A DNA stretch of 30,963 bases from positions 171,840 to 202,802 of the forward strand of contig JAKMXF010000331.1 in assembly GCA_024704765.1 (NCBI GenBank), read 5' to 3'. Under the pieces are notes generated by a model. It made no database searches, had not been told where the DNA came from, and was given only the letters and a program-made list of their open reading frames with translations. The translations under genes and the position numbers were made by a program. Shown here in pieces: positions 1 to 30,963 of the stretch. The first letter of the stretch is position 1; each line of letters starts with the position of its first letter. The DNA is from Oopsacas minuta. Its lineage: Eukaryota > Animalia > Porifera.

Positions 1-391
1 TTTAATTTTAGTTAGCTACTTTTATACTTCTAGATGGATATGTATTTCCCCTTAGTTTGTGAGTAGTTGATACATGCATGAATGTGAATAATTATATGTA
101 AGAGCTAGGATCATAACTGATATTATCTTGGGCATTAATCTAAAACATCGAAACGTTGATTTATTTCAGATGGCTATCATGTAAGAAGACAAAAAGACAG
201 CCACTACCATAAAATAACAGGAAAAATTTAGGAAATACATAAAAATCGTTGACTTGTAGATGGAAAATAAAAAACTGGACATGCTGGAAAGAATCTGAAA
301 ACAGATTTGAATTCAGCATAAAAAAAACTAGCTTAGAAAATGTTAATCTAATACTTGATGAGAAAATGAAGTTAAATTTTGTTGACCTGTG
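1..391 (+). mobile_element. 3' end (stop codon, 3' UTR, TIR) of a Chapaev3-type DNA transposon, copy A; the rest lies left of the window
   Basis: Reverse complement of 8607-~9000, differing by only a few substitutions and homopolymer indels by eye. Ends ...TTTTGTTGACCTGTG at 391 and is followed by ATA. Confidence 0.9.
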
Positions 392-930
392 ATACTTGTA
401 TATATTGTCTGTCAGTTTTCAAAGTTGCACAACGTACACATAAGTCTGTCATATGAGAGATGCACTTCTCTTTGTTCTATTAAAGATCCACTTGGTCACA
501 TTTGAATACATAATCACAATACAATTTTCGTTGATCGTAATAGTCCTTCATTGACGGACAGTTGACTCCTGCACGTAGTGCATCTCCTATAAAGAGATTC
601 CGCAATGGTATGGAAAATTCTTGAGGTCAATATTTTATTCAGTGAATTTTTATATCTTTTTTGGTAATTTATCACATTTACACATCTTTCTATAGAAAAT
701 TCATGGTAATGCTAGAGATTAGGTTGGAACATGTTGTTAGGGGTATTTAAGTGCGTAGAATCCGATTCTAACACTTTTACAGCCTGAGAGTTACAAATTG
801 ATATGATGTATCATATGATTAATCATGACTTCCCACCCTTTGGCATAATATTCAAAAGATGCTAGAAATTTCGTTTCAACAGTTAGACAGGGAAAATTGA
901 GCATGTGGATTCACATTTTGGCATTTTCAA
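392..930 (-). pseudogene. Probable 5' part of a decayed Chapaev-like transposase, separated from its 3' part (10912-11930) by an inversion
   Basis: The minus strand reads ...TYVYVVQL*KLTDNIYKY up to base 392. This joins through a shared TAT to VENLHFTAYILHL(G)PDYGCGL at 10912+, recreating the region before the first catalytic D. The left limit (~930) is approximate. Confidence 0.5.
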
Positions 931-944
931 ATCTGTATCTACTA

Positions 945-1050
945 ATGATTAATCAGGACGTCACTGTCTAAAAATCGAAAAAGTCTGATTTCATGACAAA
1001 ATTTTGAAAATTTCCATAACTAAATAACCGATTGTTATAAAACTTATACA
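945..1050. repeat. Dispersed repeat, probably a transposon subterminal sequence, with an inverted copy at ~22640-22745
   Basis: GACGTC...ATTTCATGAC(A/G)AAATTTTGAAAATTTCCAT...ACCGA is shared with the reverse complement of 22640-22745. Confidence 0.65.
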
Positions 1051-1314
1051 AATTCATTGTTGTCTCAATAACTAACGACTCACAAAGTTGAACAAATCGG
1101 AGGAGGTTGGTCAAATGATCAGGTGAGTGGACCTAAAATTCCCTAACTTGAAAATATTGGACATAAATAAAATTAGTTAGAAGTCTATTATAATCATAGT
1201 TGCAAATATATCGTTGCGAATATTTTGAAATTCTACTTTTGGTGCAATAAATGTGTAATTGATACTGTTAAACACACGCTTTATCTCCAAAATATTTCCA
1301 GCTAACTAAATTCT

Positions 1315-1790
1315 TTCGAATTCTGGGCTGGCGGGTGCGAAATCGATAAATCGAGCTCTAGCACAGCATGTGAACATATCTTAGTTAAATATAACCGTTG
1401 AGAACACATTTATATTTCTGAATATGGTAATAGACCTCGGGGGGGGGGGGCACTTTAAACATTTTGATCGGCCTTGTAATGCTCTAGGTCGACGACTGTG
1501 ACATCACCATATAAAGAGATATCAATGTCTTCTACTGGTTCTATATGGATAAGATATGTTTACATGCCATGTGAGAGCCCCATTCTTGATTTCGCACCGA
1601 CAGCAAAGAATTCGGCCCACAATCTTGACCAACACGTCCATCCTTTGGATTGGAGGTCTTAAGGATATTGTAGGCCGAATTCCTGGCTGGCCGATGCCAA
1701 ATAAAAAAATTGGGCTCTAACACGACATGTAAACATATCTTAGTTAGAAATAATTGTTTACAAATACGTTGACATCTCTACATATGTTGA
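1315..1790. repeat. Three degenerate copies of a ~70-75 bp module: forward 1315-1385, reverse 1549-1623, forward 1670-1745
   Basis: Core G(A/G)GCTCT..CA...CATGT(G/A)AACATATCTTA occurs three times. Copies 2 and 3 form an inverted repeat around a ~45-bp spacer. A G12 run lies at 1439-1450. Confidence 0.75.
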
Positions 1791-2368
1791 TGCCACAGTG
1801 CGGAATATTGGGTCCATTTAGAATATTTTGAGCGGCATTATAGACCATGGATAGACGAAAATGTAAACTCGCTTGGCTCACTCATATCGCATCCGATTGG
1901 TTTTAAATTTTCACACGTGTAGATAGGTAAGATCCTCAAAATATCATCCGAATTCGAGATCTAGAATTCTGCTTATCTAGCAGCCTAGACCCTTACCTAA
2001 TTATATCGAATATGCCGAATACGGATTTCACACATTTGTATTAATCATATGTAAATTTATTGTTGTTTTTAGGAAAATAAAGTAAACAAATTAAACAAAT
2101 CTAAAATCAACGTAGAGCCTGCTCTTAACGCTAAAATGGGGTAAAAAGTACGCTGAATAAGAATTCACATTTTCATGTTTCTCATATGTAAATTTATTGG
2201 GTTTTTTATGAATATCGGTAAAAGATTTCTAAATAGTTGTAGATACTTGGTTTTAATGGCTCTATTAGAGTAATCGAGTACTCTGTATCCGAATTTCGCT
2301 ATTTAAAGCATGCCTAAATAATTTATAGTTCTTGTAAAATATCGAGGCACGAATGGCGAGCCCAATTA

Positions 2369-2512
2369 AGGGGTGTAACTACCTTTGAGGCAGAGGAGAC
2401 AGTTGCCACCTCGCTATCTCGGGCGATGCCTCATCTCCCTATTGTAATCGCCATCATGTTGAGGCAATGGCCATCATTGAGTCCTCGCTCTGGGATCTCT
2501 AGTTACGCCCTA
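2369..2512. mobile_element. Small hAT-like MITE
   Basis: Imperfect TIRs AGGGGTGTAACTA (2369) and TAGTTACGCCCTA (ending 2512) around a GC-richer island. No matching TSD is visible. Confidence 0.5.
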
Positions 2513-3498
2513 GTGTATCATCAACGCCCTCTGAAAAGACTCTACTAGATCCGATGCTATTACCTTTACTCATTTCCTTGATAAATAAGCTGGGATCGAA
2601 AAGCTTATGTGCAGAAATTATTGAAAACACAGTAAGGCAATTTCAGAAAAAGTTTCCTTCCTGTGTCTTCAAAGAGTGTATATGTCTAATAGCAAAAATA
2701 AAATTATGAGTCATAAATATGTATGTTTATAAAACTTTACTACTACTTTTTAACAAAATATGAATTAGTATGCAAGTCATCTGCGAATAAATTCCTGGTG
2801 AAAATACAAAAGTTAGAAGATTGATTTTGCTTCACTAATAGTATTTTATATCAATAGTAATTTATAGATAACTAAACATATCACAGGATCAATATTAATT
2901 TGAATATATAAGTGCATCTATGGTCCAAATATGTTTGTGACTGTCATTGCCTTGGTGTATAGAATGCTATGATATTACCAAATAATTTGTATATAGTAGA
3001 AAGGCTGTATAAAAAAAAACAGGATGACATTCAAACCACGCGAAATTTATGCTGTTAAATGCTATAGCGTGTACATCATAGTAGCAAATTGTTCATTTAG
3101 TTATAAAACTACCAAAATTTAGACATATATACATTAGCGTAATATAAACATTTTGGATATTGGGAATTTGAAATGGTACATATGTTGGCTATGGCAGATA
3201 TGCACAATTTTTCACCTCCAATAATAGTTTACAGTGTACTAGTAAATGCAATCGAAACTGATATTTCTTGTCGATTTTTTTCACCATTTTCACTCTAAGT
3301 TTACAACAGTTATCAGAGATAAATAGATTTTCCATCAGCATATTCCTAACATCTGTTTATTCTTATCATATTGTGCTGTAGTATTAGTCATTTTAACCAA
3401 TTCTACGTTATATCGAAGTTTACCGTATAGAAGAATATTTTTAGTAAATAATCAGATACAATTTCAAACTAATTGATATTAATTATTAGATAAAGAAT

Positions 3499-3717
3499 TC
3501 ATCTTGAGCCAACCAATAGATTGATTATAGGTATATGGATTAATTTAACAAAATATCCAACAAATCCCATTATAGCAAATCCAGCTGCAGTAACCATAGC
3601 AACCATCAAGAATTCTTTCCTATCAGGTCTATTACAACGTTTTATCAATCGAATAGAATCCCTGGAAAATTGCTGCATGTAAGATGATGTGTCTGCCACA
3701 AAATGAGAAGGATCCAT
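3499..3717 (-). CDS. SEC61G: Protein transport protein Sec61 subunit gamma (SecE/Sss1 family), 72 aa, intact, no coding introns
   Basis: [21 protein letters not shown]...[27 protein letters not shown] matches the highly conserved Sec61-gamma sequence. A pyrimidine tract plus TAG at 3731-3733 looks like a 5'-UTR splice acceptor. Confidence 0.97.
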
Positions 3718-3867
3718 TATAAATATTTATCTATCAAAGTAGAGAATAAAAAAAGGAAATGGTAACATAATCGGAATAACACAACCAAGCTTCAAAGAAA
3801 CCAAAAATTGAAAAATTAATTTAAATATATCACCAGGGGCCTTATTCACTAAACTATTCATACTTAA

Positions 3868-5464
3868 GGGGAAACGGACATTTGGTTCCCTAGACATTTC
3901 GTTGCCTAGATATTACGTTGCCAATTACGTATCCAATGCTCAAGAATTTTAATAAAAGTAATGAGAGAATATGTTAATTTAATGATCTTATAATTTGTAA
4001 TTTAAGACAAGGCGTGAAGTATTAATGTAAAATATGTGTAATGTTCATATTAGAAATCAAATTTATGCGCCATTCCTCTTAGATATGTTAGAATCTCTCT
4101 ATTCTCGTAGTCTTCAACTAGTCTCAGGATTCTGAGATTTCTAGATTTACTGTGGTTTGAAGTTCTTGACACTTCGCCAGTCTAGCATCTGACTAGAGTT
4201 GCCTCCGGTAGAGATTACTCACGTTGTAGGTGCATTAAGAGCTTTACAAAACTTGGGTGTGAACAAGTGATTCTTGATTTAAAGGCATTATGCCATCCTT
4301 TGACTGAATTGTTTGTTCGGAGTAATCTGGATTTTACTCGTGTAAACATATTCCAAATTCCAAATTCGAATTGGAAAGCGTGGTATTCGTCTACTTTGAT
4401 CTTCACGTCCCTTTCCGAAGTAATTAACTTCAAAATATTCAGCTACCTCTTTACCTGATTCCGAAAATTACCCATCAATATTGTGAAGCAATCAATGACT
4501 TCAAATTCCGGCACAAAAGCTAGACTAATAACATCATTTTTATTGCAAATTCCTCATCTTCGAGATATAGTGTAGCCAACCCTATCGACTGTATTTGACG
4601 ATAAATGCTCTGCGACAGATGAAAAAAACAACCAGATATAACAGCTAAGAAATTTTATCCTACAGTATTGATTGAAGCTTTTTCGAAATCTACCATAATG
4701 GATGACGGATCTAATTCAGGTTCGATCTCTTTTAATATTTTGAGTAGTTCATCGCATGTAGATTGAAACTTGTTTAACATCAGTGCATATATGCATGGAA
4801 TGATGTATCCATCTTTCTAGTAATGAATTGTGTATAGCTGGAAAAATTGAATGGGAGCAGCTTTGAATGTACCATTTGAATACCAATTACTTGTGTCCCG
4901 TAAAAGGCTGAGCATTTGATGAGTGCCAAATACTAGCAGTCTGTTGGTTTCATGTATGCCTGAATCATATAGCAAGAATTGCTGTCCTTTTGAGGTTAAT
5001 TTATATATTTCAGGGATTATAATTTCCGTAGCCGTAGCAGAGTTATCAAAATTCTCACCACTGGATCTGGTGCGACGGATTGTCAGTTTTATTAAATTAA
5101 ATTTTGGTAATGCTGCTATAGTTGACTCATTCATTGATCCTAATCCACTAGCAAGTATGGACCTGGTACTGGTTCCAGAATTCAATGCGCGCTCTTTCAT
5201 TTGAGTGAAACCTTTAATCATCTCACCTCGCACAGGATTTGCTCCATGGGTGTGAGATGAGTAGATATCAGATCTGCTCTCAGGTTTTATCACAACTCCC
5301 TCTTTAGTAGAAATACGGGCTTTACAGGTTGCACGTTTTTCACAGTGCCAATGTAAGTACGGATAACAAGACTTAGTTAGAATATATAAAAAACCATCTA
5401 TGTAAGCCTTTTCTTTGCCTCTACTTGATTTCAGAATTTCAATCACAACATTTGGAGTGGCCAT
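3868..5464 (-). mobile_element. Mutator-like (FLYWCH-MULE) transposon remnant; transposase pseudogene 4050-5464
   Basis: FLYWCH-like KAYIDGFLY...HWHCEKRATCKAR...HTH, then WYSNGTFK (from DGTF), IMVDFEKA and TNNSVKGWHN (from EGWH), with several stops and frameshifts, ending at TAA 4050-4052. The terminus at ~3868 has three 16-bp subrepeats (3876-3923). The opposite TIR was not found. Confidence 0.9.
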
Positions 5465-5647
5465 GGGAATTGTAGTGCATATAAAATTCCATGTGCTACG
5501 TTCTATTTATACAATGTAATCAATTTACGCAATTTGATACCTTAGAACAAAATTAATTTGTTCCGAAAAGAACTATAACCTGTCAACAATAGGCTAGGCC
5601 GTGAACTACGTAATATAAGGACTGGAAACAGTAATAAAAAGCTGGAC

Positions 5648-8606
5648 CATGGATGAACTACAGGTGCATTTGTTTTTGCTATTTATTATTACCTGTGAAC
5701 TTTAAATAATAAAAGTACCTATTTTAATTGAATATCGACTCTGAAATTGGACCAGGGATGAGATAGAAGTCATTTAAATAAAGTATGTCATTATAATAGC
5801 ATATCATTGCTTAAAACTGAAATAATAACATAATAATAGGTCTAAAACAACATGAATAAAGAAATAGGAAACCAAAATCATCACAAAACTGTTAAGTGAT
5901 TTAGTAGCAGGAACTAATATGTCTTCTAAATAAATCTAAATTTCTTCAATTTCCGGGAATCATTCTTACTACAAGAAGTGATTTCAGAGTTGACATTCCG
6001 AACTTTATTAGCTAGTTTACAATTAGTACATACACTAAGGATCTTCCTAAGGATAGTCCAACCAGAAGTACCACAGCCCTTACAATTATCTCCCCAATGC
6101 TGGCTAAAATTATCAACCAACATATTTTCAGTCAGCTGAATTAATACCTTTCTTGATGGCGAGGAATAGAAGTGTTTCCTAAGAGTTTCATTCTCATCAA
6201 TCTTGATAAATATTTTCCATAATAGAACAATTTATTCAATTACTATTTCTGAAGGCCATTTCAGAGAACCACGATCAATGTACCTTGTAAGGTCATATTT
6301 AATAGTGTCTGTAATCTCAATATCTTGGTTCTCAGTTAGTTGCTGACTACAAAGATGGCAAGTGGCAGTTTTAAGATAAGAGTATACAGCGTAACCACCA
6401 ATAAATACAATTGATTGGAGAACATGAAGGTCGAGGTCAATAGAATTTAGATCATGTAACAATTCAGCATACTTATCGCAAGATATATTTGTGAGTTCAT
6501 CTGAAGTTGGAGAAAATGTGTTGATAAATTGTTTTAGGGTAAATTCACTTTTGCTTCGTTGTGATGAAAATTAACTTAAGAATACTTGACAAATTTAAGC
6601 GACGTTGACTCTCTAATATTTGAGAATAGGTGATATGATACTGAGCACCACTCATCATTCGATATAGACCAAATTGGTGTTCAATAGGGTCATTCTGAAG
6701 TCGAGAGCTTGGAACATACTCATATCCACAATTCTGAGTTAGGTGTGAAACGATCTACGGGAGAACTATACAAGAATGACGAAAACTTATTAAGGTTTGT
6801 GGACTAAGTTTCCCACCCCTACCAGTTGTTGAACTCCATCGCTCAAGCTATTCAGAAACTAATTCAAGATACACAAAATGCCAATCTTAGTCTGTGAGAG
6901 GCCTGGAATACTCATCATTCAAGCGGACGTGTTTGAAAGGCGTGTTTATGTTGAAGATTTTCCAAACCTTACTAATTACATCGACAAAGTTAGAAGTGTC
7001 ATTTGCTGAATCTGGGTGCAAGTCACATTGAATTTTAATAACTGCACAAGTTGAATCATTGAATATGCGAAGAGCTAGATTAACATTTTGACGTTCTAGA
7101 CTTGTAGGCCAACACGCCTTGGAACTAAGTCTGTGAGCTTGCTTGACAGTAGAATGCTGTTCACTTTTGTACAACAATCAGATATTATTAAACTTTGCCT
7201 CATTCTGGTTGGTAGTAGAAGTAGGGAGTAAAGAATAGATATGCATATCTGGATATATAAAAGTAAGATCAGAGTCCTTTAGGTTTAGCCAATTGTTTCT
7301 TATTGACTTGATAATATGTACGAAATCAAACATTATATAAAGGTTTCTCTCAGGACAAGCTGGATGTGGAACAACAGGAAGTAATGTCTTTTGGTCGGAG
7401 GAATATAATATGAATAAATGTACATTCAATGAGAAGTTGTCTGTCACGAGTACTTAAACGAATAAACCACACTTTTCAATATCAAAGATTACAGAGTTAA
7501 CAATTGGGTGTAGTTCTTCAGCGGTAGAAAAGGTTGAGGGAAACAACTTAACAACTTGTGACCATTTTTTGGATAAACTAGAGATCATCAAGGCAAAACC
7601 TTTTTAGTCGGAGTAGTAGGATCAATCTCACCAACCACCTTCCCGCCTAAACAACATAATATGAAAAGTTAGACTACCATAATTAGAAATTATATTACCA
7701 TTTATTACCTTGATAGGAAATATCAAATGAAACGTGGATCTCGTCCATATTGAGGGCAACATGTCGATTCCTCTTAGAAAAATCTACTGTTAAGTTCTTA
7801 AGTATATGGAAATATTCACTATCTAACCCAATGCAAGACGATAATGCACGAAGTGATCAGTTGTTGGAAGAAATAGACAATCCAATGATTGAAAAAACAG
7901 ATAGCAAGCAGGTGAGATCAAATGTGCTTTCAAGGCGATTGCCTAGAATTAGTAAAAAGGTAAAAAAGAAAGAAAATAGATAAGAAATGTAGAAACACTA
8001 ACCTGAGTAACTACGTTATACCTCCTTTTGGTTGGTGAAACTAATGAGTTTTCAAGCTGACAAGTAATGATCTGTAGGAGGGGTAACAAAGTAGTTCCCT
8101 TTACATCATGCTCAGTTATTTCTGTATTTTCTAATATTGAGATTGATTATTGCAATTTAGTGACCGCCTCTTTGATATTTTCTAGAACAAAACTGGGTTC
8201 AAATAACTCAGGATTAGTGTAGTTTAGAATATCACCACTTAAGATTTCAATTTGTCGTATATCGGTTAATCGACTGAGACTCAAAGGAATATGGTGTTGG
8301 CAACAAACTACTGAAACTGTTAAATCTGAATGAATTGATAAGGTAGATAGAATATGTAGAGACTGATGGCGAATTCAAGCTGCATGATCTCTAAGGTATT
8401 ACTAGAGGAATACCAGATCGCCCAATCTTGGATAAGGTGTAACTCTGGCAACTTAAATTTAAGATCCTCAAAATTCCCCAAACAGAAGTGTAATGGATCT
8501 TGCGGATCTTGTATAATGGCATCGTGAAGAGCTTTAGCAAAGTTTTCCTCATCCTTAGATTCAAGATTTAAAAGTTTGCTATTCGACCAGTTGTATTCAA
8601 GTATAA
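5648..8606 (-). mobile_element. P-element (THAP9-like) transposon remnant, copy 1; coding remnant 5926-8606; THAP end cut off at the Chapaev3 junction
   Basis: Motifs LNMDEIH, VTDNFSLN, FDFVHIIK, WPTSLERQNVNLALRIFNDST, FIGGYAVY and DRGSLKWP, with many stops and frameshifts. Putative terminus CATGGATGAACTACAGGTG at 5648. Confidence 0.9.
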
Positions 8607-10911
8607 CACAGGTAAACAAAATTTAACTTCATTTTCTCATCAAGTATTAGACTAACATTTTCTAAGCTAGTTTTTTTTATGCTGAATTCAAATCTGTTTT
8701 CAGATTCTTTCCAGCATGTCCAGTTTTTTATTTTCCATCTACAAGTCAACGATTTTTATGTATTTCCTAAATTTTTCCTGTTATTTTATGGTAGTGGCTG
8801 TCTTTTTGTCTTCTTACATGATAGCCATCTGAAATAAATCAACGTTTTTTTTTCGATGTTTTTAGATTAATGCCAAGATAATATCAGTTATGATCCTAGC
8901 TCTTACATATAATTATTCACATTCATGCATGTATCAACTACTCACAAACTAAGGGGAAATACATATCCATCTAGAAGTATAAAGGTAGCTAACTAAATTA
9001 AAAGTGTTGAGAATACGACTTACTTTTATATATCTTGTTGCGATTATCTCTGAAGAGCCACCAACAGTAATCGGACATCATGCCCTCATTCCAGAAACCT
9101 TGGTATCGGGTTTCCATCTCCTGTATGTCTTGGTGGAATCTCTCACCCTGTTCATCACTTACAGCTCCAAGGTTCTCAGGGAAAAAATCAAGGTGAGAGT
9201 GCAAGAAGTGAAGTTTTAGCGACATGCAACAGCCCATCTTCTCGTATGCGTTAAGCAAGGTTGCCACTCCTTCTCTGTAGTTGGACGACTTCTTGTTGCC
9301 CAAAAAGTTTTCACAAACCCATTTGAAAGAATTCCAAGCACTCATTTCTAATTCGGATAATGTCTTCTCGAAATCTGGATCTCTGAATACTTGTCTGATT
9401 TGTGGTCCTACAAATACTCCCTCTTTTAACTTTGCCTCGCTTAGTTTCGGAAATTTGCCTACCAAATGCAGAAATCCTGCTGAATTTGTTTTACCCATTG
9501 TTTTAACGAATGTTTTCATTAATCCAAGTTTAATATGAAGTGGGGGTAAGAAAACTTGGTTTGGATCTACCAATGGCGAATGCTGTAAATTGGTTTTCCC
9601 CACTTCATAGGTTCTCTTCGGCCAATCACATTTTTTATAATGTTCACCAGTTGCTCGGCTGTCCCATAGACATAGGAAACAACAATACTTTGTAAAACCT
9701 TGTTGCAAGCCCATTAATAGCCCGATTATCTTAAGATCACCGCAGATATTCCATATATCTATTCTATACTGTATTGCCTCCAAAACTTCCTGCAAATTGA
9801 CGAAGGTTTCTTTCAGATAGACGGAGTGAGCAATTGGAACGCCAGGCTTTAGATTTCCGTTATGCAACAGAACAGCTTTCAAATTGCGTTTTGACGAGTC
9901 GATGTAAAGGCGCCAATCAGAGGAAGAATGTTCTTGCAATACGTTTGCATAGAGTCCTTCGATATCATTACAATAGCACAGTGGACCATCAGTGGTGTAG
10001 TATTGAGCGAGATCGAAATTTCGCTTGCGATAGTGGGATACTAGGACATCTTTGTCGAGTAGGTTTTTCTGTTTGAGCCTGGATGCAAGGAGTTCAGCTT
10101 TGTCTTTAGATAAGTCTAGATCCCTGACCAGATCATTCAATTCTCCCTGTGTAAATGTTTGTGACTTTAGTAATTCATCTTCCGGGACATAATTAGCATC
10201 TGTAGAATCTGCATGGACATCTTCCACCATATCAGACCCGATTTTAATTTGCTATGGCTTGGGAAATGGGATTGGTAATGAGATGTTGTGTGGAATTGGC
10301 CTGCGAGCAGAATCCAAGTCTGGGTAAACAAGAGCGTGCTTATTCTTGGCTGAGAATCCTGTAATGTCGATAAGGCAAAAGTAACAATCATCAAGGTGAT
10401 TTTTCTGTTCCCTCCAGACGATGGGTATTGCAAATGGCATTGAAACTTCCCTTTTGTTCAACCAATCACGTAGTCCACTTGAACAAGAAGTGCATATAAC
10501 ATGTGGTGCCCATGACTTGTCTTGGTCACCAAGTGGACATTCGAAGTACAATTTATATATGTTCTTTAATTGATTTGTGATTGGTCGTCTTTGTGATTTT
10601 ACGCAAAAATGACCACAAACGTAACAGAAATTGTCGGGATGAGTTCTACAATTACGATGCATGTTTATAATTTGATTTGCTTGAATTCAAATAAGTAAAG
10701 TCATTTATAGTCCAGATAATTGAATCAGAATAGGCATGCTCATATAGCAATTTAGTAACTAGGTAATACTATACTATTGAAAAAATGGATATTGGATTTC
10801 AGAATAACTAGACGTGCTAGAGAAATTCTGATTGCACATTCGAGTTCAGCATTCAAAAGTATGCTAAGATAAATGTATGTGATCTCTGATGAGAAATCTT
10901 GTTGAGTTGTG
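8607..10911 (-). mobile_element. Chapaev3-type DNA transposon, copy B, 2305 bp, both ends present
   Basis: CAC...GTG termini with imperfect ~90-100 bp TIRs (CACAGGTAAACAAAATTT.. and CACAACTCAACAAGATTT..). The flanks TAA (left) and TAT (right) do not match each other. Confidence 0.88.
8998..10662 (-). pseudogene. Chapaev3-type transposase, 554 codons, one in-frame TAG at 10252-10254
   Basis: ORFs 10252-10662 and 8998-10230 are in the same frame, separated by TAG plus 7 sense codons. Zn-finger N-terminus (FCYVCG..WAPHVICTSC..WREQKNHLDDCYFC); catalytic-type motifs YIDSS, ICGDLK and SDEQGERFHQ; also CCFLC, LPPLHIKLG and KLHFLHSH. Confidence 0.9.
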
Positions 10912-12160
10912 TATGTGGAGAATCTTCATTTCACAGCCTACATTTTACACTTGGTCCGGATTATGGTTGTGGATTAACAAACTTTGTTATGTGATTACAC
11001 CTGAGAACTATGAAGAACTCTTATTCTTTTGAGTCTCAAGTGTTTCTGATGGTAACTATACCTTGGCCATGATTATGAATTTGCTTCAAATTCTGAAGTG
11101 CTTAATGATTACATTATATCATTTACTGTTGATCTGAAAGCAGCGGCACTCTGTCTGGGTATTATGCTTTGACGTTATCAATGCATTTGATGTGATGGGA
11201 TGTCAGAAGGCGGTTGGATAAAGTAATGAATAAATCTAGAACTGCAGCACATAATTCAGAAATCTACCATAAACTCTCAGCAAAATGTGATTGCGACGCA
11301 AAGAATCATGCGATTGAGTGTGAGAGGGTAGAGGATACGGAGGCTCTAGGCGTGTGGCTGTCTGATCACAAAATTCAAGAGTTGCATCTTTTATAAGGAA
11401 TTGAACAGAAGTCATATAATTCAATCGTGACTGCTATTTCTGACGAACAATTAGCTACACAAGAAATACTACCTAAACATAACGACATTTCAAGAATTTG
11501 ATTCCCCGGAGGAGCATTTCAAGGTAATGCCATGCGGAAAATCACTTTGTTGGTGGATGAGATTGGTTTCCAATGAATAACTCTTCTTTTAATGCACTAA
11601 AGCGATTTTCAGAAGTAGTGAAAGCATGTTTCTGGCAAAAGATCGAAGGGCCAAATACGTACGTTTGCGATCTTCCAATTTGTACAAGTATTTCGGCTTA
11701 CTGGACTAAACTGTTCATCAAAGATCAATATAATGTGTCGACACATCTTCCCAATTATCACACAATTCCTGACTGATGGCATGGGATTAGGAGCTGTTTC
11801 GGAACACGCAGCGGAATCAACTCATTCTTGAGAAAATTTGTGGAAATTATATAGGTAGTGAATCGCTAGAAATCTATCAAGAAAACTACTCAACGCTGTT
11901 AAAGTTATCAATTTCGCAAGTTTTATTTCTAATTGATCGGTACCACTTGTTTTTTTTACTATTACAATAATTTATTAGTTTAGTCTAAAACGAAAAATTG
12001 ATTTTTGTAACAAACTGTCTATTTACCAAAACTAACATATTTCAAAAATGGGTGCACTAAATTTGGTTTGACACAATATCGGAATCTTCAAATATTCTAC
12101 ATAAGAAAGTTCAAAAATCCGATTGACCTCATCTTTCATACTTTTTCTGTCAAACCTGTG
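10912..12160 (+). pseudogene. 3' part of an older, heavily decayed Chapaev-like transposase with its 3' terminus (..CAAACCTGTG at 12160)
   Basis: Fragments GPDYGCGL, FTVDLKAAALCLGIM, GAFQGNAMRKI, GLNCSSKINIMCRHI...GMGLGAVSEHAAESTH and RKLLNAVKVIN follow the D..DLK..H..SEQxxES pattern. The TIR-like end reads CACAGGTTTGAC inward. Confidence 0.7.
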
Positions 12161-12415
12161 ATTTATAGGCGGATTTACTTGAATTTTGATAGTACAACTT
12201 GAAAATGACTTCCTCTCAATGTGAAAAGCCACAATAATGGATGACAAGCGCAAGTGTTCCACAGTGGCTTAATTTGGAAGCTCATGAATCGAATTAGAAC
12301 CTCATTTTTCTTCGATAACTTCAATTTCTAAGGATAATAAGTCATCATGACATATCATTTTAAATAATTATATTTACTGCTAGATGTTGAAGTATTACAC
12401 ACAGTTCGAGTTTTG

Positions 12416-13420
12416 CGAGGGGCACTCAATACGTTTTAAGCCTGACTATGTTGCTAGCTCTTATATAAGTAAACCATTACTTGTTTCGAATAACCATGGG
12501 ATAAATATACTTCGCTGAAAATCTTGTAACTCTATCTTGTATACTTTTCAGATAGCAGTAGTTTTATTATTTATGGATTCCTTAGTTACCAAATCCTCAA
12601 TACAGTTATCAAGGCGTGATAATCGTGCGATAGTACTTTTTCAGTCCCAACTTTTGAAAACAATTAAAGAAGATCGCGAAAATTTCTGTACAGCCTTTCC
12701 AAATAACAGCGTATCTGCAGAAACAGTGAAAAGATGGTACAGAGAATTTAAGTGCGGAAATTTCATCTTGAAGACCAACTCCGCCCTGGACCACCCCCTA
12801 CGCTGTAGAGGGAATTGTTGAGTCAATTGAAGAAATGGTGATAGCAGACCCAAATGTTGCATATGAGAGGATTCAGCACGAAATTGGCATTTCACCCGGG
12901 GCAGTGCACACCGTTTTACACCAATCCCTTCAGCTACGTAAACTTTGTGCCCGTTGGATCCCACATCAGCTTCATCCTGAGCAGAAGCAGAATCGAGTGA
13001 AATGGTGCCATGAAATGCTTAAAAAATTGAACAATGGCAACAGTAGAGATGTTTCCAAGATATTAACTGGTGATGAAACATGGATCTATCACTATGATAC
13101 GGAAACAAAGCAGCAGAGCCATCAATGGTGTGAAATTGGAGAAGGTCCCCCAACAAAGGTTCGCAGAACTCTGTACACTAAGAAACAAATGTATGCATTT
13201 TTTAATACAATGGGTGTTAAAACTGTTGTACCTCTTGAACCTGGTAAGATAAATAATTCAACCTGGTATACAGAGAGTTGTTTGCCTCTAGTCATAAAAG
13301 CAATAAGTTTACAGCGTCCTGGCACAGGATTAAGGGGAACTTTTTTTGCACGACGATAATGCCAGTTCTCATACATCAAAAATGACAAGACAATTCATTA
13401 AAGAATCATGTAATATAACA
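12416..13420 (+). mobile_element. mariner transposon remnant 1, 3'-truncated, nested in the Transib-like element
   Basis: 5' TIR-like CGAGGGGCACTCAATACG at 12416. Motifs VKRWYREFK, ARWIPHQL, ILTGDETWIYHY and (frameshifted) HDDNASSH. Breaks off before YSPDL. Confidence 0.9.
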
Positions 13421-13439
13421 TACTAACTAATACTAACTA

Positions 13440-14741
13440 CCCTTGCTGGGCCAAAAAGCACCATCTTTAAATAAACTCCTAGCCCATTGTACCGAACACC
13501 ATTGACAATGTGCTCCTCCAGCTCTGTTTCGAATCCCAAACATTTTGCCATCAAGAATACTAAGAATGATTTTGGTTTGTACCATTGCTTGAGCTAACTG
13601 TAAGCCATCTTTTCAATTGAGTTTAGGATTAATCATATTTTCCATTATAAACTTAACGCTTTCCAGACACTCCTTTTGAGCAAGTAGTACAACATGCCTT
13701 ATTCCAAACGAAAATTTGTTTTTCCAATCTTGAATATTATCTGAGCCATGAATTGATAGTAGGTCGAAGGCGGATAGAAAAAGTATTTTGTGCTTGGAGT
13801 TGGATGTAGCTCATACTGATTATATATTCGCTGGTAAACAGACCCATCAAACCATTAGATAGCTTTACTGTCAAAGAAAAACGATATTCAGAGAGTGGAG
13901 GAATATTTTCGAATACCCTTAGCATACTAGGTCTTAAAATTTTTTCGCGATTCAGATGGTTTCATTCATTGGACATGTGATTAATGTTAACTCTATAACT
14001 AATTTCACATCGATTCGATACTGATCTAGTCTAGAATAAGAGGGGAAAAGGTGAAGTTCTCAGATTTGCAAAAGACGTCGAAGTTTGTATATTTTTGCTT
14101 TCTTATTTCAAGGATGTCATGCAAGAAAGTAGACTCGGCAATAGGTAGGGCTTGGATATATTTTGCATATGTCCCGGTAGCTATTATTTCCTTGCAAACG
14201 TCCGCGGTGTTAACATCTCGGGAGTTAATAGATAATAACATTAATGCATAGGGAGCTATTATTTTTAGTCAATCTCCTCTTTAAGCAAATGCTTAATATT
14301 CAAAACCGGATCAAGTCTTGTCCGCAAGGCTTTCAAGTAAGTTGAGATAAGGGATTTCTTAATTCCATGATAGATCAGATTCTATGATCAGGTTTTCTCG
14401 AGATTCAATTCGCGGATGTATTGATGGAAATGTGTCGAATATATTTGCCTCCCATTCTTCCATCATCTTGGACTTTCGCAATACACCCTCTTAGGTTTAC
14501 ATTTGTGAATTTATAACGAATTACATCGATTTGGTTTTCATCTAAATCAACTTCTTGAACAAATTTCAAAGCAACAACATGCAAGGTTCTTCCAGCATTC
14601 TTATGTAGCGCGCCTAAAAGAATTCTCGATTCACTTACGCGCCTAGACTATTTGAATTTTCGAAGCATCAAACTTAAATTTTAAGTATACCATACATCAA
14701 TTACATATGATACGGTTAATACTACATTCCAGAGGTGTCAT
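13440..14741 (-). pseudogene. RAG1-core/Transib-like transposase remnant (N-terminal ~two thirds; C-terminal part with the catalytic E deleted)
   Basis: Across frameshifts: FLHDILEIRKQKYTNFDVFCK, WFDGSVYQRIYNQ (first D, ~13847), IRHVVLLAQKE (RP-L-KE motif) and SILDGKMFGIRNRAGGAHCQWC (second D ~13551 plus CxxC). A candidate ATG is at 14741. Confidence 0.72.
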
Positions 14742-15016
14742 CTAGAATCTTTCACTATACAAATACGTTTATTGTGCATTAATAATAAAAAACTGTTGAC
14801 CTATCTTTGTATATTTATCTTTATTCATTGTCTCTTAGCAAAGTTACCTCAGTCAACTGAATTCTTCTTATAAAATTTTATGCAATTCAATAGGCCTTTA
14901 TGATTGTTACGTAACCCATTACATTATTCGTCGAAATTAGCCGCATAGAGCGCGCCTAACTCTCAAAATATTCTTCCTCCTAACTATACAAATTTTTTGT
15001 AAATCTGCGCCTGTAT

Positions 15017-15046
15017 GCGCGCGTAGCGCTCCCGGATAAAAGCTAG
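15017..15046 (+). mobile_element. Possible Helitron 3' terminus
   Basis: GCGC-GTA-GCGC hairpin (15019-15029) followed by CTAG at 15043-15046. The next base is A rather than the usual T. Confidence 0.4.
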
Positions 15047-15274
15047 ACAGCAAGTATTTATTCTTTGGATGAGATTTATGTCCAAGCTTCAAATTATTCA
15101 TTTCAGAAGAATTAATGCAATAATGTTATCGAATAAGCGAACTATTCAAATTTCTATATGTAATGAAAGTTATTTTATATCTATTTTTCTCTTGCGTGGT
15201 TGCGCGAGGCTCGAAAGTGATTGAATTACAAGATATTTATGTCAGATATAGATTGAAATTGGTCTGGATAAACA

Positions 15275-15531
15275 CAGGGCAGGAGAATTGCTCGGGGCAC
15301 CCGACCTCTAGGGGGCCTCCAACAACAAGAAGGGGTTCCAGAATAGAAATTGCTTCAAAATCTGTAATTGCCACCACTTTACAGTTTTGGAGATAGATTT
15401 TTGCCATAATTATTTTATTACCTTTGTTACACTAGCATGAAGCGTTTGCATCTCATGATATTTATCTTAGGGAAGGGGACCTCAGTGTTTAATTCTGCCC
15501 AGGTGCCCCTGATTGGCTAACGCCGGCCCTG
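15275..15531. mobile_element. hAT-type MITE, 257 bp
   Basis: TIRs CAGGGCAGG and CCGGCCCTG; 8-bp TSD GATAAACA / GATAGACA (7 of 8 match). Confidence 0.85.
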
Positions 15532-15767
15532 GATAGACACCACTTCGCTCCACAATTAGCTTATTCATCATCAACTTTTGGAACGGAAGTACGACATTTG
15601 TGTACAGCTTAGTACTTAATGTTGGTGCGACATTTGTGTACAGAATTAGTGTGTAAATACTTAGAATTCAGTCTAAGGTTACAGTTCCCGCTAACTCGGC
15701 GAACTGCACACCAGTAGAATCTTTCATTTGCGATAATAAATAGAAATTCTCTTCTTGTACACATATA

Positions 15768-15850
15768 TAGTAACATCTGTTATCTCGAACCCTCAGAGGA
15801 AATCAAATCTGTTCGAGTTTACGGGGATTCGAGATAGCGGATGTTGACTG
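15768..15850. mobile_element. Tiny Tc1/pogo(Tigger)-like MITE, 83 bp
   Basis: TA-flanked. The left arm TAGTAACATCTGTTATCTCGAAC pairs imperfectly with the right arm ATTCGAGATAGCGGATGTTGACTG. Confidence 0.75.
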
Positions 15851-17705
15851 TAGTACAATGATTTTCTTTGTATTAGTAAAATTTTGCTTGTATATTTTTA
15901 GAGAAAATTCAAGAAAACTCAAATGTTAATTGAATCCTAAGTCCAAATTAAGAAGATTCCTGATCAATTCAATTTCCAGGACAGTTCAAAAAAGTCATTT
16001 TAACAATTGATTCAATTAAATAAAAGGGTTTGTCTAACGAGCTTTGATCGTTCCAATCGATGAACACCAATAAGTATTGAAATATCCTATACAACATCTA
16101 AATGTCGCTTTTCATATCTTGAAAACTCAACTCTCCTATTAAACTAATGTAAAATTGTGGTCATCGTTCGGAAGGATCATTCACAAATTCTAATTAAAAT
16201 ATTCTATTTTCCTCAGATCAAGAGAAAGATTTAATTAAGGTATAATGGGTTATAAATAGATATTGTAGATACTATAATTTTTCACTACTATGACCACTAA
16301 ATTTTACAATTGATTACTCAGAATTCATTATCTGATTCTCTATATTTCTCACTAAAATTGGAATTATTACCTCAACTTACAGCTACCTAGGTTTTAGAGA
16401 ATGCTAAATCCAATAGCACTGGTTTTAGATGTATTTCAGAACATGAAAATTGCCCCTACTTCCTGTCAACAGCCCACTGTGTGTTCTCAAATATTACGAT
16501 ACCAGACTAAATAGGCTTCCGATAACTTTCATTTGGATCAGGCCTCGTATCTATATAAAATTTCATCAGGCTATATCAATATACAAAAATAGATGGTTGA
16601 TGTCGTCAGTTTCCTTTGGTCTAAATACGAAAACTATTAGCATACGAGAATTCTTAAACTTACCTTCATTAATCCAGTTGCTAACTATACTAATATAATG
16701 CTTTTTTGGTAGAATTAACTTGAAACCTTTGGACTATTATCCCAAACATTTGATAAAATTATTATAATATGGTTATTAAAATTACCATTTTAGAACCTCT
16801 ACAGTCACTATCACGAATTATGAACTCACTTATTTTGTAGCAAGCCATCGCCACCAATTGAATCAATCTCATTGGTGTAACAACATCGTTGATCGATGAA
16901 GGAGAATATCCATGGAATTTGGCATGTGCCATGTGCCATGTGCCTAGAATATGTTAGTTAATACGTAGTAACTTGATTTTGTCCAATCCAAAACTGATCG
17001 GACGGGCATCAAAATTGGTACGTATATATATATCAGAAAAACTGGTCAATACCTTCTACGTGTGTGAATATTAAGAAAACTTATTACACCTGTTGAGATA
17101 AGAAACTTTGGTCATAAACTCTTAACATTGTTATAATGAAAGTTGGCTTCAACCAATTATAACAGACATTGATTATGCACATTCTAAATGGATATATCCA
17201 TCATTCAAAATATTCTATAAATCGAATAATTTCGTACTTAATGGATGGACGGGATCGGATTAGGTATTTACTCGCTCTCACACAAAGTTGGCAAATAATG
17301 GGCACATAAGTGGATATAGACATGTATATATTAGCAACAGATGCGAAATGTTTCCCTTTTCGCAATTCGATGGTAAATATCAATAGAAAATATCAAATTT
17401 TATCGAAAAGTTATATTCAACACTTTTTGGCCAGATTTGCGATATATTTTTAGATATTATATTTATTGTAATATAATTTGTTGATAATGGCAATCATTGA
17501 GTTTACAAAACATTTTCCAACATTGTGGAATTTTGTAAAATTTCTAGTTCCCAGGGTGAAATTCAACCCTGACTATTGTAGTATATAAAAATAAGTTATG
17601 AAACGATGTACCTATTTACAAACTATCGATCCCGATCAATATGTAGCTACTTGGGCTAAAAGAGAGCAATATTTCATATTATTTAGTGTATATAATCCAT
17701 TATTA

Positions 17706-18712
17706 CTAGGGCGTTCAATAAGTCTTGCGGGTGATATCATAGAATATGATACAAACACTATACACACTAATTCACTATAGCACTTGGGGAATAGCCAAAA
17801 ATCGCACGGAGCTGGGTCTGGTGAGTATCGTGGATGGGGAAATAATTCTAACCTTTCTACATCCCAGAAACTTTTGGTAAGCTTAGTTGTATGGGAACTG
17901 GCGTTATCAATTAAAATCTTCATTCCTCGAGTTCCGGTTTTCGGGCGGTACTTTTCTATATTTTTTATCAAATTTGGAAGCACTTGCTCTGTAAAGAAAG
18001 TAGCAGTAACAGCTTTGCCACTCTCACAAGGTAATTGCAAGACAATTCCATGACTACTGAAGAAGATGGTATACATAATCATAGGTTTTCTGAAGTCGGG
18101 CCTAGGAATCTTCGCCGGTTGTTCGTCGCCCCTCACCTATGATCGCTTCTTATACTTGCTATATGGTGTTGAATAGTACACCCACGTTTCATCACCAGTA
18201 ATAATCTCTGTTAGGTGTCTAGAATCGCAGTTCTCATAAGTTTCCAAGAGTTTCTTGGCAATATTCAGTCGTGCCAACCTTTGATTCTCACTGAGCTTAT
18301 GTGGGACCCATTTCCCACAAATCGATCGGTAGCCAAGCTCAGTCGTCAGAATTGTATGAATAGCTCCCGATGAAATCTCCATACTTGTTCTAACTGATTG
18401 ACAGTAATGCACTTGTCTTCCATGACCATACTTTCAATGAGTTGTGATATTCTCTGAGGTTGTGGCGGATACCGGTCTTCCAGATCGAGGCAAATCTGTG
18501 ACAACAGCATCACCAGATCTTAAACGGGCAGCCCATCGCTCTACAGTAGATCTGGAAGGGCAATCCACGTACAATATTTCCTGTAACTTGCTGAAGATCT
18601 GTACGGGCTGGATCTTGAGTATTGTGCGAAACTCTATGTAAGCTCGCCATTTGAGGTTGAAATTATCATCCTTTGAAGCCATGGCGTGAGACCCTTGAAA
18701 ACAGTCCATCAT
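17706..18712 (-). mobile_element. mariner (DD34D) transposon remnant 2
   Basis: STVERWAARLR..RSGRP, GKWVPHKL, IITGDETW, ILIDNASSH..YSPDPAPCD (34 residues between D2 and D3). Compensating frameshifts near 18390-18445 and a W-to-TAG change at 18137-18139. C-terminus deleted after FPK. 3' TIR TA|CTAGGGCGTTCAATAAG at 17706; 5' TIR not recognised. Confidence 0.92.
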
Positions 18713-19069
18713 TGTCCTATGGTCATGATGTACCTCCGTGATAGATGCTAGAAATTTGGATCACAAGTACTCCTAATGTAGGAAATGTACAGACTTCATG
18801 ATTTTGACCAAATGCAAACTCATTATAGAATTATTGCGTTATGACAACGATCAATAATTGAATTTTATCAAAATTTCAAAATTTTTAATTATTATTTAAC
18901 TTTGGTAGTTACGAAGGGCAGAGATCAAATAAACAAAAATAACACAGCAGCTCCAGTGGATTACAACACAGAAACCATTATAATTTCGATGGACCATGGA
19001 TGCGCGGTATCGGGTTAATAAATGATTATTTAGCATTGAATGCATTAGCATATAAGCATGTATGTATTT

Positions 19070-21690
19070 AAATTTTATCATTCACAGGCGGGAATCCGAT
19101 CATATTCCATTACTATCATTTTGTTTTATAAATAGCATACCCAAAATGACATAATTTGATTAGCCTACCAGCAAATATCTCGTTCCGACACCCTAGCCTC
19201 TCCCACGTAATCATACTCAAGCAATAGAACTGAGTCAAGTTATTAACCCTAGGTAAGCAGTATCAAACAATCCAGTGCTGTTGCGTAAGTATAATGCTTA
19301 TATAAACGTCGAGATTTGCTATACAATGAGTGGAGATTAATACCCTTATAAATCTATGTTTAAATGACATGATAAAGCTATTGTAGAATTCAGATCAGGT
19401 GGAGAGAATGTAGGTGCTGTTCCATCAAATGATTTAATGATGTTTCAATGTATTTATAGGGTAGGCATGTGTCAGCTGCCGAGGCGTGTTATCGTATCTT
19501 GGTGTATGAGCTCTATGCTAATATGCCACAAGTGTTAATGTGGACCAGATGAGAATCTTTGAATCGCCTAAAGTGTGTATAGATAATCATGAAGTTGAAC
19601 TAGGGTGTTCTTTATTAATGTGCCTGATAGTATTGGTAAAAAATTTTTCACAATATCCAATAGCTATTAGCTAAGGTCAGTTCAATTTCCCTAGCTATGG
19701 CTTCTTCTGGAATTGCGGTTCTCCTCTTAGATGGTAGTAGGACTGTTCATATTCGATTGGAAGTTGCTCTCTCATTCAATGTGAGCAATCTGTATGTAAC
19801 ATCATTTAGCAGAACTCTCTAGCGCAAATCATCCAACGCGCAACGCTCTTGGTTTGGGTGAGATTCATTAGCACACAAGCATGTAGCTGAGCGTATGGAT
19901 CGTAGATTACGGGCTCTCTATTCTTGAGTTTTACAGTTTGGCGTCAAGGATCCTACCAGTGGTTAATGGGTCGTGCAGAGGTAAGCTTGTTTCAGCATGT
20001 CTGAATCGATCCCTTCACTAGCGAGATGTTAAGGTTATGCTTCTTACCATTACCATGCTTCTGCAAAAATTGTCTTCTGAGGAATCTCTGAAGGTAAGTG
20101 AATTCTCTAGCTTCTTACTAAGGGTAGGGGATACGCAGAGCCCGCATTGACTCTAAGTTTTAATTTTCTAGGAGTCATATTTCTGGCTTGGTATCCCCCG
20201 TTTATGGTGACAACATAGACGACTATCAAAATCAGGAGTTCATGTGTCAGCGCATCATCATGTCTCCCCAAAATGATACCTTAGATGCGGTGAATGATTA
20301 CGTGATGGGATTGATACCTGGTGATTCGGGAGCTTTCCTATTTGCTGATTCTTTTGATGATATTCAGACATTCACGTACCCAACAGAGTATTGATTTCTT
20401 TGAGTCATAATGGCATGCTCCCTCATCGACTGATCCTTAAACAGTTCGCGTTCATCATTCTCTTGAGTAATCTTTATCTTACTCAGGGTTTGTGTAATGA
20501 GACTCGCTCAATTATAAGATCTGCTACCCACGATTAAGGCTTCACGTTTAAATTGAATGGAGACAGTCCCCTATCCGAACTGCTTTCTATATCATTATAA
20601 CACAGATCAGGGTAAGAGTTTGGAGCTGTTCGCATTTCTTACCCTCTCCTGAAGCCATATTCAGTCGTGGTCAACTTTATGTAGCTCTGAGCAGAGTTCA
20701 AAATCCTGGAGTTTGAAGATCATGGTCTGTGGAGGGAAGATCTGCCAATGGTGGAGTAATGGTTAAGAATATCGTCTATCGGTAGGTCTTTCTCTAACAG
20801 TTGGAAACCTTTGCCTTCCTGCTTGGATCTGATTAGATCAATTACACACCCTCAATTCCTCTCATTCTTTGTCTGTATTCTCTCATTTTTATAGAGGAAT
20901 AAAAACTGATGATTCTGAGCGTGAGAGTAAAATATCTAAGATCTTTGAGTATTTTAGAGGTGGATTCATTAAGCTCCGAGAAATTTTATGTACCATTTTG
21001 GAATTGCTTCGATTAATATTTACTCTCGAATGAGATGTAATCAGGCTCACTCCATTGGATTATCAACCGAAAAATTTCCGATAGAGAAGATCTTTCTATA
21101 CGTGAAACATTATTGCAAAATTATACATCACTTATCAATGAACTGCTATATGTTTGAAAACGAATTGAATGTAGGTTATGCTTTTTGTGATGGTAACTGT
21201 CTCTACCGAGCTCTATCCCATATCAATATTTGTAATGGCGTTCATAACATAGTCTGAAACATAGTTTGATTCCTAAGTTTCAAGCAAACTCACTGCAGTA
21301 TTTCAAAGTAATGCTGAATTCAGGCTTAGCCAGTCAGAAGGACCTCCATTAGACTAATCTTAGCTCGAGACGAATGGGCTACTAATACAAAATTGAACAT
21401 GACGGATACATGTGGTTTAATAGATGCGCCTGACGTTGATCCTAGCTAATGGACTATCCATCCTTATATATTCATGAACATTTGGATGTCGCGTTAGAAT
21501 GTGACCCGAGTATTCATGAAGGTAGAAAACTTAGGGTATATTACCACAGGTTATATCATCAAGATTGTCTGGAGCATATTTATCAGTAATTCATGCAGCT
21601 TTGTAATTTTACTAATGAGTGTGTGTATTGCATTAAGATATAGTCAAGGCACATAGTGTTGATATCCGTCGCGGAGCGACAAAAGCACAG
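19070..21690 (+). mobile_element. Helitron remnant: Rep C-terminal part, PIF1-like helicase with internal deletions, 3' OTU remnant and terminal hairpin
   Basis: NNPVLLRKYNAYINVEIC, GRHVSAAEACYRI, FFINVPDSIGKKF (decayed Walker A), MASSGIAVLLLDGSRTVH, QGLCNETRL, IFSRGQLYVALSRV and KNIVYR ending ~20797. GTCGC-GGA-GCGAC hairpin at 21668-21680. The left limit is approximate. Confidence 0.88.
20988..21500 (+). pseudogene. OTU-like cysteine protease remnant
   Basis: Cys box CDGNCLYRALS...HNIV*NIV, EWATNTKL (W-T-E motif) and His-box-like YIHEHLDVAL, interrupted by stops and frameshifts. Confidence 0.7.
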
Positions 21691-22745
21691 AGACAGTTAA
21701 CCGGTGTATAGTTAAGCTAAATTGAAGAATGAAACGGCGAGTATACACTCTCCTGTAGCGTAGCTACCTAGCAAGCGAAAAGCGCAAGTTATGACTAATT
21801 AGAAATATATTTCATCCAGAATGGGGATTATCTAATAGCTGATCACTATGAACTTGTAGATTGCGTTAAACTACAACCGGTGTGTCAATGCCACAATGTA
21901 CATGGTTTATAGTGAATAGAAAGTTGACCATGTCCATTCCTAATGAAATGGATCTCTGTAATTAGCCATAATATTAGCAAAAAACGATCAGTACGAAAAT
22001 GATCTTAGATCTTAGAAATATATTATTTATGTATAGTTGAATTTACAACAAAAAAGATGAGAACATCAAATACCCGTAAGAAATCTGGAGAAAAAATCAG
22101 AGAATATTAGTGGGGAGGAGGAGGTTCTCAAAATCGCTTTAAAAAGTAGTTTTCAGTTTGATGTGAGTATAAATAGAGTAAGCCAGCCTAGCGATGTCGA
22201 ACGAAAGCTCACTCGATGGGGTTAGGACAAATTTTGAGAATGGAAATCTTTGGCTGATACGATTCAACAGAAAAGGTTTTTCCGATCGAAACTCAAGGAA
22301 ATACATGTATGCATTTTAAATACAAACAAGCTGGCTTCGCTTGTATGTCGTTGCGCTTCAGCTCAGCGTTCCAGGTTAGCTTAAGTATTAAATAGCTAAA
22401 TTATATAGTGTCATTGGTCGCAACGAAACAGAATATACTCGGCACTACGTGCCTCGAATTCATAGAATAGTTTTTAGGATTGTATCATCCAAGGTCAATA
22501 CAAATTATATTGAATGGCCTTCTGTGGTGACACTGGAAATGCTATGTCGCTTGGTTAGTAATCTCGTGGCTCGGGTATGAAGAAATTCTGAAATTTGTCG
22601 AATTTTGGAAAATTTTGAATATTCTGTACCGTCATGATAACGTCAACTTACATAATCATTCGGTCATATAGTAATGGAAATTTTCAAAATTTCGTCATGA
22701 AATTAGTTTTTGATTATAGAAACTGACGTCCCTGATCACGAGAGT

Positions 22746-22997
22746 ATAAAATTGTGAGTTTTCATCTTATAGTCACAAATCCTTTCCACTTATTGACAAA
22801 AAGTCTGGAGAAATCACGTAAATCTATAATTCAAAACGATAAGTTCAGATTTCACTTCCGGTAACAGTTTGAGTTTCTGTTTTGATACAGTATATGTGTC
22901 CGAAACAATCCAAATATATTTTTAGTGAATTCTCCAGAAATTTTTGCCAATCAGTAGCAGTTTTTGTGACAATAAGATGAAAACTCACAAATATATA
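22746..22997. mobile_element. MITE with long imperfect TIRs (~80 bp)
   Basis: 22752-22779 TTGTGAGTTTTCATCTTATAGTCACAAA matches the reverse complement of 22963-22990 at 27/28. Pairing continues inward (TCTGGAGAAATCAC / GTGAATTCTCCAGA). TA-rich flanks. Confidence 0.8.
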
Positions 22998-23553
22998 TAC
23001 CTCCTTAATTACATGGTTAAAAATATTCAATACAATTATCTTATATTACGCATAATTTCAATAATTTGTTTTTACGACAAATGATTTGGCTTTGGTGAGA
23101 AACATGAACTAGAAGCGGAAGCTGCGCTACCGACGTCTGTAATATTATCTATCAAATTGAGATACTATTTGGAGGATGCAACTAATCGAAATTGTGTCTA
23201 GAGATCTATGTAAAGTTTATTAAGTATTTTTATTGCCCCCTCCTACTCGATGTGCCTTTCTACGCCAGTGAAAATGAGTCGATATAACCTGAGGGTTCAT
23301 GGTTAACAATTATCAGGAATGAACTACTGTATTTCTCTCACAATTATCGAACCTCACCATTCAAAAAGTATGGTATGAATAGGATTATTGATAGAGTCAT
23401 TTGAGCGAATAAGAAAATAAAGAAACGCTTCAAAGGAAATCTACTGTTAAAACCCAATCAATCTGTACATATATACGTGTGTGTATATATATACCTTTGT
23501 TCGTAGGCCCAAAATAGAATAAAGAATTTGGAAGGCATTTTTGGCAAACAGGA

Positions 23554-23598
23554 ATATTTATGGCCTGCCTCGGAAGTTACTAGGCAGGCCATAAATAT
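23554..23598. repeat. Perfect 17-bp inverted repeat with an 11-nt loop
   Basis: ATATTTATGGCCTGCCT - CGGAAGTTACT - AGGCAGGCCATAAATAT. Confidence 0.95.
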
Positions 23599-24031
23599 CT
23601 GTATCATGTCGAAATTATTACGTTATTGTCACCTTTTTAGGATTATAAAAAAATCATTTTATTAGGCACAGCTCAGCCAATATATATGTTAGATGGTTAA
23701 AATTTGAATCACGGGAAACGTTCAATATGTCATACGTTATAACGTCATCACTTTCACCAAATACTGACTCAGCAGGGATTATTACTTCATCATTACTGTA
23801 GAAAGAGTTTTGACAATATATTAACACCCGATGGGCAAAGTGCTAAATTACAAACCAAAAGACACATGGCAGCATAAGTTTTAACACATAGGCCATTAAA
23901 TGTTATTTTGATGGACGAATGGATAATAAATCAATAAATGGATCGAAGAATACATCAAATAAGGATTGTTATAGGAAATGAAGTACATAACACATGAAGG
24001 CAGATGTATTTTGAATTAATGTCAAAATAAT

Positions 24032-24260
24032 TTATCGAAATAAACTCGATGCATTAAGTAGAACAGTATCAGGAGAGACAAGTTGATTAATAGGGACTGT
24101 ATAAGTGGTCGGGTTAGAGGCTTCCAATCTGCCGTAATGTCCAAATGTACCACATTTAGGAACATCATCAACCCAGAAACCAACTAATGAATTTCCTTTA
24201 TTAGTATAGTAAAAAATACCTTCTCCATTTTTCAAATCTCTCAACCATTTTCCATCATAT
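24032..24260 (-). CDS. MORN3: Last coding exon of MORN repeat-containing protein 3 homologue (partial gene)
   Basis: YDGKWLRDLKNGEGIFYY..GFWVDDVPKCGTF..YGRLEASNPTTYTVPINQLVSPDTVL matches the MORN3 C-terminus as I recall it. The acceptor TTCATTTAG| is at 24261-24263, the exon starts in phase 2 and the TAA is at 24032-24034. Confidence 0.85.
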
Positions 24261-25578
24261 CTAAATGAATACAATTATCAAAAGTAAACATAGAGTAAAG
24301 TTTCTATTAATTCACAGAACACATCAAAAATTTAGCATGGAAGGAAAGCATCTCAAAAAGAGTTAAGTTTTGTATTAACAGAATACTGCAGGGAAAATGT
24401 GCCATTTATGACGCCAAAAAGGTGCAAAAACCTCAAATTGGGCGCGGGAATAGGTTAAAATGAAGTAGTAAAATTTTGGTGTTCCATTTTGTAGGAACGG
24501 AACACATCGGCAGTAATAGGTTTAAGTAGAGAATTTTGAACATTGATGTGTCGTGAAGTAGTAATTCTACTAGCACTCTAAAAGGGTATCCTATTTCCTT
24601 AGATCATCGGACCCAAAAGGTTTAGTTTCTGTGACGTTGTCATAGTAAAGTGATAGGCTTCGACCAGGCCACCCTCCCAGATAGATGGAAATTACTTCCC
24701 AAAAATAATAATAAGAATGTAACTCTAACTTACATCAAATAGATTAAACAAATCTTGGTTGACAAAAAATAGGAAAAACGTTGATTGATACCCAGTTTCA
24801 CTGATAAATATCAACAATAAATTTCTTAAAAATAAAGCCTCTGGAAAGAAATTTTGCTTCCAATTAGTTGGTATTATTTCCGAAATGTAGTTTGTGTATA
24901 GATTTTCTAATTTAGTGTAGTTGAAGGCTTTGATTCTTATTAGTTGTTAATAATAGTACTTGATGTTTAGTGATTTCATTATTATTCATTGGGGGACGTT
25001 TTTTTTCCTATATTTGTGATTATTCCTCGAAATTGGGTACATGGAGTTTTTCGCATCATCGTTGGAGGATGACTACTTGACATCATTTCTCTGAAAATTA
25101 GATGCAGATATAGTAGGTGTTTGGTCCTAAATATTACTAGAAATATGGATAATCGAGATACGTGGGAAGAATGATATGTACTATTGTTTCCGGGATAATT
25201 TCTACATATAATTTTTTCCCTGAAGAAATACTAAGGGGACATTGTTAATTGTCACTAACAATTGTACCCAATCTCCACATATTTCCTGCAAAATTTATAT
25301 TCTCAAAGCTATTTAGCCAGTAAATGGGTTGATTTGCGAAGACTGTTGGTGAGACTAATACATTACAAAAGTTATACGCTGTTCCATACTTCTCCTTTCC
25401 AGGGTTTGGTTGAAGTAAAAGCACTTCTGTAATTAATTAAATTTTTTAGTACTTGTAATTACTTTTGTAGCTTGCACCAGCGACGTCGGAAGCAAAAGAT
25501 TATTGGTATGGGGAGATACATTGAAATGGTGCTGCATTCATCACATTTGACAATGAATAATAATAGAATTCTGAATTA

Positions 25579-26202
25579 CAATGTACACCAAATTTTCATT
25601 TTGGAAAAAATACGAGAACCTGATTAGGTCTCTATAGTCAATTTGGATCTCCTGATTCCGAATATGAATACATATTTGCTCAATCACGCACCAATTTTAT
25701 AGAATTCACCTCACAAATTGAGAAAATGGCAAAATATTACCAAAAGATTTCTACTCCAATATCAACTCATCATGTAAACTTGTGAAGATTTTAAATTCAC
25801 GGCTATGTTGGATTCATTTCTTACAAGAAATTGTTTTGTATTGACTAACCTTTACATATATAATTTTATCATATTTAGTGATTTTTTCCCATTTTTGTAT
25901 GTGTGATTTATATTTCGTTAGTAAAATGAACAATTATTCGGTTGTACAAGCTGATTCTGGTAGACATTTGCTCTAAATACGATGCAGGTTAATAATCTTC
26001 ACAGGTTTTACATGACTAGATGATATTTCGATATATACCTTTAGCAAATTGTGGTAATTTCCCATTCTGCATGTTCGAATTGTATAAAATTGGTCCGCGA
26101 TTGAGCAAAACTGTATTCATATTCGGAATCAGGAGATCCTAATTTACCAGAGACGTAATCAGGTTCTCGTTTTTTTCCAAATTGAAAATTTGCTTTACAG
26201 TG
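25579..26202. mobile_element. Non-autonomous element with ~130-bp TIRs and TTA TSD, consistent with a Chapaev3-type MITE (624 bp)
   Basis: TTA|CAATGTACACCAAATTTTC...GAGAACCTGATTA...GGATCTCCTGATTCCGAATATGAATAC on the left. The inverted counterpart ends ...GCTTTACAGTG|TTA on the right. Confidence 0.85.
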
Positions 26203-26229
26203 TTATTATTGGTGTCGAGCGCCGGACGT

Positions 26230-27316
26230 GCCACACCGCTCCCATGCCCCTGTGTATTTTTACTGAACAAGATTCTTTAGAATTTCCTTTACTTGTAATC
26301 CTGTTTGAGAGTGAAAATCTATAGTACTTGCACATCTAGACTATTAATCACAATTAATGATAAACGTACTTTTCTTCAAAACGGATTTTCAATTCTTAAG
26401 TTTCCAGACCTCTGTACATCGACGAGACAAATTTACCACCTCAACGTTGGTGGCGAATTTTACATAGACAGGCTTACCTTCAATCACTTCTATTTGGAAA
26501 GAAGCACGAATTATTGGTTTGCACAAAGGAGGGAGTACAACTGGTAAATCAAACAATAGACCAATATCCCTACTTCCGATTTTATCCTAGATATCTCAGA
26601 GACATATATATATATCAATTTTATCATTCCTAAGTACTCATAACCTTTTATCAGACAGTCAATCGTGATTTCGGAAGAAAAATAATTGTGAGACTGCCTT
26701 GCTTAAGGTAATGCAAGATTGGTATGACTCTCTAAACAACAGATCATTAGTTGGAGTTGTTCCTTGGGTCTCAGTAGAGCTCTTGATTTAGTTTCTCCAC
26801 TAGCATTCGAAATGGTTTTCCATATAATTAGATCATCGGACCAAAAAGCTTTCCTAGAAGAATCAACTGCTAGTCTGCGTTTAGTTATGGTGTTTCATAA
26901 GGACCTATTTAGGCCCCCTCCTATATATTATTTTTATAAATGCCCGATTATTTGCAGTGAAGAACAAACTATCATTATATGTAGATGATTGTATCTTGTA
27001 CTCATCAGGAGCTGATGTGAAAGTTGTTAACAATGTAATGAACCACTATGTCAACCATATATTGGAGTGGTGTAATTCGAATAACATGGTATTAATGTGA
27101 AGAAGTGCCGGATGATCATAATAGATACTGCTCAAGATAGCCTTTCAAATTTTTACAATCTATCAAATTATTGATGAAATAATTCTGAATGTCTTTTGTT
27201 ACAGAATATTCGGTGGAGGTTGATCATGTCAAAGCATATTGATCTTTTAGTTAGAGAGATGAATTTAAAGTTGAGGCGCAATAAACAAAATATAAGACCT
27301 GACTGTTCATTTGGAC
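26230..27316 (+). pseudogene. Non-LTR retrotransposon (L2/CR1-like) reverse transcriptase fragment
   Basis: IWKEARIIGLHKGG...NNRPISLLPILS, Q(S*)FRKKNNCETALLKV..WYDSL, LSRALDLV, GPLLYIIFIN, LYVDD (YADD), EWCNSNNMV and KHIDLL. Sequence runs up to the P-element terminus at 27317. Confidence 0.85.
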
Positions 27317-30270
27317 CATGGATTACTTAAAGTGCATACATTGAATATGATATGTTGAGATTCATACCATTGAATTTGACAATATTCGTACCAAATGGTA
27401 GATAGAAGGTAATCATATTTACACTACCACAACAAAAATTGTATAAATAAAGAAATAAGAAATGCTAGGACAACAAAGAAACTGCCAACAGCAAAATTAC
27501 TAATTATTTTGATTTGAATTTGGTGTATTTACGAGAGTTATGCGAGCTTTCAGTTAATGTTATTTCAACGAATTCATGTTCTTCCTTTGTTAGCTAGGAT
27601 ACAGCTGGTTGCTGAAAAAATAATTCTTTCAGATATTCCATCCTATTGTGTCACAAGTAGGGCATTTGTTTCTCCAAAACTCAGTTTCATTACTCTCGAT
27701 TACATTTAATGTTAAGGGATCTAAGATCTTCCGAGATGGACTTGTTATAAAGAGATTGAAGAGCTAGAATCCATTTCGATCCTGGAGTAGACCTTCCACA
27801 AATTTACAATTGCTTCAAGTACTGGAGCTGAAGCCACTTAAGGCCTCCTCTGTCAATCGAACATATTAGATCATAGACGGGATCAGTTATATCTAATTCG
27901 AGAGTATCTACTTCAACAAGACTTGACAAACACTGTGAGCAAATACTGCTCACTTCTTCCGTATCTCTTACACCAGAAGAGAGTAATACCTCCCTTAGAA
28001 TAGAAAGCACTTTTGAAGATGGAATGAACACAATAACCGGCAATAAAGGCTAAAGATAGAATGAGAGAAGTATCGAGTACGATTGGTGTCTCCTCTTCAT
28101 TGAACACTCTGTTATAGGTGTCCAAATCGACTATATTGTTATCGCTAGATTCTTCGGAGATTGAAAATGACTTTAAAAATTCTTTTAATGAGATTGAGCT
28201 CTCACCCGGAGTACTAGAGGAGAACAACTTCAGAGTTGTAGAAATTTTAATTAGTCTCTCACTTTGCAAAACCTGACAAAACGTAACATTGTACTGGGCA
28301 GCGTTCATCATTCGGGAAATCCCAAAGTGATGTTCAATTGGGTCATTTTGAAGGAAAGAACTAAGAACATAGGCAAAACTACAGTTTTTGGTAAGATGGT
28401 TGACTATCCCTTCAAGGACAATACACGAATGGCGAAAACTGGTAAAGGTTTGCGCAGTGAGTTTCCGTGCTTTTGGGGTAAAGTTCTCCACATTCATCAA
28501 GCCATTTCACAACATCTGAAAGAAATACAAACTGAATGTCATACTCTATAGTGGCATAGAAAGCTCGTCATTTAGACGGATGTCTTTATTAGGTCTATTA
28601 ATGTTGAAGATCTTCCATACCTTACAAATAAGGCTGATGAACTGAGCTGTTTCTGAAACCTGACCATATTTAGAAACATGGACTGTTAAAGCTGCAGAGG
28701 TTGAGTCGTCAAATATGCGAAGTGCTAAATTGACATTCTGTCTTTCAAGGCTAGATGGCCAGCAAGATTTGGCTGTTAATCGGTGGGCTGTTTAAGCGAC
28801 AGAATTGTGCTCAAGTTTAAAGAGATTCCGAAGGTCTTGAAATGGTACCTTTAAAGTATAGTCGTAAGATACGAATGAAGGACAGCTAAACGTGTGATTA
28901 GAATCGATTTGATTTATCCAATTATTTCTTACTGTTGTGATGATGTGGACAAAGTCGAAGATAAGATACAGAGGTCTACAAGTGTCTAATGGGTGAGGAA
29001 CACAGGTTTCAAGATTGGAAGTAGGGGATAGTAACTTAAACAGATTCGCATTCAGAGGGTAGTTATCTGTATAAATAACTTGAAGGTGAAGACTGCAACT
29101 TTCTATATCCTTGATCACTTCATGTAAAATAGGTAGAATTTGAGCAGCTGAAGACTTTGCGCAAGATAGGAGTCGTACAACTGTAGACCATTTTTGCATA
29201 AACTTGATATCATAAATGCTAGAACTGTATTGGCTGCTTCGTTCTGTGTAGTCGAAGAGCCGAGTATTCTCCCACCTGTGTAAGAAAACTCTGATTTGAT
29301 ATGTATTTCATCCATATGTAATGTAACATTCCTTTCTTGGTTATTGAAATTAGCAGTAGAAGCCTTCAAATATGTTTGCAACTCACACTCTAAGCCTATA
29401 GTTCCATAAAGACTACGTAGAGTTGTTGGGTGGGGAAATATTAAACAATTCAAAGACTGTAAGTCGCTGTAGCATGTAGAAGATATCAAATGAGATTTTA
29501 GAGCTAGCACCATTGTAACAACATTGTTCCGTCTTCGATTTTTGGGAATTAGTGTATTCTCGAGCTGGAACAGTAGAAATTTAACTAGAGTAACAATTCT
29601 GAATATTTCTCTAGTATATCGTTCGAAGTTCCTATCTTCGAAATCGTACTTTCAATGTTGGAAGTAGCTTGGCGAATACAGTTTTCAACAGGGTCCTTAG
29701 TGTATGTAGAAACCTCGCTCATGATGGCATCGATTTCTCGAATATCACTGAGATTGTGTATTGTGAGAGGAATTTGAATGTTTTGATAGAAGCCTGTAAG
29801 TGTTAAGGAGTCATTAATTGAAACATATACCGGTATATATATTTATGTTTGTCTTTTGACAGCTTTAGCAAGTTAATAGTCATGTCATCTGAAAACCATT
29901 TAACCCAAGAAGAAGAAGGTAGTTCAAATTCTTCGAGTTAACATTTTAGCTCTCCTAATGATTTGACACCGAACTTACTATCCTCAGCTTTATGAAGATC
30001 AAGGCTTTGTTCTAAGGCTTGAAAGAACAATTTACTATCGATCTTCGCACGATCTAAACGTTCAGGCTTCGAGGATGGTGAGCTAAGATACTTGGGACAA
30101 CTGGGAAGAAGACAAGGTATAGCGTTCTTATGTAGAATTGGTCGCCGAGAAATTTTCGTAATGAGCCATCAGGTTGAGGCATATCCATTTCAGTGATGAC
30201 ATCTTCAGTACGAAAGTGATTAGAACAAACCAATAAGTTTTTTAGATCCTCAATATCTCCTTGTGCAGTA
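27317..30270 (-). mobile_element. P-element (THAP9-like) transposon remnant, copy 2 (diverged from copy 1); coding remnant 27504-30270
   Basis: Partial THAP (LLVCSNHF..LHKNAIPCLLP), LHMDEIH, IYTDNYPLN, FDFVHII, WPSSLERQNVNLALRIFDDST, QNDPIEHHFG, FIAGY and IDRGGLKW. Putative terminus CATGGATTACTTAAAGTGCAT at 27317. Confidence 0.92.
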
Positions 30271-30771
30271 TGTCTCATCACCAGTCACTATCTCAAATAA
30301 TTTTCGCTGGTCGCATTCATTTGTAGGATTTAAGGAGATTACGACAACATCTCACCCTTGTCTCTTTCTGGGCCTTTGTGAGTAAATGTGGGACCCATCT
30401 GGCATAAACCTTCGTCAACTTGAGCTGTGATCTTAAAATGTGGTTTACAATTCCCATCGAGATGCCAACACTATTAGAAAGTTCCCTGATAGTTATATGT
30501 GGGTCTAAGTCTATCAGTTTCTTGATAGCGCACGATTTAATGGGAGATGCAGCCGTAATTGGTGCTCCAGGCCGAGGGTCATCTTCGATAGACTTCTTCC
30601 CAACCTGAAACGCTAAGCTCATCTTCTGACTCCTGCATACGACAGAGCACCTTTTGTAGTATAGACTTGAACAAAATCAAGATGTATCTGGTTTGCAGAT
30701 TTCCCGAGGAGAGTAGGAATCTGGACATAAGCTCTTTGCTCTAATTTAGAATTCTTGCCAAGTGATGTCAT
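30271..30771 (-). mobile_element. mariner remnant 3, truncated at the first catalytic D and joined directly to the THAP domain of P copy 2
   Basis: ATG at 30771: MTSLGKNSKLEQRAYVQI..., EDDPRPGAP, ARWVPHLL, (frameshift) EIVTGDET, then non-mariner sequence. The TIR was not recognised. Confidence 0.88.
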
Positions 30772-30877
30772 AAAGGTATATTATAAAAAACACCTGTTGT
30801 AAAATTTGATATAACTTGTTGAGTTTTTAAGCGACAATGAAAAAATCAATACTAGCTTGTAGACAGAGGATTAAGTA

Positions 30878-30963
30878 CACAGTGGCTTAGTAGTAGAGAA
30901 TTAAGAAACTTTTTATAGTAATGCTTTCATTCCTTTATGGTTTCTTTGTGTTTCTAAACATTC
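30878..30963. mobile_element. Probable terminus of a second Transib-like element extending beyond the window
   Basis: CACAGTGGCTTA is identical over 12 bp to the terminus at 12260. It is preceded by AAGTA. Confidence 0.5.

Follow-up and report, generated by a model that had tools for sequence, protein, structure and literature searches.

The window (the whole stretch of DNA that was analysed, 30,963 nucleotides) comes from the assembly of Oopsacas minuta, in which an 8.2-kb segment carrying the Sec61-gamma gene sits between two oppositely oriented copies of a Chapaev3 transposon, here called A and B. As the earlier note had proposed, the segment includes Sec61-gamma. The coding sequence (3502-3717, minus strand) occupies one exon and has a pyrimidine tract and an AG ahead of it; its 72 amino acids are uninterrupted by stops and score 48.4 bits against PF00584 (cut-off 22.7), the sole match to this family in the genome. 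An exact look-up of the protein for independent assemblies returned no record. Between this gene and copy B lie two transposon remnants, both on the minus strand. The first is a FLYWCH zinc-finger remnant (4218-5506), whose MULE-like attribution comes from the frame at 4218-4442, without Pfam support. The second is the body of a P-like (THAP9-type) element (5596-8603, left limit approximate), with broken reading frames, 91-93% identity to other copies across 7804-8603, and, as its one P transposase domain match, a weak one at 6890-7177 to the TNP-like GTP-binding insertion domain (22.1 bits, under the Pfam cut-off of 24.8).

Copy B is complete (8607-10911, plus strand, 2305 bp), beginning with CACAGGTAAACA and finishing with GTTGAGTTGTG. 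Chapaev3 elements are characterised by 5'-CAC ... GTG-3' termini and by the transposase motifs C(2)C, LH and H(4)H (PMC4079192). The CACAGG..GTTGTG ends of copy B have these termini, and among 29 other family copies the CAC start and the GTG end each occur in 25. A frameshift splits its coding region into frames of 144 and 417 amino acids, neither of which found a match in a Pfam search; by motif reading alone, CFLC, PPLHIKLG and HFLHSH in the 417-amino-acid frame correspond to C(2)C, LH and H(4)H. On these sequence characters we assign both copies to the Chapaev3 group of the CMC (Chapaev-Mirage-CACTA) transposons.

Copy A is visible in the window at 1-391 (minus strand; element positions 1-396, ending in GTTGACCTGTG), where it aligns with the reverse complement of 8607-9003 at 97% identity over 398 columns. 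Poly-T length accounts for about half of the differences, and another three are found in the 16 bp nearest the contig end. Its far part, 265 bp at C331:170085-170349, lies left of a run of 1490 N and is the reverse complement of copy B positions 2041-2305 (98.9%). Copies A and B had been described as near-identical and inverted. Their inverted orientation holds, and near-identity can be assessed on the 656 of roughly 2300 bp of copy A that are sequenced, its interior being N; over these the two are about 99% alike in substitutions. They are mutual nearest relatives at both ends, with private variants in common, and for this reason no chimerism between them can show.

The CACAGG ends of both copies face the 8.2-kb segment, and their flanks are arranged in the order TTA[A]ATA ... 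TAA[B]TAT. The three flanks inside the window, ATA (392-394), TAA (8604-8606) and TAT (10912-10914), were read from the sequence as first reported, and the TTA predicted before copy A is present beyond the window, directly left of the 265-bp part. The inner flank of each copy now pairs with the outer flank of the other. ATA is the reverse complement of the TAT to the right of copy B, and the two form the halves of a duplication from insertion into a Chapaev-like element; TAA is the reverse complement of the TTA before copy A, half of the duplication made by insertion into the P-like element, in the canonical A(TTA)T context. This is an exchange of target-site duplications between the copies.

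How much weight such short matches can bear depends on the habits of the family. TTA or TAA stands at 48 of the 58 flanks of the 29 other copies, following the TWA rule, mostly in the context ATTA..TTAT or ATAA..TAAT, and 18 of these copies have perfectly matching 3-bp duplications. TWA targets are low in information, TTA and TAA being mutually reverse complementary, which lends something to the idea that A and B are unrelated insertions whose flanks match by chance or mutation, or that they belong to an inverted segmental duplication carrying the element, with no inversion in either case. Whereas the TTA site is a canonical TWA target, the TAT site is not; TAT occurs at none of the 58 flanks of the 29 other copies, and the TAT common to A and B is therefore not due to chance. 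The doubt originally expressed about this triplet was justified, and its rarity strengthens the cross-match of ATA with TAT.

Further evidence comes from the two elements that the Chapaev3 copies interrupt. When the 35 bp left of copy A are joined to the reverse complement of the sequence that ends at 8603, three P copies match without a break across the joint, where they have the triplet once. In a paralogous P copy a THAP-like C-x2-C ... AVPIIF stretch stands directly upstream of the insertion site. The missing THAP half that the earlier note expected left of copy A is represented there by just this 35-bp stub, which borders on another, unlike repeat some 730 bp long; the rest of the P element is absent from the 20 kb to the left, and the predicted P end of GTCCAGCT followed by CATGGAT is absent from the same 20 kb leftward. 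CATGGAT was itself ruled out as an end of the element, as homology between P copies continues for about 57 bp past it.

The second interrupted element is a decayed Chapaev-like transposon. Its upstream part (396-561, minus strand) is 77% identical to at least 17 copies; in these, what lies here from 10917 onwards follows it immediately. About 20 copies match its downstream part (10915-11692, plus strand) at 72% identity. When the sequence from 392 is reverse-complemented and joined to that from 10915, it is colinear with at least 17 Chapaev-like copies, with a 1-bp indel. The 'continuous frame' formerly claimed across this joint does not exist, since DNIYKY and PDYGCG belong to separate frames of a pseudogene full of stops, and we dropped frame continuity as coding evidence in favour of DNA colinearity. 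In an intact Chapaev-like copy an open frame spans the insertion site. A Pfam search of the family protein gave no match, and the relation of the family to copy B rests on one 33-amino-acid motif (pairwise E = 8e-5).

Both rejoined flank pairs are thus colinear with independent copies, a result that neither unrelated insertion nor segmental duplication could give, and what flanks A differs from what flanks B, the elements being distinct rather than duplicates. We consider a history of this kind, without inversion, extremely improbable. Judged by the colinearity of the rejoined flanks, the segment as assembled (395-8603) lies in the reverse of the orientation it had when the two Chapaev3 copies inserted. 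A left flank of copy A that was unrelated or carried a duplication matching ATA, or a rejoined 392/10912 sequence out of line with other copies, had been named as evidence that would overturn this reading; what we found was the P stub with TTA, and colinear sequence. Three parts of the original argument stand, namely the swapped duplications, the TTA with the P stub, and the colinear fit of each rejoined element. The P-end duplication, the THAP half and the frame argument fail, and the orientation is that given by the assembly.

Exchanged duplications at inverted twin copies are the textbook footprint of an inversion made by transposons, an event type that is already known. We think it probable that a real inversion was generated here by the two Chapaev3 copies. 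One copy entered the P element directly after the THAP domain, duplicating TTA, and its twin lies in the decayed Chapaev-like element, where TAT was duplicated; the intervening DNA would have been flipped by either of two known routes. In the first, a local hop would be followed by homologous exchange between the inverted twins. In the second, hybrid-element insertion, one end from each of the two sister-chromatid copies of a single element would enter a nearby site jointly, so that the second copy and the inversion would arise simultaneously. Both routes have been described for exactly such a footprint (PMC2775673). Ectopic recombination and alternative transposition, the mechanisms first named, are both established for this pattern, but they are inseparable at this locus and carry about equal weight: ectopic exchange is a tentative explanation when taken singly, and hybrid-element insertion is just as tentative. 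Two further mechanisms were considered and set aside by reasoning: transposition of reversed ends into an excised circle, and a renewed insertion of the composite as a whole. These would leave direct duplications where new breakpoints cut the segment, or fresh ones at the outer ends, and none of either kind was seen.

The closest parallel is provided by inversions 2j, 2q7 and 2z3 of Drosophila buzzatii, which are flanked by the transposon Galileo (PMC2775673). There too, oppositely oriented cut-and-paste copies lie at the breakpoints with their duplications exchanged, and the target occurs once in the uninverted reference. The A/B locus likewise combines opposite homologous copies and exchanged duplications with a single target copy in references for the uninverted state, a pattern expected of ectopic recombination. 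In the Galileo cases, however, the uninverted chromosomes had themselves been sequenced, and proof of ectopic recombination came from the chimeric nature of both copies (PMC2775673), whereas our reference consists of paralogous copies of the interrupted elements, the orientation comes from the assembly, and the copies are twins, one with an interior of N.

Hybrid element insertion has been described for P elements (Gray, Tanaka and Sved 1996, as cited in PMC2775673). In this process one 'a' and one 'b' end are mobilised, which fits the A/B locus. In hybrid element insertion, as in the alternative transposition reported for Ac/Ds in maize, a single event yields a local inversion, identical opposite copies and the same exchange of duplications. 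To our knowledge, experiments have demonstrated it in the P and hAT superfamilies and not in Chapaev/CMC elements; in contrast to those systems, transposase action at the A/B locus is a candidate reading, and reading frames are broken in all 30 Chapaev3 copies examined. Twins that recombined later would resemble twins born by hybrid insertion. Intramolecular replicative transposition of bacterial IS/Tn elements also produces inversions, with a like arrangement of flanks and inverted twin copies, but requires a replicative nick-and-copy mechanism that we do not know of in eukaryotic CMC transposases.

The same arrangement could also arise through an error of assembly orientation, in which all four junctions between element and flank are genuine but the assembler, passing through a collapsed twin repeat, combined an entry with the wrong exit. 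The segment would then have its insertion-time order in the animal, and nothing would be inverted. The assembly was made with hybrid SPAdes, SSPACE and GapFiller, PacBio reads included (PMC10280926). The use of PacBio reads speaks against such an error, but for a de Bruijn graph assembler, followed by scaffolding and gap filling, DNA enclosed by inverted repeats that are nearly identical is a classic ambiguous case, and copies A and B are such twins. N runs bound the window on both sides, the 1490-N run lying within copy A directly left of the window, so that the link from the left flank of A to the window rests on pairs, not sequence. Short-read polishing cannot fix the orientation, because the short junctions are identical in both orientations. 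Four public runs from one sample, searched as k-mer contigs, confirm the junction of the B end, TAT and the right flank, where two haplotypes are present; these contigs break inside the element, which has more than 40 copies, and none spans copy B. The assembler, on the other hand, crossed copy B without a gap, and the scaffolder joined the left contig to the window with a gap fitting one element, so that an orientation error would require both steps to have failed together. The gap of 1490 N comes near the 1644 bases by which the two sequenced ends of A are separated in copy B, the size that pairs linking the left contig to the window would give if a whole copy sits there. Since copy A spans a scaffold gap, we regard an orientation error as a serious possibility, though not a probable one.

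Evidence on this point also comes from other pairs. Among the best 40 Chapaev3 copies, three same-scaffold pairs lie less than 20 kb apart. Each consists of inverted twins whose flanks do not match, and for two pairs the swap is proven. Besides A and B, the swapped pairs include one on scaffold C342, whose copies are 100% identical over 2282 bp, separated by 19 kb and free of N within 1.5 kb of either copy; its flanks are exchanged as well, judged against at least eight copies of the host repeat. An inverted segmental duplication is ruled out for both pairs, the C342 flanks having no similarity to each other and those of A and B being different elements. The third pair, on C346, has mismatched flanks, of which one is unique and the other begins at a repeat end. 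That both testable pairs are swapped and the third is mismatched would, if orientation errors fell like a coin toss, be expected 1 time in 4 to 8, which weighs against misassembly.

If the inversion is real, it provides a clean, datable case of a transposon reversing a housekeeping gene harmlessly: Sec61-gamma lies 3.1 and 4.9 kb from the breakpoints, both of which fall within dead transposons, and so would have been reversed without damage. If real, it also hints, together with the C342 pair, that twin-copy inversions are common in this glass sponge. The locus carries a practical warning for the many segments of this assembly between near-identical inverted repeats, in that synteny, gene models and inversion counts drawn from it need a long-read check beforehand. 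That close inverted Chapaev3 twins are routinely born with the inversion in one hybrid-element, sister-chromatid step in Oopsacas minuta is a speculative and rather unlikely extension; if true, one-step twin birth would steadily supply this compact genome of 61 Mb with inversions on the kilobase scale. Three further twin pairs, 41-80 kb apart, have retained their own duplications.

The 8.2-kb segment at 395-8603 of the window (G000:C331:171840-202802) is bounded by two inverted Chapaev3 transposons, copies A and B, whose flanking triplets are exchanged. A repeat search matches window 1-394 to 8604-9003 in inverted orientation. Copy B (8607-10911) is a complete element of 2305 bp with termini CACAGGTAAACA and GTTGAGTTGTG, with TAA at its left flank and TAT at its right; copy A extends to 391, with ATA directly after it. 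Runs of 1490 N directly before window position 1 and 3458 N directly after position 30963 are taken here as scaffold gaps, because both sides are bounded and the lengths are uneven, and we take the window to be one contig within scaffold C331; a withheld stretch would be a less likely reading. The 265 bp left of the 1490-N run are the reverse complement of copy B 2041-2305 at 98.9% identity, and are preceded by TTA. The locus reads, in order, left flank, TTA, inverted copy A with an N-filled interior, ATA, 8.2 kb, TAA, copy B, TAT and right flank. The inner triplet of each copy is the reverse complement of the outer triplet of the other (TTA[A]ATA ... TAA[B]TAT), which confirms the earlier note's observation of inverted twins with flanks that match crosswise. 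Exchanged duplications around inverted copies are a known mark of a transposon-made inversion. The proposed A/B inversion would be a known kind of event, with host and transposon group new.

The element is present in the genome more than 40 times, at 93-97% identity. The family agrees with the hallmarks published for Chapaev3 elements (PMC4079192): termini CAC..GTG, duplication of a TWA that lies between A and T, and the motifs C(2)C, LH and H(4)H, which are readable in a 417-aa frame of copy B. Across 29 other copies the insertion context is TWA preceded by A and followed by T, with TTA or TAA at 48 of 58 flanks, perfect 3-bp duplications in 18 copies, and TAT at none of the 58 flanks. This rarity makes the crosswise TAT of copies A and B informative. 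The full frame of ~555 aa is found in none of 30 copies (copy B and L002-L030), all of which carry frameshifts or stops, and some pairs are 99-100% identical despite their broken frames. That all 30 are broken implies recent movement in trans, with transposase supplied from elsewhere.

The rejoined flanks on both sides agree with other copies of the elements that were interrupted, as the earlier note had anticipated. On the side cut at 392/10915, positions 10912-11711 match ~20 copies of one family at 72%, starting at base 6. Those copies also align, at 77% identity and as far as base 396, with 392-640 in reverse complement. The two matches are spaced by 7 bases in every copy, versus 6 in the sequence rejoined through one TAT, and the rejoined alignment has a lone 1-bp indel. 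In an intact copy an open frame runs uninterrupted over the insertion site; the window's copy is a pseudogene with many stops. The continuous frame once read through this joint fails, since its two halves, DNIYKY and PDYGCG, lie in different frames, and the argument from DNA colinearity stands. A DLK..G..C..C.WD motif common to this family and the copy B protein lends thin support to the name Chapaev-like.

On the other side, P-like (THAP9-type) copies on C177, C104 and C156 align at 91-93% with the 800 bp up to 8603. The DNA beyond these matches closes with ...CAGTGCCTATTATTTTCCAAGCAGGCCCATCA, and the 35-bp sequence left of copy A with ...CAGTGCCTATTATTATCTAAGCAGGGGCCCATTA; the rejoined sequence is colinear across the joint in all three P copies, around a single triplet that is TTA at this locus and TCA in the three. 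The 35-bp stub appears to be the end of a THAP-like domain (AVPIIF in the paralog). The expectation of TTA and the missing THAP half left of copy A was thus borne out for the triplet and the P identity; of the THAP half only the stub is present, with an unrelated repeat beyond, and no remaining 5' part of the P element was found within 20 kb left of copy A. That ~730-bp repeat (C331:169325-170052; L031:7486-8213), present in at least 40 copies and unrelated to P sequence, ends exactly where the stub starts. CATGGAT at 5648, formerly read as the P end, is internal to homology with the 5' region of the C177 copy, which extends ~57 bp further out and includes the supposed 8-bp duplication. The piece at 5596-5796 appears to be a long terminal inverted repeat belonging to the P element.

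Copies A and B are mutual nearest relatives at both sequenced ends. Identity is 96.7% at the 'a' end (the element start, facing the segment; next best copy 94.9%) and 98.9% at the opposite 'b' end (next best 98.1%), and the two have private variants in common that are absent from 29 other copies. They are ~0.8% different when poly-T length changes and three contig-edge differences are left out. Among the 30 best-scoring of ~40 listed Chapaev3 copies, the pairs with the highest similarity share a scaffold. The C342 pair (153518-155799, plus strand, and 174859-177140, minus strand; L015 and L014) is 100% identical over 2282 bp, with 19 kb between, flanks of TTA[..]TAA ... AAA[..]TTA, and no N bases within 1.5 kb of either copy. 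At least eight copies of a host repeat contain the outer (left) flank of the first C342 copy next to the inner flank of the second, the latter in reverse complement; the two overlap there by the 3-bp duplication. Because the rejoined flanks adjoin in this way and no similarity was found among the four flanks, this pair too is, judged from sequence, flank-swapped. The close C346 pair (167832-170131, plus, and 180616-182910, minus; L023 and L021) shows 99.65% identity and a spacing of 10.5 kb, and lacks matching duplications at either copy. Three distant twin pairs (C343:1062334/1128720, C301:202304/282573 and C346:126864/167832), 41-80 kb apart, 98.7-99.1% identical and inverted in two of the three cases, keep a matching duplication at every copy and are products of local hopping without inversion.

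Two inversion routes yield nearly the same product: ectopic recombination, which leaves chimeric copies, and hybrid-element insertion, which leaves identical copies (Delprat et al., PMC2775673). Here the segment may have been flipped by ectopic recombination between copies A and B or, alternatively, by a single-step hybrid-element insertion. The mobilised ends in the latter would be one 'a' and one 'b' end, a proper pair; the geometry is thus compatible with either route. The twin copies and the close pairs inverted with swapped flanks (C346 with mismatched flanks only) favour the one-step route, the generality of homologous exchange favours ectopic recombination, and we give the two equal weight. 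The proposal of an inversion between the copies is supported in part: it retains its exchanged duplications and colinear rejoined elements and loses its frame argument and whole THAP half. Overall, a real transposon-made inversion seems to us somewhat more probable than not, divided evenly between the two routes.

The assembly (365 scaffolds, 61 Mb, 36% G+C) was made by hybrid SPAdes on Illumina, Nextera mate-pair and corrected PacBio data, followed by SSPACE, Pilon and GapFiller (PMC10280926). The four element-flank junctions are identical in either orientation of the segment. To discriminate between the orientations, data must span 2.3 kb. Public reads, four runs from one sample in the form of k-mer contigs, break inside the Chapaev3 element; they confirm the junction of the copy B end, TAT and right flank on two haplotypes. 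The right flank (10884-12485) has two versions in these contigs, one equal to the assembly and one ~1.7% different, and both carry the copy B junction, so the insertion is shared by the two haplotypes or, if individuals were pooled, by all of them. An orientation error in the assembly, with the scaffold gap sitting inside copy A of the twin repeat, is a possibility to be taken seriously, if a somewhat doubtful one: copy B lies unbroken within one contig, the 1490-N scaffold gap agrees in length with a single element, and PacBio reads were among the input.

Within the segment, Sec61-gamma (3502-3717, minus strand) is an intact frame of 72 aa, above the Pfam cut-off and the sole match in the genome. 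It looks like a host gene and not a retrocopy, because a pyrimidine tract and AG lie immediately upstream and no poly-A trace was found at the gene. A FLYWCH-type transposon remnant adjoins it, then the P body, and both breakpoints of the proposed inversion are inside dead transposons, at distances of 3.1 and 4.9 kb from Sec61-gamma. Positions 629-955 hold a repeat unit of ~300 bp found at 72-78% identity at no fewer than 40 genome sites, at several of which adjacent partial matches suggest tandem arrays.
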